NCBI GenBank assembly: GCA_963828465.1 | Contig: CAWHEU010000029.1 | Span: 1 to 64,000 of the forward strand | DNA from: an uncultured Acidobacteriota bacterium | Lineage (GTDB): Bacteria > Actinomycetota > Acidimicrobiia > Spongiisociales > ZC4RG35 | Reading direction: 5' to 3' | DNA length: 64,000 bases | Shown: piece after piece, positions 1 through 64,000 of the stretch | How the letters are laid out: every line of letters starts with the position of its first letter | How positions within the stretch are numbered: the stretch's first letter is position 1 | Translations under genes and position numbers: made by a program | Notes under the pieces: model-generated | What the model saw: the letters and a program-made list of their open reading frames with translations, nothing else | Told to the model about the DNA's origin: nothing | The model's database searches: none

Positions 1-1080
1 ACCACGTCGGGGGGAAAGACGGCCGACCATGCGCCGATGGGCGCCACCCGGCACACACGATCGACGCGCTCGACATCGATCCGGAAGGTGCCGACGTTGT
101 TGGCACCGACCTCCAGGTCGACCTTGGTCCCGGCCGGCGACGCGACCTCCACCGGGCGAAACACGAGCATCGGGCCATCGAGGGTGACCTCCAACCCTCC
201 ACCCAGGATGACGGAGGGGCGGGCACGACTGGCCACGGACCAGATGCCTTCCATCTCGTCGGCGGTCCCGCCGTACGGCGGTCGCATCCGGCTGAGACAT
301 CGTCTGAGGGCGCGATCCGCTACGGGCCGCGGGACGGCAAACAGCGCTCCGAGGGGAATCGACAACGAGGTGGCGGCCTCGACGAGGGGGACGCCGGCCG
401 CCTCGTCCTGCAAATAGAACTCATCGGAACGGAGCAGGGCCGCCGACCTGGCCAGCGACTCGGCCAACCTTGGGTTGAACCGCGCCGCCAGATCGGGGAG
501 GACTTCGAGCCTCGAGCGCGTTCCGGCGGTGGCTGCGATCGAGGTTCGACGGGTCGTCGTAGAAAGGAAGGCCGGCCAGGCCCGCCAGCTCCCTCGTGTG
601 GGACCGGCTGACCGCCAGCATGGGGCGTGCCACAGACCCGGTACGGGGCGGGATGCCGGCAAGCCCGGTCGGACCAGCGCCTCTCATAAGGCTCATCAAC
701 ACGGTCTCGGCCTGGTCGTCGAGGGTGTGTGCCGTGAGCAGAGTCTCACCAGGTCGCAACGCCGCCAAGAGCGCGGCGTATCTCATCTTGCGCGCCTGGC
801 CCTCGATCGACGCGCCCGGTGGAATCTCGATCCGAATCACTTCCAGTCCGACCCCGGCTGCAGCCGCCACGGCTCGAGCCGCCTCCTCCAATCGATCGGA
901 CGCGGGGAGCCCGTGGTGGGCATGAACTGCCCTGAGGTCCCGCCCAAGGTGACGAATCAGGTATGCCAACGCGGCGGAGTCGGCGCCCCCGGACAGGGCG
1001 ACAACCAGATCCCCGGTGGGAAGCCGAAGGAGATCGCCCGATCTCCCTCTCAGCTCTATCAGGCGACGCGTCTCAACCAT
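1..1080 (-). CDS. tilS: tRNA(Ile)-lysidine synthetase, runs off window start; frameshift near 515
   Basis: VALSGGADS PP-loop, AHTLDDQAETVLM, DDPSN motifs; C-terminal part (RLEVLPDLAARFNP...) continues in another frame. Confidence 0.93.
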
Positions 1081-2102
1081 CGCTCGGGGCTCTCGATCTC
1101 CTCGAGTGTGGGCAGGCTCCCCGCACCCCGGAAGGCCAGACCGACGGCATCCCAGCCGACCTCACGTTCGACGACCTCGATGAATTGCTCCCCCATCCGG
1201 TATTGGTTCATCTTCATCTCCATCCCGGTGAGTCTGAAGAACGCCGCCGTTCGCTTGTCCTTCCGCCGCGCCTTGAGGACGTTGCTCATCCGCTCCTGCG
1301 TGCGCAGGTGTTCCCGGCCAAGCCGGTCCATGACCACATGACCGTGACCTTCGAGGAGCGACATCAGCGCCTGCACCTTGTCGATCACGACCGTCTGCTC
1401 GGATGAGGCGAAAAGCCCGAGCAGGCCCCGATCGTCGATGATCGGATTTCCCTGGCCGCGACGCCGGGTGACCTCATCGATGATTCGATTCATCCGGCCC
1501 GGCTCTGGCCGGGAGTGTTCGACCAACTCGGTGACCAGGCTCATGAAGTATTCACGGAGCCAGGGAACACCCTGGAACTGGGCGCGGTGCGTCAACTCGT
1601 GGAGCGCCACCCAGAATCTGAACTCCTCCGGTCGGAACTGGTGGGCGCGCTCGAGCTGCAAGATGTTGGGACCAACGAATGCGACCACATCAGCGTCTTC
1701 GCCGGTGGGAAGGACCAACTCGTATTGACCGAGCACCCGGCGAGCGATCACTCCAAGGACGGCCGTCAGCTCGGCCTGGACCATCCGATTGGCGAAAGTG
1801 GCGACACCCCGTCCCCCCGGGCCCGACTCCTCCATCTTCTCGGTGAGCTGGCGCTGCAAGGGCTTCATCAAGTGGCTGAAGCTGGCCACATTGCGCTCGA
1901 TCCATTCCTCTCGCCCGATGACGATCGTTGTCGGGTCACCGGGGAGGTCGAGCCCGGTAGCCGCGGTCACGAGACTCGAGACCTGCTCGGTGAGTCGGGT
2001 CATGTCTGCCTCGAGGGCAGAGCTGTGGTAGGTCTCGGCCAAGGGATAGCTCCCTGCGATCCTTCCGGCGAGACGGCCCGACCCGGACCGGCTAGAAGTC
2101 AC
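1059..2102 (-). CDS. Zinc-dependent metalloprotease, DUF2342 (Rv3626c-like)
   Basis: HELTHRAQF zincin motif, MSLLEGHG; position next to tilS as in other actinobacteria. Confidence 0.88.
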   Translation of the reverse strand: MTSSRSGSGRLAGRIAGSYPLAETYHSSALEADMTRLTEQVSSLVTAATGLDLPGDPTTIVIGREEWIERNVASFSHLMKPLQRQLTEKMEESGPGGRGVATFANRMVQAELTAVLGVIARRVLGQYELVLPTGEDADVVAFVGPNILQLERAHQFRPEEFRFWVALHELTHRAQFQGVPWLREYFMSLVTELVEHSRPEPGRMNRIIDEVTRRRGQGNPIIDDRGLLGLFASSEQTVVIDKVQALMSLLEGHGHVVMDRLGREHLRTQERMSNVLKARRKDKRTAAFFRLTGMEMKMNQYRMGEQFIEVVEREVGWDAVGLAFRGAGSLPTLEEIESPERWLRRVA

Positions 2103-2416
2103 TCCTTGACGACTCGGTACCGCTTGCGAACAACCCTCGTGAAATACTGGATCGTCGTCATCACAATGACCAAGACGGCGAGAACGATCCCGGTCGGGAT
2201 CATGTAGCGGTATGTCCAGTCGGGGAGCGCCTCGGTCGACTCCGGGGTAGTCACCGGGACCGCCGGCTCGATGCCCGAGGTCGGGGCGGGCTCCTCTGAG
2301 ACCGTGGTCGAGGTCTCCCCCTCGGTCCCCTCGGTCGCCATTGCCGGCATGATCATGAACGCGGCGTGGGCGGTGAGGAGGGCGACGAGTGTTGCGACGC
2401 GGCTGAATCGCTTCAT
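2099..2416 (-). CDS. Small exported/membrane-anchored hypothetical protein
   Basis: Signal peptide (AMA), Thr/Glu/Pro-rich spacer, C-terminal TM helix and basic tail; 4-nt overlap with next gene. Confidence 0.75.
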   Translation of the reverse strand: MKRFSRVATLVALLTAHAAFMIMPAMATEGTEGETSTTVSEEPAPTSGIEPAVPVTTPESTEALPDWTYRYMIPTGIVLAVLVIVMTTIQYFTRVVRKRYRVVKE

Positions 2417-2439
2417 CTGGTCAGCAGGGTAGTGGGGAA

Positions 2440-2682
2440 CTAGGAAGACGCCGCCTCACGGGCGATTGCGTCGCGGAGTCTTTGCAGGAACTCGTCGGGG
2501 ACGTCTTCCGCAAGGCGTTCTCGGACCACGATCTGGAGCCTCGCTTCGAAATCGAAGCTCTTGAGACAACCGGAGCAGTCTTCGAGATGAGCGCGGATCA
2601 CCTCAGATGTGGAGGCTTCGATTTCCCTGTCGAGATACTGATAGAGATTGGTCAGTGCGTCGTCGCACTCGTGGCCGCTCAT
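2440..2682 (-). CDS. rsrA: Zinc-binding anti-sigma factor RsrA/RshA family
   Basis: N-terminal Cys plus HLEDCSGC (HxxxCxxC) ZAS motif; coupled to ECF sigma. Confidence 0.9.
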
Positions 2683-3257
2683 GGTCGCTCCGCGCCTTCA
2701 GGCACTAGGCCTCTTTTGACTGCGTATTCCCACAACGATTTCTGCATCGCCTTTCTTCCCCGGTGGAGCCGCGACATGACGGTACCGATCGGAATGTCAA
2801 GGATGTCGGAGATCTCTTTGTATGAGAAACCCTCGAGGTCGGCGAGCAGGACGGGGAGCCTGAAGTTCTCCGGCAGATCCTCGACCGCTTTCTTGATGTC
2901 CGACTCGACCAACCCGTCGAGGACCCTGTCCTCGGTGGTTCGGGCGGCCTCCGCCGACTCCTCGGATCCGATGTTTCGATACAGGTAGAGGTCCTCCACG
3001 GAACCGAGGTCAACCTCGGAGGGACGGCGCGAATCCTTGCGGTACTTGTTGATGTATGTATTGGTCAGGATGCGGTAGAGCCACGCCTTGAGATTGGTCC
3101 CTTCCTCGAAGGTGTGATAAGCCCGGTACGCCTTGAGAAAGGTCTCCTGGACCAGGTCTTCGGCATCGGACGGATTTCGGGTCATGCGCATGGCGGCGCT
3201 GTACAGCTGCCGGGCGTACTGCATGGCATCTTGTTCGAAGTTGGCCTGGTCAGCCAT
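2679..3257 (-). CDS. sigR: ECF sigma factor SigR/SigH family
   Basis: [43 protein letters not shown]. Confidence 0.92.
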
Positions 3258-3321
3258 GAGCCGGGACGGTACAGGGCGGTCGCTGAAAGATCTAAGTCGA
3301 CGGAATGGCGAGGAGGATCAG

Positions 3322-3393
3322 AGCCGGAGAGGGGAGTCGAACCCCTGGCCTACGCATTACGAGTGCGTTGCTCTACCACTGAGCTACTCCGGC
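3322..3393 (-). tRNA. tRNA-Thr(CGT)
   Basis: Reverse complement GCCGGAGTAGCTCAGTGGTAGAGC...CT-CGT-AA...GGTTCGACTCC...CTCCGGCT cloverleaf. Confidence 0.96.
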
Positions 3394-3510
3394 GGGAGAC
3401 CCAATGGTAAAGGGAGCAGCGAGGCTGAGCCAGACGACACTCCCACCGCGAGCCCGACGGGCATGACCGCGGCGCCGGCGCCTTGGATGCCTGAGTGGAT
3501 AGGCGCTCTT

Positions 3511-3622
3511 CGCTGCATTACGCCGCACTGAAGTCAACCCTGTGCAGCGCGGCCGATGAGCACCAGACGGTCCGTCGTCTGCGCTGTATCACGTCGCTGT
3601 AAAGGCACCCCTGTGCGGCGCG
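3511..3622. repeat. Two imperfect 41-bp direct repeats (3511-3551, 3582-3622), each with terminal inverted ends; REP-like
   Basis: cgctgcattacgccgcactgaagtcaaccctgtgcagcgcg vs cgctgtatcacgtcgctgtaaaggcacccctgtgcggcgcg; 32/41 identical without gaps. Confidence 0.65.
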
Positions 3623-3662
3623 CTCGACGAGCGTCGGGCGGCAAACCCCACGGAACTGGCCG

Positions 3663-4700
3663 TCAGGTCTCTGACCCGAGGCCGGCGAAGAGATTGGCCA
3701 GGACCAGCTCTCGCCGCAGATTGGCCTGAATGTCAACCACGGCATCGAGGATCTTCTCGGCCGAGGTCACGGCCTTCCGTGGGCTCACATCGGTGAAGGT
3801 ACCGAGGGGCAGATCGCTGTTCCGTACCGGCCCACCCATCTGTAACGAGGCTGAGTCGGTGTACCACGAGGCCAGGATCTCCAGACCGTTGACCAACAGT
3901 GATTGCTCGGCGCGCCGCCTGGCCCGTTGTTCTCGCTCCTTGGTCATTTCCTCAGAGACCGACTGATCCACCAACGGGGCAATCTCGGACAGCACATTGG
4001 ACGCCAGCCGCTGGCCGTCGCCCGGATGGGGTGTCACCTGCCCGGGTATCGCCAGCCACAGATCGCGGAACCGGGACACCTCGGGGCGGTCCATCAATGC
4101 CAGGGCCAGACCGGGCCGGCCACCGGAGACGACTGCCACTCCCTCGGCTGCGGAGTGCTCCAGTCCCCGGCCTTCGAGCGCCGCCACCATCGTCGCCTGG
4201 GGCACACGGCCGACGTGAATGGTGCGACAACGTGAGGCAACGGTTGCGGGAAAGTCGTCTTCGGACTCCGCCACGAGGAGGAACACGACCGATGCGGTCG
4301 GCTCCTCCAATGTCTTGAGCAAGGCGTTGGCGGCCTGCTCCGTCATTGTCCCTGCCTCCGGGAACAGGAACAGGGACCGGTCCGATTCGACCGGGCGCAA
4401 AGACGACCGGGTAACCACCTCCCGGGCCTGATCGACGCCGAGACTGGTCGCGCCCTCCGGCTCGACCACGGTCACATCGGGGTGAACTCCCTCACGCACC
4501 AAGCGGCACGACCGACATTCCACATCGTGTTGCCCCCGCTCGGCGCAGAGCAGGGCTGCGGCGAACCGGACGGCGAGCGTCGCCTTCCCGACGGAGTCAG
4601 GCCCGGTGAAGAGGTAAGCCTGAGCGGGCGCGGACACCTCACGACGTAGCAAGTCGACAACCCTCTCGTGACCGATCACCCCATCGAAAGAGTCGATCAT
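3663..4700 (-). CDS. holB: DNA polymerase III subunit delta prime
   Basis: AYLFTGPDSVGK, Zn motif C..CRSC, HPDV, AANALLKTLEEP, TVASRC. Confidence 0.93.
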   Translation of the reverse strand: MIDSFDGVIGHERVVDLLRREVSAPAQAYLFTGPDSVGKATLAVRFAAALLCAERGQHDVECRSCRLVREGVHPDVTVVEPEGATSLGVDQAREVVTRSSLRPVESDRSLFLFPEAGTMTEQAANALLKTLEEPTASVVFLLVAESEDDFPATVASRCRTIHVGRVPQATMVAALEGRGLEHSAAEGVAVVSGGRPGLALALMDRPEVSRFRDLWLAIPGQVTPHPGDGQRLASNVLSEIAPLVDQSVSEEMTKEREQRARRRAEQSLLVNGLEILASWYTDSASLQMGGPVRNSDLPLGTFTDVSPRKAVTSAEKILDAVVDIQANLRRELVLANLFAGLGSET

Positions 4701-5311
4701 GTGCCCAGCTCCATCATCACCTGATCGACCAACTGCTCGATCGAGCCCGAGCCGTCCAGAAGCACCACGCGTCCAGGCTCGGCCACGGCCAGGTCCCGAT
4801 AGGCCGCTGTCACCGCCTCCTGGAAGGCCATGCTCTCGCTGCCGATCCGATCGGGCCGACCCTGACGTCCAAGGGCTTTGCCCGGGTCGACATCGATCAC
4901 GAACACCCGCCCCGGCTCCACGCCCTCCAGGCCGATCTCGTTGATCTCGCGCACCCGGCTCTCTCCCATTCCACGGGCTCGACCCTGATAGGCGATCGAC
5001 GAGTAGTAGGTGCGATCGCTGATGACCCAGGCTCCTCTCTCGAGTGCAGGCCCAACTACGTCCCGGGCGAGTTGGGCCCTTTGTGCCGCAAAAAGAAACA
5101 CTTCCGCCCAGCGATCGACACGATCGGAGTCCAACACGAGCTCACGAACGGTCTCCCCTAGCGGGGTCCCACCGGGCTCCCGCACCTCCACGACATCGTC
5201 GCCAAGAGAGCGGAGCCTGGCGGCCAGGGCGGCCGACAGTGTGGTCTTGCCGCTGCCATCGCCACCTTCCAGCGCAATATATCGGTGGTTACGGGGCGTT
5301 TCACCTGTCAC
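4697..5311 (-). CDS. tmk: Thymidylate kinase (GTG start at 5311 preferred)
   Basis: IALEGGDGSGKTT, REPGGT, DRTYYSSIAYQG. Confidence 0.94.
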   Translation of the reverse strand: MTGETPRNHRYIALEGGDGSGKTTLSAALAARLRSLGDDVVEVREPGGTPLGETVRELVLDSDRVDRWAEVFLFAAQRAQLARDVVGPALERGAWVISDRTYYSSIAYQGRARGMGESRVREINEIGLEGVEPGRVFVIDVDPGKALGRQGRPDRIGSESMAFQEAVTAAYRDLAVAEPGRVVLLDGSGSIEQLVDQVMMELGT

Positions 5312-5391
5312 TGTGAATGACGGTAATGGTCTCCCGTGACACGAGTCGTATTGACATAAGGCGGTCAAATGAAGTCAACTCACCCCACCTA

Positions 5392-7954
5392 ATGCCTAAG
5401 AGCCTCGTCATCGTCGAGTCCCCGACGAAGGCTCGGACCATCTCCGGATTCCTCGGTCCGGACGTGGTCGTCGAGTCTTCGATGGGGCACATTCGCGACC
5501 TGCCGCGGTCGGCTGCCGAGATCCCGGCCAGCGCAAAGGGCAACGATTGGGCGCGCCTCGGGGTCGACGTGGACAACGAGTTCGAGCCCCTCTACGTGGT
5601 GCCCAAAGAGCGAAAAGACCGGGTCAAGAAGCTCAAGGAGATGCTGGCCGGGGTCGACCAGCTCTACCTGGCGACAGACGAGGATCGCGAAGGCGAGTCC
5701 ATCGCCTGGCACCTGACCGAGATTCTCAAGCCCAAGGTGCCGGTTCATCGCATGGTGTTCCACGAGATCACCCAACATGCAATCGAGGACGCCTTCGCCA
5801 ACCCACGTGATCTCGACCTTCGCCTGGTCCAAGCGCAGGAGGCTCGCCGCATCCTCGACCGTCTCTACGGGTTCGAAGTGTCCCCGGTCCTGTGGCGCAA
5901 GGTCCAGCAAGGGCTTTCTGCCGGGCGCGTCCAGAGCGTGGCGGTCCGAATAGTGGTCGAACGCGAACGGGAGCGGATGGCGTTCACCTCGGCTGAATAC
6001 TGGAGCGTCGAAGGCACCTTTGCCCCGGTCGACGACCTGAACAGGACCTTCGAGGCAACGCTGCTCCAGGTGGACGAGGCCAGGGTGGCCACCGGCAAGG
6101 AGTTCGGCGCAGACGGCCAGCCAAAGCCCGGAACCCTCGTGTTGGACCAGGCGCTGGCGACCGCACTCGCCGAAGGGCTGCTCGCCTCCCGATTCGAGGT
6201 CCGCTCGGTCGAGGAAAAGCCGTACAAGCGGTCGCCCTATCCGCCGTTTCGGACGTCGACCCTGCAGCAGGAGGCTGCCCGGAAGCTTCGTTTCTCGTCA
6301 TCACGAACCATGTCGGTGGCCCAGCGTCTCTATGAGAACGGGTACATCACCTATATGCGGACCGACTCGACCTCATTGGCCGACTCCGCCGTGGCCTCGG
6401 CTCGGGCCCAAATCACCAAGCTCTACGGGCAGGAGTACCTCTCACCCAAGCCGCGAACATTCGCTTCGAAGGTGAAGGGAGCCCAGGAGGCACACGAGGC
6501 CATCCGGCCCTCGGGAGACGAACATTTCCAGACACCGGAACAGGTGGCCACACTCGTCGGTCCCGATGAGGGTCGGCTCTACGACCTCATCTGGAAGCGG
6601 ACCATCGCATCGCAGATGGCCGATGCCGTGGGCTTCACCGTGTCGGCTCGCCTCGGGGCGCAGGCGACCGACGGCCGCGAAGCCGTGTTCAGCACGAGCG
6701 GGCGAACCATCACCTTCCCCGGGTTCCTCCGGGTCTACGTGCAGGGCTCGGATGACCCGGAGTCCGACCCGGACGACAAGGAGAAGGTCCTGCCCAAGCT
6801 GGCCACGGGCGACGCTCTCGCCGTGCAGCGTCTGGAGCCAACCGGACACGAGACCAGGCCACCAGCCAGGTACACCGAAGCCTCTCTGGTTCAACGCCTC
6901 GAGGAGCTGGGCGTGGGGCGTCCCTCCACATATGCCTCGATCATGACCACGATCCAGGATCGCGGATACGTGTGGAAGAAGGGCACGGCCCTCGTCCCGA
7001 GCTTTGTCGCGTTTGGCGTCGTCGGGCTTCTCGAGAAGCATTTCTCCCAGCTCGTCGATTACAGCTTCACGGCGTCGATGGAAGACGATCTCGACCGGAT
7101 TGCCGCCGGTGAAGAGGAGTCGGTCCCCTGGCTCACTCAGTTCTATTTCGGCGACGACGGGCTGAAGCACAAGGTGGCGACCCGTCTCGATGAGATCGAC
7201 CCACGGGCCGTCGGGCTCGATTCCGATCGGTGTCGACGAAGCGGGCACGGCAGTCGTGGCCCGGATCGGGCGTTACGGCCCTTACGTGGAGATCGGCGAG
7301 GAGAGGGCCTCCATCCCCGATGATCTGGCGCCGGACGAGCTGACCGTGGAGAAGGCTCTCGAGCTGGTGCAGTCTCAGAACGTCGGGCGACAAGATCTTC
7401 GGCACCGACCCTGAATCCGGGCTGACCGTATATGGCAAGACCGGTCGGTTCGGTCCCTACATCCAGCTCGGTGAGACCGAGGAGGGAAGCAAGAGCCGAA
7501 GCGGGCCTCACTGTTCAGGACCATGACCATGGACGAGCTTTCGATGGACACGGCTCTTCGACTCCTCGCCCTGCCCCGCACCGTCGGCCCCGACCCCGAG
7601 GGCGTCGACATCGTCGCCCTCAACGGGCGGTACGGGCCCTACATCCAGCGAGGGTCCGATCGGCGCAGTCTGGAGAGTGAGGAACAGCTGTTCACCCTCA
7701 CCGTCGACGAGGCTCTCGTCCTACTCGCCGAGCCGCCGCGCCGGAGGGGTCAACAGGCGGCAGTGCCACTGAAGGAGCTTGGACCCGACCCGGTCAGCGG
7801 TAAGCCGGTGACGGTCAGAAACGGGCGCTACGGCCCTTATGTCACGGACGGCGAGGTCAATGCCTCATTGCGTCAGGGCGACTCCCCCGAGACCATCGAC
7901 ATCGAGCGGGCGGCCGAGCTGCTGGCGGCCCGTCGAGACCGGGTCGGGAAGTAG
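5392..7954 (+). CDS. topA: DNA topoisomerase I with actinobacterial C-terminal repeats; frameshifts near 7215, 7385, 7495
   Basis: LVIVESPTKA, ATDEDREGE, SAGRVQS, GYITYMRTDS; GRYGPY repeats spread over successive frames. Confidence 0.95.
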
Positions 7955-7974
7955 GTCCGTCCTCACTGAACGTA

Positions 7975-8004
7975 GAGAGGGGCCCGGTAGACCGGGCCCC
8001 TCTC
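7975..8004. terminator. Hairpin terminator between convergent topA and secreted-protein gene
   Basis: gagaggggcccggt-ag-accgggcccctctc perfect 14-bp inverted repeat. Confidence 0.8.
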
Positions 8005-8039
8005 AATCAGGTTCGGCTCAGTTGCCGAGGTTGCCTCAA

Positions 8040-9920
8040 CTACGCCGCATCTGGCGGGAAGTTCGGGTCAGGAATCCACTGGCCGACACTCAGGTGAATG
8101 CCGTAACACTCGTTGTTCGGCACAGTCACACTGAATGATCCCGAATCGTCGGGGTCCACAGTGAACGAGTTAGCGAACTGACCGGGCTGCTTGTAGTTCT
8201 GGTTGGTGGTGCAGGACATCGGATTGATCTTGACGTTGCCGACAGTGTCAGCCAACTCCCAGTCACTATCCAACTCGAACGTAAGCGTGGTGGTGCCGTT
8301 TTGGCTACCAGTCACGTCACCCACGTCATAGAACTGCCCAGCGATGATGTCGGCCCCACCATCGGCGATGTCGGTCCAAGTGGTATACATGAACCAGTTG
8401 TTGGGTGCCCTCTTGGTGGCCTTCCACGGAAGGCCCTCGCCGGTCGCAGTTTCACCATCGAAGATAAGGCACTGCACGTTGACATCCACCGACGCAGAGG
8501 ACTCTTCCGCTACCCCATCATCCGTGATCGTGGCGGTGTTGTCGTAGGTGTATTCCCCACACACCTCCTGCCAGGTCTCATAAGCGAAGTCCATGGAGTA
8601 GTTGAAGGGCTCGACGTCACCGGCCACGTAGTCGGCAGCATCGAGAGTCAGCTGGTCCACGGTGTAAGCATCGCTCAGCAAATCACCGAGATCGCTGAGG
8701 TCACTCACCACGACGGTCTCGTCGGTCTCCTCATCCAGAACGAAAGAGAATTCCGCTGAGTCCGTCTTATCGATCGGGTACACGTTGTCCGCGTCCTCGA
8801 CGTCGATGAGCTCTCCGGTGACAGACACCGTGTTGGTGCCGTCCTCGGTAACTCCCGTCAGGCTGTAATCACAGACCAGCTCCCCACCATCCGCATCCAG
8901 TGTGACCGGCAGGTCAGTAACCGGATCCGGGAAGTCACAATCGACCTCACCACCCAGATCATCGATCACCGAGTCGATGCGAGCATCGAACAATGGCTCA
9001 TCATTGGTGATGGTGATGGTGCCGGTGACTTCATGACCGGTGTCGGCGAAACCGTCGTAGGTCACATCGATGTCCCAAGTCACGGTCGCATCGCCTGAGC
9101 CATCTGTGAACAGGTTCACCACAGCCGGGTCGACCGACTTCAAGATCGACCAGTCGTGATCACGGTCGAACGTCGCTTCTGCGGTCTTGTCGACTGTAAG
9201 CAGTCCCTGTGGCACATTCACACAATCGACCGTGTTGGTCACGGTCCGAGTGATCAGGCCATCTACGGCATCCTCGGCATCCACTATGTACGGGGAGACA
9301 TCATCGAGGTTGGACTCATAGGTGCAGTTATCAGGAAGCCCGCTGGCCTCCTCGGTGATCACCACCGTGTCACCTTCCTCGACATCAACCGGGCCCGCGC
9401 CTGGAACGGCTGCTCCGTTGCCCACCTTGATGGTGAAGTCGACGGTCACGCCCGCAAGGTCGATCTCGTCTCCTGCCCATACCTTGTCGACCTGGAGCTC
9501 CAGTTGGTCATCCTCGACCAAGCGATAGTCGATGTGGCTGAGGCCATGTGCGGCACCAGAGTCATCGACTGTCACCTGACTCGTCCCGATCCCAGAGACG
9601 TCATACCCGTCATAGGTACCGTCAGCCGTGATCAGAATCGAGTGCTTCGGACCCTCAAGAGACGCGTACTCGTCGAACGCATCGTCTCCACTCTTGATAC
9701 AGATGGCGTCGATGATGTATCCGTCCGGTGCCGTTGCTACATCGGCGTCGGTCGTCTCCAAGGCATCACATTCCGCTGGGCTGTGCTGCCCCTCAGCGAA
9801 CGCCGCACTCATCGGCATCAAGGCCGCGAACAGCCCCAACGCCACCAGCAGCGTGAGCCATCGGGGCCTCGCCGCTTTGATCTCATGGCACGCGTGGCGC
9901 CCCTTCTTCATGATTGGCAC
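8040..9920 (-). CDS. Large acidic secreted protein with beta-rich (Ig-like) modules
   Basis: Signal peptide (AAFA-E), Asp/Thr/Val-rich beta modules, paired Cys; RBS GGGAGG upstream. Confidence 0.8.
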   Translation of the reverse strand: MPIMKKGRHACHEIKAARPRWLTLLVALGLFAALMPMSAAFAEGQHSPAECDALETTDADVATAPDGYIIDAICIKSGDDAFDEYASLEGPKHSILITADGTYDGYDVSGIGTSQVTVDDSGAAHGLSHIDYRLVEDDQLELQVDKVWAGDEIDLAGVTVDFTIKVGNGAAVPGAGPVDVEEGDTVVITEEASGLPDNCTYESNLDDVSPYIVDAEDAVDGLITRTVTNTVDCVNVPQGLLTVDKTAEATFDRDHDWSILKSVDPAVVNLFTDGSGDATVTWDIDVTYDGFADTGHEVTGTITITNDEPLFDARIDSVIDDLGGEVDCDFPDPVTDLPVTLDADGGELVCDYSLTGVTEDGTNTVSVTGELIDVEDADNVYPIDKTDSAEFSFVLDEETDETVVVSDLSDLGDLLSDAYTVDQLTLDAADYVAGDVEPFNYSMDFAYETWQEVCGEYTYDNTATITDDGVAEESSASVDVNVQCLIFDGETATGEGLPWKATKRAPNNWFMYTTWTDIADGGADIIAGQFYDVGDVTGSQNGTTTLTFELDSDWELADTVGNVKINPMSCTTNQNYKQPGQFANSFTVDPDDSGSFSVTVPNNECYGIHLSVGQWIPDPNFPPDAA

Positions 9921-10224
9921 GTTGTGCCACCTCCCATTGTTCGATACCCCACTGGTCCCGACATGTCCGTCTCACCGCCCCACAGGTGCCAGTTCTCGGC
10001 GCATGTCAGCGCTCGTCGATCAACAGGAAGAGGCGTAACTGCAGGAAAGAAGAATCCCCCTACCCCGGCGTGCAGACACCACACGCCTCCCCCCGGCCGA
10101 CTGAGCCAGCCATGGCTGACCGTAGGGGGCGAAATCTGCTTAGAACGAATGGACCCCCCAGAATGGTCTGACCTGACTAGTCACTGTCATCTCCGGGCTG
10201 ACAATCGACCTGCTCCGCCTCGCC

Positions 10225-10947
10225 TCACTTGGCGATGGTGAACACCGGTCTAGAGGCCGGCCTCAGCCCCATCCTCGAGATGTCGCCATCGGTGTGGAAA
10301 TCGGAGGCTCGGTGGGTGGTCACGATGAAGCCCACGCTCGTCAGGCGATCTGCGATGTCAGGCCCGTACCTCCTGACATGGTCCCGTTGACCGAAGACAC
10401 GGAGCCTGTCATCGGGATCAGCGATGCTCGGATCTTCGAAGGTCCTAGGTCTGGTCACAGGCACGATCACTAGTGCCCAACCATCGGCCGCAAGGATTCG
10501 GTGGAGCTCCTCCATCGCCCGGCGATCGTCGGGTACATGCTCGAGGACATGGCTGCAGATGATGACGTCGAAAGACTCGTCCGAGAGCTCGAGGTCGGAC
10601 ACATCCAGTCGCAGGTCGACGTCCTCTCGGTCGAGGTCAGCGGTTCGATAACCGGCTCCCAGGCGCTGGCGAAAGCGAGGCTCGAGACAGGGCTCCGGCG
10701 CAAAGTGCAAGACGCGCTTCCCCCCGTCATCGAAGAGGTCGGTTTCATTGTTCAAGAGAAGCCAAACGAATCGATGGCGCTCGAGCGACCCACAGTGGAT
10801 GCATTGAGCCTCATCGCGGGGTGGATTCCCGTAGGGACGGAACTGGCGTGATGACCGTCCGCATACCGGGCACCATCTCCCGAAACCGCGATACGGGAGA
10901 GTCCGCAGCACCGCCCTGCCCCGTCGCAGGATGGCTTTCGGCGACAT
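10225..10947 (-). CDS. Class I SAM-dependent methyltransferase with N-terminal Zn-finger
   Basis: CPVCG..CIHCGSLERHR, VLHFAPE, FDVIICSHVLEHVPDD. Confidence 0.88.
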   Translation of the reverse strand: MSPKAILRRGRAVLRTLPYRGFGRWCPVCGRSSRQFRPYGNPPRDEAQCIHCGSLERHRFVWLLLNNETDLFDDGGKRVLHFAPEPCLEPRFRQRLGAGYRTADLDREDVDLRLDVSDLELSDESFDVIICSHVLEHVPDDRRAMEELHRILAADGWALVIVPVTRPRTFEDPSIADPDDRLRVFGQRDHVRRYGPDIADRLTSVGFIVTTHRASDFHTDGDISRMGLRPASRPVFTIAK

Positions 10948-10950
10948 CGG

Positions 10951-12285
10951 TCAGAGCACGGTGGCGGCCATCTCGGCCAGCGGGGACCGCACCGTCTTCT
11001 CCAGGGTGACATGGCCGAACAGGGCCGACCCCTTGAACTTCTCGATGAGTGCGGCCATCCCCCCGAATGGCGAGATGTATGGGTTGTCCACCTGGGTCAA
11101 GTCGCCGCAGAAGACCACCTTCGAGTCGCGCGACATCCGGGTCAGGATCACCTTGAGGGTCGGCAGCTCCAGGTTCTGCGCCTCGTCGATGATGACGAAC
11201 TCGCCGGTGATCGAGCGCCCTCGGAGATAGGTGACCGCAGCCATCTCCAGCTCACCCCGGTCGACCAGCTCCTCGATGGCGTGCTTCGCGCCGTCGGCCC
11301 CGGCGTCGGAGAAGAGGGCAAAGAGGTTGTCGTGTACAGCAGCCATCCATGGCGCCAGCTTCTCGTTGAGGTCCCCGGGCAGGTACCCCACTTCCTGGCG
11401 GCCCACCGCGACCAGGGGACGGTAAACCGAGACTCGCCTGTACCTGCCCTGCTCGATCACCTGCTCGAGCGCAGCAGCCAGGGCCAGGAATGTCTTCCCG
11501 GTGCCCGCCATGCCCATCAGCGACACGGCAGGGATGTCGGGATCGAGCAGCTGATGAAGCGCCACCGTCTGCCGCACGTTCTTGGGCTCCACACCGAAGG
11601 CTCGCACGTGAGTGGGAACTCGCTCCACGACGACTGTGGGCTCGGCCTGGATGACCCGGGCGAGGGCGGAGCGCGAAGCCCCGGACCTGAGCAGCACGAA
11701 CTGGTTGACCATCGCCTCGATGTCATCGAGGGTGATCTTCCCCTCGTCAAACAGCCGATCGATGGTGTCTCCGTCGGTGGGGTGCTCCACAAGTCCCGAC
11801 TGGAGCTGTTCCACCGGCACGGTGTCGGCGCGGTAGTCCTGAACCGGGACGCCGAGCTGCGCTCCCTTGATGCGCAGGGAAGCGTCCTTGGTGACGAGCA
11901 CCGCCGGCGACTGCTCGTGGAGGTTCAGGCAGGTGGCGAGGATCCGGTGATCCGGGGTGTGCGGGTCGAATACGGCGGGCAGACGCTCGGAGACGACGCC
12001 GTTGAGCTCGATCCTGAGCGAGCCGCCTCCGGGAAGCTCAACGGCCTCCCGCAAGCCGCCGGACCGGGAAGCCCCCAGCTCTTCGAGCAGACGGATGGCA
12101 GCCCTGGCGTTACTTCCCACTTCGTCCATTCGGGTTTTCTTCCGATCCAGCTCCTCGACCACAACGAGTGGCAGAACCACGTCATGTTCATCGAATCGGA
12201 GCGGGGACTGGGGGTCGGCGAGGAGCACACAGGTGTCGAGTACGTAGGTGGACACTCGTTCGGTCTGTTCAGCGGTCGTCGCCAA
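10951..12285 (-). CDS. phoH2: PhoH2 (PIN domain + PhoH ATPase)
   Basis: YVLDTCVLL PIN start, GMAGTGKT Walker A, YLRGRS, IIDEAQNL, GDLTQVD. Confidence 0.92.
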   Translation of the reverse strand: MATTAEQTERVSTYVLDTCVLLADPQSPLRFDEHDVVLPLVVVEELDRKKTRMDEVGSNARAAIRLLEELGASRSGGLREAVELPGGGSLRIELNGVVSERLPAVFDPHTPDHRILATCLNLHEQSPAVLVTKDASLRIKGAQLGVPVQDYRADTVPVEQLQSGLVEHPTDGDTIDRLFDEGKITLDDIEAMVNQFVLLRSGASRSALARVIQAEPTVVVERVPTHVRAFGVEPKNVRQTVALHQLLDPDIPAVSLMGMAGTGKTFLALAAALEQVIEQGRYRRVSVYRPLVAVGRQEVGYLPGDLNEKLAPWMAAVHDNLFALFSDAGADGAKHAIEELVDRGELEMAAVTYLRGRSITGEFVIIDEAQNLELPTLKVILTRMSRDSKVVFCGDLTQVDNPYISPFGGMAALIEKFKGSALFGHVTLEKTVRSPLAEMAATVL

Positions 12286-12341
12286 GGAGCACAGCTTCCC
12301 GCTCCTGGCGGTGAATTACAAGGATCGCCGGTGCGGTGGGC

Positions 12342-12758
12342 TCAGAGGTCGACCCTGAACACCGGGAACATCGCCGCCTTCGCAGCGAAGTCGGCCTCAG
12401 TCGGATTCTCCGGAACGTCCATGTAGGGCCGGGCGAAGCTCTCCCTCTCGTAGTAGGCGGCTGCAGCCGAGACCGCGGTCGGGCCGGTGATCTCCTCGAG
12501 GCGGACCTCGCGCTCCTTGGATCCGTGTCGAAGGGTCACGGATGCGTTGGCCCTGACGTTGTGCACCCAGGACACCTCGCCATACGGCGAGACGACGTAC
12601 TCGGCGCCATCGAGTTCCAGCGGGCTGACCGGGACTTCGCGCCTCTCTCCGCTCCTTCGTCCAGTGGTGGTCATCAGCTGTGTCTTCCCCATACCCCGGC
12701 GGGCGGCCCACGACATGAGCCGATTCACGTTTCGGGTGACTTCGTATTTCTTGGCCAT
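12342..12758 (-). CDS. Deazaflavin (F420)-dependent nitroreductase family oxidoreductase
   Basis: TTTGRRSGERR, WVHNVRAN, FPVFRV; ATG at 12758 with TAGGTT -10. Confidence 0.85.
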   Translation of the reverse strand: MAKKYEVTRNVNRLMSWAARRGMGKTQLMTTTGRRSGERREVPVSPLELDGAEYVVSPYGEVSWVHNVRANASVTLRHGSKEREVRLEEITGPTAVSAAAAYYERESFARPYMDVPENPTEADFAAKAAMFPVFRVDL

Positions 12759-12775
12759 CGCCGGGAACCTACGCG

Positions 12776-14504
12776 TCAACGTCTCCGGGTGACCCACTCG
12801 AGAAAATCCTTCAAGGGCTTGGCGTTGACCACCCGGTCGGTCGTCACCCATCCTCGTTGGGCGTAGGTGACTCCATAGCCCATCCGAACCAGGTCACTGG
12901 TGTGATGCGAGTCAGTATCGATGACAAAGTCCACACCGCGGGACATCGCCCGGCGCGCCACCTCGGCGGTGGCATCGAGGCGATCGAGCGCTCCGTTGAT
13001 CTCCAGTGCCACCCCGGTCACTTCGAGTGCCTCCAAGACCACGTCGATGTCCAGCTCGACGCCCGGGCGGCGGCCCACGTAACGGCCGCTGAGATGACCG
13101 ATGGCGTTGACCGCCGGATCGTGGAGGGCGCCGAGGATCCGGGCTGTCTGACGATCCTGTGAAAGGTCGAAATGGGAATGGATCGAGGCGACGCAATAGT
13201 CGAATTCGAGGCGAAACGCGGGGTCGTAGTCGAGATCCCCATCCGGGCCAATGTTGAGCTCGCAGCCAAATAGAAGGCGAATGTCGGGGTATTCGGTCTT
13301 GAAGCTCACGGATGCGATCGCGGTGCTCGATCATCGCCTCCGGGGACGACCCATTGATCGCCAGATCCTCGCCATGATCAGTGAACGCCACGTACTCGTA
13401 GCCGCGGGCGATCGCCGCCTCGATCATCTCCTCGAGGGTGGAGCGGCCATCCCCCGATCGATCGGAGTGATAGTGAAGGTCGCCCCGGATTTGTGAAAGG
13501 TCGATGAGCTCGGGCAATGTGCCGTCTGCCGCGGCTTCTACCTCGCCGGTTCCCTCCCGCATCGGTGGCGGGACAGGCGCCATCTCAAGAGCTTTGTAGA
13601 GGTCATCTTCGCTCTCGGCAGCGATCAGCTTCCCATCCTCGAAGAGCCCGTACTCGCTGAGCAGCCAGCCCCGATCGATGGCTCGCTGACGCAGAGCGAT
13701 GTTGTGAGACTTGGAGCCCGTGAAATAGAGAAGAGCGGAGCCCAGCTGACCGGGCTCTACGGTCCGGACATCGACCTGCATGCCCTCTCTGGTCAGAAAC
13801 GAGGTCTTGGTCCCACCGGACCCGATCACCTCGGCCGCCTCGGGCAGGCCGACGACGAACTCGGAGACGGCTGTGGGGTCGGTGGTTGCGACAACGATGT
13901 CGATGTCCCCAACGGTGTCCGAGAAGCGGCGGATCGAGCCGCACGGCACGGCTGTATCGACGCCTGCAACGGTGGCGATCCGCGCAGCGAGTGACCGGGC
14001 CAGTGGCAGCGCTTCGACCAACGGAGTCCGCCGGTCCTTTCCATGCAGACCCAAGCGCTCGATCGCTTTGCCGATCTTCTCCTCCGAGGTCTTGCCCAGA
14101 CCGGGGAGGTCACGCAACTGCTCGGCGGTGATGGCATTGCGCAGGCCTTCGATGTCCTCGACGCCGAGCTCGGACCGGATCACTTTCAGCGTCTTGGGGC
14201 CGAGACCGGGGATCTTGGTGAGCTCGACGAACGCCGGGGGATATTTCTCCCGAAGGGCGACCAGCTTTGCTACCGAGCCGGTAGACATGAACTCGAGGAT
14301 CTTGTCTGCCGTCGAGCCGCCGACTCCCTTGATCTCGGTGAGCTCCTTCTTGCTGAGACCGGTCAGCTCGCCCTGATATCCCTCGATCCCATGTAGCGCG
14401 TTCTCATAAGCCCGGACCCGGAACGCCTGAGGGCTGCCCTCGTCCAGCGCCGTGAGCTTGGCCAGCTCGGCCAGCATTCGCAGGACTTCGAGACGTGTGG
14501 CCAC
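12776..14504 (-). CDS. polX: DNA polymerase X with PHP domain; frameshift near 13300
   Basis: GSIRR..GDIDIVV, YFTGSK.HN, GDLHYHS, TDH, IDTDSH. Confidence 0.92.
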
Positions 14505-14527
14505 ACGGCGGAGCCTAGATCCCGCCC

Positions 14528-15007
14528 TCAGCCGTCGACGATGCCAGCAACAGACCCGTGTGCCAGGTCGAGGATGGTGGTCGGAGATACCTCGAGTTGA
14601 AGCCCTCGCCGCCCACCAGACACAGCAATCGTGTCGTGCTCCAGCGCCGAGGAATCGAGGATCAGCCGATGCCGCTTCCGCTGCCCGAAGGGGCTGATCC
14701 CGCCGGTCACGTAGCCGGTTTCTCTCTCGGCCACCGCCGGTGGAGCCAGCGAGCCATGCTTGCCGCCAATGGCTCTGGCCAGTCTCTTCGTGGAGAGACG
14801 TCGATCAACCGGTATCAGAGCAATCACCGGCTCATCGTCCACCACGGCTACGAGAGTCTTGAAGACTCTCGCCGAGCCCATCCCGATCGCCGCTGCCACC
14901 GCCTCCCCGTATCCCTGGCCCACCTTCTCGGAGACGTCGTACCGAAGAACCCGATATGCGGCGGCGGCTTCGTCGAGGGCGACAGTCGCCCTGGTGGCGC
15001 CTGCCAT
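14528..15007 (-). CDS. ybaK: YbaK family aminoacyl-tRNA deacylase
   Basis: VFKTLV, TGYVTGGISPFGQ, VSGGRRG. Confidence 0.9.
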   Translation of the reverse strand: MAGATRATVALDEAAAAYRVLRYDVSEKVGQGYGEAVAAAIGMGSARVFKTLVAVVDDEPVIALIPVDRRLSTKRLARAIGGKHGSLAPPAVAERETGYVTGGISPFGQRKRHRLILDSSALEHDTIAVSGGRRGLQLEVSPTTILDLAHGSVAGIVDG

Positions 15008-15009
15008 CG

Positions 15010-15384
15010 TCACCAACGCTCGACGAGATGTTCGCGTCCTGGTGGCGGCTCATAGGGCTCGGGCCAGAAGTCGGTGATCGAGGTGATCAGCCCACCTGAA
15101 AAGGCGAAAAAGGCCATCCCGTCGGCGGGCTCGGCGCCCGCTACCTCCCAACCGAACCACGCGACGCCGTGTTCGTTGTCGGCTATGGCGACCTTGAGGC
15201 GGAGATGCCAGTCACCGGGATACTCCTGATTGAACTGGAGGTAGCGGTCACGCCCCCTGATCCGCTCCCTCGACTGGGGGATCTCGTATACGACTTCCGG
15301 ATGAAGGAGGGCGGCCCAGCCCTCCCAGTCACGGGCTTCGAGAGTCTCGATGAAGAGATTGACCCTTTGCAGGTTGGTGGACAT
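15010..15384 (-). CDS. SnoaL/NTF2-like protein
   Basis: PQSRERIRGR, ITDFWPEPY pattern. Confidence 0.8.
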   Translation of the reverse strand: MSTNLQRVNLFIETLEARDWEGWAALLHPEVVYEIPQSRERIRGRDRYLQFNQEYPGDWHLRLKVAIADNEHGVAWFGWEVAGAEPADGMAFFAFSGGLITSITDFWPEPYEPPPGREHLVERW

Positions 15385-15414
15385 GCCAGGGGCGAACCTA
15401 ACGAAATACGCGAT

Positions 15415-15801
15415 TCATCGGCCAAGCCAGGCCCGCGGCTCGAACTCCGCCCGAGCAGTCTTACCCACGAGAACCTCGCCGAACAGCGGCACATTTGCCC
15501 TCATTACCACGGTGACCGCGACCACACGCGATCTAAGAGTGGGGTCGACCGGGCACCAGCAGCTCACCATCCGCGTCCCGTTACGGGACGCCAGTTCGGC
15601 TGCGAGATCGTCGGGAGCCTCGGCTCCGGCCGGCGGATAGGTGGCGACTGCGGCGGCGAGGGCGGCGGCCTCGGCGGCGGTGGCTGCCTTCTCGCGTGCG
15701 TCGAACAGGATGCCCAGCGCCGTCGTGCCGATTCCAATAATGGCGATCAGGGCGCAAAGGCCGATCATCAGGATCGTCCCGGCGCCCCGCTCGCCCCTCA
15801 T
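15415..15801 (-). CDS. TadE/TadG-like pseudopilin (Rv3654c-like)
   Basis: ERGAGT prepilin site, hydrophobic helix, AAEAAALAAA. Confidence 0.85.
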   Translation of the reverse strand: MRGERGAGTILMIGLCALIAIIGIGTTALGILFDAREKAATAAEAAALAAAVATYPPAGAEAPDDLAAELASRNGTRMVSCWCPVDPTLRSRVVAVTVVMRANVPLFGEVLVGKTARAEFEPRAWLGR

Positions 15802-16181
15802 CTCTCGATTCGCATCGTCGCTCTCGCCGAGAGGTCCACCCCGAGGCTTTTGGGGAAGGGCTGGCCGAGCACGTGCCGCATCGAGATGGTGACGGTGGCC
15901 ACCGCGCCAACTCTGGACGGTCGCTCCACCGAGACCCTGGCAAGCTCACGCATCTGCGGCGTCAAGGCCGCCAGCACCGCCTCGACGGCCCGAGCAGGGT
16001 CAGGTGTCGTGGCAGCCACACGAGCCCCCTCCCGCACCGCTCCCTGCAGCTCAATCCTCGCCCTGGCCACACCGATCAGCTGGATCGATGCCACCAGGAC
16101 GAGAATGGCAATAGGGAGGACGAGGAACAGCTCGACAGTCACCGAGCCGCGCTCTTCTCTCAGAATCTTCCTGCCACCCAA
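15798..16181 (-). CDS. tadE: TadE family pseudopilin (start approximate)
   Basis: ERGSVTVELFLVLP prepilin motif, AVREGARVAA; 3' part of ORF 15798..17393. Confidence 0.82.
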   Translation of the reverse strand: MGGRKILREERGSVTVELFLVLPIAILVLVASIQLIGVARARIELQGAVREGARVAATTPDPARAVEAVLAALTPQMRELARVSVERPSRVGAVATVTISMRHVLGQPFPKSLGVDLSARATMRIER

Positions 16182-16351
16182 TCGATCACCTTTCCGAACA
16201 GGCTCCCCAACAGACCGCCCCCGCTCCCCGACTGCAGCCATTTCAGGGCGATGACGGCCAGTGCGGTGGCGGCGAGGATCACCAAGAAATACTCGACCGT
16301 CCCCTGCCCACGCTCGTCGTGCGTCGCAAGCCAAGTCAACATCCGTGCCAT
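16160..16351 (-). CDS. flp: Flp pilin (DUF4244-like)
   Basis: DERGQGTVEY Flp motif, 63 aa, RBS AAGGAGAGG. Confidence 0.88.
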   Translation of the reverse strand: MARMLTWLATHDERGQGTVEYFLVILAATALAVIALKWLQSGSGGGLLGSLFGKVIDWVAGRF

Positions 16352-16402
16352 TTCCTCTCCTTGTCGTCCGGTTTCCGACCGGTGCGGGGAGAAGTGCGGA
16401 TC

Positions 16403-16942
16403 TCATGTCAGTGGCCCCGACAGGTCCTCGAAAAGACGGAGCATGGAAGGCGCATAGAGAAGGAGGACGAGACCTGGCAGGAGCAACAGGGTGATGGGAA
16501 GCAGCAGTCGCACCGGCAGAGAGCGGGATCGGGCCACACGACTCGCCTTCTCGGCGGCAATGTCTGCCTCGATCATGGACCGAACTGTGTCCCCCAGGGC
16601 GGCGCCAGACTTCTGGGCACGCGCCAACTGGGACAAGACTCCCTTGATCTCGCCGGTCATCAACAGGGCCGCCTGACTCAGGCCGGAGATCGTGGCGACC
16701 CGGGCCGCCAGCGTCAGCTCGGCTCGAGCCGGAAACGCGGCTCCGACTGTTTGGAGAGCCCCGAGGACCGAGCGGCCCGATCGCAGCTCGATGAGGAGGA
16801 CGATCAAGACCGGTCGGAGGAGAGCTGGTCTTTTCCTGACCCGATGCCGGAGGGCGAAACCGGCAGACACGCAAATGCCGAGGACAGCGCCAGGCAAGCC
16901 GGCCACCGCCAGCCCGATCGAGCCCGACACAACAGCTGTCAT
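16403..16942 (-). CDS. tadC: TadC / type II secretion F family protein
   Basis: TM helices, SGAAL, VRLLLPITLLLLPG; position in tad cluster. Confidence 0.8.
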   Translation of the reverse strand: MTAVVSGSIGLAVAGLPGAVLGICVSAGFALRHRVRKRPALLRPVLIVLLIELRSGRSVLGALQTVGAAFPARAELTLAARVATISGLSQAALLMTGEIKGVLSQLARAQKSGAALGDTVRSMIEADIAAEKASRVARSRSLPVRLLLPITLLLLPGLVLLLYAPSMLRLFEDLSGPLT

Positions 16943-17580
16943 CGTGCTCTCCGCACGATGAGCACCGACAGGGTGACGCCTGCGACCACGAGGGCCATGC
17001 CCACGACGGCAGCGACCCGCTGAGCCGGATGGCGCAGGAGACTTTCGAGACCGCCCTGCGTAACTGCCCAGCCAAGGCCGAGGATGGGAGCCACGAGCAG
17101 CACGGCGCCCGTCGCCCTCGCTGGTGCCGATGCGACAGAAACCTCATGGGCCACCTCCACCTGGGCCAGGGCGAGGGCGCCGATCTCGTCGAACAAGGTC
17201 GCTGGCGAAACGCCGAGCCCGTCGACCCGAGCCAGCAGCGTCCCGAGCTCGGGACCGATCTCGCTGAACTCCTCCTGCGCCACCCGGGCGACCTGATCCA
17301 TCGGTGCGCCCATCCGGCAGCAGCGGGCCAGCCCTGCCGCTTCCACCGAAGCGGCGGCCGTCTCCACCGATGCACGAAGGGAGGCACCGGCACGGAGTTC
17401 GCCCGACACCGCCTCGCAGAACCGAGTCGCCCGCATCGAGAGGCCAGGACGCGCCCGCCACCAGTGGATGGCTACGACAACGGCCATCGGGAGCGGGGCC
17501 ACGACGGCCAGCGAGAGAAGCGATAGACGCCGCCAGTCGACCCCGGCACCTACAGCGACGGCGATGAGTGCCCAGGTCAA
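16939..17580 (-). CDS. tadB: TadB / type II secretion F family protein
   Basis: [25 protein letters not shown]-terminal TM. Confidence 0.8.
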
Positions 17581-18624
17581 AGTTTGCCCTCGATCCCGTC
17601 ATGCCCGACGCACGCGAGGTCGGTGATGACGCGGCCGCCATCGCCCCGCTGCATCTGCACTACGAGGTCGATCGCGGCGTGGAGCTGGCGTCGGACCGCG
17701 AGCTCCGAGGTGTCACCGGCGGACAGGGCGAGCGTCTCCAGCCTCCATAGCGCCTCCTCCGGGCTGTTGGCGTGCAGCGTCGACATCGAGCCGCGATGAC
17801 CGGTGTTGAGCGCCCAAATGAGGTCGAGAGCTTCAGGGCCCCGCACCTCTCCGACGATGATGCGGTCTGGGCGGAGTCGGAGTGCAGATCGCAACAGGTT
17901 GCGGATCGTGATTTCGCCCGATCCCCTCCGGGTTTGGTGGGTGGGCTTCGAGACGCACCCGGTGGCCGGGGATGCGGAGCTCGGCAGCATCTTCGATCGT
18001 CACCACTCTCTCGGTGGCTGGGATCAGGCCGGCGAGGAGATCGAGGAGCGTGGTCTTGCCTGCGCCCGTTCCACCGGACACGATCACGGTCTGTCTTTCA
18101 GCCACGGCCTTCGAGAGCAACTCGACCTGCTCCCGTGTCGCCGTTCCCGCCGTCACCAGCTCTCCGAGCGAACTCACCGCCTGGGTAAAGCGCCGGATGG
18201 CGACGATGGGGCCGTCGACGGCGGCCGGCGGCACCACGACATGGATCCGGCTCCCATCGCTCAGACGCCCGTCCACCATTGGCGAGGACCTATCGACCCT
18301 CAACCCCAGCGGGGCAATGACCCGCTCCACCGCGGCATATAGGTCGGCTTCTCCCGCGAACCGACCATCGACTCGGGTCAACAGTCCGCCGCGGTCCACC
18401 CAGATGTCATCAGGCCCGTTGACCAGGATGTCGGTCACGTTCGGGTCCGCCAGCAGCGGTTCCAGAGGCCCGAGGCCCAAGACCCGATCGGCAATGCTCC
18501 CCGCCAGGCGATTGGCGAGGTGGGGGGAAGCGACAGAGAGCAGACGCTCCGCCTCGGCGGTCACCTCGGAACGGCGTAACGGAACCGTCCCGGTTGCGAT
18601 GTCGCTGATGACCTTGTCGATCAC
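17577..18624 (-). CDS. tadA: TadA/CpaF pilus ATPase; frameshift near 17920
   Basis: [35 protein letters not shown]; [15 protein letters not shown] and NTGH in second frame. Confidence 0.92.
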
Positions 18625-19184
18625 GCCCACGGCATCTCCCAAACCCGCTCCCAGGCACGCACCCAACGGGCCCTGGTCGCCGACTTCCCCGAAAGAAGGC
18701 GCCGGGCCAGAGATCCGCTGAGATGGGGGAGCACCGGACCCGGGCCGCTCGGTCTTGCTCCTGCTGCCGTCGGCTGCCATACGGCCGGGCTTTCCTCGAC
18801 CGATCTGAGAAGGCCGGGAAAGAGAGGTCGGACCGGGACAGTTGGACCGGACCATCCCCCGCTTGCGCACCGAATCACTACCGCTGGCCACCCCTGAGCC
18901 AGAGTGTCGATGAGGGGCAACGCATCGACTGGCTCGATCGGACCGGACGACAACAGGGCCACGCCAGACCGGCCCGGGCCGAGCTCGGATAAAGAAGGGC
19001 CGTCCGCGGCGATATCCGAGAGGGTCCGTCCGCTTTGAAGCGTCAGATCGCGGCACATGTCGATGACAAGGGCGCTCCCTGCCACCTGAGCCAGGCCGAG
19101 GGCCGAAAGCAACGACAGCACCGGATCCGGCGAAGCCACCGCGAGTACGCCGAGCCGGCCCGAAGATCTCCCCATCCCCACCAT
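18621..19184 (-). CDS. Degenerate CpaE/Ssd (MinD-like) protein, first gene of tad cluster
   Basis: Position upstream of tadA; ALVID strand present but no intact Walker A. Confidence 0.55.
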   Translation of the reverse strand: MVGMGRSSGRLGVLAVASPDPVLSLLSALGLAQVAGSALVIDMCRDLTLQSGRTLSDIAADGPSLSELGPGRSGVALLSSGPIEPVDALPLIDTLAQGWPAVVIRCASGGWSGPTVPVRPLFPGLLRSVEESPAVWQPTAAGARPSGPGPVLPHLSGSLARRLLSGKSATRARWVRAWERVWEMPWA

Positions 19185-19214
19185 GACCTCGAACGTATAT
19201 CGCGCCGTGACGCC

Positions 19215-19541
19215 CTACAAGATGGTTGCCTTCCAGCCGAAGCCCGCCGCGGTCACCGCCCCGATCAGGTCCGGGGCGGAATACGCGCCCTCGCCCAGGG
19301 CGTCGAGAACGGTGATGTCGAGGACGAACCCCGCCACAGCCCAAAGAGAATCACGGTCGAGATCTGCGATCAGCCTCCCCTCGTCGACTTGCTTGACCGC
19401 CTCGTTCACCATTGAGACCAGGAGGCCCGGAACGGGAAGCTCGTCGGGAAGCCCGAGACGGTCCATCGGCTCGCCGTTGTGATCCACAACGACCACCGGC
19501 TGAGCCGCCGCCATCCGACGCATCGTTTGAAGGTCGATCAC
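19215..19541 (-). CDS. Hypothetical protein resembling the C-terminal half of IspD
   Basis: VNEAVKQVDEGRLIADLDRDSLWAV resembles IspD DT.K.V....V..T.DR..LW; GTG start with TACTTT -10. Confidence 0.6.
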   Translation of the reverse strand: MIDLQTMRRMAAAQPVVVVDHNGEPMDRLGLPDELPVPGLLVSMVNEAVKQVDEGRLIADLDRDSLWAVAGFVLDITVLDALGEGAYSAPDLIGAVTAAGFGWKATIL

Positions 19542-19563
19542 CGGCGAAAAGTACCCTTGAGCC

Positions 19564-20220
19564 GTGATCGATCGAGTGATGATCGTTGTCGCCGCCGGGA
19601 GCAGTGTCCGATTCGGAGAGGACAAGATGCTGACGGTGGTTGCAGGCCGTCCGTTGGTAGCCCACACCGTGGCAGCCGTCATCGACCACGTCGATCGCTG
19701 CATCCTCGTATGCCGGACCGACCAAATGCCAGTCCTGGCCCCCCTAGTCCCGGGCGCCGACCTGGTCGCGGGAGGCCCGAGCCGGACGGCGTCTGAACTG
19801 GCCGGGCTCGAGGCCATCGGCGAACCCGCCAAACTCGTCGGCATCCACGACGGCGCGCGCCCGATGGTCACGGCCGATTTGATCGAGACGCTTTTCGAGA
19901 CTGCTGCCCGGGTCGGCGGTGCCGTCCCGGTCGTGCCGGCGTCGGGCCCGATCGTCGGGCAATCTGACCTCGTTCCGGTCGAAAACGCGGTCATCGCCCA
20001 AACACCCCAGGTGTTCCGGGCCGAGCCACTCCTGGCTGCCTACGCCGCAGCCTCAGTCGTCGGGTTTGAAGCCCAGGACACCGCAGCGATCGCCCGACGC
20101 TTCGCTGACGTCGACATCGAGGGCGTCCCCGGGGAGTCTGACAATCTGAAAGTGACGGTTCCCGGTGACTTGAATCTCGTCAGGCCGGGCCTAGAGACTT
20201 CTCGTATCGAACCTCGTTGA
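19564..20220 (+). CDS. ispD: IspD/TarI cytidylyltransferase
   Basis: VAAGSSVRFG..K, GG.SR..S, IHDGARP, QTPQVF, NLKVT..GDL. Confidence 0.9.
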   Translation: MIDRVMIVVAAGSSVRFGEDKMLTVVAGRPLVAHTVAAVIDHVDRCILVCRTDQMPVLAPLVPGADLVAGGPSRTASELAGLEAIGEPAKLVGIHDGARPMVTADLIETLFETAARVGGAVPVVPASGPIVGQSDLVPVENAVIAQTPQVFRAEPLLAAYAAASVVGFEAQDTAAIARRFADVDIEGVPGESDNLKVTVPGDLNLVRPGLETSRIEPR

Positions 20221-20677
20221 CGTCGGCGCCCCCGATGTTCTCGATGCGGATCGGTTTGCCTAGCGCCCATCCCTGACGTTCGTAGAAGGCTCGGGCCCGG
20301 GTGTTCCCGTCGAGAACCCAGAGCAAGGCCTGCCAGTAGCCGTCGTCGAACAAGGCCCTCTCTCCAGCGGCGAGAAGATCGCGGCCCGCCCCCTTGCCCC
20401 AACACTCAGGGTCGAGGTAGATGGCATAAACCTCGCCCCAGTCCTCTTCGGTGGAGGGGCCGACCGCACAGAAACCATCGACCACGCCATCGTCCTCGAC
20501 CACCAGGACGCGCCCCCTGGTCTGTCGAAGGATCCGGTTCCAGATCTCGGTCCGGCCTTCGACATCCAACGAGTCGAGGAATGCCTGGTCGATGAGCCCC
20601 CGGTATGCCTGCCGCCAGCTGGAGACGTTGACCCTCGCCACACCAGCGGCGTCGGACGGCAGGGCATCACGTATCAC
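20180..20677 (-). CDS. GNAT acetyltransferase
   Basis: WRQAYRGLI, EVYAIYLDP..WGKGAG, LWVLDGN.RARAFYE. Confidence 0.88.
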   Translation of the reverse strand: MIRDALPSDAAGVARVNVSSWRQAYRGLIDQAFLDSLDVEGRTEIWNRILRQTRGRVLVVEDDGVVDGFCAVGPSTEEDWGEVYAIYLDPECWGKGAGRDLLAAGERALFDDGYWQALLWVLDGNTRARAFYERQGWALGKPIRIENIGGADVNEVRYEKSLGPA

Positions 20678-20693
20678 CTGTTCGTCGGCCCGC

Positions 20694-21251
20694 TCAGGGA
20701 ACGTGGGACGGCTCCTCTCCGGGTGGGGCCGATTCGGGCTGATCCGATTGCGCTTCTTCTTCCGGCTCGTCTGACCCTTCATCCCGGTCACGCCCACCGA
20801 GGACCCAGAAGGCCAGAGCCGACAGCGATGCTGCCCCGAGGGCCACGCCAAGCCATAGCCACTGCTGAGTACCGGCGCTCAACTCCTCGCTCTCGGTGGT
20901 CGTGGTCGTGCCCGAGGTCGAGCTCAAGTCGACTCCGAGCTCGGTGAGAGAGACCTGGTCCGACTCGGCACCCGGGTCGCCGATCGCTTCGAACATGACG
21001 ATGTAGTTGGCCGGCTTGACCTCTGTGGTCACGCCGTATGCCCCATCATCACGCTCGAGCATCGGCAGAGTGATCGGGTCCTCGTCGGGCAAAGCTAGGT
21101 GGACCACCACCGAATCGGCCGAAGTTTCCACCTCGACTCGAACGTCGATGATCATGGACTCGTCTGTCATCGAGACGACGGAGGCAGAGGCAATGCCGAA
21201 ACCGGACCCCACCTCAACCGCGAACAGGAGGCCGGCGGCCAGTCTGATCAT
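20694..21251 (-). CDS. Membrane-anchored hypothetical protein
   Basis: Signal-like N-terminus, beta domain, Thr-run linker, C-terminal TM, acidic tail. Confidence 0.7.
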   Translation of the reverse strand: MIRLAAGLLFAVEVGSGFGIASASVVSMTDESMIIDVRVEVETSADSVVVHLALPDEDPITLPMLERDDGAYGVTTEVKPANYIVMFEAIGDPGAESDQVSLTELGVDLSSTSGTTTTTESEELSAGTQQWLWLGVALGAASLSALAFWVLGGRDRDEGSDEPEEEAQSDQPESAPPGEEPSHVP

Positions 21252-21297
21252 GAGTTGCGATGGTACCTGCCACTGTGCGGCATCACCCTTCTCCGCC

Positions 21298-22083
21298 TCA
21301 ACCCCATTGTCCCCGGTCCTCCAGCAACTCCTTGAGGACGTCGGGTCGGTCGGTGATGATCCCGTCGACTCCGAGATCGAGCAGCTCGGCCATCTCAGAT
21401 CGGTTGTTGACGGTCCAGACGTGCACCTGAAGACCGTGGGCGTGCGCCGACTCGATCAACTTTCGATCGATGACACGAAGCCCTCTGGAATGACGGGGAA
21501 GCTGAAGGGCCGACGCCTCGCCCACAACTCCCCGCCCGACTCTCGATGCCACGAGCCACGACCTAGCCAGGGTTGCACCCGTGGAGGTGGCGACCCGGCC
21601 GGCCGACGCCTCCCGGAACTCCTGGAGCCGCCGATCGGAGAAGGAGCCGACGATGAGTCGCTCGTGCAGCCCGAGGCGCTCGATCAAATCGTGCAGTGGT
21701 TTCACGAGGTTTTCCGTCTTCAGATCCACGACAAAGGAGACCTCCGGATAAGCGAGCACGGCCTCCTCGAGGGTGGGCACCCGGATCCCCCGGTCCCGGA
21801 AGGTTCGACCCTCGACCCCCACGTGGCGATAGCCGGCGTCAAGAGACGAAAGCTCGTCGAAACTGAGCTCTGTCACTGGACCTGAACCGTCAGTGGTGCG
21901 GTCCACCGTGGGGTCATGGAGACAGACCAGGACACCGTCACGCGTGACCCTCAAATCCGTCTCCAGATGGCGATAGCCGAGCCCGACAGCACCCGCGAAC
22001 GCCTCCATCGTGTTCTCTGGCCAGAGGAGGCGGCTGCCCCTATGGGCGATGGCAACTGGTGGGCGCCAGAAGTCGAGGCTCAT
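21298..22083 (-). CDS. Glycerophosphodiester phosphodiesterase
   Basis: IAHRG..PENT, ETDLR.T.DG..V..HD, HVWTVN, GVDGIITDRP. Confidence 0.92.
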   Translation of the reverse strand: MSLDFWRPPVAIAHRGSRLLWPENTMEAFAGAVGLGYRHLETDLRVTRDGVLVCLHDPTVDRTTDGSGPVTELSFDELSSLDAGYRHVGVEGRTFRDRGIRVPTLEEAVLAYPEVSFVVDLKTENLVKPLHDLIERLGLHERLIVGSFSDRRLQEFREASAGRVATSTGATLARSWLVASRVGRGVVGEASALQLPRHSRGLRVIDRKLIESAHAHGLQVHVWTVNNRSEMAELLDLGVDGIITDRPDVLKELLEDRGQWG

Positions 22084-22095
22084 ACTGAGCAAAGT

Positions 22096-22125
22096 AATGG
22101 GCCCCGTCTGATGACGGGGCCCATT
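22096..22125 (-). terminator. Terminator after hup
   Basis: aatgggccccgtc-tgat-gacggggcccatt inverted repeat. Confidence 0.8.
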
Positions 22126-22144
22126 GAATCCCGGTTGTGGGCGC

Positions 22145-22438
22145 TTACTCGGCGACTCGGTCCTTCAGGCCCTTCGAGGCGGAGAAGTGGGCATACCTCT
22201 TCGCTGCGATCGTGATGGTCTCCCCGGTGGCCGGGTTTCTGCCCTGACGTGCAGAGCGATGCTTGGTGGCAAAATTGCCGAACCCGGTGATGTTCACTTT
22301 GCGGCCCGCATCGAGTTCCACGGCGATGATTCCCTCGCCCGCCTTCGTGGAAAAGATGTGGTCGATGATCTCCGAGGCCTTGCCTTTGGAGATATCCGCC
22401 CTGTCGGCGAGTTTGTCCGCCATCTCGGATTTGTTCAC
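22145..22438 (-). CDS. hup: HU DNA-binding protein
   Basis: VNKSEM, ITGFGNF, ARQGRNPATGETITI, SKGLKD; RBS AAGGAGG. Confidence 0.94.
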   Translation of the reverse strand: MNKSEMADKLADRADISKGKASEIIDHIFSTKAGEGIIAVELDAGRKVNITGFGNFATKHRSARQGRNPATGETITIAAKRYAHFSASKGLKDRVAE

Positions 22439-22559
22439 GGCCCCTCCTTGTGGGTCGACGATCGGCACCGTGTATCTGGTGACGTTCGAGTAACCATAGG
22501 CGAAAAACCCAGCATTGCTTGGCTTTCCGGCCCATTAGCCTTCTTCGCGCAGGAGGAGA

Positions 22560-23336
22560 ATGAGCGTCGACTACGTCCTCGAGGATGATCTGGCCATCGT
22601 CACCCTCAATCGGCCCGACCGATACAACGCCATCGAGGCCACCCTCAGCGACGGTCTGATCGAGGCAGCAAAGCGGGCCGGAGAAGAGGCACGGGCTCTC
22701 GTCCTCACCGGGGCGGGCAAGGCGTTCTGCTCCGGCGCAGACCTGAACGATCTGATGGCGGACTATGAGAGCGGCGAGGGCCCGGACTTGGCGCGTTTGC
22801 TCGATGATGTGTTCCATCCCGCGCTCCACGCCCTTCTCGAATGCAAGGTGCCGGTCGTCGGGGCGATCAACGGCGTGGCGGCCGGGGCAGGTCTTGGCCT
22901 GGCCCTCGCCTGCGATATTCGGGTGATGGCAGAGGACGCATTTCTCACCTCGGCCTTCACGGCCATCGGGCTGGTTCCGGACTCGGGCACGACCTGGTGG
23001 CTCTCGCACCACCTCGGGGTCTCCCGCGCCTTGGAGATCGCATTCACCAATCGACGGGTCGGGGCGGAAGAGGTCCGTGAGCTGGGACTATGCATCGATG
23101 TGGTGCCCGGTGACCAGCTCCTCGGTCGAGCCCGTTCGGTGGCGGAGCAGATGGCGGACCTCGTCCCGGATTCACTGGTCACGACCAGGCGTCTGATTCG
23201 GGAAGCCTCGAGCATCTCGCTCGAAGACGCCATACGCGCCGAGCAGGCAGAACAGGGCCGCCTTGGCAAGACGCCAGAGCATCGCGAAGGCGTCATGGCG
23301 TTCATGGACAAGAGGAAGCCCGACTTCAGGGCTTGA
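22560..23336 (+). CDS. Enoyl-CoA hydratase/isomerase (PaaG-like)
   Basis: TLNRPD, AFCSGADL, INGVAAGAG, IGLVPDSG, EGVMAF.DKRKP. Confidence 0.9.
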   Translation: MSVDYVLEDDLAIVTLNRPDRYNAIEATLSDGLIEAAKRAGEEARALVLTGAGKAFCSGADLNDLMADYESGEGPDLARLLDDVFHPALHALLECKVPVVGAINGVAAGAGLGLALACDIRVMAEDAFLTSAFTAIGLVPDSGTTWWLSHHLGVSRALEIAFTNRRVGAEEVRELGLCIDVVPGDQLLGRARSVAEQMADLVPDSLVTTRRLIREASSISLEDAIRAEQAEQGRLGKTPEHREGVMAFMDKRKPDFRA

Positions 23337-23733
23337 CCAGAAACACCTCGACAGCCAGGTTCCCGGCCTCGCCCCTGCCGAACGCCACACCGATCTCGTT
23401 GTTCAGCCAGGCGAGGTCTTCGTTGCCGGTCTGGAAGGTCAACAACTCACGCGGCTCGGCCGATTGGTCCGGGTTGACGATGGAAACCCCGCTCCCCCGG
23501 TAGGCCACCGTTTCCCGCTTCTCGCCAACGGTGGCATGAATGTCGAGGTCCATGTTCCCATCGGAGCGAAGCGTCACATAGTCGATGCCACTAACCGGCC
23601 GCTCACCTTCCCAGTGAGGTCCCGTGGCTGTGCCCTCGAACGGAAAGTCGATGCGCATCCCGGCTGGAGTGTTGCCGACGATTTTCCTCCCCATCTCGGC
23701 CTTGATCGTGCAAAACAACTCCAATGAAGGCAT
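23326..23733 (-). CDS. DUF3237-like beta-barrel protein
   Basis: VGNTPAGMR, GIDY..LRSDG, FQTG.EDLAWLN. Confidence 0.75.
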   Translation of the reverse strand: MPSLELFCTIKAEMGRKIVGNTPAGMRIDFPFEGTATGPHWEGERPVSGIDYVTLRSDGNMDLDIHATVGEKRETVAYRGSGVSIVNPDQSAEPRELLTFQTGNEDLAWLNNEIGVAFGRGEAGNLAVEVFLVKP

Positions 23734-23765
23734 TTGGTCGGGCTCCTGGGTCGGGACTCTGAACG

Positions 23766-24401
23766 CTAGTTGCGGGAGCGTCGGAGTAGCTCGACGACCT
23801 CGGCATCCGGAGTCGGGCTGAAGTCCCGGTACCAGGCCCCGACAGCCATGAACCTTCTTGGATGCTCGATCACGATCACCCGATCGGCTACCCCCTCCAT
23901 CACTGGGACCGAATCGGCTGGCGCGACCGGGACCGCCAGCCAGACGCCGAGCGCATCACGGGCGCGCAACACCTTCATCGCGGCAAGCGCGGTCGACCCT
24001 GTTGCGAGACCGTCGTCGACCACGATCACCGTGCGACCGGCCGGGTCGATGGCCGGGACCGCCTCCCGGTATCGAGCCAGCCTCGACTCCAACTCGGACT
24101 TCTCCGATTCGGCCCGAGCGTCGAAGGTCTTGTCGTCAATCCCCACTCTGTCGATGATCTCGTCGTTCCTGATGACGACGTCGCCTTCGGCGACTGCTCC
24201 CATGGCGAGCTCTGGATGAAACGGCACCCCCACCTTTCGAACGACCAGCACATCGAGCTCGCAGCCCAGCGTCTCGGCGACCTCGAATCCGACCGGGACG
24301 CCTCCACGGGGGAGGGCGGTGACCAGCGGTTCCGATGGGTGGTGAGCGGCAACCGCCCGACCGAGGCTCACCCCCGCCTCGCGGCGGTCGGCGAACCTCA
24401 T
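23766..24401 (-). CDS. Phosphoribosyltransferase family protein
   Basis: FADRREAG, ALPRGGVPV, VIVVDDGLATGST. Confidence 0.9.
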   Translation of the reverse strand: MRFADRREAGVSLGRAVAAHHPSEPLVTALPRGGVPVGFEVAETLGCELDVLVVRKVGVPFHPELAMGAVAEGDVVIRNDEIIDRVGIDDKTFDARAESEKSELESRLARYREAVPAIDPAGRTVIVVDDGLATGSTALAAMKVLRARDALGVWLAVPVAPADSVPVMEGVADRVIVIEHPRRFMAVGAWYRDFSPTPDAEVVELLRRSRN

Positions 24402-24405
24402 CGGC

Positions 24406-25392
24406 TCAGCCGTAGTAGTCCACGTAACGGTGTAACCAGGGCATGACCTGGGCCAGGTACTCCTCGGCCTCCCCCATTGGCAGGGTCCTCGCCGCGTAAT
24501 TCATGAGCATTATCTGGCGGGCGGCATGGAAGCCGTCCAGTTGCTCCATGTCCTCGATGGGCCAGGGTGCGATCTCCTCGTATCCCTGACGGTAGGCCGA
24601 CCTGATCTCCTCCCGTCGCTCGCTGGCCCGTGACGAGTAGAGACACACCGAGACATCCTGGCCCGGCGTCGCCACCATGACGTCCTCGAAGTCGAAAGCG
24701 TGGAGCCGGGACCGGATCAGATGGACGTTCCACTCGTGGAGATCTCCGTGGACGACGTGGGGGAATCCGGTCGCCCAAGCGTCCTTGATGATCCGCTCTG
24801 ACAGCTCCCCTGCCTTGCTGATCGTCTGGCGGCGATGAGTGTCGAAGAGATGGTCGAACCTCGGGCTCTGGATGATCACGGGATCGAGTTCGGCGTCGTA
24901 ATAGAAGATCCGGTCCCAGCGTCTCATCCCGTCCGGGTTGGGAACCGGCCAGGTTCGCCCGTGCTCTTGGAGCGAGGCGCTGATCCTGCCCAGAAGGCGA
25001 TATCCAAAGCTCCCGGCCCCATCGGCAAGCGGGGCACCGGGAATCCAACTGAAGAGCACACATGGTCTCGTCTTGTCCGAGCCGGGCTCCGCGGCATCGA
25101 CGATCATTGTCCCGTACCCGGTCTTGATCGGGGTGACGATTTCCAGGTCCGTGTCCCGGTTCAACGCGGACAACCAGGCAACCTCGTAGTCGATGTTGGC
25201 CCGGGAGTTGGCGCCCGGGCTCCCCACACGCAGAACGCACTGGAAACCGTCGGATGTGATCACGCGGTACATCACATTGGAATGTGTGGCCAGGTGTTCT
25301 ACTTCCCTGACCCGGAAGGGGTACTGCTCGAGCACCTCTTGGGCGAGCGGCAGCAACCGCGCCGCCTCGTGACCGATTCGATGAAGATCCAT
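24406..25392 (-). CDS. Aminoglycoside/homoserine-kinase type II family phosphotransferase
   Basis: HGDLHEWNV and DFED kinase motifs; ATG at 25392. Confidence 0.85.
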   Translation of the reverse strand: MDLHRIGHEAARLLPLAQEVLEQYPFRVREVEHLATHSNVMYRVITSDGFQCVLRVGSPGANSRANIDYEVAWLSALNRDTDLEIVTPIKTGYGTMIVDAAEPGSDKTRPCVLFSWIPGAPLADGAGSFGYRLLGRISASLQEHGRTWPVPNPDGMRRWDRIFYYDAELDPVIIQSPRFDHLFDTHRRQTISKAGELSERIIKDAWATGFPHVVHGDLHEWNVHLIRSRLHAFDFEDVMVATPGQDVSVCLYSSRASERREEIRSAYRQGYEEIAPWPIEDMEQLDGFHAARQIMLMNYAARTLPMGEAEEYLAQVMPWLHRYVDYYG

Positions 25393-25486
25393 CCCGCCCG
25401 GAGCCCTCCGTCTCCCATGGGGGACCCACTGCCCTCCCCGGGGACATTTTCTCCGATCGGGCAGCCGACACCAGTAGTCGTTCGGC

Positions 25487-26593
25487 CTATTTAGGCCGCT
25501 CCGCTCCGATCGCGCTGAGGATGCTGTCCAATGCATCGACAAACCGTCTGTTCTCGTGATCGGCCCCGATGGTCACTCTCAGCCACTCACCACTCATCGG
25601 GCGGACGATCACGCCGTGCTTGGTGAAGAGCTCGGCCGCCTCCTCGGCCGGGATCCCCAATGCGAAATAGACGAAATTCGCCTCGCTCCTCGTGTGTAGG
25701 AGCGATCTCTCGGCCAGGACGCCGAGCAGCTGATGACGTGCCGCCGAATTCGCCGTGGCCCTCCGCTCCAGCTCGCCCGGTTCCCGAAGCGAAGCGGCTG
25801 CTGCCACCTGGGCCACCTGAGCGACGGTGAACGGGGGCTGTGCCTTGCGCAATTCCTTGATGGTTTCGGGCTGACCGACCGCGTAACCGACCCGATGTGC
25901 GGCGAGGGCGAATACTTTGGAGAAGGTCCGGAGCACCAGGACATTCGGACGGCGCAAGGCCTCGGGGATCGCGGTCGCGTACCTCGCGTCAGTCACGAAG
26001 TCGTGATAGGCCTCGTCTATCACGACCAGGGTCGATTCCGGCACCGAATCGAGAAACGAGGACATCGCATCTGACGTGACGATTGTCCCGGTCGGGTTGT
26101 TGGGGTTGCAAAGGTAAACGATCGTCGTGTCGTCACGCATTGCGTCGGTCATGGCATCGAGGTCGTGTACGTGCTCGTGGTCGAGCGGCACCTCGATCAT
26201 CTCGGTCATCGCCCACCGGGAGGCGATGCGATACATCACGAACGATGGCCAGGCGTAGACGGCACTCGTACCGGGGCCACCGGTGGCGGCCGCGATGTGA
26301 GTGATCAAGCCCACGCTCCCATTCCCGAACCAGAGATGATCGCCAGGGACCTCGAGGTAGGCCGACAGCGCCACAGTCAGCTCGCGCAGATCGTCGTCGG
26401 GGTAGCGATTCGACTCGGCCAGGGCCTTGGCGGCGGCCTCGACAACGCCGGGGAAGGGGCCGTCCGGGCTCTCGTTCGAGGCCAGCTTGACGATCTCGTC
26501 CGGGGTCATGCCGATCTCGGAGGCGACCTCCTCGATCGATCGGCCGGGAACGTACGGGCTGATGGCGGCGACGTCCGGCCGGATCCTTGGCAT
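25487..26593 (-). CDS. hisC: Histidinol-phosphate aminotransferase family (HisC/Pat)
   Basis: KLASNE, NRYPD, CNPNNPTG, DEAY, RTFSK. Confidence 0.88.
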   Translation of the reverse strand: MPRIRPDVAAISPYVPGRSIEEVASEIGMTPDEIVKLASNESPDGPFPGVVEAAAKALAESNRYPDDDLRELTVALSAYLEVPGDHLWFGNGSVGLITHIAAATGGPGTSAVYAWPSFVMYRIASRWAMTEMIEVPLDHEHVHDLDAMTDAMRDDTTIVYLCNPNNPTGTIVTSDAMSSFLDSVPESTLVVIDEAYHDFVTDARYATAIPEALRRPNVLVLRTFSKVFALAAHRVGYAVGQPETIKELRKAQPPFTVAQVAQVAAAASLREPGELERRATANSAARHQLLGVLAERSLLHTRSEANFVYFALGIPAEEAAELFTKHGVIVRPMSGEWLRVTIGADHENRRFVDALDSILSAIGAERPK

Positions 26594-26660
26594 GAGGCAA
26601 AGGTAATGGGTGGTGAGTGGCGGGTGGTGGGCTCCGGCCCGAAAGTATGGTGGGTCAGAA

Positions 26661-28736
26661 TTGGAGACGACACTTCAGGTAATCGACCCGCAGGGCCGAT
26701 TGGTCGGCGAGGACCCCGGGCTCGACGCCGAGCTCTATCAGCGGATGTATCGCAACATGGTCCTTTCCCGTGAGCTTGACCGGCGCATGCTCGCCCTGCA
26801 GCGCCAGGGCCGGATCGGGACCTACGCCATGCTTGAGGGGCAAGAAGCCGTCCAGATCGGATCGGCACTGGCGCTCGATCCCGACGACTTCGTGTTCCCC
26901 TCATATCGGGAGCACGGCGTCCAGGTCACACGCGGGCTCCCCATCGAGGTGCTCCTCGCTTACTGGAAAGGCTTGCCCAATGGCCGCTGGGACATGGAGA
27001 AGTACCGCACGGCCATCGTCTCCGTCCCAATCGCCAGTCAGCTACCTCATGCCGTCGGGTACTCATACGTCACCAAGCTGAGGGGCGAGAACACCGTCAC
27101 CGCCGTCTATTTCGGGGACGGAGCGACCTCGGAAGTCGATTTCCACTCGGGCATGAACTTCGCCGGGGTCTGGAAGACGCCGACCGTGTTCATCTGCGCC
27201 AACAACCTCTATGCGATCTCGGTGCCCTACGAGAAGCAGACCGCCGCCAAGACCATCGCTCAGAAGGCCGATGCGTATGGCTTCGAGGGGGTCCGGGTGG
27301 ACGGGATGGACGCCGTTGCCATGTTCCTGGCGACGCAGCAAGCCGTTGCCCGTGCCCGCAACGGAGATGGTCCGACCCTGATCGAGGCGATGACATATCG
27401 CTACGGCCCCCACGCCACCGCCGACGATCCCACTCTCTACCGCTCCCGGGAGGAGGAGGAGTCGTGGCGTCAGCGCGATCCGATCGAAAGAGTGCGCCGG
27501 TTTCTCGAGCAACGCGGCGAATGGGACGACGCCGTGGAGGAAAAGGTGACGATGGAGACCTCCGACCAGGTCGCCGCCGCGATCACCGAAATCGAAGCGC
27601 AGCCATTACCGGAGCGGGACGACGCCATACGACACGGCTTTCACCGGATTCCGGCCCATGTCGTGGAGCAACTCCACGACATGCAACGGTCCCACAGCGA
27701 ACCACCGACTCATATCGACCCGGACGAGATTTGGTCCATTGGCCAGGACGCCATCCCCGGAGGGCCGTCCCGGTCGATGACGATGGCGGAGGCGATCAAC
27801 GCCGCGCTCCACGAATCGATGGAACGGGACCCGGGCGTCATCGTGCTCGGTGAGGATGTCGGCCTGACCGGAGGGGTCTTCAGGGTGACCGAAGGCCTCC
27901 AACAGAGTTTTGGGGAGGACCGGGTCATCGACACACCGCTCAACGAGTCGGGCATCGTGGGGTCTGCCGTGGGAATGGCTCTGGCAGGTGCCAGGCCGGT
28001 TGCCGAGATCCAGTTCGACGGCTTCGTGTATCCGGCTTTCGACCAGATAGTCAGTCATCTGGGGAGATACCGATTCCGCACGCGTGGCAATTCCGAGGTC
28101 CCGGTCGTCGTGCGCTTCCCCAACGGAGCCGGCATCGGCGCCCACGAGCACCATTGTGATTCTCCTGAGGCGTATTTCGTCCACGCCCCGGGGCTCGTGG
28201 TCGTCTGCCCGTCCACCCCGATCGATGCCAAGGGCCTGCTTGCTTCCGCTCTCGTCGGTCATGATCCGGTGATCTTCCTCGAGCCCAAGGTGCTGTATCG
28301 GGCTGGTCGAGAGGATGTTCCGGTCGAGCACTACACCCTCCCCATTGGCCGGGCGCGGGTCAGGAGGGAGGGTGCCGACCTCACCCTTGTCACATACGGG
28401 GGGATGGTCCCCGTTGCCCTCGAAGCCGCCAACAGGGTCGAAACGTCGGTCGAGGTCATCGATCTCCGGACCCTCTTTCCCTGGGACCGGGAGACCGTGC
28501 TCGACTCGGTGAAGAAGACGGGCCGGCTCCTCCTCGTGCAGGAGCCACAGGGATCGGCGGGTGTGGCCGCCGAGGTCGCAGCAGTGGTCGCCGAAAGGGC
28601 GCTGTACGACCTCCAGGGCCCAGTCGTACGTGTTACCGGCTTCGATGTCCCCTGGCCCCAGTTCGCTATCGAGACCCATGCTCTGATCGATGTGGACCGG
28701 GTGGTTTCGGGCATAGACGAGGCGATGGCCGGGTGA
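26661..28736 (+). CDS. 2-oxoacid dehydrogenase E1 alpha-beta fusion (TTG start approximate)
   Basis: LQRQGRIG, GDGA...NN TPP motif, YRYGPH; then GEDVG..GGVFR, DTPL.E, EIQF, EVIDLRTL. Confidence 0.92.
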   Translation: METTLQVIDPQGRLVGEDPGLDAELYQRMYRNMVLSRELDRRMLALQRQGRIGTYAMLEGQEAVQIGSALALDPDDFVFPSYREHGVQVTRGLPIEVLLAYWKGLPNGRWDMEKYRTAIVSVPIASQLPHAVGYSYVTKLRGENTVTAVYFGDGATSEVDFHSGMNFAGVWKTPTVFICANNLYAISVPYEKQTAAKTIAQKADAYGFEGVRVDGMDAVAMFLATQQAVARARNGDGPTLIEAMTYRYGPHATADDPTLYRSREEEESWRQRDPIERVRRFLEQRGEWDDAVEEKVTMETSDQVAAAITEIEAQPLPERDDAIRHGFHRIPAHVVEQLHDMQRSHSEPPTHIDPDEIWSIGQDAIPGGPSRSMTMAEAINAALHESMERDPGVIVLGEDVGLTGGVFRVTEGLQQSFGEDRVIDTPLNESGIVGSAVGMALAGARPVAEIQFDGFVYPAFDQIVSHLGRYRFRTRGNSEVPVVVRFPNGAGIGAHEHHCDSPEAYFVHAPGLVVVCPSTPIDAKGLLASALVGHDPVIFLEPKVLYRAGREDVPVEHYTLPIGRARVRREGADLTLVTYGGMVPVALEAANRVETSVEVIDLRTLFPWDRETVLDSVKKTGRLLLVQEPQGSAGVAAEVAAVVAERALYDLQGPVVRVTGFDVPWPQFAIETHALIDVDRVVSGIDEAMAG

Positions 28737-29278
28737 CCGCCGCCGAAGCTGTCGCTGTCTTCGGGTCGTCTCAGACCGAACCGGGGTCGCTCGAGTGGGA
28801 GGAAGCTCGTCGGGCTGGCACCCGTCTCGGCGAGGCGGGATACGCCGTGATCACCGGCGGCTACGGCGGGACGATGGAAGCAGTGTCGAGCGGGGCGGCC
28901 GCCGCCGGAGGCCACGTGATCGGTGTCACCGCGCCGGTTCTCTTTCCTGACCGCTCGGCGGCCAACCCGTTCGTGCACGAGTTGATCGAGGCGTCCAGTC
29001 TGGCCAATCGGATCGACATCATGATGCAGCGATCCAGGGCGACCCTGGCGTTGCCCGGGTCCATCGGCACCGCCGCTGAGCTCCTCATCTCCTGGAACAC
29101 GAACCACATACTGCGCCGGACCGGTGCCGAGCAGAGGATCAGTGTGGCCGTCGGGCCAGGCTGGAAGGCGCTGGCCCGGGCCCTGGTCGACATGAATGGC
29201 GCCCTCGAGGACGATGTGGTCTGGACCGACAGTGTCGATGAGGGTGTCGAGCGGATCCTGACCCGGCTGTCTGACTAG
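28733..29278 (+). CDS. LOG family nucleotide-binding protein
   Basis: VAVFGSS, TGGYGGTMEA, LPGSIGT. Confidence 0.85.
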   Translation: MTAAEAVAVFGSSQTEPGSLEWEEARRAGTRLGEAGYAVITGGYGGTMEAVSSGAAAAGGHVIGVTAPVLFPDRSAANPFVHELIEASSLANRIDIMMQRSRATLALPGSIGTAAELLISWNTNHILRRTGAEQRISVAVGPGWKALARALVDMNGALEDDVVWTDSVDEGVERILTRLSD

Positions 29279-29345
29279 TCATATCGACCTTGCCTGGGGA
29301 GGTGTCTTGACTTTCAGATGCCGTGCGTGAGCCTGATGACCGCCG

Positions 29346-29546
29346 ATGACGCATCTCCGCCCCGCCGACGCCTCCGTACGCCGCAGGTCCTCGTGTCGAC
29401 GAGGCCTTCATCGTTATGGATCGCCGCGGCATGTGGGTGGTGGGATCCTGCGCCAGGTGTGTCTCTCCTGTGGATCCGTGACCATCGATCTCCGCGAACC
29501 GGTCTCCGTCGATAGCTCGGTGGCAACCAATCGCTTGGAGAGCTAG
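29346..29546 (+). CDS. Small basic Cys/His protein, possible Zn ribbon
   Basis: CRRGLHRY...RQVCLSCG; TTGACT/GAGCCT promoter-like pair upstream. Confidence 0.55.
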   Translation: MTHLRPADASVRRRSSCRRGLHRYGSPRHVGGGILRQVCLSCGSVTIDLREPVSVDSSVATNRLES

Positions 29547-29572
29547 GGGTACTCGGATCTAGAGTCCCCGCC

Positions 29573-30451
29573 GTGACACGACTCATTCGTGCGGCTGGGG
29601 GAGTCGTCTTCCGCAAGACGTCCAAAGGCAAGATCCGGGTCCTCGTCGTCCATCGTCCGCAGTACGACGACTGGACACCTCCCAAGGGCAAGGCCGAGGA
29701 AGGTGAAGCGCCGGAAGAGACGGCGATCCGCGAAGTGCTCGAAGAAACCGGCTACCGCTGCCGAATCGTGGCCACGCTCGGGGCGACCCGCTATCGAGTC
29801 CAAGGTGGCGTGAAAGAAGTGCATTGGTATGCCATGAGGCCCCTCCCTGACAGTCCTGGCTTCACGAAGAACTCCGAGGTCGACGGAGTGAAATGGCTAT
29901 CTCCCCGCAGGGCGCTGGACGAGCTCAGCTACGACCAGGATCGGGAGCTAATCGCGGGAACCGATCTGAAGAAGCTGGCGCAGACCGGGACCCTCTACCT
30001 GCTCCGCCACACCACCGCAGGCGATCGATCGAGGTGGAGAGGCAGAGACGAGGATCGCTCGCTCACCAAGAAAGGATGGCGTGAGGCAGACGCGATCGCC
30101 GAGACCTTGGCTGACGCCGGTATCGAGCGGATTCTCTCCAGCCCGTACGAGCGGTGTGTGCAGTCGGTCAAGCCAATGGCCAAACTGCTCAAGGCCCCGA
30201 TAGAGACATCGCCACTTCTGGCCGAGGAACCTGACATCGACGCCGCCTATGCCCTCGTCGACAGCGTGGTCGGCTACAACGCGGTCGTCTGCTCACACGG
30301 CGATTTGATCCCGGCTTTGATCAACCGGATGATGTGGGCCGGCCTCAGTCTCGAGTCCCGTTTCTATTGCTCCAAGGGATCGATCTGGGTCGTGGAGGTG
30401 GACGGTGGCAAGTTCACCACGGCCCGCTACATCCCACCACCCGAGGTCTGA
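29573..30451 (+). CDS. mutT1: NUDIX hydrolase + histidine phosphatase (MutT1-like)
   Basis: PKGK...AIREVLEETG Nudix box; LLRH, SSPYERC, CSHGD. Confidence 0.88.
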   Translation: MTRLIRAAGGVVFRKTSKGKIRVLVVHRPQYDDWTPPKGKAEEGEAPEETAIREVLEETGYRCRIVATLGATRYRVQGGVKEVHWYAMRPLPDSPGFTKNSEVDGVKWLSPRRALDELSYDQDRELIAGTDLKKLAQTGTLYLLRHTTAGDRSRWRGRDEDRSLTKKGWREADAIAETLADAGIERILSSPYERCVQSVKPMAKLLKAPIETSPLLAEEPDIDAAYALVDSVVGYNAVVCSHGDLIPALINRMMWAGLSLESRFYCSKGSIWVVEVDGGKFTTARYIPPPEV

Positions 30452-30485
30452 CGCCGGGTCGGTCAACCGTTGGATAGACCGCCAA

Positions 30486-30860
30486 CTACACCGTGTCGAC
30501 GAGGGCCTTGAGCAGGTCCCGGATCGAGACCACACCAAGCAAAGACCCGTCGTCATCCATCACCGGCAGGTGGCGATAACCCGACTCGGCTATCCACGCC
30601 GCGGCATCCCAGACGTCGAGATCGGGGTCAAAGGTGTCAGGCTCGCCGCTCATGATCGATGAGACCGTGGTACCGGGGTCGATGCCCTCGGCGACCGTGC
30701 GTCTGATGTCGCGCTCGGTGATCAGCCCCACCAGCTCCCGTCCCTCGACCACCGCCAGAGAGCCGATGTCGGATCCCTCCATCGCAACCGCGGCCTCGAG
30801 CAGGGTCGTGTCCGGACCACAAACATGAGGAGCATTGCTGACGAGATCACCCAGACGCAT
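30486..30860 (-). CDS. CBS domain pair protein
   Basis: LVGLITERDI, RHLPV, GVVSIRDL. Confidence 0.9.
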   Translation of the reverse strand: MRLGDLVSNAPHVCGPDTTLLEAAVAMEGSDIGSLAVVEGRELVGLITERDIRRTVAEGIDPGTTVSSIMSGEPDTFDPDLDVWDAAAWIAESGYRHLPVMDDDGSLLGVVSIRDLLKALVDTV

Positions 30861-30883
30861 CGGGTGTCACGTTAGGTGACGTC

Positions 30884-31870
30884 TTAGACGAGGTCTGCTT
30901 CGCGGATGCCGAAGGAAGGATGGCGGAGACGGCAGAGGGCCAGCTTCTCCAGCTGGCGAATCCGCTCCCGCGTCAGGTTGAACTCGTCGCCGATCTCCTC
31001 GAGCGTGCGGGGGACACCGTCATAAAAGCCGTAGCGGAGGGCGAGGATCCTGCCCTCGCGCTCAGGGAGACGCTCGATGGAGACGCGGAGGGAATTGGCC
31101 ACGTCCATCTCCTCGGTCATCTGCACCGGGTCGGCGGCGTCCTCGTCCTCGATGAAGTCACCCAACTGGGCCCCGTCCTCACCGATCGGCTGCTCCAATG
31201 AGACGGTGTCGGCGACACTCAGGGCGAGTTCGACCTTGTCGGCTGTGACGCCAGCCTCCTCGGCGATCTCCTCGGGCCTGGGATCACGCCCCAACTCGGC
31301 CTTGAGTGAGGCCTGCGCAGCGCGGACCGCGGCCAGCGTGTCGTGAAGATGGACGGGGATGCGAACCGTTCGGGACTTGTCGGCGATGGCCCGGGTAATG
31401 GCCTGACGGATCCACCACGTGGCATACGTCGAGAACTTGAAACCCTTGCGCCAGTCGAATTTTTCGACGGCGCGGATGAGACCGAGGTTGCCCTCCTGGA
31501 TCAGGTCGAGGAAGTCGATCCCGGAGGTGTTGGCGTAGCGACGGGCGTTGGCGACGACGAGACGAAGGTTGGCGGTGAGGAAATCGTCCTTGGCCTGAGC
31601 CCCGCGCCGGGCCATCCGGCGTAGCTCCATTTCCTCCCGCTTGCCGCTGTACTCGCCTTTCTCCAGCCTCTCGGCGGCCTCTTCGCCGGCCTCGATCTTC
31701 TGGGCCAGCTCGACCTCCTGCTCGGCGGTGAGAAGGTCGTACTCGCCAATAGCCGTCAGGTACTGGGAAACGAGGTCTGTGGTGAGACGCCCGCGCTCAT
31801 CCGTCAGCTTCGAGTGAAGCCGGATGCGCGGTTTCTCGGTCTTATCAGTACGCGTTTCAGCGGCTGGCAT
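30884..31870 (-). CDS. Group-2 sigma-70 factor (SigB/HrdD-like)
   Basis: [43 protein letters not shown]; no region 1.1. Confidence 0.9.
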
Positions 31871-32059
31871 CTAAATCAAGTCCTCCTGAGCCCGTCGGGG
31901 CAGAGAATCTCCCGGACGCCCAACTATGACACATGCAGGGTGGTTTGTGAACCCCCCTCTTTTGCACGACACACGCGCCGTTTCGCATGATCGGGGAGAC
32001 CCACATTGTACCGTGGCCATAGAGGTAGTCCATGACGAAATTCACGGTTGCCGACATCA

Positions 32060-32086
32060 CAACACCCTCCCCTACCCCATTGTTCC
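32060..32086 (-). promoter_or_regulatory. SigR/SigH-type promoter upstream of group-2 sigma gene
   Basis: Minus strand GGAAC-N18-GTTG; a second, SigA-like TACAAT lies at 32005-32010. Confidence 0.7.
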
Positions 32087-32109
32087 CCTGATCTAACGAA
32101 AGGAACGAG

Positions 32110-32469
32110 ATGCCGAGCACGGCTCCAGAGGTCGACGAGTTCCTGGCCAAGCTGCCGGGCGATGAGGGCGCGGCGCTGCAGAAGCTTCGAGAGACGATCA
32201 GACTCGCCGCCCCGGAGGCCGAGGAACGGATCGGTTACGGGGTGCCCGCCTTCTACTACAAGAAGCGGCCCCTCGTCTCGTATGCCGCCGGGAAGAACCA
32301 TTGCGCCTTCTATGTGCAGAGCCCGGCGGTGATGGAAGCACACCACGACGAGCTCGCCGATTACGACACGGCCAAGGGCACGGTGAGGTTCCAGGCAGAC
32401 TCGCCGCTACCGGCCACCCTGGTCGAGACATTGGTCAAGGCCCGGATGGCGGAGACCGACGCGGTCTAA
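32110..32469 (+). CDS. DUF1801 (YdhG-like) protein
   Basis: APEAEERIGYGVPAF, AKGTVRF, LVKAR. Confidence 0.88.
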   Translation: MPSTAPEVDEFLAKLPGDEGAALQKLRETIRLAAPEAEERIGYGVPAFYYKKRPLVSYAAGKNHCAFYVQSPAVMEAHHDELADYDTAKGTVRFQADSPLPATLVETLVKARMAETDAV

Positions 32470-32477
32470 TCGATGGC

Positions 32478-32972
32478 TCACAAACCCCGGTCATGAGACC
32501 TGGGCTCGAGCACCCGGGTCAAGGTGCCGGAGGCGCCGGGCAGATCGGCCCACGATTCGATATCCAGCTCGATGACGGCCACGGTTGCGGTCTTCATCTC
32601 GGCACGCCCCCCGGTCAGGGCCGACACCAGCATCGACCACGTTGGCTGATGGCCCACAAGCATGAGCTTGTTCACATTCGGTGCCCACGCTCCTCGTTCG
32701 AGCACCCCTTTCGGGCCCTCGTCGTATAGCGACCGGTCGAGAACGAGCTCACTGTCCCATTTCCCGGTTTCCCGAGCCAGCTCTGCGGTGGTCCTGGCTC
32801 GCAACGCCGTGGAGCTGACGATCAGATCCGGCACGAGACCCTCGTCCGCCAGGACCCGACCCATGAGCCGGGCGCTCTTCAGCCCGCGATCGTTGAGAGG
32901 GCGATCGTGATCGGACTCGTAGTCGGCATCCCAATCCGACTTGGCGTGACGCATCAGCAGAAGCGTCTTCAT
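32478..32972 (-). CDS. SixA-type histidine phosphatase
   Basis: LMRHAKSDW, DHDRPLN.RG, SSTA.RA, LVGHQP. Confidence 0.9.
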   Translation of the reverse strand: MKTLLLMRHAKSDWDADYESDHDRPLNDRGLKSARLMGRVLADEGLVPDLIVSSTALRARTTAELARETGKWDSELVLDRSLYDEGPKGVLERGAWAPNVNKLMLVGHQPTWSMLVSALTGGRAEMKTATVAVIELDIESWADLPGASGTLTRVLEPRSHDRGL

Positions 32973-32983
32973 TGAACAGTGTC

Positions 32984-33637
32984 CTACCCGAGAAGGCGGC
33001 CGGCGGTGGTGAAGACCCGTGGGTCGGGGTAGTCGGCGCAGTAGTTGTACAGATAGGCGACTCGGATCCTCCCATCGGGGGCCACAACGAACTCGCCGGA
33101 CTGCATCCAAGGATCGTCGACGAGTGGCCTTCCTTGTGAGCGCCGATCCTCCTGGAACCGACGACCCGTCTCCTCCCCCAACTCGCAGTACTCGTCCGGT
33201 GCGTCATAGAGAGCCTGCTCGAGGGCCCAGTGGCCGAGACCGAAGGCCTTGTGCGCGCTGTACCCGGGATCGGAATACATCGTCACCGGGATCTCGTACA
33301 ACTCCTTGTAACGGGCTACCCGCTCCAGATCGGCTGGGGCAACGATCACGACATTGAGACCGGAATCGACGTACGTCTGGTGCTCTTCTTTCAGCCGCTC
33401 CCCCCGCTCCAGGCCGCAACCGCATCCGAGATGCCTCCAAAGGAGTACGAGGCCGGGTTGGCTCTCCCAGACCGAGGCGAGCGACACGGACACTCCATGC
33501 TCATCGACCACGTCCACGGCCGGGGCAACATCGCCCCGGTGCAGGGGGTTGCCCTCGATGGTGGGGCCGGCGAGCCAACCTTGCATCCAGCGCTGCTCTG
33601 CGGACAAATAGAGCGCCTGGATGTCCTGTTCGGTCAC
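32984..33637 (-). CDS. Peroxiredoxin-like AhpC/TSA (PRXL2) family protein
   Basis: WRHLGCGC, SDP...AFGLG, Q.GEFVVAPDG. Confidence 0.78.
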   Translation of the reverse strand: MTEQDIQALYLSAEQRWMQGWLAGPTIEGNPLHRGDVAPAVDVVDEHGVSVSLASVWESQPGLVLLWRHLGCGCGLERGERLKEEHQTYVDSGLNVVIVAPADLERVARYKELYEIPVTMYSDPGYSAHKAFGLGHWALEQALYDAPDEYCELGEETGRRFQEDRRSQGRPLVDDPWMQSGEFVVAPDGRIRVAYLYNYCADYPDPRVFTTAGRLLG

Positions 33638-33695
33638 GTTCCCTCCGTCGATTCGCCGCGTTTGGCGACCCTAATCGGGTGTACCTTCGACATCG

Positions 33696-35675
33696 ATGCC
33701 GAACCGTCTTGCCGATGCCACGTCGCCGTATCTCCTGCAGCACAAGGACAACCCGGTGGATTGGCATGAGTGGGGTGAAGAAGCCTTCGCCGAATCACGC
33801 CGGCGAGAAGTGCCCGTCCTCCTGAGCGTTGGCTATGCCGCCTGCCACTGGTGCCACGTGATGGCACATGAGTCGTTCGAGGACGAGGAGACCGCAACGG
33901 AGATGAATCGTCTTTACGTCAATGTCAAGGTCGACAGGGAAGAACGCCCGGATGTCGACAGCATCTACATGGAGGCCGTGCAGACAATGACCGGCCAGGG
34001 GGGCTGGCCAATGACGGTGTGGCTGACTCCCGACGGACGGCCTTTCTACGCCGGCACCTATTTCCCAAACACCGACCGGCACGGAATGCCCTCGTTTCGC
34101 ACGGTCATGCGGGCGGTGTCGGACGCGTGGGACAACAGGCGCGACGAGGTGCTCGGGCAATCGGCCCGGCTCACCGAAGCGATCAGCCGACGCATTCCAA
34201 GCTCGGAGAACGAGCCTGGAAGGGATGAACTGACACGGGCGTACGAATCCTTGGCCGCGTCCTTCGACCCGATCAACGGGGGGTTCGGCGGCGCCCCCAA
34301 GTTCCCCCAAGAGCCGGAGCTCGACTTCTTGCTGCGCGTGCGCAGGGAGACCTGGGCGGAGCAGGCCGACCACATGCTGAAGGTGACGCTCTCCGAGATG
34401 GCAGACGGCGGGATACACGATCAAATCGGTGGTGGCTTCGCCCGGTACTCCGTAGACGCCCAGTGGCTGGTGCCCCATTTCGAGAAGATGCTCTACGACA
34501 ACGCCCAATTGGCACGCATCTATCTGTGGGCCGGGATCGAGCAAGATGAGCCGCGCTTCGTCGATGTTGCCAGGTCCACATTGGGATACATCCTTGATGA
34601 CCTTCGCCATCCCGAAGGCGGGTTCTTCTCTGCCGAGGACGCCGACTCCGAAGGGGTGGAGGGCAAGTTCTACGTATGGACTACCCAGGAGCTGGAACGA
34701 GCCCTGGGACCCGATGATGCGGCCGAGGCAGCCCGGTTCTTCGGGGCGTCCCCACATGGCAACTTCGAAGGCTCGAACATCCTCTACCGGCCCACCGCCG
34801 AACCGTGGACCAGCCGGATCGAGTCGCTCAAGGCCCGTCTGATGGAGCACCGGGCCACCCGGACCCGTCCCGGTCTCGATGACAAGGTCGTGGCTTCGTG
34901 GAACGGGTTGGCGATCAAGGCCCTGGCAGAGGCCGGTGCGACCTTGACTGATGCCGGCTACCTGGAGGCCGCCCGAGTGACGGCGCGCTTCGTAATCGAC
35001 CACATGGTGGTCGACGGCGTCCTCCGGCGCTCCTGGCGGGAGGGCCAAGCCGGTGGACCGGGCTTTCTCGAAGACAATGCGGCGGTAGCTCTCGGTCTGT
35101 TTGCGCTGTATTCCGCTACCGGCGAATACGAGTGGTACGAGGCTGGCGTCGAACTGACTGTCGCCATCCCGGAGCGCTTTGCCGATCCCGAAGGTGGGTT
35201 CTTCGACACGCCGGACGATGGGGAGAGCTTGATCAAGCGGCCAAAAAGCATGGCGGACAACCCTCTGCCCTCTGGCAGCGGCATGGCCGCCGAGGCACTG
35301 CTCATCCTCTCGGCCTACACAGGCGATGCCGCTCTGCGCGAGGCGGCAGCCTCCACCCTGCGGAGTGCCGGAATGCTCATGGAGCGTTACCCCTCCATGG
35401 TGGGGCACCATCTCGGTGTTCTCCACTCCTACCTGGAGAGTCGCGAGCTCGCAGTCGTTGGATCAGATTGGGCCGATCTGGCGGGTGTCTACTGGTCCTC
35501 GTACCGGCCCAACGTCGTTCTTGCACCGTCGTCCACGGGTGAAGAGCCGATTCCCCTCCTAGAGGGGAGATCGAAGCCTGGTGCGACCCTGGCCTATGTG
35601 TGCCAGAACCACGTCTGCGCCTTGCCTACGTCTGACCTAGACGACCTCGCCGGCCAGTTATCGCCCGACGGCTAG
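33696..35675 (+). CDS. Thioredoxin-domain protein YyaL/SSP411
   Basis: [39 protein letters not shown]. Confidence 0.94.
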
Positions 35676-36440
35676 GGCACGCTCCAAGGCGGAAGTCATC
35701 ACGTCGGGTGGATACGGACCGAGGAGGGCTGCCTCGGCTACGGGAAAGCCCTCTTCGAGGCAACGGTGAGCCAGGTCTGCCACCGCCCGGATTTCCTCGA
35801 GTTGGGCGGCGGCGCCGGCCCGGTCGAGGGTGTCACCATGCCCGGGGACGATGATCGACGAGCCGATGTCGCCGGCCGACTCGAGAGTGACCGGCCATCT
35901 CATCGGAAAGCCGTCGTCGAACACAGGCGGGGCCCCTTCTTCCAGCAGGTCTCCCATGAAGCTCACCTCGCCTACGGTCACCACGATGTCGGAGTCGGTG
36001 TGACCCAGACCGTGATAGGTCATTTCGACCACCACTCGGCCGAGGTCGATACGGGCAGCGGTGTCGAAGACACTGCTCGGAGGGGTGATCACGACTTCGG
36101 CGAACTCCTCCAGGCGATCGGGGAGCCAGGCCGCGGCATCCTCCTTCATCGAGTCGCCCAGCTCGACCATGGTCTTCCGGCAGAGCTCATGCCCCCAAAT
36201 CTCCGCTTCGGGGAACCGGGCATTGCCAAACGTGTGGTCCCAGTGCCAGTGGGTGTCGACCACCCATCGGACCGGGAGCGTGGTGAGAGTGCGCAACTCC
36301 TCCCTCATCTCGTCGGCCTCGACATGGGAAGCACGGGTGTCGACCACCAGGATCCCTTGCTCTCCGAGCACCACGCCGACGTTCAGGTCGAGCGATTCAT
36401 AGCGCCTCCGGAATACTCCGTCGGCGAGCTCTTCGAACAT
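35658..36440 (-). CDS. MBL-fold metallo-hydrolase
   Basis: [22 protein letters not shown]. Confidence 0.9.
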
Positions 36441-37333
36441 CAGACCGTCTGATCGACTTCAACAGGGACTTGCAATGCCTCGGCGGAGGCAAGGACATAG
36501 GCGATCCACAGGGCGTCGGCAAGGAGCAGATGGACGAGTTGGATCCAGATAGGAACCCCGAGGGCGACATTGAGCGCGCCGGATATGAGCATGAGCCCCA
36601 CCAAGAGCGGGAGCGCCTTGCCGGCCCTCGATCTCGGCGCCTCGAGCCGGCCCGAGGCCCACCACCCGATCGAAGCGGCGACCACGGCAAGCACGGGATG
36701 GACGATGCGGAGGTCGGTGAGGAAATGTGCCTCACCCGATTCCCCGCCACCCGTCCCCGTCTTGGGGAACAACGTGTCGGCGAGGGCAGTCACGGCCCCG
36801 GTGGCAGCGAGCAGGACGATTGCCACACCCCCGAGCAATATCCACCGCCACACCTCTTGGTGCGATTTGGTCGACAGCCGCCGACCTCCCGATAACCAGA
36901 AGGCCGTAATCGATAACGCGGCCAGTAGAAACAGGGTGTTGACGAGATGTAACGGGACCGCCACCACCCGAGCCAGCGAGGCGTCTTCGGCCACCCACTC
37001 GGCAAGGACGATCATCGCCCCGATCAACGCCTCCGCAATGATGGCCGCCAGTGACAGCGCGGCGCCTGTCCGTGCCGGCTCGCCGGCGGGCAGGCCGCGC
37101 CACACCCAGACGACGAGGATCGCCACGAGCAACAGGGCGGCCCCGCTCGCAGCGCGATGCATGAACTCGATTGCGGTCGCGCCGGACAGCTCGGGGATCA
37201 CCACGCCCTGACAGGTCGGCCACGATTGGCCGCACCCTGCACCCGAACCGGTAGCCCGGACCAGGGCACCCAGGAGGATCACCCCGACGTTGAACACGAG
37301 GGTGAACCACGCATATCGGGCAATCCGGGTCAC
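36440..37333 (-). CDS. ctaA: Heme A synthase COX15/CtaA
   Basis: VRATGSGAGC..WPTC, IEFMHR, several TM His residues; GTG start at 37333. Confidence 0.88.
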   Translation of the reverse strand: MTRIARYAWFTLVFNVGVILLGALVRATGSGAGCGQSWPTCQGVVIPELSGATAIEFMHRAASGAALLLVAILVVWVWRGLPAGEPARTGAALSLAAIIAEALIGAMIVLAEWVAEDASLARVVAVPLHLVNTLFLLAALSITAFWLSGGRRLSTKSHQEVWRWILLGGVAIVLLAATGAVTALADTLFPKTGTGGGESGEAHFLTDLRIVHPVLAVVAASIGWWASGRLEAPRSRAGKALPLLVGLMLISGALNVALGVPIWIQLVHLLLADALWIAYVLASAEALQVPVEVDQTV

Positions 37334-37394
37334 GGCGGGAAGGTTAGAAGTCCTTGGGATGACCACGGTCCGGTGCGATAGCCTCGCGCCGCCC

Positions 37395-38348
37395 ATGGAG
37401 ATCCATCCCGACGTCCTCGCCGCCATAGGCAACACGCCCCTGATCAGGCTGTCGAGGATCCGCCCTCAGGGCAACCTCGTGGCCAAGGTCGAGCACATGA
37501 ACCCGGGAGGCTCGGTCAAGGAGCGAATCGCCGTGGCGATGATCGATGCGGCCGAGAAAGAAGGGCTCCTGCGGCCAGGCGGCACCATCATCGAGCCGAC
37601 CTCCGGCAATACAGGTGTAGGACTTGCGCTTGTCGGCGCCGTTCGCGGCTATCGGGTCATCTGCACGGTTCCAGACAAGGTCTCCAAGGAGAAACAGGAT
37701 CTCCTACGGGCCTATGGAGTCGAAGTCGTGGTGACTCCTACCGATCTCCTCCCCGAGCACCCGGATTCCTACTACGGGGTGGCGCGGAGACTGACCGAGG
37801 AAATCGAAGGCGCCTTTCACCCCGACCAATACTCGAACCCGGCCAATCCTCAGGCCCACTACGACACGACCGGCCCGGAGATATGGCAGCAGACCGAGGG
37901 AGAAGTCGACGTGCTCGTCGTCGGAGTGGGTACAGGAGGCACCATCAGTGGCGCCGGCCGCTACCTCAAGGAGCAGAAGCCGACGGTCCAAGTGGTCGGC
38001 GTCGATCCTGAAGGCTCCATTTTCACCGCGGACAACGAGAACGAGGTCCACCAGTACTCGGTGGAAGGTGTCGGTGAGGACTTCTACCCCAAGACCGTGG
38101 ACCTGGATCTGATCGACCGCTGGATCAAGGTGAATGATGCCGACTCGTTCACCATGACGAAGAGGTTGGCACGGGAGGAGGGCATCTTGGTCGGTGGGTC
38201 CTGCGGCATGGCGGCGCACGGAGCCCAGCAGGTGGCCGAGGAGGACCCGGAGGCGTTGGTGGTGGTGATCCTGCCCGATTCGGGGCGGGGCTATCTCTCC
38301 AAGATCTTCAACGAAGATTGGATGGCGGAGCGGGGCTTCGACACCTGA
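37395..38348 (+). CDS. Cystathionine beta-synthase / cysteine synthase (no CBS tail)
   Basis: IGNTPL, NPGGSVKER, EPTSGNTG, GVGTGGT, LPDSGRGYLSK. Confidence 0.9.
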   Translation: MEIHPDVLAAIGNTPLIRLSRIRPQGNLVAKVEHMNPGGSVKERIAVAMIDAAEKEGLLRPGGTIIEPTSGNTGVGLALVGAVRGYRVICTVPDKVSKEKQDLLRAYGVEVVVTPTDLLPEHPDSYYGVARRLTEEIEGAFHPDQYSNPANPQAHYDTTGPEIWQQTEGEVDVLVVGVGTGGTISGAGRYLKEQKPTVQVVGVDPEGSIFTADNENEVHQYSVEGVGEDFYPKTVDLDLIDRWIKVNDADSFTMTKRLAREEGILVGGSCGMAAHGAQQVAEEDPEALVVVILPDSGRGYLSKIFNEDWMAERGFDT

Positions 38349-38349
38349 A

Positions 38350-38591
38350 ACAGAAGGGCCCTCGACGGATCGAGGGCCCTTCGTTTGAAGATCAGCTATG
38401 GCATTGCTTCGGCGAGTTACGCCGCCACGAATGGACGAGGTTCGCGGTATCCAGAGCCGGGTGGTCCGAGTTTGGAGTCGCCACCTGTCCCGAGGGACGA
38501 GCGGCGGCTGCGGTCAGCGCCGCTCAGCGCTCGACCACCTCCAGAGTCCAAAGACTTTCATACAACCTAGGACCACCTCCTTTCTCTGGTG
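38350..38591 (-). ncRNA. Candidate structured small RNA with extended Shine-Dalgarno and 13-codon sORF (TTG 38565 to TGA 38524: MYESLWTLEVVER)
   Basis: TGTGGCAGACT -10-like element, AGAAAGGAGGTGGTCC, several hairpins, terminator. Confidence 0.55.
38353..38382. terminator. Bidirectional terminator
   Basis: gaagggccctcga-cgga-tcgagggcccttc with T-runs on both strands. Confidence 0.85.
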
Positions 38592-38653
38592 GAGACAGTC
38601 TGCCACAACTCGGGCGAATTGGTGAGGGGTTTTCAGACGAGGCCAGGGCCCGA

Positions 38654-40978
38654 TCACGTAGGCCGCCGGAAGACATCCGGGGGGATCGCGTCCTGATCCC
38701 GACGCCTCGTCCCCAGACCGGCCAGATACTGGTTGGGGAACGTGTGGCCGTCATACCCGAGGTCGATGGCCGCGTTGAGAGTCCAGTAGGGGTCGACGAT
38801 GTGGGGACGCGCCAACAGGCAAAGATCCGCCCGCCCGGCGACCAGGATGTTGTGAACGTCGTCGATGCTGGAGACGGCTCCCACCGTCATGGTGGCGATC
38901 CCAACCTCGTTGCGAATCCGATCCGAATAAGGGGTCTGATAGAGCCGCCCGTACTCGGGGTCGGCATCGACCGTGGTCTGACCGGTTGACACGTCGATCA
39001 GGTCACAGCCCCGCTCTTTCAGCTTCGCCGCGAACGCCACCGCATCGTCACCATCGAACCCTCCGTCGACCCAATCTGTCGCCGAGATCCGCACCGAGAT
39101 CGGCTTCTCGTCGGGCCATACCTCGCGCACCGCTTCGAATACCTCGAGTGGATATCGCATCCTGTTCTCGGCCGAGCCCCCGTATTGGTCACTCCTCTGA
39201 TTGGCCAGAGGGGTGAGGAAGCTGGACAGCAGATATCCATGGGCGTAGTGGAGCTCGAGGAGATCGAACCCGGCGTCGCTCCCGAACCGGGCCGAGGCGA
39301 CATGCTGGTCCCGGACGCGGTCCATATCGGCCCGGGTCATCTCCCGGGGCACCTGGCTATCGGGCCGATAGCGGATCGGGGAAGGTGCCATGATCTCCCA
39401 ATTGCCCTCGTCCAGGGGCTCGCTGTCCCCTTCCCACATCAACTTGGTCGATCCCTTGCGCCCCGAGTGCCCGATCTGGAGACCGATGCGGGCTTCGGTG
39501 TGGATGTGGACGAAGTCGACGATCCGCGTGAAGGCATCCGTCTGCTCCCGGTTCCAAAGACCGGTGCACCGAGGGCTGATCCTGCCCTCGGGAGACACAC
39601 AGGTCATCTCGGTCATCACCAAACCAGCACCACCTACAGCCCGGCTGCCCAGATGGACCAGGTGCCATTCATTGGGCACCCCCTCGATGGCGCTGTACTG
39701 GTCCATCGGCGACACCACGATGCGGTTGGCCAACTCGAGACCGCGCACCCGGAATGGATGGAACATGGGAGGCACGTCGGGCCCGACAGATGTGGGGCAT
39801 GAGTGCTCTGAGGCTGCGTACCAGGCGTCGACCCGAGCCATGTACCCGGGGTCACGGACCCGCAGATTGTCGTAGGTGATCCGCTGGCTTCGGGTCAGCA
39901 TGCTGAACACGAACTGCTCAGGGTCGAGGTTCCGGTAGCGATCGGCGCCCTCGAACCAGTTCCGGCTCGCCTTCGCGGCCCGTTGCAGACTCTCGACCTC
40001 GGGCCGGCGCATCTGCTCGTAGCGGTCGAAGGCTTGTCCAATGGGTGGCCGGCGAGGAGCAGCCCGGCGAGAGCGATGGCGTCCTCCATGGCCAGCTTGG
40101 TGCCTGAGCCCACCGAGAAATGCGCAGTGTGGATGGCGTCGCCGATGCAGCACGACATTGCCGTGGTGCCAGCGCTCACAACTGATCGTGGGGAACTGGA
40201 GCCAGCGGGAGTTGTTGCCGAGAAGACCGAGCCCGTCGAGATGAGGGGCGAAGATTTCCTCACTTCGCTGGAGGGCGTAGTCGTCGCTCACACCCGGCGG
40301 GAACACTTCATCCTCGGTCTTGTCGAAGCCGAGCGCCGACCAGGTCTCTGGACGCATCTCCACGATGAAGGTGCTGCCGTCGTCGCTGTACGGGTAGATG
40401 TGGGCCCACACCATCCCCGAGGGCGTGTCTTCGAAGATGAAGTTGAATTCGTCGAAAACCTTGGGGGTGCCGAACCAGATGTACTTGTTGCGAGCGGGCT
40501 CCAGCGACGGCCTCAGGTGAGACTCCAGCTCCCGCCGCACGATGCTGTTGGCACCGTCGGCCCCAACGATCACCCCGACCGATTCGAAGTCCGACAGGCT
40601 CTTGACTTCGGTCGAGAAGTGAAGTTCGACGTCGAGCCGGCGGGCACGTTCGGTCAACGTCTCGAGGAGGGCGCGACGGCTTATTGCTGCAAACCCGTGA
40701 CCGCCAGAGATGACGGCGGCACCTTCGGGATGGTGGGTCTTTATCTCCCCCCAGTGCCGGAACTCCTGTGTCATCGCCCGATGCGAGATCGGGTCTGCCA
40801 TCTCGAAGTTGTCCAGGGTCTCGTCACTGAAAACGACCCCGAATCCGTACGCGTCCTGGGACGTATTTCGCTCATAGACCGAGACATCGAGCTCCGAGCG
40901 CGCCTGTTTGAGGAGGATCGACAAATAGAGACCTGCCGGTCCCCCACCGACGATGGCGACGCCCTTTTCGATGCTCAT
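38654..40978 (-). CDS. Bifunctional salicylyl-CoA 5-hydroxylase / anthraniloyl-CoA monooxygenase-reductase; compensating frameshifts ~40150 and ~40045
   Basis: [34 protein letters not shown] (shifted frame), OYE domain [16 protein letters not shown]. Confidence 0.92.
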
Positions 40979-41008
40979 GTTGGCTGTCGGGCCAACGCTA
41001 GGGCGCCG

Positions 41009-41770
41009 TTAAAGACGCAGAGTGTTGGTGAAGTCCTCCCACCACGAGCCGACCGCCTCGACCGCATTGCTCAACGACCAGAGGAGGAGGATGGCGAGAG
41101 CGACAACAAGGACCACCGTGGCCAGGTTACGAACCCGGTACATCTGTCGCTGGCTGTCGTCCTCCATGTAGGACGGCTCGACGACCGGAGGTGTGGGGGA
41201 GGTGATCAAATAGGGCTCGGGCGGGCTGACATAAGCAGGCTCGTTGGAAGTTGTCATCTGGGCTGCTCCCACCGTTTCGGACTTCGCCACCGAGTCCGGC
41301 GGCAGGGAGAATGTATCAATCGCCGGCTCCGGGTGCTCGATGACCTCGGGCTCCGGCTCCGGTGGAACGTGCTCCTTGACCTCCGCCTCGAGTTCGAAAT
41401 CGGCATCGAGATCAGGCGCGAGGACCGAGGCTGCAGCCCCAGCGGCAATCACCGGATCCGGGTCGATCCTCTCCTCGATCGGCTCCTCGAGTGGGAGCGG
41501 GGCCAGGCTGGCCAGTGACTCCTCGACGGTCGGATGTGTCTCTCCGGCCGGAGTCTCGACCCCGGCCTTATCGAACAACGCGCGTCCGTCGATGTCGAGG
41601 ATCGCGGACAGTGCAGTGAGCACCGACGGATCGGTGGGTGTCGCCACGTCGCGTTCCCAGCTCCTGATCGAGCTGGCAGATCGACCGACCAACTCTCCCA
41701 GCTGAGCCTGGCTCAGGCCGATCTTGGTGCGGCGGTAGCGCACTGTTCTTCCAAATGAGCGCTCAGGCAT
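41009..41770 (-). CDS. XRE-HTH protein with acidic Pro-rich linker and C-terminal TM helix
   Basis: GLSQAQLGELVGRSASSIRSWE HTH; hydrophobic helix near C-terminus. Confidence 0.8.
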   Translation of the reverse strand: MPERSFGRTVRYRRTKIGLSQAQLGELVGRSASSIRSWERDVATPTDPSVLTALSAILDIDGRALFDKAGVETPAGETHPTVEESLASLAPLPLEEPIEERIDPDPVIAAGAAASVLAPDLDADFELEAEVKEHVPPEPEPEVIEHPEPAIDTFSLPPDSVAKSETVGAAQMTTSNEPAYVSPPEPYLITSPTPPVVEPSYMEDDSQRQMYRVRNLATVVLVVALAILLLWSLSNAVEAVGSWWEDFTNTLRL

Positions 41771-41831
41771 CCCGGCTCGAATAGTACCGGCACACGCCAT
41801 TTGCTCGAAGGGGAGTCAACCCCGGATGATC

Positions 41832-41857
41832 GGAATGCCGGAAGTCCTATGCTCGTT
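41832..41857 (+). promoter_or_regulatory. SigR/SigH-type promoter overlapping a SigA-type -10, upstream of tRNA-Sec
   Basis: GGAAT-N18-GTT; TATGCT at 41848-41853. Confidence 0.5.
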
Positions 41858-41867
41858 CGGCCACCGT

Positions 41868-41963
41868 GGAGGCGTCCGGACGCCTGGTGGGTCCCCCGGT
41901 CTTCAAAACCGGCGAGGGGTCTGAACGGCCCCTGGCGGGTTCGATTCCCGTCCGCCTCCGCCA
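41868..41963 (+). tRNA. selC: tRNA-Sec(TCA)
   Basis: 96 nt, anticodon arm ccggtCT-TCA-AAaccgg, long variable arm, GGGTTCGATTCCC, CCA end. Confidence 0.95.
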
Positions 41964-42073
41964 CCTACCTCCCCTGCAGGGGAGGTGGCCCGAAGGGCCG
42001 GAGGGGGATTCTCCGCCCGGCCCGGGTCGATAGAACCATTGATCGAAATGATGCTCGACTTAGCCTTTCTCCC

Positions 42074-42484
42074 ATGGAGATCGCGATAATCGCCCTTGCG
42101 GCGATCGGGATCGTGTTCGCCGGAATCGTCCTCAACCAGGCCAAGCCGAAGGTGCGAGCCGAGCGAGTCGCCGGTCATCCGGACACATTCGAGCTGTGGA
42201 ACGAAGGCCCGGGCAAGGCGGTGATCGTCCGCGCCGATGTGCTTTCCCCGGGCTTCCCCCGGGGGGCGTCGATCAATGACGCCGTCACGGCCATACCGGG
42301 TCTGTGGGTGGACGAGCGGATCGTCACGGATCATGGCCCTTGGGCGAAAGGCGCCGCCCTCGAGCCCCTTCGGCGTTTTGAGATCAGACTGCCCGCAGCG
42401 ACAAGCTTGCGCATCGTCTATCGGGCAGATGGTGCCCTCGGCACCGTGGCAACAGCAACGATGCTCGTCGAGGGCGGTCACTGA
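42074..42484 (+). CDS. Hypothetical protein with N-terminal membrane anchor
   Basis: MEIAIIALAAIGIVFAGIV TM then beta-rich domain; TAGCCT -10 upstream. Confidence 0.7.
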   Translation: MEIAIIALAAIGIVFAGIVLNQAKPKVRAERVAGHPDTFELWNEGPGKAVIVRADVLSPGFPRGASINDAVTAIPGLWVDERIVTDHGPWAKGAALEPLRRFEIRLPAATSLRIVYRADGALGTVATATMLVEGGH

Positions 42485-42501
42485 CCCGTTTCCCGGAGAC
42501 A

Positions 42502-42517
42502 AGTGACTTTCGGCCCT
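42502..42517. promoter_or_regulatory. DosR/DevR-like operator box
   Basis: AGTGAC-TTTC-GGCCCT resembles the GGGAC-N4-GTCCC DevR box, upstream of TAGGTT -10 (42539-42544). Confidence 0.45.
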
Positions 42518-42575
42518 CACTCGGGGCACCCACAGCAGTAGGTTTGTCTCAATCCGCCTAGGAAGGTGTCAAACC

Positions 42576-42995
42576 ATGAGAAAGACCGCATCCATCGCCT
42601 CGATCGTCCTCGGTGTCCTTCTGGTGATAGGAGGTATCGGCACCTGGGTGGTCGTGAGCAACACACTCGCCGAGCAGAAGATCGTCACCTCCGATGACGC
42701 CTGTCTCCCCGGGCGAACCGTGCAAGACCCATTCACCGCCTATTGCCAGGCCGCTGTCATCCAGAAGCACACATTGGAGACCACCGGTGGCCTGACCTAT
42801 GCCGAATTGGACAGGGAGGACCCGCTGCGAGAGGTGGCGATGAACTCGGCATTCCTCCAGTCATCGCTCTTTACCTCGATCGTGGCCTTCGGTGTCGCCG
42901 CCATAGGCGTCGGAATGGGCGTTGTGTTCATCCTGATCGGACTGGGCATCCGGGATGTGGCGGAGCGGACCACCGAGCCACCAGCTCAGGTCTGA
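42576..42995 (+). CDS. Two-TM membrane protein (family often labelled aromatic ring-opening dioxygenase LigA)
   Basis: DDACLPG..V.DPFTAYCQA.VI.KH, TYAEL.REDP.R, FLQSSLFTS. Confidence 0.75.
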   Translation: MRKTASIASIVLGVLLVIGGIGTWVVVSNTLAEQKIVTSDDACLPGRTVQDPFTAYCQAAVIQKHTLETTGGLTYAELDREDPLREVAMNSAFLQSSLFTSIVAFGVAAIGVGMGVVFILIGLGIRDVAERTTEPPAQV

Positions 42996-43376
42996 TCAAC
43001 CAGCTCGAAGCGGATGAAGGGAGCGGTCTCGACCCACCGATCGAGGGCCGCTCTCGACCGCTCCGGGTCCGAGCCCCAGCTCTCGGTCAGTGCCCGATAG
43101 AGAATCCGGCCACGCTCGTCGGGATCGGGCTCTGGCTCACCGCGAACCGAGATGTCGGCATGCGACTCCATGTCTTAGGTGGAGGGTGAACTCCGGGTTG
43201 GCCACGATGTTGGCGACCCAATCGCGCTTGAAGCCGGGTCGGCCGGTCAGATAGAACTTCCCGTCGAACTGGTGGAAATAGATCTCGATTCGGCGGGGCA
43301 ATCCGGACTTCCGACCGATCGTCGTGATGTCCACAGTGCCACCTCGCTCGAGAGCTTCCCTGACCGCGGTGTCCAT
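42986..43376 (-). CDS. Deazaflavin-dependent nitroreductase family protein; frameshift near 43175
   Basis: DITTIGRKSGLPRRIEI, RDWVANIVANP; C-terminus in ORF 42986..43171. Confidence 0.82.
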
Positions 43377-43385
43377 TGCCCGCAC

Positions 43386-43412
43386 CAACCCGGACGCGGT
43401 CCGCCTTGTTCC
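43386..43412 (-). promoter_or_regulatory. SigR/SigH-type promoter
   Basis: Minus strand GGAAC-N18-GTTG ending 9 nt before the ATG at 43376. Confidence 0.7.
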
Positions 43413-43434
43413 CGGGCGGTAGCTTGCGTCACAC

Positions 43435-44656
43435 ATGGGCCAACTGATCGAGGTCGAGGCCAGTCCGATGGGCACGGTCGCCCTGTTCTCCACCGATCGC
43501 TCGCTGACCGGCCAGGACGGGGTCGAGATTCTCACCTGGGGCCCTGGACGGTGCTGACCCGCCCCATGAGCTCGCCCGACGCCTCTTCGACGCCGATCAA
43601 CTCATCGATCACGTCCATGTCCTCTCCAACACCGTCTCGGTCCGGCGACGCGAGAACTGGGACGACGAGGCGATAGGCCGGGCCTCAAAGATAATCGCCA
43701 ATCTCTTCATCCACTACGTCACGCTGCCCGGCCGCGCAGAGGCCGACGAGTTCGAGGCGCTCAGAGTCGCCAACTACAACGCGACTCTGAGCCACATCAG
43801 GGCCCACAACGAGGACCTGTGGGTGATGCGGGTCACCCCCGACGAGCCGATCGACCCGTTTCTCCCCGGTCAGTACACGACGCTGGCCCTGGGTTACTGG
43901 GAGCCGAGGGCCGACGAGGCCCACGACAATCTGAAGCCCGATCAGGACCAGAAGATGGCGCGCCGGTCATATTCGGTCTCGAGCTCGATGATCGACGAGG
44001 CGGGCGAGCTCCTCCCGCCCCACATCCCGGATGTCGAGTTCTACATCGTGAAGGTCAAGCCCGGCCAGGAGGAGATTCCCGCCCTCACTCCCCGCCTGTT
44101 CCTCAAGGGCGAGGGCGACCGTCTCTACATGGGCCGCAAGTTCACGGGGCACTACACCCTCGAGGGAGTGAAGCCCGATGACAACATCGTGTTTCTCAGC
44201 ACCGGCACGGGCGAGGCACCGCAGAATGCGATGATCGCCGAATTGCTACGTCGGGAGCACACGGGCCGCATCCTCGATGTCGTGTGCGTCCGCTATTGGT
44301 CCGACCTCGCCTACACCGAGCAGCACGCGGTCCTCGTCGACCGCTATCCGTCATACCGATACGTCACGATCACCACCAGGGAGCCGGAGAACGAGGGGAA
44401 GAAGGTCTACATCCAGGATCTGATTGCCTCAGGTCGGATAGAGGAGGAGTTGGGCGCCCCCCTAGACCCCGCCCAGACCCACGTCTTCCTATGCGGGAAC
44501 CCGGCGATGATCGGGCTGCCGAAGTGGACCGACGAAGCGGTGGTCTTCCCCGAAACGCTGGGCGTCTGCCAACAACTCTCCGAGAAGGGCTTCTCCATCG
44601 ATCACCGCAAGGACCGGGGCAACGTTCACTACGAGGAGTATTGGACGGAGCGCTGA
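43435..44656 (+). CDS. Ferredoxin-NADP+ reductase with N-terminal Nfu_N-like domain; frameshift near 43528
   Basis: PGQYTTL, RRSYS, STGTGEAP, FLCGNPAMI, terminal EEYW; N-terminal domain FSTDRSLTGQDG...LARRLF..IDHVHVLSNTVSVRR...W. Confidence 0.85.
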
Positions 44657-44758
44657 GGCGTTGCGGTGACGGAGGGCGTGCGTTCCATCTGCCGGGAGCG
44701 GGGTTCGATTCCAGTTGGGCGGAGAGCGCCACGTCCCGACAGCTATCTGCCTAACGCA

Positions 44759-44995
44759 TCAGTGATCGTGCGAATCGAGGTCGACGTCCTTCTTGACGTA
44801 TTCGGTGTGCTCCTCTTTGGTGGTAGCGGTGGCCGTCACCAAGGTCAACACCACTCCTAATGCGCCAACCACCATCAAGATGTATCCGATCGTATTGAGA
44901 TTGAAACCTTCCGCTTCCACCGACACGGCGAAAGCCAAAACGGCACCCACTGCGATGAGGAAGAGGGAACCTCCGAACCTGACATTCCTATTCAT
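44759..44995 (-). CDS. Small two-TM protein (DUF6458-like)
   Basis: GGSLFLIAVGAVLAFAV...IGYILMVVG; RBS AAGGAGAG. Confidence 0.85.
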   Translation of the reverse strand: MNRNVRFGGSLFLIAVGAVLAFAVSVEAEGFNLNTIGYILMVVGALGVVLTLVTATATTKEEHTEYVKKDVDLDSHDH

Positions 44996-45094
44996 TTTCT
45001 CTCCTTCGTGACTCGTTGGTCGTCCGCGGCTTCTGTGGCTTGGTCCGCTCTCGAAGTCCAAGACGAAGCCATAGAACCTTTGGACAGCGAATAT

Positions 45095-45120
45095 CTACCC
45101 GTGGCTGGCAAACGGGAAAC
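45095..45120 (-). promoter_or_regulatory. SigF/SigB-type stress promoter
   Basis: Minus strand GTTT-N16-GGGTAG. Confidence 0.65.
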
Positions 45121-45379
45121 GGCACGATTGGTCTGCAGCAGGAAAGTCGAGCGCCTTCCCGGAGGACGACTCCACTGCTGAGCGCTTCCACCAGGGCACA
45201 ACGTGGTCGCCAGGAAAAATTTCGCGCTCCGGTTGGGGGCGGCAAAGCCCGGGGATAGTGGTCCCAATTGAAGGAGTGCGGCTCCCAAGGAGTGCGAGTG
45301 CTCCTCACAAAGAACGACGAATCCCCCTGGTTTTGGAGGAGGTCACTCAGCTCGTAAAAGTCGCCGAGCGGCAGGTCTC

Positions 45380-45406
45380 GGTTTGTCAGCCCTACATCCT
45401 GGGTAG
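45380..45406 (+). promoter_or_regulatory. SigF/SigB-type stress promoter
   Basis: GGTTT-N16-GGGTAG. Confidence 0.7.
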
Positions 45407-45437
45407 AGGTGGCCACCAAATTGGGAGGACAAAACCA

Positions 45438-45581
45438 ATGGCGACAATCCTTTGGATTCTGGCGGTGATCTTGGTGATCGCGGGCATCGCGGCCATCTTT
45501 CGGGGTCAAGTTTTGTGGGGGATCGTGCTAATCGTGGTTGGTCTGATAGTTGGGCCGGGCGGCGTTAGCGTCTTCACCTAA
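45438..45581 (+). CDS. GPGG-motif small membrane protein (47 aa)
   Basis: MATILWILAVILVIAGI...LIVGPGGVSVFT; RBS GGGAGGA. Confidence 0.88.
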   Translation: MATILWILAVILVIAGIAAIFRGQVLWGIVLIVVGLIVGPGGVSVFT

Positions 45582-45862
45582 GGTCCGCAACAACAGAGTT
45601 GGTGTGGAGCGCCTTTCTCGCCATGCAATGCCGAATGACCACGAACGGTTGCTCTTTGTATCGGAAGGTGGGCCACCACGGGAGCGGGGTTTCCCTTGCC
45701 TCCTACCTTCATGGGCTCCACCTAGCGACGAAGGCGTATACCACCAGGAGGCGTCCGGAGCGACCGCTGAGACGCACCGGCCGCGGGATCGAGCAGGATT
45801 CGAGAAGCGCCTGCGGCGCATCGCCCGTAGTTTCAACAGTGACTCATACAGGAGGTCAAGCG

Positions 45863-46309
45863 ATGAGTACCACGACGAAGTCGGGTTCGGGAGGTTTCTC
45901 GGAGGCGGAGCGTGCAGCCATGAAGGCGCGCGCCCAGGAACTGAAAGCGCAGGGCCGCAGCGGTCAGAAGAAGGCTGACAACGAACAGGCCGTGCTCGAC
46001 ACGATCGCCGATATGCCTGATGCCGACCGAACGCTCGCAGAACGCATCCACGCACTGGTCGGCGCGAACGCACCGGCTCTTCTCCCCAGGACCTGGTACG
46101 GGATGCCTGCATACGCGAAGGAAGACGGCAAGCTCGTCTGCTTCTTCAAGGCCGCGTCCAAGTTCGACGGCCGCTACGCGATGTTGGGATTCGAAGATGA
46201 GGCCGCGCTCGACGACGGCTCGATGTGGCCGATCGTGTTTGCCATCGTCGAATGGACGCCGGCGGTCGAGAAGAAGCTCGTGACACTCGTCAAGACCGCG
46301 GTCTCCTGA
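45863..46309 (+). CDS. DUF1801 protein
   Basis: FSEAERAAMKARAQELKA, PRTWYGMPAYA, DDGSMWP; RBS AGGAGG. Confidence 0.88.
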   Translation: MSTTTKSGSGGFSEAERAAMKARAQELKAQGRSGQKKADNEQAVLDTIADMPDADRTLAERIHALVGANAPALLPRTWYGMPAYAKEDGKLVCFFKAASKFDGRYAMLGFEDEAALDDGSMWPIVFAIVEWTPAVEKKLVTLVKTAVS

Positions 46310-46315
46310 GCGTCG

Positions 46316-48592
46316 CTACGACCCGGCCCGCTCCCGGCGCTGGGCCTCGGCTACGGCGATGGCGGTCATGTTGACGACGTCGTTGACGGAGGCGTCGCGC
46401 TGCATGACGTGGACCGTCTTGGACAGCCCGCTGAGGATGGGCCCGATCACCTCGGCGTCGCCGAGCCTGTTGAGCAGCTTGTAGGAGGCGTTGGCGGCGG
46501 TCAGGTTTGGGAACACGAGGACGTTGGCCGCCCGGCTCAAGGCCCCTCTGGGACGTCTATCGGCCAAGAGCTCAGGTATCACCGCGGTGTCCGCCTGCAT
46601 CTCGCCGTCGACGGGGATGTCCGGTCGGGCCAAGCGGAAGAGCTCCACCGCACGGCGGACCCGGGCCGGCTCGCTGCCACCGGCCGACCCGAAGTCGGAG
46701 TAACTGATGAATGCGACACGGGGGCTCCGGGCGAAGTCCTCTTCGGCCGTCGTGGTTGCAGCGAGTGCGATCTCGGCCAGCTGCTCGGCGGTCGGCTCGA
46801 TATTTACCGCACAATCCGTGAAGAAGTAGGCAGTCCCCCTGACCACGACGAGATACACGGAGCTGACGATGGACCGACCCTCCTCCACCTGGAGCACCTG
46901 CAGAGCGGGCCTTATCGTTTCGGGGTAATAACTGCTGAGCCCGCCGATGACTGCATCGGCCGCCCCTTCCCGCACCATGAGGCACGCGTACATGGCGGGG
47001 TCCTCGGTCTGCCTCCTCGCATCCTGGAGTGACAGGCCCTTGTGCCGGCGAAGCTGTTCGAGGGTGAGCGCATACCGATCCCGCTCCCCCTCTTCCCGTA
47101 GGTAATCGATCACGTCGATCCCATCGATGGAGATGCCCGCCTCCTCCGCCATGCCATTGATCCGCCCGGCATCACCGAGGAGCACGACGTTGCCGATCCC
47201 CTCATCAGTCACCCTCCGGGCCGCCCGGATCATGCGCACATCTTCGGCATGCGGGTAGACGATCTTCTTCGGCTGCTCCATCGCCCTGGTGGTGATGGCG
47301 TTGATCAACCCGTGGGAGGCGTTGAACCTGGTCTGGAGCTGGGAGATGTACTCGTCGAAATCTTCGATCGGCGCCCGGGCCAGACCCTCCTCCATGGCCG
47401 CCTTGGCCACCGCCGGCGCGACCCGCCAAAGCACTCGAGGGTCGAACGGCTTGGGGATGAGGTACTCAGGGCCGAACTGGAGCCGGTCCAAGTCGTAGGC
47501 GCGAAGCACCGAATCGGGCACGGGCTCCTTGGCCAGCTCGGCGAGGGCACGCACTGCGGCAATCTTCATCCCCTCCGAGACGCCCCGTGCCCTCACGTCG
47601 AGAGCGCCCCGGAAGATGAAGGGAAAGCCGAGGACGTTGTTCACCTGGTTCGGGTAGTCACTGCGCCCGGTGGCCATCACCACATCCGGCCTTGCCGCCA
47701 ATGCGTCCGCGTAGCTGATCTCGGGATCGGGGTTGGCCAGCGCGAAGACGATCGGCCGCTCGGCCATCGTCTGGACCATCTCCTTGGTCACGGTCCCGGC
47801 GATGGAGACTCCGATGAACGCATCTGCGCCGACGAGGGCATCCTCGAGCGTTCGGGCACTCGTCTCTACCGCGAATTCTCTCTTGATGTCGTTGAGGTCG
47901 TCGCGTCCGTTGTGGATAACGCCGATCGAGTCGACCATGAGGATGTTCTCCGGGCTCATGCCGAGCTCGATGAAGAACCTCGCTGAAGCGATGCCGGCGG
48001 CTCCCGCCCCGGCGAAGACCACCTTCACACGGGAGATGTCCCGCCCCGTCAGCTCGAGAGCGTTGAGGAAGGCCGCCCCACCGATGATGGCGGTCCCGTG
48101 CTGGTCGTCGTGGAACACGGGGATGTCGAGCCGATCACGCAGGGTCTGCTCGATTTCGAAGCACTCCGGCGCTTTGATGTCCTCGAGATTGATGCCGCCG
48201 ACCGTTGGGGCCAGCATCTCGCAGAATCTGATCACGTCTTCCGGCTCGGTGGCGTCGATCTCCAGGTCGAACACGTCGATATCGGCGAAGCGCTTGAACA
48301 ACACGCTTTTGCCTTCCATCACCGGCTTGCTGGCCAGTGGACCGATGTTGCCCAGACCGAGCACCGCAGTCCCGTTGGACACCACAGCGACCAGGTTTCC
48401 CCTGTTGGTGAACCGAAACGCGGCATCAGCATCCTCGGCGATGACGAGGCAGGGCTCGGCCACGCCTGGCGTGTAGGCGAGGCTCAGATCGGCCTGGGTC
48501 GCCGTGGGCTTGGTCGACCGGATTGCCGTCTTGCCCGGGGTGGGCTTCTCGTGGTACTCCAGGGCCTCGGAGAAAGTGGGTTTGCGGGCCAT
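46316..48592 (-). CDS. maeB: NADP-dependent malic enzyme with phosphotransacetylase-like domain
   Basis: [39 protein letters not shown]; PTA domain DGEMQAD, FPNL. Confidence 0.94.
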
Positions 48593-48692
48593 CTGAGCCC
48601 CGAGCCTATCTGCCAGGAGGGATCGGCGACACAGCCGCCCATGGGCCGGGAGTTCCCCTTGACCCCTGCACATGCGAGAATTGCAGGGAGAG

Positions 48693-49001
48693 ATGATGAC
48701 TTCGAACCTTCCTATCTACCACGACAACGGCTACAAGGTCATGGCCGGCTGGAGGGTGGGTCACGCCCCGGAGGAGTCCACCACCCGCTCGGGGCTCCTC
48801 GTTCCTATCGGCACGAAGGACGGAAACGACGCACTCACCCTCGTCGACGTGAGGACGGGCCAGCGCTTCTGGGCGGTGCCTACCGGAGCATGGCGGTTCA
48901 TCTGGCCGGCCACGGGGAAGCCGGTCATCGCGGTGCGTGAGTCCCAGATCATCGCCGAGGAGGAAGTCGATCATGTCGGAGATGAGGGTCAGTACCTCTG
49001 A
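48693..49001 (+). CDS. Divergent GroES/Cpn10-like protein with C-terminal GQYL motif
   Basis: EESTTRSGLLVP mobile-loop-like segment, VRTGQ, IAVRESQIIA, terminal DEGQYL-stop; RBS AGGGAG. Confidence 0.65.
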   Translation: MMTSNLPIYHDNGYKVMAGWRVGHAPEESTTRSGLLVPIGTKDGNDALTLVDVRTGQRFWAVPTGAWRFIWPATGKPVIAVRESQIIAEEEVDHVGDEGQYL

Positions 49002-49062
49002 GCGGCGTTAATCCCCCGCCATCGCGCGGTCCAACCCGCGAACATCCTGCTCTCCGAGCATC

Positions 49063-50370
49063 ATGACCCAAGAACACGCCTCCAGACGCCGTCGTCGCCT
49101 CACCGCGACGATCACCGATCTCGAAGTCGCCATACAGCGGGCCTTCCTGGTCGGCGTCGAGCTGCCCGGAATGACCACCGTCGATTCCGAGCGCAGCCTG
49201 GAGGAGCTCGCCTTGCTCACCGACACCGCCGGATCCGAGCCGGTGGATCAGGAACTGGTGCGCCGCACACGGATCGACCCCGCCACCTACATCGGGTCTG
49301 GCAAGGCCGAGGAGATCGCCACTCTTACCAACGCTCTCGACATCGATGTGGTCGTGTTCGACAACCAGCTGACCCCGGCGCAACAGCGCAATCTCCAGAA
49401 GCTCTTCGGCTGCGACGTGGTGGATCGGGAAGGCCTCATCCTCGACATCTTCGCCCAGCACGCCCACACCAAGGTCGGTGCCCTCCAGGTGGAGCTGGCG
49501 ATGAACCGGTACAACCTGCCCCGACTTCGAGGTCGAGGAACAAGTCTCTCCCAACAGGGTGCCGGGGTGCTCGCCCGCGGTCCCGGCGAGACGAAGCTCG
49601 AGACGGATCGACGGCGAATCCTCGAGCGCAACTCGAAGCTCGAACGCGAGTTGAAGGAGACGGTGAAGCATCGGGCTACCCAGCGCAAGGCGAGGAAGAG
49701 ATCCGATATCGCCCAGATATCCATCGTCGGATACACCAACGCCGGTAAATCCACCCTTCTCAATGCTGTCACCAACGCCGACGTGCTGGTCGAGGACAGG
49801 CTCTTCGCCACCCTCGACCCCACCGTGCGGAGGCTCGAGCTGACCGACCAGCAGACCGTGCTCTTGGCCGACACGGTTGGCTTCGTGCGGCGTCTCCCTC
49901 ATCACCTGGTCGAGGCATTCCGGTCGACCCTGTCCGAGGTGGCCGAGGCCGACCTCCTGCTCCACGTGGTGGATGGAACCGATCCGGACCCCGCCGGACA
50001 GATCGCGGCGGTTCGCGAGGTGTTGCTGGAGATCGGAGCGGCCGAGATCCCGGAGCTGACGGTCATCAACAAGAGCGACATGATGGGTGAGCAAGCACTG
50101 AACCGCCTGACCAATCTCTATCCGGATGCCGTGTTCATCTCGGCCCTAAAGGGGGTCGGGCTCGAGGAGTTGCTGGAACGGATCGGCTCACTGGTTGAGC
50201 GGGCCACGGTCACCCTCACCCTCGAGATCCCCTACGCCCGGGGTGATCTGGTGGCCGCCGTCCATCGGGTGGGAGAGGTGATCGAGGAAAAGCACGACGA
50301 CAACGGCATGATCCTCGAGGTGCGGGTCCCCGAGACAGCACGCGCTCAATTCGCACCCTTCAGTCGTTGA
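49063..50370 (+). CDS. hflX: GTPase HflX
   Basis: IGSGKAEEI, LILDIFAQHA, RGPGETKLE, VGYTNAGKST, DTVGF, NKSD. Confidence 0.96.
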   Translation: MTQEHASRRRRRLTATITDLEVAIQRAFLVGVELPGMTTVDSERSLEELALLTDTAGSEPVDQELVRRTRIDPATYIGSGKAEEIATLTNALDIDVVVFDNQLTPAQQRNLQKLFGCDVVDREGLILDIFAQHAHTKVGALQVELAMNRYNLPRLRGRGTSLSQQGAGVLARGPGETKLETDRRRILERNSKLERELKETVKHRATQRKARKRSDIAQISIVGYTNAGKSTLLNAVTNADVLVEDRLFATLDPTVRRLELTDQQTVLLADTVGFVRRLPHHLVEAFRSTLSEVAEADLLLHVVDGTDPDPAGQIAAVREVLLEIGAAEIPELTVINKSDMMGEQALNRLTNLYPDAVFISALKGVGLEELLERIGSLVERATVTLTLEIPYARGDLVAAVHRVGEVIEEKHDDNGMILEVRVPETARAQFAPFSR

Positions 50371-50373
50371 TAT

Positions 50374-51117
50374 TCAGTCGCTGAAGGCGAGGGCAGCGGC
50401 GCCGACGATCCCGGCGTTGTTGGCCAGAGCCGCTTTGGTCGTCTTGACGTCGTCGAAGGTGACGTGCGAGGCGAACTCATCCCAGAACTTGGAGATTCCC
50501 CCTCCGATGACGATCAGGTCAGGGGTGAACACCTCATTGGCCAGGATTATGAACTCGCGGGCTCGCTCACCCCATTCGTCCCAGCTCAGACCTTCCGCCC
50601 GCCTCGATTTCGCCGAGTAGCGCTGCTCCGCAGGCCGCACCCCGGCTAGCTCGAGCTGGCCCAACTCGATGTTGGGCAGGACCTTCCCGTCGACGATCAG
50701 GGCACTTCCGATCCCCGTCCCGAAGGTGAGCACGAGGACCTTCCCGTTCACGCCCTTGGCAGCTCCGTATCGAACTTCGGCCAGGCCTGCGGCATCGGCG
50801 TCGTTGATCATGATGATATCCCGCCCGATGGTTGTCTCGAAGAGCTCCAGTGCGTTCACACCGATCCACGACTTGTCGATGTTGTTGGCGGTGGCCACCC
50901 AACCCTGACGAATCACCGAGGGAAAGCCGAGACCGAGGCGCCCGGGGGCGTCTAGTTGGTCCACCAGCTCTTTGACCGCGGCAGCAACGGCGTTCGGCGT
51001 GGACGGCTCGGGGGTGTCCACCCGAAGGCGGCCACTCACGAGCTCACCGGCCTCCACGTCGACCACCCCGGCCTTCACGCCGGACCCACCTACGTCGACG
51101 CCGATCCTGGTTGTCAC
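50374..51117 (-). CDS. ppgK: Polyphosphate glucokinase (ROK family)
   Basis: GVDVGGSGVK, NDADAAGLAE, TFGTGIGSA, PNIELG, NNAGIVGAA. Confidence 0.9.
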   Translation of the reverse strand: MTTRIGVDVGGSGVKAGVVDVEAGELVSGRLRVDTPEPSTPNAVAAAVKELVDQLDAPGRLGLGFPSVIRQGWVATANNIDKSWIGVNALELFETTIGRDIIMINDADAAGLAEVRYGAAKGVNGKVLVLTFGTGIGSALIVDGKVLPNIELGQLELAGVRPAEQRYSAKSRRAEGLSWDEWGERAREFIILANEVFTPDLIVIGGGISKFWDEFASHVTFDDVKTTKAALANNAGIVGAAALAFSD

Positions 51118-51168
51118 GGCGGGCGAGACTAGTGGGGTGCCAAATCGAACCATTACTCTCGGATTCCG

Positions 51169-52569
51169 ATGAGTGGCCAGGCCGATATCGCGGTAGCGGG
51201 TCTCGGGGTGATGGGAGCAAACCTCGCCCTGAATCTGGCCGACAAGGGACACCTGGTCGCCGCCTACAACCGGACCACCTCGGTCACCGACGAGTTCATG
51301 GCAGGCGAGGCCAGGGATCTGGGCGTTCTCCCAGCAACCTCGATAGAAGAGATGGTGGGGATGTTGAGCCGGCCGCGCGTGGTCCTCATCATGGTCACGG
51401 CGGGCAAGCCGGTCGACGCGGTGATCGACAGCCTTCTCGATCACCTGGAAGATGGCGACATCATCATCGACGGTGGGAACTCGCTGTACTCCGATACCGA
51501 CCGACGCCAGGCCTTTGTCGAATCACGGGGCCTCCTCTACCTCGGGATAGGCGTGTCCGGTGGTGAGGAAGGTGCGCGTCACGGGCCGTCGATCATGCCT
51601 GGGGGGAGCAGGAAGGCATGGGAACACGTCGAGCCCATGCTCAAGTCGATCGCCGCCAAAGCTCCCGACGGCAAGCCGTGCTGTGAGTGGATCGGCACCG
51701 GTGGGGCCGGCCATTTCGTCAAAATGGTCCACAACGGCATCGAATACGGTGACATGCAGGTCATCGCGGAGGCCTACGACCTGATGCGACGGGGCTTGGG
51801 AATGAGCCCTGCCGAGATGTCCAAGGTCTTCGCCCGTTGGGACGAAGGCCGGCTTCGCTCCTACCTCATCGAGATCACCAGCGACATCCTGGCCACAGAG
51901 CTGGACGGTCAGCCGATCGTCGACGTGATCCTCGATGCCGCGGGGCAGAAGGGCACCGGCAAATGGACGGTCATCTCATCGTTGGACCTCGGCCAGCCGA
52001 CGACACTCGTGGCCGAGGCGGTCTACGCCCGGATCGTCAGCTCCGACCCCGACGCCCGCAAACGGGCAGCCGCCATCTATGCCAATGGCCTCGGCGCGCT
52101 CGGAGCAGTGACGCCCGACGATGTTGAGAGCGCCCTCTACGCCTCGAAGATCATCTCCTATGCCCAGGGGTTCCGACTGATGCGAGCGGCCTCCGACGAA
52201 TACGGCTGGGATCTCGACCTGGCGACGATCGCCTCGATCTGGCGGGCGGGATGCATCATCCGGGCGGTGTTCCTTGAGGACATCACCGCTGCCTTCCTGC
52301 GCGATCCATCACTTCCCGACATGATCGAGGACGACTTCTTCTCGGGTGCCCTCGAGCATGCCGGAGCGTCATGGCGCGGGGTGGTGGCCGGTGCGGCGAT
52401 GTCTGGCATCCCGGCTCCTGCTTACTCCAGCGCCTTGTCCTACTTCGACGGGATGAGGTCGGAGCGTCTACCGGCCAACCTGATTCAGGCGCAGAGGGAC
52501 TTCTTCGGGGCTCACACCTTCGAACGCTCGGATAGCCCCAGAGGCGAGTTCTTCCACCACAACTGGTAG
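51169..52569 (+). CDS. gnd: NADP-dependent 6-phosphogluconate dehydrogenase
   Basis: GLGVMG, YNRT, GVSGGEEGA, KMVHNGIEY, QAQRDFFGAH. Confidence 0.96.
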   Translation: MSGQADIAVAGLGVMGANLALNLADKGHLVAAYNRTTSVTDEFMAGEARDLGVLPATSIEEMVGMLSRPRVVLIMVTAGKPVDAVIDSLLDHLEDGDIIIDGGNSLYSDTDRRQAFVESRGLLYLGIGVSGGEEGARHGPSIMPGGSRKAWEHVEPMLKSIAAKAPDGKPCCEWIGTGGAGHFVKMVHNGIEYGDMQVIAEAYDLMRRGLGMSPAEMSKVFARWDEGRLRSYLIEITSDILATELDGQPIVDVILDAAGQKGTGKWTVISSLDLGQPTTLVAEAVYARIVSSDPDARKRAAAIYANGLGALGAVTPDDVESALYASKIISYAQGFRLMRAASDEYGWDLDLATIASIWRAGCIIRAVFLEDITAAFLRDPSLPDMIEDDFFSGALEHAGASWRGVVAGAAMSGIPAPAYSSALSYFDGMRSERLPANLIQAQRDFFGAHTFERSDSPRGEFFHHNW

Positions 52570-52600
52570 GGCGGCGGCAGCCCCGGCCGACCGGCGTCTG

Positions 52601-52666
52601 TTTGGCCGAGGCTGCGAAGACGCGTGGTAGTCGAATTCGCGGCCGTGAGGGTTGGCCTCGGCCAAA
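52601..52666. repeat. 12-bp inverted repeat with 42-nt spacer between convergent gnd and serB (REP-like)
   Basis: tttggccgaggc ... gcctcggccaaa. Confidence 0.6.
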
Positions 52667-52678
52667 ATCGGCCGGCAA

Positions 52679-53905
52679 TTAAAGCGGCGGGGTTCCGGGT
52701 ACTGCGATTCGCTCTCCGGTGTCGAAACCCGGATCGGCTTCGTCGGCTTCTTCGACGTGTTGGCGCCGGATCCCCATGGTGAACAGGATCGCGTCCAGGT
52801 AGGGGACCGTGATCGCCGTGTCCGCTTTCTCCTTGACGACGGGCTTCGCATTGAAGGCGATACCAAGCCCCGCCGTGGCCAACATGTCGAGGTCGTTGGC
52901 GCCGTCGCCCACCGCCACAACCTGTGACAGGGGGATGCCTTCAGCCTCGGCGATTGTCTTGAGAAAGGCGGCCTTGCGCGGGCCATCGACGATCTCCCCG
53001 GCGAGCTGGCCGGTGAGGAACCCGTCCTTCATCTCGAGGGTGTTGGAGAGCGAGTAATCGATGCCGAGATCGGAGGCGAGGACATCGGTGAACCGCGTGA
53101 AGCCGGCCGAAACGATGGCCGTGACCAAGCCGAGCCGCTTCAGAGTGCGGATGAAGGTCCGCGCCCCGCTGGTGAGAGTGATGTTCTCGTGGACCCTGGT
53201 GATGGCCGTCTGGTCGAGGCCTTTGAGCAGGCCGACCCGCTCGCGCAACGACTCCTCGAAGTCGATCGACCCGTTCAGGGCGAGACTGGTGAGGTCGGCG
53301 CACCGCTCCTCGGCCCCCGCCTCCCTGGCGAGGAGATTGATGACTTCCTCCTGGATCAGCGTCGAGTCGACGTCCATGATCACCATCCGCTTGCCGCGAC
53401 GCTCCAGACCGTCGCGCTGGATCGCGATGTCGATTGGGCGCTCGGCGGCCGCTCGAACCAGGTTCTCCCTCATCCGGTCCAGGTTCCCGTTGCCGACGAG
53501 GAGCTCATAGCTCACCACCGGGTAGCGGGACAGTCGGTAGATGCGGTCGATGTTCCCTCCGGCGTCGGCGATTGCCGCCGCCACCGATCCGAAGTCTTCC
53601 GGGCCCACTCCCATGCCGATCACTGTCACCACCGACATCGGGCGGGTGGGGGTCGGGGTGTCGTCGACCTTCTCGAACTCGACATTGAGCCCACGCTCCC
53701 AACCGAAGAAGAGAAGGTCTCTGATCGTGGCCCGCTCGCCGGAGACACCGATCAGCACGTTCAGGGTGAGCCGGCCACGGACCACTATCTGCTCGACGTC
53801 ATAGATCTCGACCTCGGCCTCGGCCAGCACCGCCATCAGACCGGCCGAGATCCCCGGCCCATCTGGTCCATGGACCGCGACAAGGATCGTCGAGTGTTCA
53901 GTCAC
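52679..53905 (-). CDS. serB: Phosphoserine phosphatase with two ACT domains
   Basis: GPDGPG ACT, MDVDSTLI HAD motif I, SAGF, GDGANDLDM. Confidence 0.95.
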   Translation of the reverse strand: MTEHSTILVAVHGPDGPGISAGLMAVLAEAEVEIYDVEQIVVRGRLTLNVLIGVSGERATIRDLLFFGWERGLNVEFEKVDDTPTPTRPMSVVTVIGMGVGPEDFGSVAAAIADAGGNIDRIYRLSRYPVVSYELLVGNGNLDRMRENLVRAAAERPIDIAIQRDGLERRGKRMVIMDVDSTLIQEEVINLLAREAGAEERCADLTSLALNGSIDFEESLRERVGLLKGLDQTAITRVHENITLTSGARTFIRTLKRLGLVTAIVSAGFTRFTDVLASDLGIDYSLSNTLEMKDGFLTGQLAGEIVDGPRKAAFLKTIAEAEGIPLSQVVAVGDGANDLDMLATAGLGIAFNAKPVVKEKADTAITVPYLDAILFTMGIRRQHVEEADEADPGFDTGERIAVPGTPPL

Positions 53906-53992
53906 AGGCCCTCAGGGTAAAGGCCTCGATGCCTTGCACAATGTCAGGCCGTTACCATCGGCCGCGTCCACAGTTCATGGGGAGGCTTCCAA

Positions 53993-56551
53993 TTGTCTGA
54001 GTACCCGTTCCGGTTGCCCCGGACCGCGATCCCTGTCCACTACGACCTCCGCCTCGAGCCGGATCTGGGCACCTTCACCTTCGACGGAGAGGTCTCTATT
54101 CGGATCGGCATCACGGAGACCCTCAATGAGATAGTCCTCAATGTCGCCGAGATCGACATCAAGACCACGACGCTCAGTGGAGAGGACGGAGAGACCGCGG
54201 TCACCGGGGTCACTTACGACAACGAGTACTCCAGGGCCACGTTGACGCTGGAGCACCCCGTGGCCCCCGGCACATACACCCTCGGCATCACCTACACAGG
54301 GATCATCAACGACCAGCTCCGTGGGCTCTATCGGTCGATCTACCGCGACGAGGACGGGACCGAGCACGTCATCGCCACTTCGCAGTGCCAGGCCACCGAC
54401 GCCCGCCGCGTTCTCCCATGCTGGGACGAGCCGGACTTGAAGGCAACGTTCAAGACCACGATGGTCGTCGCGGAGGGGATGGAGGCCTTCTCGAATGGCG
54501 CCGAGATCTCCAGGACCACTCTCGACGACGGCAAGGTCCGCTTCGAGTTCACCGAGACGATGAAGATGTCCACCTACTTGCTGGCCTTCATCGTGGGTCC
54601 CTTCGAGGCGACCGACCCTGTTTCGAGCAAGGACACGGCGATACGGATCATCGTTCCCAAAGGAAACCTCCACCTCACCGCTCTCGCCCTGGAGAACGCC
54701 GTCTTCTGTTTCGAGTACCTCTCCGATTACTACGGGATCCCATACCCGGAGCAGAAGCTGGACCACATCGCCATCCCCGACTTCGCCGCCGGTGCCATGG
54801 AGAACGTCGGGCTGATCACGTATCGGGACGCCTATCTCATGCTCGACGAGGCGAAGGCGAGCCAGAGTGAGCTTCAGGCCTGCCTCGACGTGATCGGGCA
54901 CGAGATCGCCCATCAGTGGTTCGGCAACCTGGTCACCATGCGGTGGTGGGAGGGCGCCTGGCTCAACGAGGCGTTCGCCAGCTTCATGGAGCTGAAGGCC
55001 ACGGATTCCAGGAAGCCGGACTGGAAGCGGTGGCTGGCCTTTGCCAACCTCGAGGTGCCATGGGCGATGGGCACCGACCAGCTGGCGACGACCCGGCCCA
55101 TCGAGTTCGAGGTCAACTCGCCGGCCGAAGTCGACGAGATGTTCGACTCCATCACCTATGGCAAGGGCTCGGCCGTCTTGAGGATGATCGAGCAATTCAT
55201 CGGCGAAGAGGAGTTCCGCACCGGGGTTGGCAACTATCTGCGCAAGCACGAGTACGCCAACACGGTCACAAGCGACCTCTGGGAAGGGCTGGACGGCGCA
55301 GCCGACTGGCCGGTCGGCGAGATCATGGACACCTGGGTCAACCAGAAGGGTTTCCCTCAGATCGATGTCAGGGTCGTGCCGGAGGGAATCCATCTCAGCC
55401 AGCGCCGCTTCCTGGCCATACCGGACGAGACCGACATGACGATCTGGGACGTCCCCATCCAACTGCGCGGTGTCGTAGACGGTGAGCCCTTCGAGACGAA
55501 GGTCCTCCTCACCGACGACGAGACGGTGGTCCCGATCGAGGGCCCGTTCGACTTCGTGGTCGCCAACGCCGGTGGTCATGGGTTCTACCGGACCCGTTAC
55601 TCCGACGAGCTGTTCACCGGACTCCTTGGCCACCTCGACACTCTCGGCGATATCGAACGACACAGCCTCGTCTCGGATACGTGGGCAATGGTTCGTTCGG
55701 CTCAAGTGCCGGCGTCCGCCTTCCTCGACCTGGTCGGCAAGTTTGGCCAGGAGACCGAGCACGCCGTGTGGTCGGTGATCATCGGCGGGCTCCGGTCACT
55801 GGAGCATCACGCTCTGGAAGAGCAGACCCGTCCCGCGTTCGAGACGTTCGTCCGCGATCTGGTCGGACCCGTCCTCGACCGTCTCGGTTGGGAGGGGTCA
55901 GGCGACGAGAGCGACCTCACCCGGAAGCTGCGGGGCGACCTGATCGCAGCCCTGGGCATCCTGGGTGACGAGCCCTCCACCGTCGAAAAGGCGCGGGAGC
56001 TCGCCGGCGACGTCCTCGAGGGCGCCCAATTCGATCCCGAAGTGTGCACCGCCGCCCTGTCGGTCTACTCGCACCACGGAGGGGCCGAGGAATACGAGGC
56101 GCTATGGGCCGCCTATCACAAGACCAACGCCCCGGCCGAGAAGGTCCGTTATCTCCGCTCCGTTGCCGGGGTCGAGGTGGAGGAACTGGCGCTGTCGACC
56201 ATGGAGAAGATCGTCAGCGGCGACATCAGGACCCAGGACGGGTTCTGGGTCTTCGCCCGCCTCCTGTCGGGCGAAGCCGGGCCCACCGTGTGGCAAGACG
56301 CCCGGAGCCGGTGGGACGAGGTGCTGGGGGTGATGCCAGGCATGACCAGGAGACGGGTGGTGGAGGGTCTACCCGCCCTCTCCCAGCCAGAGGTCGCAGC
56401 CGACGTGAAAAGCTTCTTCGCCGAGCACCCCATCCCCGAGGCTGCCCGCTTCCTCACCCAGAATCTCGAGCTCCTCGACACCAATGTCCTACTCCGCGAA
56501 CGGGAGACTCCAGTGGTCACCGAGTACTTCCGGGATACACCAACTTCCTGA
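53993..56551 (+). CDS. M1 family aminopeptidase (PSA/ERAP1-type)
   Basis: GAMEN, HEIAH...WLNEAFA, ITYGKG, ERAP1_C-like tail. Confidence 0.94.
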   Translation: MSEYPFRLPRTAIPVHYDLRLEPDLGTFTFDGEVSIRIGITETLNEIVLNVAEIDIKTTTLSGEDGETAVTGVTYDNEYSRATLTLEHPVAPGTYTLGITYTGIINDQLRGLYRSIYRDEDGTEHVIATSQCQATDARRVLPCWDEPDLKATFKTTMVVAEGMEAFSNGAEISRTTLDDGKVRFEFTETMKMSTYLLAFIVGPFEATDPVSSKDTAIRIIVPKGNLHLTALALENAVFCFEYLSDYYGIPYPEQKLDHIAIPDFAAGAMENVGLITYRDAYLMLDEAKASQSELQACLDVIGHEIAHQWFGNLVTMRWWEGAWLNEAFASFMELKATDSRKPDWKRWLAFANLEVPWAMGTDQLATTRPIEFEVNSPAEVDEMFDSITYGKGSAVLRMIEQFIGEEEFRTGVGNYLRKHEYANTVTSDLWEGLDGAADWPVGEIMDTWVNQKGFPQIDVRVVPEGIHLSQRRFLAIPDETDMTIWDVPIQLRGVVDGEPFETKVLLTDDETVVPIEGPFDFVVANAGGHGFYRTRYSDELFTGLLGHLDTLGDIERHSLVSDTWAMVRSAQVPASAFLDLVGKFGQETEHAVWSVIIGGLRSLEHHALEEQTRPAFETFVRDLVGPVLDRLGWEGSGDESDLTRKLRGDLIAALGILGDEPSTVEKARELAGDVLEGAQFDPEVCTAALSVYSHHGGAEEYEALWAAYHKTNAPAEKVRYLRSVAGVEVEELALSTMEKIVSGDIRTQDGFWVFARLLSGEAGPTVWQDARSRWDEVLGVMPGMTRRRVVEGLPALSQPEVAADVKSFFAEHPIPEAARFLTQNLELLDTNVLLRERETPVVTEYFRDTPTS

Positions 56552-56633
56552 CAAACGAGCGCACGGCTTCGCTGACCGATGAGTCTGGGCGGCCGCGCCA
56601 GTCCAAGAACTGAACGGCGAAACGGAGTACGTC

Positions 56634-57167
56634 ATGACACCCGGCGGCACACCTGGGAACACCGAGACCTTCGACATGGTCCTGACACGCACCTTCGACG
56701 CGCCCGTGGGCGAGGTGTGGAAGGCATGGACAGAAGGCGACTACATCCGCGAGTGGTGGGGACCGAGTGGGTTCACCGCTCCGGTCGCCGAGATGGACGT
56801 GCGCGAGGGAGGGGCGTCTTTGGTGGCGATGCGAGCTCCCGACGAGATGGGTGGGTTCGAGCATTTCAACACCTGGAGTTACCAGAAGGTCGCGCCGGAG
56901 GAACGTTTGGAGTTCACGTCGCGATTCGCAGACCAGGACGGGAACGCGATCGATCCCGCTTCGGTCGGCATCCCTCCTGGCATTCCGATAGAAGTGCCCC
57001 ACGTCTTGACCTTCGCATCGAGATCGGACGGCAGGACCGACTTCACCGTGACCGAATACGGATACACCTCTCCCGACGTGGTCGAGCTGTCGCGGGCAGG
57101 CATGGACCAGTGCCTCGACAAGTTGGCCGCTCTGCTCGCCCAGACTCCTCCACCAACTGACATATGA
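56634..57167 (+). CDS. SRPBCC/AHSA1 domain protein
   Basis: TRTFDAPV..VWKAWT, WWGP.GF, DVREGG, CLDKL. Confidence 0.88.
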   Translation: MTPGGTPGNTETFDMVLTRTFDAPVGEVWKAWTEGDYIREWWGPSGFTAPVAEMDVREGGASLVAMRAPDEMGGFEHFNTWSYQKVAPEERLEFTSRFADQDGNAIDPASVGIPPGIPIEVPHVLTFASRSDGRTDFTVTEYGYTSPDVVELSRAGMDQCLDKLAALLAQTPPPTDI

Positions 57168-57197
57168 AAGAGGCCCCGGCTAGGCCGGGACCCTTTC
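57166..57197. terminator. Terminator between convergent SRPBCC gene and rplL
   Basis: gaaagaggccccggc-tag-gccgggaccctttc imperfect hairpin. Confidence 0.65.
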
Positions 57198-57217
57198 GCA
57201 GAACGTCAAACCGCTGA

Positions 57218-57619
57218 CTACTTCAGCTCGACACTGGCGCCGGCGGCCTCGAGGACCTCCTTGGCCTTGTCCGCGGTCTCCTTGTCGACGGCCTCGAGCA
57301 CATTGGCCGGGGCGCCGTCGACGAGATCCTTGGCCTCCTTGAGACCGAGACTGGTCAGGCTACGAACCTCTTTGATGACCTGGATCTTCTGAGCGCCGGC
57401 GGCGGTGAGGACGACGTCGAACTCGTCCTGTTCTTCGGCGGCGACAGCCGCACCACCGTCGCCACCTGCGGCGGGGGCGGCAGCAACCGCAACCGGGGCG
57501 GCGGCAGTCACTTCGAACTTCTCCTCGAAGGCATCGAGGAACTCCTTGAGCTCGAGGACGGTCATGCCCTCGAAGGTTGCGATCAGCTCATCGGTGCTGA
57601 GCTTGGTCTTGGTGGCCAT
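57218..57619 (-). CDS. rplL: 50S ribosomal protein L7/L12
   Basis: [34 protein letters not shown]. Confidence 0.98.
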
Positions 57620-57622
57620 TTC

Positions 57623-58234
57623 TCACTCCTCCTCGGCCGAGACGGCCGTTTCGGTTTCAACGGGCTCATCCGCGGGCAGGGTGGCAGTCGATTCGCCTCC
57701 TGCCGGTGCGAGCTCGCCCGACTCTTTCTTCTCCAGAAGCTGTTGGAACATCGTTGCGGCGCTTCGATTGAATGACGCAAACAACCCGGCCGCCTGTATG
57801 AGCGGGGCCTTGGCGGCGCCTGCGATCTTCGCCAGCAAGATCTCGCGGGGCTCGATCTCGGCCAGCCGCGAGACTTCCTCCGGGCCGAGGATGGACCCCG
57901 AGAGCACGCCAGCCTTCAGGATGAAGACCTCATGCGACCTCGAGAAGTCCTTGAGGGCCTTCGCCGTGGCCACAGGGTCGCTCTTGGCGAATGCGAGCGC
58001 AGTCGGCCCGAGCAGATGCTCGTCGAGACCGGTGATCCCTGCGTCGTCAGCGGCAAGCCTGGCCAAAGTCATCTTCACGACCTTGTACTCGGCGCCACTG
58101 GCACGCAGGCTCGCCCGCAATTCCTGGACCGCTTTCACGGACAGGCCGCGGTACTCGGTCAGGAAGACCGCTTCGGATCCCTCGAGGCTCTCTTTGATTT
58201 CGGCAACAGCCTGGACCTTTTCTGGTCTTGGCAT
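57623..58234 (-). CDS. rplJ: 50S ribosomal protein L10
   Basis: EYRGLSV, YKVVK.TLARLA, GPTALAF. Confidence 0.97.
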   Translation of the reverse strand: MPRPEKVQAVAEIKESLEGSEAVFLTEYRGLSVKAVQELRASLRASGAEYKVVKMTLARLAADDAGITGLDEHLLGPTALAFAKSDPVATAKALKDFSRSHEVFILKAGVLSGSILGPEEVSRLAEIEPREILLAKIAGAAKAPLIQAAGLFASFNRSAATMFQQLLEKKESGELAPAGGESTATLPADEPVETETAVSAEEE

Positions 58235-58254
58235 TCGCTCCTCCGGTCGGTAGA

Positions 58255-58350
58255 CAACAAAACCCCTCGGTATCAGACGAGGGGCTCACGAGGAGCGACC
58301 TGCGTTGGCGGGAGAATCCCATTGAGCCCGAGGGCACCGACGGTCTGGGG
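58255..58350 (-). promoter_or_regulatory. L10 leader (autogenous control element) with downstream hairpin
   Basis: CAGACCGTCGGT...CCCGCCAACGCAGGTC then cccctcg...cgagggg-tttt, directly upstream of rplJ. Confidence 0.7.
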
Positions 58351-58456
58351 CCGAGGTATTGGAGTTGCGGGGCGAATTGTACCGGGCGACCGGCGCTCGG
58401 CAACTCCGAGGTTTGTGACAGGCGGCCGGGAGCCGATCGGTGGGTAGGGTGGCCCG

Positions 58457-59275
58457 ATGCCCGATTCAACGAGTGGCTACGCCCCGTCCGGGGATGCTCG
58501 CATCGCCTACGAGACGGCCGGGGAAGGACAGCCGGTCCTCTTCATCCATGCGGGCATCGCCGACCGGAGGATGTGGCGTTCTCAGCTCACCGAGGTCCCG
58601 CCAGGCTTCCGTTATGTGAGCCTCGATCTCCGAGGCCACGGGGCCACGGCCCTCACCGAGGCGCGATTCTCCAACCACGAGGACGTCCTGGCGGTGATGG
58701 ACCATCTCGACATCGACAGCGCGGTGGTAGTCGGGTGTTCGATGGGCGGAGGGACTGCCTTCGACGTCGCCCTGGTCGCTCCCGATCGGGTCTCCGGTCT
58801 CGTGGTGATCGGAACCGGCGCGCCCGGTTTCGACGTCGACGAATACGAGTCTCCACAGTGGCCCGAGGTGCTGAAGGCGTACGAGGCCGGCGACATGGCC
58901 CGCGTTGCGGAGTTGGACGCGGAGATCTGGGTCATCGGGTATGGGCGGAGCCGGGACGAGGTCGACCCGGACGTCATGGACACGATGATCGAGATGGACC
59001 TGGTGATCCTCCCCATGGAGGATCGCCGGGACGAGCTACTCATCCCTCTCGACCCGCCCCGGGCCGAGAGGTGGAACGAGATCGCGACTCCGACATTGGT
59101 CATGGTCGGCGAGCACGATCTGCCAAATTGCCGTCAATCGGCAGAGCTGCTGGCCAATGCCCTCAGTGATCATGATCCGATCGTGGTTCCCCGCGCCGCG
59201 CATCTGCCGAGCATGGAGCAGCCGGAGGAGTTCAACCGCGCCCTGGTCGGCTTCCTACAGGGCCTCTCTGTCTGA
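58457..59275 (+). CDS. Alpha/beta hydrolase
   Basis: FIHAG, DLRGHG, GCSMGG, GEHD, AAHLP. Confidence 0.92.
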   Translation: MPDSTSGYAPSGDARIAYETAGEGQPVLFIHAGIADRRMWRSQLTEVPPGFRYVSLDLRGHGATALTEARFSNHEDVLAVMDHLDIDSAVVVGCSMGGGTAFDVALVAPDRVSGLVVIGTGAPGFDVDEYESPQWPEVLKAYEAGDMARVAELDAEIWVIGYGRSRDEVDPDVMDTMIEMDLVILPMEDRRDELLIPLDPPRAERWNEIATPTLVMVGEHDLPNCRQSAELLANALSDHDPIVVPRAAHLPSMEQPEEFNRALVGFLQGLSV

Positions 59276-59374
59276 TCGCGGCCATGAATGGCGCCACAAA
59301 CCCGAAGTACGCCCCCACCTTCCAGATTCTCCCTGGACACCCCCAACGGGTCGCGCGACACTATTGACATTGAG

Positions 59375-59583
59375 AACAGGGGGTCTCCGTGTGACCGGGT
59401 GGGTTCCCTGACCGCCCCCACCCGCTCTTCGGACCCCAAATAACTGAGGGTCGCGTAACCGACAGTTGAGACCAGCCCCTACCCTGGTCCACAGACGAGT
59501 CGTCGGAAGCGTGCGGACGGTGGACCTGGCAGCCGAAGCCCTCTAAGCCCACGGGATCCCGAAGCGCGGAGATCCCCCCTGTT
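59375..59583 (+). ncRNA. Candidate 6S/Ms1-like rod-shaped ncRNA
   Basis: 5' aacagggggtctccgtgt pairs with 3' gcgcggagatcccccctgtt; nested stems and central bubble; no credible ORF; terminator follows. Confidence 0.55.
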
Positions 59584-59585
59584 TG

Positions 59586-59623
59586 ATAAGAAAGGCCCCC
59601 GCTCAAGCGGGGGCCTTTCTTAT
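59586..59623. terminator. Bidirectional terminator (candidate ncRNA / rplA)
   Basis: ataagaaaggcccccgct-ca-agcgggggcctttcttat perfect 18-bp inverted repeat. Confidence 0.9.
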
Positions 59624-59647
59624 GAGTGGTGGGTTGTGCGTGGTGGC

Positions 59648-60365
59648 TCAACCGGCCGCTTTCGCAAAGTCCTCGAGGCTTCCCACATCGACCTTGACCC
59701 CAGGGCCCATGGTCGACGACAGCGTCATCTGCTTGAGGTACCGACCCTTGGATGCCGCCGGCTTGGCTCTGAGCAACTCTGAGGAGAGGGCGGCGAGGTT
59801 GGACGTCAACTGGTCGACGCCAAACGAGACCTTGCCCACCGGGACATGGACATTCCCGTAGCGGTCGTTGCGATACTCGATGCGACCTGCTTTGAACTCG
59901 GAAACGGCCTTGGACACATCCGGCGTGACCGTCCCGGCCTTCGGGTTGGGCATGAGACCCCGCGGTCCGAGGATCTTCCCCAGCTTGCCGACCTCGGCCA
60001 TCATGTCTGGGGTAGCGATGGCGACATCGAAATCGAGCTCACCGCCGGCCTGGAGCTTCTCCACGAGCTCTTTGCCCCCGACGATGTCGGCCCCAGCCTC
60101 GGTAGCCTCTTTTTCGCGGTCCGACGGGGCGAAGACCGCCACCCTCACATCCTTGCCTGTCCCGTGAGGGTAGCGAGACCGTGCCACGGACGAGTTGGTC
60201 TGCCTTCTTGGGATCGATCCCCAGCCCGAACACCGCTTCGACCGTCTCGTCGAATTTGGCGGGAGCCAGCGTCTTCACCAGCTCGAGGGCCTCTTCCGGC
60301 CCGTAAGGGGTCTGCTTGTCGTACCGCATTGCGGCCTCGCGGTACTTCTTGCCATGTCTGGCCAT
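59648..60365 (-). CDS. rplA: 50S ribosomal protein L1; frameshift near 60170
   Basis: [18 protein letters not shown]|[23 protein letters not shown]. Confidence 0.96.
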
Positions 60366-60421
60366 GTTCTCTCCTTGTGGTCCAGGCGGCCTTGCAGCCT
60401 CCCACTTCCGGGTCAGCGAGG

Positions 60422-60850
60422 TCAGTCGCTGACAGTGATGCCCATGGATCGGGCGGTGCCCTCGACGATCTTCATGGCGCCCTCGATATCGACGGCATTC
60501 AGATCGGGCATTTTCGTCTCGGCTATCTCCTTGACCTGAGCCCTGGTCACCTTGCCGACCTTCACCTTGTTCGGCTCACCCGAGCCCTTGTCCACCCTGG
60601 CGGCCTGACGGAGCAGGGCGGCAGCGGGTGGTGTCTTCATCACGAAGTCGAACGACCGGTCCTCGTAGATCGAGATTTCGACCGGGATGATCTGCCCTCG
60701 CTGGCTGGCGGTGGCGTCGTTATAGGCCTTCACGAAGTCCATCAAGTTGACTCCGTGCGGGCCCAAGGCGGTGCCTACCGGAGGGGCAGGGGTGGCCTGC
60801 CCGGCGGGCAGCTGCAATTTCAGCGTGGTTACAAGTCGTCTGCGTCCCAT
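60422..60850 (-). CDS. rplK: 50S ribosomal protein L11
   Basis: [28 protein letters not shown]. Confidence 0.98.
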
Positions 60851-60874
60851 GATTCTCTCCGTGCCGTTGTGGCA

Positions 60875-61678
60875 CTAACTCTTCTGGATGTCCTCGAAAC
60901 CGAGCTCGACAGGAGTATCCCGGCCGAAGATGTTGACGAGGACCACGATCTTCTGCTGATCGATGTTCATGTCCTCGATGACGCCGTTGAAGTCGGCGAA
61001 CGGGCCGGTGACTACCCGGACCTGCTCTCCAACCTCCCACTCGGGTTTGAAGCGTGGCTTGGCCTTCTCCTCTTCCTCCTGGACGCCGAGGAACCGCTCG
61101 ACCTCCCTGCGGGAGAGGGGCGTTGGCTTCTGCGCGTTGCCGGCGACAAACCCGGTTACGCCGGGAGTGTTGCGGACCGCGTACCAGGAGTCGTCGTCGA
61201 GGGTCATCCGCACGAGGATGTAACCCGGGAATACCTTCTTAGAGACGGTCTGCTTCTTTCCACCCTTGAACTCGACCATGTCCTCCATCGGGATGTGGAC
61301 CTCGAAGATCCGGTCCTCCATGTGCATCGACTGGATCCGGGTCTCGAGGTTGGCCTTGACCTTGTTCTCATAGCCCGAGTAGGAGTGGATGACATACCAG
61401 TCACCGGGCATGTCGTAGGGGCTAGCCGAAATCTGCGGCGCGGCCTCTTCGCCCTCGACGTCGCTCTCATCGGACGCTTCGACCCCTTCGTCGGCGACGG
61501 CCTCCTCGACGACGGTCCCATCCACGTCAACCGGCTCGATCTCGACAGTGTCGACTTCGGTCGTGTCGATCTCGACCTCGGGCTCGGGGGTCCCGACGTC
61601 GTCGGTGACCTCGTCGGTGTCTTCCCCTGGGGCCTCTACGTCCGGGTTCTCCATCTCGGCGGTCTCCACGTCGGGCAT
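60875..61678 (-). CDS. nusG: Transcription factor NusG with acidic N-terminal extension
   Basis: WYVIHSYSGYENKV, FPGYILV, VRNTPGVTGFV, GPFADF, IFGRDTPVEL. Confidence 0.97.
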   Translation of the reverse strand: MPDVETAEMENPDVEAPGEDTDEVTDDVGTPEPEVEIDTTEVDTVEIEPVDVDGTVVEEAVADEGVEASDESDVEGEEAAPQISASPYDMPGDWYVIHSYSGYENKVKANLETRIQSMHMEDRIFEVHIPMEDMVEFKGGKKQTVSKKVFPGYILVRMTLDDDSWYAVRNTPGVTGFVAGNAQKPTPLSRREVERFLGVQEEEEKAKPRFKPEWEVGEQVRVVTGPFADFNGVIEDMNIDQQKIVVLVNIFGRDTPVELGFEDIQKS

Positions 61679-62001
61679 CAGGACCTTGCGACCAGCCAGA
61701 AGACGAACTCCTTCATGACGATGTCCAGCCCGAAGATCACCCCGGTCAAGACGGTCGAGGTGATGACGGTCACGGCGGAGAATGCGACCATCTGCTCGCG
61801 GGTGGGCCAAGTCACCTTGCGCAGCTCCTGACGGACCTCGTGCAGATACTCACGGAGGCGGGCCCACAGCGACTTGCGCTCGGTGGCAGCCGGCTTGCCC
61901 TGGATGGAAGCGGCGCGGCGACTGGCCTTGTCACGGCCAGTCTCGTTCTTCTTCTGCAGGCGCTCCTCGCGTTCCTGCATCCTGCGCATTTCTCGGTTCA
62001 T
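61678..62001 (-). CDS. secE: Preprotein translocase subunit SecE
   Basis: EVRQELRKVTWPTR followed by TM helix. Confidence 0.95.
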   Translation of the reverse strand: MNREMRRMQEREERLQKKNETGRDKASRRAASIQGKPAATERKSLWARLREYLHEVRQELRKVTWPTREQMVAFSAVTVITSTVLTGVIFGLDIVMKEFVFWLVARS

Positions 62002-62033
62002 CAGTTCTTCCAGATCGTATCCACAGACAAGGC

Positions 62034-62110
62034 TGGCAGGGGCGGAGGGACTCGAACCCCCAACCTCCGGTTTTGGAGACCGGCGCTCTACCAATTCGAG
62101 CTACACCCCT
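62034..62110 (-). tRNA. tRNA-Trp(CCA)
   Basis: AGGGGTGTAGCTCGAATTGGTAGAGC...CT-CCA-AA...GGTTCGAGTCC...CCCCTGCCA; upstream of secE. Confidence 0.97.
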
Positions 62111-62189
62111 AGGGGGTTCGCGGGATGACCAAGTATAAGGGAAGGGCGCTGGTGTGGAAACTCCGGGGTTGGAATGTCAGACTCCTTCG

Positions 62190-62588
62190 ATGCCGGTCCT
62201 GGAGCTGGTCACGATCGTCGTCGACGATTATGACCCGGCCATCGAGTTCTTTGTGAAAGTCCTCGAATTCGAATTGGTGGAAGACTCACCTTCGCTCACC
62301 AACGACGGTCGACCAAAGCGGTGGGTCGTCGTGCGACCTCGTGGAGCAGAGACCGGAATCCTGCTGGCCCGCGCCGACGGCGAGCATCAACGACCTGTCG
62401 TCGGAAACCAGGTTGCCGGACGCGTCGGCTTCTTCCTCCGGGTCGACGACTTCGATGCAGCTCACGACCGGATGAAGAGGGCTGGTGTGGAATTCGTCAC
62501 CGAACCACGCGGCGAGGACTACGGGCAGGTCGCCGTGTTCGTCGACGTCTGCGGAAACAGGTGGGACCTCCTTGGCCCGCTTGAGTGA
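62190..62588 (+). CDS. VOC/glyoxalase family protein
   Basis: VDDYD.AIEFF, KRWVVVRP, GNQ..GRV, YG.VAVF.D..GNRWDL. Confidence 0.9.
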   Translation: MPVLELVTIVVDDYDPAIEFFVKVLEFELVEDSPSLTNDGRPKRWVVVRPRGAETGILLARADGEHQRPVVGNQVAGRVGFFLRVDDFDAAHDRMKRAGVEFVTEPRGEDYGQVAVFVDVCGNRWDLLGPLE

Positions 62589-62642
62589 ACATGGTCGTGG
62601 GCGACCTGCCAGCCGATCGACTCCCTCTCTAGATTGCCGATC

Positions 62643-63152
62643 ATGTCGATCGGCGAACTGCGCTGTGTGGTCATCAACGTCACCGACCTTCCCCTCGCCT
62701 ACGAGTTCTGGTCTGCAGTCACAGGACTGGAGATCATCGGATCACCCGACGGTTGGCACGGTTGGCTCGGTTACCTGGGCACCCGGGATCCCTGGAAGCA
62801 CGAGATCATCCTGCAACGCACCGACGGTGCTCCGGTCGAGGTTGCCAGGCCATCTCATCACCGAACGAACGCTGTCCATATCGACATCACGCCGTCAAAC
62901 GGGATCGACCGGGCGGTAGAGGAGATCGTTGCTCTCGGGGGCAGGGTCAAGAAGCCGCCGAGTCTCTATCCACGGCCCGGCGCTCACGAGGGACAGCGGC
63001 CCCTCATCGATTGGGCGGTGATGCAGGACCCCTTCGGCAACGAGTTCTGCTTGGTTCACGATCTCACCGAGCAACAGTCACTCGCCGCTATGAGCGCCGA
63101 CAGCAGTACCGACCATGACTGGCGGGTGGCGGCCGGTCAGACAAGCGCGTAG
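62643..63152 (+). CDS. VOC/glyoxalase-like (Glyoxalase_6) protein
   Basis: FWSAVTG, N.VHIDI, WAVMQDPFGNEFCLV. Confidence 0.88.
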   Translation: MSIGELRCVVINVTDLPLAYEFWSAVTGLEIIGSPDGWHGWLGYLGTRDPWKHEIILQRTDGAPVEVARPSHHRTNAVHIDITPSNGIDRAVEEIVALGGRVKKPPSLYPRPGAHEGQRPLIDWAVMQDPFGNEFCLVHDLTEQQSLAAMSADSSTDHDWRVAAGQTSA

Positions 63153-63158
63153 TCACGC

Positions 63159-63632
63159 ATGACGGATCAACCCACCCAACCCATCAGGATCCCCCCTCGT
63201 TGGTTCGTCCGCGTCGCCTGGTCGATTCATCGTGGCTTGTACCGGGTCAGTGGCGGCCGGGTCGGGCTCTGGCGTCCCAAGCCCGACAAATGGGGCACCA
63301 TGCGTCTGACGACCACCGGACGCCGTACCGGTCAAAAGCGGCCAGTGATACTCGGGTACATCGAGGACGGCCCGAACGTGGTCACTATTGCAATGAACGG
63401 CTGGGCCGATGCCGAGCCGGCCTGGTGGCTCAATCTCCAAGCGAATCCTGTGGCCGGTCTCGACCTGGGCGACGGCCAGCGAACGGTGAGAGGTAAAGCC
63501 GCAGAAGGGGAAGATCGGTCGCGCTTGTGGGATCGATGGCGGGAGATCGATTCGAGATTGGACGATTTCGCAGCTCTGCGTTCCCGGGAGACTGCGGTAG
63601 TGATCCTCGAACCGTCATCCAGCGATCATTGA
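63159..63632 (+). CDS. Deazaflavin-dependent nitroreductase family protein
   Basis: LTTTGRRTGQKR, AMNGW...PAWWLNLQANP, RETAVVILEP. Confidence 0.88.
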   Translation: MTDQPTQPIRIPPRWFVRVAWSIHRGLYRVSGGRVGLWRPKPDKWGTMRLTTTGRRTGQKRPVILGYIEDGPNVVTIAMNGWADAEPAWWLNLQANPVAGLDLGDGQRTVRGKAAEGEDRSRLWDRWREIDSRLDDFAALRSRETAVVILEPSSSDH

Positions 63633-63655
63633 TCGCGGTCTCCAACCGGCCGTCC

Positions 63656-64000
63656 TCAGACGACCGCGGCAAACGCCCTGACCGGAAAGGTCCCGAATCC
63701 GCTCACCTTGGGTGGGACCGCGAAGAACCGGAACTCGCGCCCGACCAGCTGGTCGAGATTGGTGAGGTGCTCTACCACCTGGATCCCGGCGGCGAGAAGG
63801 CCGGTGTGGGCGGCCCGTTCCCCGCCACGTGTGTCGTCGATGTTGACCGAGTCGATACCGACGAGCACCGCGCCCTCCATCGACCAGGGCATCGACGAGA
63901 CCGGTGGAAACGAAGGAATGGCTGGGGTCACCGTAAGAATCGGTGCCCCAGTGCCGGTCCCACCCGGTGGCGAACAGGACCGCCTTACCGGTTAGATCCA
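63656..64000 (-). CDS. Cyclase family (kynurenine formamidase-like), 3' part only; frameshift near 63880
   Basis: VLFATGWD.HW, LVGIDS.NID, HT.LL, VEHLTNL, TFPVRAFA. Confidence 0.85.

Follow-up and report, generated by a model that had tools for sequence, protein, structure and literature searches.

A probable divergent member of the Ms_IGR-5 RNA family with a 16S rRNA-complementary 5′ end and a frame-conserved mini-ORF in an Acidimicrobiia genome

Ms_IGR-5 (Rfam RF02471) was reportedly first described by Li et al. 2013 (RNA 19:74) in Mycobacterium smegmatis, and the family, catalogued since 2013, is spread over Actinomycetota including Mycobacterium, Streptomyces and Acidimicrobiia. PMC8079986, PMC8780764 and PMC4974804 cite the family, and PMC10454040 mentions the original M. 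smegmatis sRNA IGR-5. Expression and a very high ribosome footprint density have been shown by others on homologues. According to the main text of PMC4974804, ribosomal reads on MS_IGR-5 homologues are significant in both M. abscessus and M. smegmatis, and sheet 'ncRNAs' of its Additional file 2 gives the Ms_IGR-5 RNA ncMab10731 as 70.3 RPKM in RNA-seq and 3736.6 RPKM in ribosome profiling. Among the 36 ncRNA rows of that sheet, ncMab10731 has both the top footprint value and the top ratio (~53); such footprints may also come from 30S or 70S particles bound without translating. The literature searched described no function for the family, nor a 16-nt anti-Shine-Dalgarno (anti-SD) complement, a frame-conserved mini-ORF or a pseudoknot in it; a review (PMC4109619) and an eLife article (PMC9094748) do not mention the family, and a search under its presumed M. 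tuberculosis names gave no match. The smORF in the Rv0813c 5′ UTR presented in PMC11133741 is a different element.

CC2171 (RF01867) is an sRNA of Caulobacter and other Alphaproteobacteria, whose expression a preprint confirmed by Northern blotting in Methylorubrum (bioRxiv 10.1101/2022.01.24.477521). Like the RNA analysed here, its model consensus opens with GAAAGGAGGUGAUCC, has a start codon next and finishes in a terminator. CC2171 belongs to another phylum; it is probably an analogue. In 5′ stabilisers of the STAB-SD type (Bacillus thuringiensis cry3A leader), a long SD-like sequence placed towards the 5′ end binds the 30S subunit. Our RNA likewise has a long SD-like sequence close to the transcript 5′ end, whereas STAB-SD elements lack both an ORF and a start codon at initiation distance, and here start, frame and stop are conserved. 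Dual-function or liberated attenuator RNAs of the rnTrpL/peTrpL type are also sRNAs with a short translated ORF (PMC6614838, PMC12612679 and PMC12310071); they have a defined role for the peptide or for a base-pairing seed, in contrast to the unconserved peptide of the present RNA.

The locus lies in a 64,000-nucleotide stretch of contig CAWHEU010000029.1 (hereafter the window), with the following main features.

~38353-38592, minus strand: whole small RNA, ~240 nt, very probably a divergent Ms_IGR-5 family member
38597-38607, minus strand: -10-like box TGTGGCAGACT, conserved; RNA 5′ end placed ~5-7 nt downstream, near 38590-38592
38570-38585, minus strand: SD1, AGAAAGGAGGUGGUCC, complementary over 16 nt to the 16S 3′ tail, one pair being G-U
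38565-38524, minus strand: mini-ORF in a conserved frame, with a TTG start, 13 sense codons MYESLWTLEVVER and a TGA stop
38353-38382, minus strand: predicted terminal hairpin with a 13-bp GC-rich stem, then UGUUUC

Relationship to the Ms_IGR-5 family

We regard the locus as very probably a divergent, Acidimicrobiia-type homologue of Ms_IGR-5. Scanning the window at Rfam gathering thresholds returned only two tRNAs and a tRNA-Sec, and nothing at the locus. RF02471 matched the source genome only once, at 38404-38590 (minus strand, model positions 1-184), scoring 18.0 bits (E 0.057 when the region is searched, 0.086 genome-wide), below the gathering cut-off of 45 bits. At orthologous loci of the same taxonomic family and order the model scored 23.2, 27.3 and 36.8 bits, with E down to 9.9e-7; loci with the same 5′ motif in five of five named actinomycete genomes scored 179.4, 95.2, 85.2, 85.0 and 56.2 bits, and scores of up to 185 bits occur within the phylum of the source genome. 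We also built a covariance model, R1, from 33 sequences of the source order only. R1 matched the locus at 38389-38592, matched once each in 64 of the 151 phylum genomes sampled, and coincided at the same coordinates with 15 of the 22 above-cut-off RF02471 loci, one of these 15 lying in an unpublished genome (G083). Homology to RF02471 is supported because a model confined to the order finds RF02471 loci in whole genomes. The best weak Rfam match at the locus was CC2171 (24.3 bits, E 0.0033), an alignment that rests on the SD 16-mer and the terminator, falls below the 75-bit cut-off of RF01867, and lies in an actinobacterial rather than an alphaproteobacterial host.

A pattern scan recovered at least 120 loci; all 80 that carried titles were actinobacterial, the nearest titled being Acidimicrobiia MAGs. 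The motif used to select these 120 phylum-level loci fixes 12 nt of SD1 and 11 nt of the GGAC-GAGGUGG box, which makes any count on those letters circular; the start, the stop, their spacing and three positions upstream of AGGAGG are free of the selecting motif. The anatomy of RF02471 is found at the locus. Both are single-copy, stand-alone RNAs with their own promoter and an extended SD in 5′ GRRAGGAGGUGGUCC, and both have a 12-15-codon frame with a fixed stop, ending ..T-x-E-V-A-x-x-stop, a GGAC-N4-GAGGUGG box, a long-range helix formed with ..CACC, and a distal hairpin whose loop contains GUCC. They differ in length (~240 nt against 184 model positions) and in the -10 box, which is TGTGGCAGACT at the locus and TANNNT in Ms_IGR-5 members. 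The initial annotation had offered the RNA as novel, a claim that fails by its own criterion, the locus being a divergent member of a described family. What the locus adds is a deep-branching clade below the Rfam cut-off of RF02471, whose sequence variation exposes the pseudoknot and the long-range helix described below.

Gene boundaries, neighbours and transcripts

A single-copy gene standing on its own at this locus specifies the ~240-nt small RNA. By blastn, the stretch was matched in 56 of 60 relatives (E <= 2e-4; relatives that are not independent samples), with a conserved core at 38590-38460; genome completeness in the four relatives lacking a match was 84, 76, 97 and 75%. As initially proposed, the RNA stands alone. 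It lies between convergent genes and has a conserved -10-like box of its own as well as a terminal hairpin, and, as in a stand-alone actinomycetotal gene, no neighbour is conserved. The next gene downstream, encoding a PALP enzyme, is itself convergent.

Across the order, the -10-like box reads TGTGGCAGA(A/C)T at a constant distance from the SD. Actinomycete members carry TTGNNN and TANNNT boxes at the equivalent place, and PMC4974804 (Additional file 2) gives the M. abscessus homologue a transcription start site 2 nt before the Rfam model start. A consensus scan of 38300-38700 returned 0 sigma-70 promoters and 0 U-tract terminators. The box noted initially is thus conserved but not called by the sigma-70 scan, for which reason we infer the promoter only. 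The strong terminator of the initial annotation met a similar outcome: the 13-bp GC-rich hairpin is present, whereas the U-tract scanner does not call it. On the fold prediction this hairpin is likely the terminator, possibly shared with the convergent gene on the plus strand; relatives have a GC-rich hairpin at the equivalent place.

RNA-library contigs from four of four runs, drawn from four studies, fall within 38374-38591, and one of them matches the locus over 208 nt with zero differences; these are environmental libraries that possibly include DNA. Contig X2 extends 25 nt upstream of the inferred 5′ end. Adapter-like loose ends of contig X3 at 38399 and 38580 do not define RNA ends, and the lack of contig cover over 38200-38373 and 38592-38800 was not counted as absence of transcript.

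The 16S complement, the mini-ORF and the folded core

Plus-strand letters are GGACCACCTCCTTTCT at 38570-38585 and GACCACCTCC at 38533-38542, the latter being the second copy of a 10-mer that had been pointed out at the outset. Because the source genome's own 16S rRNA has the 3′ end GGATCACCTCCTTTCT, all 16 nt of SD1 can pair with it (16/16, one G-U), including 12 contiguous Watson-Crick pairs; the proposed 16-nt complement is confirmed against the genome's own tail. Allowing at most one mismatch, the SD1 16-mer has two sites in the 3,069,762-bp assembly, the rrs 3′ end and the sRNA locus. Other long perfect SD runs in the source genome comprise two of 13 nt and three more of 12 nt. The extended complement is kept in 167 of 167 distinct sequences: with one 16S tail assumed for all, 151 of them could pair without interruption (Watson-Crick plus G-U) over 16 nt and the other 16 over 15 nt. 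At the three positions 5′ of AGGAGG, which the search pattern left free, one is G in 118/118 and the other two are A or G in 118/118. Judging from this complementarity, a ribosome would dock over the 16 nt of SD1.

The TTG start of the mini-ORF lies 10 nt after GGAGG. An in-frame start is kept in 166 of 167 sequences (ATG, GTG or TTG in 152, near-cognate in 14, of which CTG 12), at 8-13 nt from GGAGG in 164/166 and at 5 nt in 2. The stop stands exactly 23 nt after GGAC in all 167, as TAG in 100, TGA in 47 and TAA in 20; TGG was observed in 0, against ~28 expected from column frequencies if the two letters were independent. The ORFs of the family run to 12-15 codons; that of L043 is broken. Frames 1 and 2 of the 167 sequences showed no start/stop pattern, their starts and stops being scattered. 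Start, open frame and stop are therefore conserved beyond the other frames, as in a translated small ORF, and of the two ORFs first suggested the TTG-started one with 13 codons is the conserved frame, whereas the ATG-started one is present in the window but not conserved (frame 1). We consider it probable that translation of the mini-ORF is under selection. The peptide sequence is not conserved across the family. In codons 2-4, entropies at positions 1/2/3 are 1.70/1.77/1.37, so that the third position is the least variable and the most-variable third positions of purifying selection on an amino-acid sequence were not found there. Within the genus, seven of the eight sequences departing from the commonest ORF differ from it at codon 2 alone, through a nonsynonymous substitution, and synonymous ORF changes were not seen anywhere.

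The mini-ORF runs into a folded core with these elements, all on the minus strand.

38589-38585 with 38545-38541, minus strand: P1a, CCAGA with UCUGG; the loop it closes holds SD1, the start codon and the first codons
38546-38550, minus strand: pseudoknot 5′ strand UGGAC, in codons 6-7 of the mini-ORF; partner GUCCA at 38436-38432
38542-38533, minus strand: second SD-like box GGAGGUGGUC
38539-38526, minus strand: P2 5′ strand GGUGG-UCGAG-CGCU of a long-range helix, 15 bp
38487-38525, minus strand: P3 (38525-38518 with 38506-38499) and P4 (38498-38495 with 38490-38487), inside P2
38460-38483, minus strand: P2 3′ strand, with (U)GGCG at 38483-38479, internal loop ACUCCAAA, CUCGG at 38470-38466, bulged A at 38465 and anti-SD-like CCACC at 38464-38460
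38393-38459, minus strand: 3′ three-way junction, in which P7 (38459-38451 with 38401-38393) encloses P5 and P6
38425-38447, minus strand: P5, CCGCGAA with UUCGUGG; its loop CCUCGUCCA is the pseudoknot 3′ strand, 38432-38436
38424-38420 with 38414-38410, minus strand: P6, within P7

In the comparative structure, 95.4% of cells are paired, against 26-41% with the partners slid; the covariation score was 0.200 against 0.113 in shuffles and was matched by 0 of 500 of them, and the fold z-score of the whole RNA is -5.29. The CCAGA/TCTGG pairing proposed initially, here P1a, covaries: among 33 sequences its middle pair is AU in 25, GC in 6 and CG in 2, and other classes carry the variants CACG/CGUG, CGCG/CGCG and CCGA/UCGG. 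The accompanying GTCC/GGAC stem beside the SD shows no covariation, and its extension pair forms in 5/33. GGAC finds its partner instead in the loop of the distal hairpin, a pseudoknot proposed by RNAalifold. The four core pairs of the pseudoknot are invariant, and the fifth is AU in 14, UA in 7, GC in 5, CG in 2, other in 1 and a gap in 4; outside the order it is often unpaired (CA in 24 loci), and it covaries only in the clade of the locus, unlike other Ms_IGR-5 members. Of 176 family loci searched heuristically, 164 have a hairpin that carries GUCC in the loop. The P5 stem letters vary by clade (e.g. CUGCGAG/CUCGCAG, CCGCAUG/CAUGCGG). On the MAFFT alignment 62.6% of P5 cells were paired, and because a one-column offset between clades lowered this figure, P5 was judged by per-sequence hairpin search.

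The second SD-like box and the P2 5′ strand (38526-38542) span the five sense codons that end the ORF and reach one base into the stop codon; the box lies inside P2, 5 nt before the last sense codon, and GAGGUGG ends 8 nt before the stop in 167/167 sequences. P2 has 99.7-100% of its cells paired and two covarying pairs (AU 23/GC 10 and GC 30/UA 2). Its anti-SD-like strand is CUCGGACCACC in this RNA, as against GCAGUCACC in Ms_IGR-5, where actinomycete members place it opposite GGUGGCUGC. The local GGTGG/CCACC hairpin of the initial annotation gives way to P2, CCACC pairing instead with GGUGG of the second SD-like box; the nearby GGUGG is GGUAG in 10/33 sequences, without a compensating change. 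P3 and P4 are extra hairpins relative to Ms_IGR-5. The hairpins GAGCGGCG/CGCCGCTC and GTCCC/GGGAC, also noted at first, recur in order members: at the place of P3 and P4, 26 of 33 have two predicted hairpins and 4 have one, and 3 were mis-segmented by the regular expression. The three-way shape is predicted in 24/33 order members, and four of the five P6 pairs change on both sides.

Candidate modes of action

The ribosome engagement suggested initially fits the published Ribo-seq on the M. abscessus homologue. For the RNA as a whole, we lean towards a ribosome-engaging RNA whose structure is unfolded by translation of the mini-ORF as the best overall reading; that such unfolding is the working principle we hold tentatively, as a credible proposal. 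P1a, a short helix a few bases into the RNA, would close a loop presenting both the 15-16-nt complement of the 16S tail and the start codon 10 nt after GGAGG. A 30S subunit would dock at SD1, and the 12-15-codon frame with its fixed end would be translated, selection keeping the act of translating rather than the peptide. The mini-ORF crosses one strand of the pseudoknot, the P1a 3′ strand and one strand of P2, so that each ribosome passage would have to unfold the core, which would refold after termination. Occupancy, conformation or stability of the RNA might then report on ribosomes or use them; candidates for what would follow are an effect exerted in trans by the 3′ three-way junction, buffering of ribosomes, and stabilisation that depends on ribosomes. 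If this is true, the RNA would have the ribosome as its ligand.

Readings that give the peptide, the duplex or the 3′ domain the leading part account for some of the same observations. That the RNA is a micropeptide mRNA, with the 13-residue peptide as functional product and the RNA structure merely tuning its synthesis, we find quite improbable. Start, frame and stop are all conserved, the very strong SD and high footprint density would suit a highly translated gene, and within the consensus M-x-x-x-(x)-[RWG]-T-x-E-V-[AV]-x-[RSG] the C-terminal T-x-E-V is kept from Acidimicrobiia to Mycobacterium and Streptomyces. Yet the conserved residues are all encoded by helix-strand letters (GGAC, the P1a 3′ strand and P2), codons 2-4 hold no conserved residue and show the third-position and codon-2 patterns given above, and ~170 nt of conserved structured RNA downstream would stay unexplained. 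Equally doubtful is a sponge that withdraws or stores ribosomes, in line with the sequestering RNA suggested initially, the 16-nt duplex holding 30S or 70S with the pseudoknot at the mRNA entry and translation incidental. Such an RNA would draw on the 15-16-nt pairing potential of every sequence, on the top footprint-to-RNA ratio of the homologue among the 36 listed ncRNAs, and on a structure that starts ~+16 from the start codon, where, going by the coordinates and textbook footprint sizes, 30S-bound mRNA enters the channel; but a pure trap needs neither an open frame nor a fixed stop, both of which are conserved, and the modest RNA level of the homologue (70 RPKM in one data set) is a poor fit to a titrator of ribosomes.

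A ribosome-dependent 5′ stabiliser, in which SD and mini-ORF only shield the 5′ end against 5′-dependent RNases in the manner of STAB-SD, and the 3′ three-way junction is the effector of an sRNA acting by base-pairing or protein binding, has in our estimate little probability as well. SD1 does lie ~6-10 nt from the inferred 5′ end, the junction is conserved, and the family was reportedly first recovered by pull-down with a foreign Hfq, going by the title of the paper. The pseudoknot, though, ties the 3′ domain to the ORF, and therefore the two halves are not independent modules; STAB-SD requires neither start codon nor ORF; and a conserved single-stranded seed was not identified, the internal loop ACUCCAAA being variable. 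Most improbable is that the RNA acts in cis on an adjacent gene as its leader or attenuator: the leader peptide, the possibility of alternative pairings and the terminator do recall attenuators, but the gene order contradicts it. The downstream PALP gene is convergent, as is the gene downstream of the M. colombiense locus, and outside the genus PALP is kept as the neighbour in 6/28 loci and FAD/OYE in 0/28.

Returning to translation-driven unfolding, a bolder extension, which we think rather unlikely, would make Ms_IGR-5-type RNAs a dedicated, phylum-wide ribosome gauge. A 30S subunit would be captured through pairing with the whole free 16S tail, one round of translation on the mini-ORF would unfold the RNA, and the RNA would refold. 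The translated fraction, or a ribosome-dependent stability, would read out free translational capacity, and the 3′ three-way junction would relay it back to ribosome supply, to hibernation, or to how the 16S 3′ end is protected and matured. CC2171 and comparable super-SD mini-ORF RNAs would then represent analogues from different phyla.

Two further pairings of SD1 emerged from the fold analysis. Pairing of SD1 with CUCC of the internal loop is unsupported because the loop varies (CAUC, CUUC, CACC, CUAA) without compensating change. The single-sequence minimum free-energy structure is another conformer, with SD1 paired to GGACCACC and 5′ CCAGAG to a downstream CUCUGG, at -120.5 kcal/mol against -108.0 kcal/mol for the comparative nested structure without the pseudoknot. 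It is not a family feature, because the downstream CUCUGG is lost outside the genus, the GGUGAUCC sequences L045 and L055 still carry GGACCACC, and actinomycetes have GCAGUCACC instead; it may be present in the source genus.

The 16S-complementary box and the family of the RNA

The small RNA lies in a gap between two convergent neighbours, laid out as follows.

End at 38348, plus strand: gene for a PALP-family enzyme, convergent neighbour of the RNA region
About 38353-38592, minus strand: the RNA under study (~240 nt)
38542-38533, minus strand: second SD-like box
38570-38585, minus strand: SD1, 16-mer complementary to the 16S 3′ tail
38654-40978, minus strand, end at 38654: FAD-binding/Oxidored_FMN fusion gene (774 residues), convergent neighbour

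The 774-residue neighbour joins an N-terminal part resembling FAD-binding monooxygenases to a C-terminal Oxidored_FMN part of the old-yellow-enzyme type. The plus strand reads GGACCACCTCCTTTCT at 38570-38585 and GACCACCTCC at 38533-38542, confirming at both SD-like boxes the letters of the initial annotation, which had proposed a 16-nt pairing with the 16S 3′ end including one G-U. This pairing holds against the genome's own tail: the 16S rRNA gene of the window's genome (G000), on contig C18, ends in GGATCACCTCCTTTCT, so that the minus-strand 16-mer AGAAAGGAGGTGGTCC can form a duplex along the entire tail, one of its pairs being G-U. Allowing at most one mismatch, the 3.07-Mb assembly contains this 16-mer at two sites, the rrs end and the window locus. 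Two identical 13-nt and three further 12-nt perfect runs also occur in the assembly, indicating that a long SD is not unique to the locus.

At Rfam gathering scores, no family matched the locus. In E-value mode, CC2171 reached 24.3 bits and Ms_IGR-5 (RF02471; cut-off 45 bits) 18.0 bits, and the consensuses of both sRNA families start GAAAGGAGGUG(A/G)UCC. A pattern search with two conserved boxes joined, run over species-representative genomes, returned at least 120 loci. All 80 titled records among the matches listed are, judging from their names, presumably actinobacterial, with Streptomyces, Micromonospora, Mycobacterium, Nocardioides, Acidimicrobiia, Solirubrobacteraceae and Microthrix among them. 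The pattern loci in five of five named genomes were RF02471 matches above the cut-off (179.4, 95.2, 85.2, 85.0 and 56.2 bits), and the sole RF02471 match in G000 was the window locus (18 bits, E 0.086). In a phylum sample of 151 genomes (four unpublished ones in the RF02471 search, six in the R1 search), RF02471 matched 49 when the threshold was E ≤ 0.01 and 22 when it was the Rfam cut-off. The scores form a continuum between 186 and 23 bits; in the family and order to which the window belongs, orthologues scored 23.2, 27.3 and 36.8 bits. R1, a covariance model built from 33 order sequences only, found exactly one match per genome in 64 of the 151, coinciding with 15 of the 22 above-cut-off RF02471 matches (one of the 15 in the unpublished genome G083). 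Because the pattern loci score with RF02471, the window locus is its sole match in G000, the scores are continuous and the R1 matches coincide, we conclude on comparative grounds that the RNA is a divergent Ms_IGR-5 member missed by the Rfam threshold. The feature is real and adds a new, divergent member to a known, uncharacterised family; the anatomy initially proposed was largely right, and its stem assignment and its claim of novelty were wrong.

Neither RF02471 nor R1 matched any phylum-sample genome of five taxonomic families (f26, 0/10; f27, 0/7; f28, 0/9; f38, 0/5; f39, 0/6), in which the RNA may have been lost or have diverged past detection. Among the families with listed members, f27 and f28 have small genomes (1.3-1.9 Mb), and those of f26 are ~3 Mb.

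Conservation of the gene and of its mini-ORF

By blastn, the RNA stretch was matched at E ≤ 2e-4 in 56 of 60 relatives, a set that takes in five unpublished genomes (G018, G028, G050, G039 and G027); the assemblies of the four relatives without a match are 84, 76, 97 and 75% complete. The conserved core spans 38590-38460. In the alignment, a conserved box TGTGGCAGA(A/C)T stands ~5-7 nt upstream of ACCAGAGAAAGGAGGTGGTCC, followed by ~20 variable nt and then by GGACTCTGGAGGTGG(C/T)CGAGCGCT and a stop codon. Within the genus, all 28 loci examined retained both neighbour genes; outside it, the PALP neighbour was retained at 6 of 28 and the FAD-binding/Oxidored_FMN neighbour at none of 28, so that the RNA is a free-standing gene. 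The element was single-copy in every genome checked except the relative G053 (78% complete assembly), which carries two copies on separate contigs (L039 on C5 and L042 on C12).

Three positions 5′ of AGGAGG were left free in the search pattern, and among 118 pattern-found sequences one was always G and the two others were each always A or G (118/118 in every case), so that pairing with ..CUUU of the 16S tail is always permitted. Assuming the same 16S tail throughout, contiguous SD1 pairing potential was 16 nt in 151 of 167 family sequences and 15 nt in the other 16. Position 12 of the 16-mer (window 38574) is G, not the Watson-Crick A, opposite U of GGAUCACC in 156/167, giving a conserved G-U inside the putative SD/anti-SD duplex family-wide.

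The mini-ORF was analysed in 176 loci (167 distinct; two from unpublished genomes). The search pattern fixed GGAC-N4-GAGGTGG and 12 nt of SD1 and left start, spacing and stop free. In the frame set by xGG-ACN, 152 of the 167 distinct sequences carry an in-frame ATG, GTG or TTG and 14 more a near-cognate start (CTG 12, ATA 1, ATC 1). Of the 166 start-bearing sequences, 164 place the start 8-13 nt downstream of GGAGG and the other two 5 nt downstream. A stop falls exactly 23 nt past GGAC in all 167 (TAG 100, TGA 47, TAA 20, TGG 0), for a length of 12-15 codons, and starts and stops are scattered in the remaining two frames. The TTG-started MYESLWTLEVVER noted initially is this conserved frame; the ATG-started alternative is not conserved. 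The sole broken mini-ORF, at L043 (G042:C1, around 53921-54078), has two extra bases that produce an in-frame TAG after three codons.

Codons 2-4 have no fixed residue among family sequences, and their entropy is lower at the third position (1.37) than at the first (1.70) and second (1.77). Within the genus, seven of the eight sequences departing from the commonest ORF differ in nothing but a nonsynonymous codon-2 change, and synonymous changes are found nowhere in the mini-ORF. The codons for the conserved C-terminal T-x-E-V-A/V lie in helix strands. Judged by these substitution patterns, the peptide is not what conservation preserves.

Fold and a proposed mechanism

The fold was tested on A1, an alignment of the 33 order sequences without unpublished genomes, for a structure comprising helices P1a, P2 and P6 and a pseudoknot. 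In this structure 95.4% of cells were paired, compared with 26-41% when partners were slid by 1-3 columns, and its covariation score of 0.200 (0.113 in shuffles) was reached by 0 of 500 shuffles. The middle pair of P1a (CCAGA/UCUGG) is AU in 25 sequences, GC in 6 and CG in 2. In P2, GGUGG-YCGAG-CGCUR is paired with a strand made up, in order, of YRGCG, an 8-nt loop and CUCGG-A-CCACC; 99.7-100% of cells are paired and two pairs covary; in actinomycete members, P2 is GGUGGCUGC with GCAGUCACC. The initial pairing of GGAC (codons 6-7) with GUCC beside SD1 did not stand, the extension pair of that stem being available in only 5/33. Its partner is the GUCC that distal hairpin P5 carries in its loop, leaving SD1 single-stranded over its full length. 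The fifth pseudoknot pair is AU in 14, UA in 7, GC in 5, CG in 2, other in 1 and gapped in 4; outside the window's clade it is often unable to form. A heuristic located the GUCC-loop hairpin in 164/176 family loci.

In 26/33, two hairpins (P3 and P4) are predicted to occupy the stretch from the stop to the P2 return strand; a 3′ three-way junction (P7 enclosing P5 and P6) is predicted in 24/33. Insertions of 14 and 13 nt lengthen P4 in L009 and L030, two loci of one genus, and leave the remaining fold unaffected, which suggests that P4 is a tolerant, peripheral element. The folding z-score of the window RNA is -5.29. Its single-sequence MFE is another conformer, with SD1 on GGACCACC (-120.5 kcal/mol, compared with -108.0 kcal/mol for the comparative nested fold without the pseudoknot). 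Outside the genus, sequence comparison does not support this conformer.

The comparative fold places SD1 and the start codon in an open loop, with structure starting ~16 nt past the start codon; before its fixed stop, the mini-ORF traverses one strand of the pseudoknot, the 3′ strand of P1a and the 5′ strand of P2. GAGGUGG ends 8 nt upstream of the stop, 5 nt upstream of the last sense codon. In such an arrangement, a 30S subunit would dock with nothing to melt first, and translation of the mini-ORF would next unfold the RNA core; the anti-SD of the terminating ribosome could then rest on the second SD-like box, and the RNA would refold after termination. The output that matters could be ribosome occupancy, switching of the 3′ junction between conformations, or stability that depends on ribosomes.

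Expression and other long-SD sites

Metatranscriptome contigs from four runs in four studies restrict their cover to 38374-38591, one of them (208 nt) being identical to the window. These contigs support a transcript and are no proof of the RNA ends, since such libraries may carry DNA and one contig extends past the inferred 5′ end by 25 nt. A literature search, covering papers other than the family's original one, returned no assigned function and no description of the SD/ORF/pseudoknot design. Published reports confirm expression of the Ms_IGR-5 homologue in S. lividans by RNA-seq (PMC8079986), report expression of Ms_IGR-5 or a homologue for S. avermitilis (PMC8780764) and M. smegmatis (PMC10454040), and describe significant ribosomal reads on the homologues in M. 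abscessus and M. smegmatis (PMC4974804). In Additional file 2 of the latter (sheet 'ncRNAs'), ncMab10731 has its TSS at 736030, 2 nt upstream of the model start, and 3736.6 RPKM in ribosome profiling compared with 70.3 RPKM in RNA-seq, the top footprint value and the top footprint/RNA ratio of 36 ncRNA rows; the next ratios are those of F6 (~12.5) and tmRNA (3581/79735).

A tRNA-Sec gene lies at 41868-41959 on the plus strand of the window (72.3 bits against RF01852), indicating that the organism uses selenocysteine. The two identical copies of the 13-nt perfect 16S-tail complement are at C16:7013-7025 (+) and C26:3288-3300 (-) of G000, each followed by a GTG-started ORF (VKRSYARLTEPLVRDNG...NNIDSCNRT) with a stop after 78 codons. 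We take this ORF to resemble the N-terminus of a formate-dehydrogenase-type molybdoenzyme. Its stop may be a UGA decoded as selenocysteine, which would agree with the presence of the window's tRNA-Sec gene.
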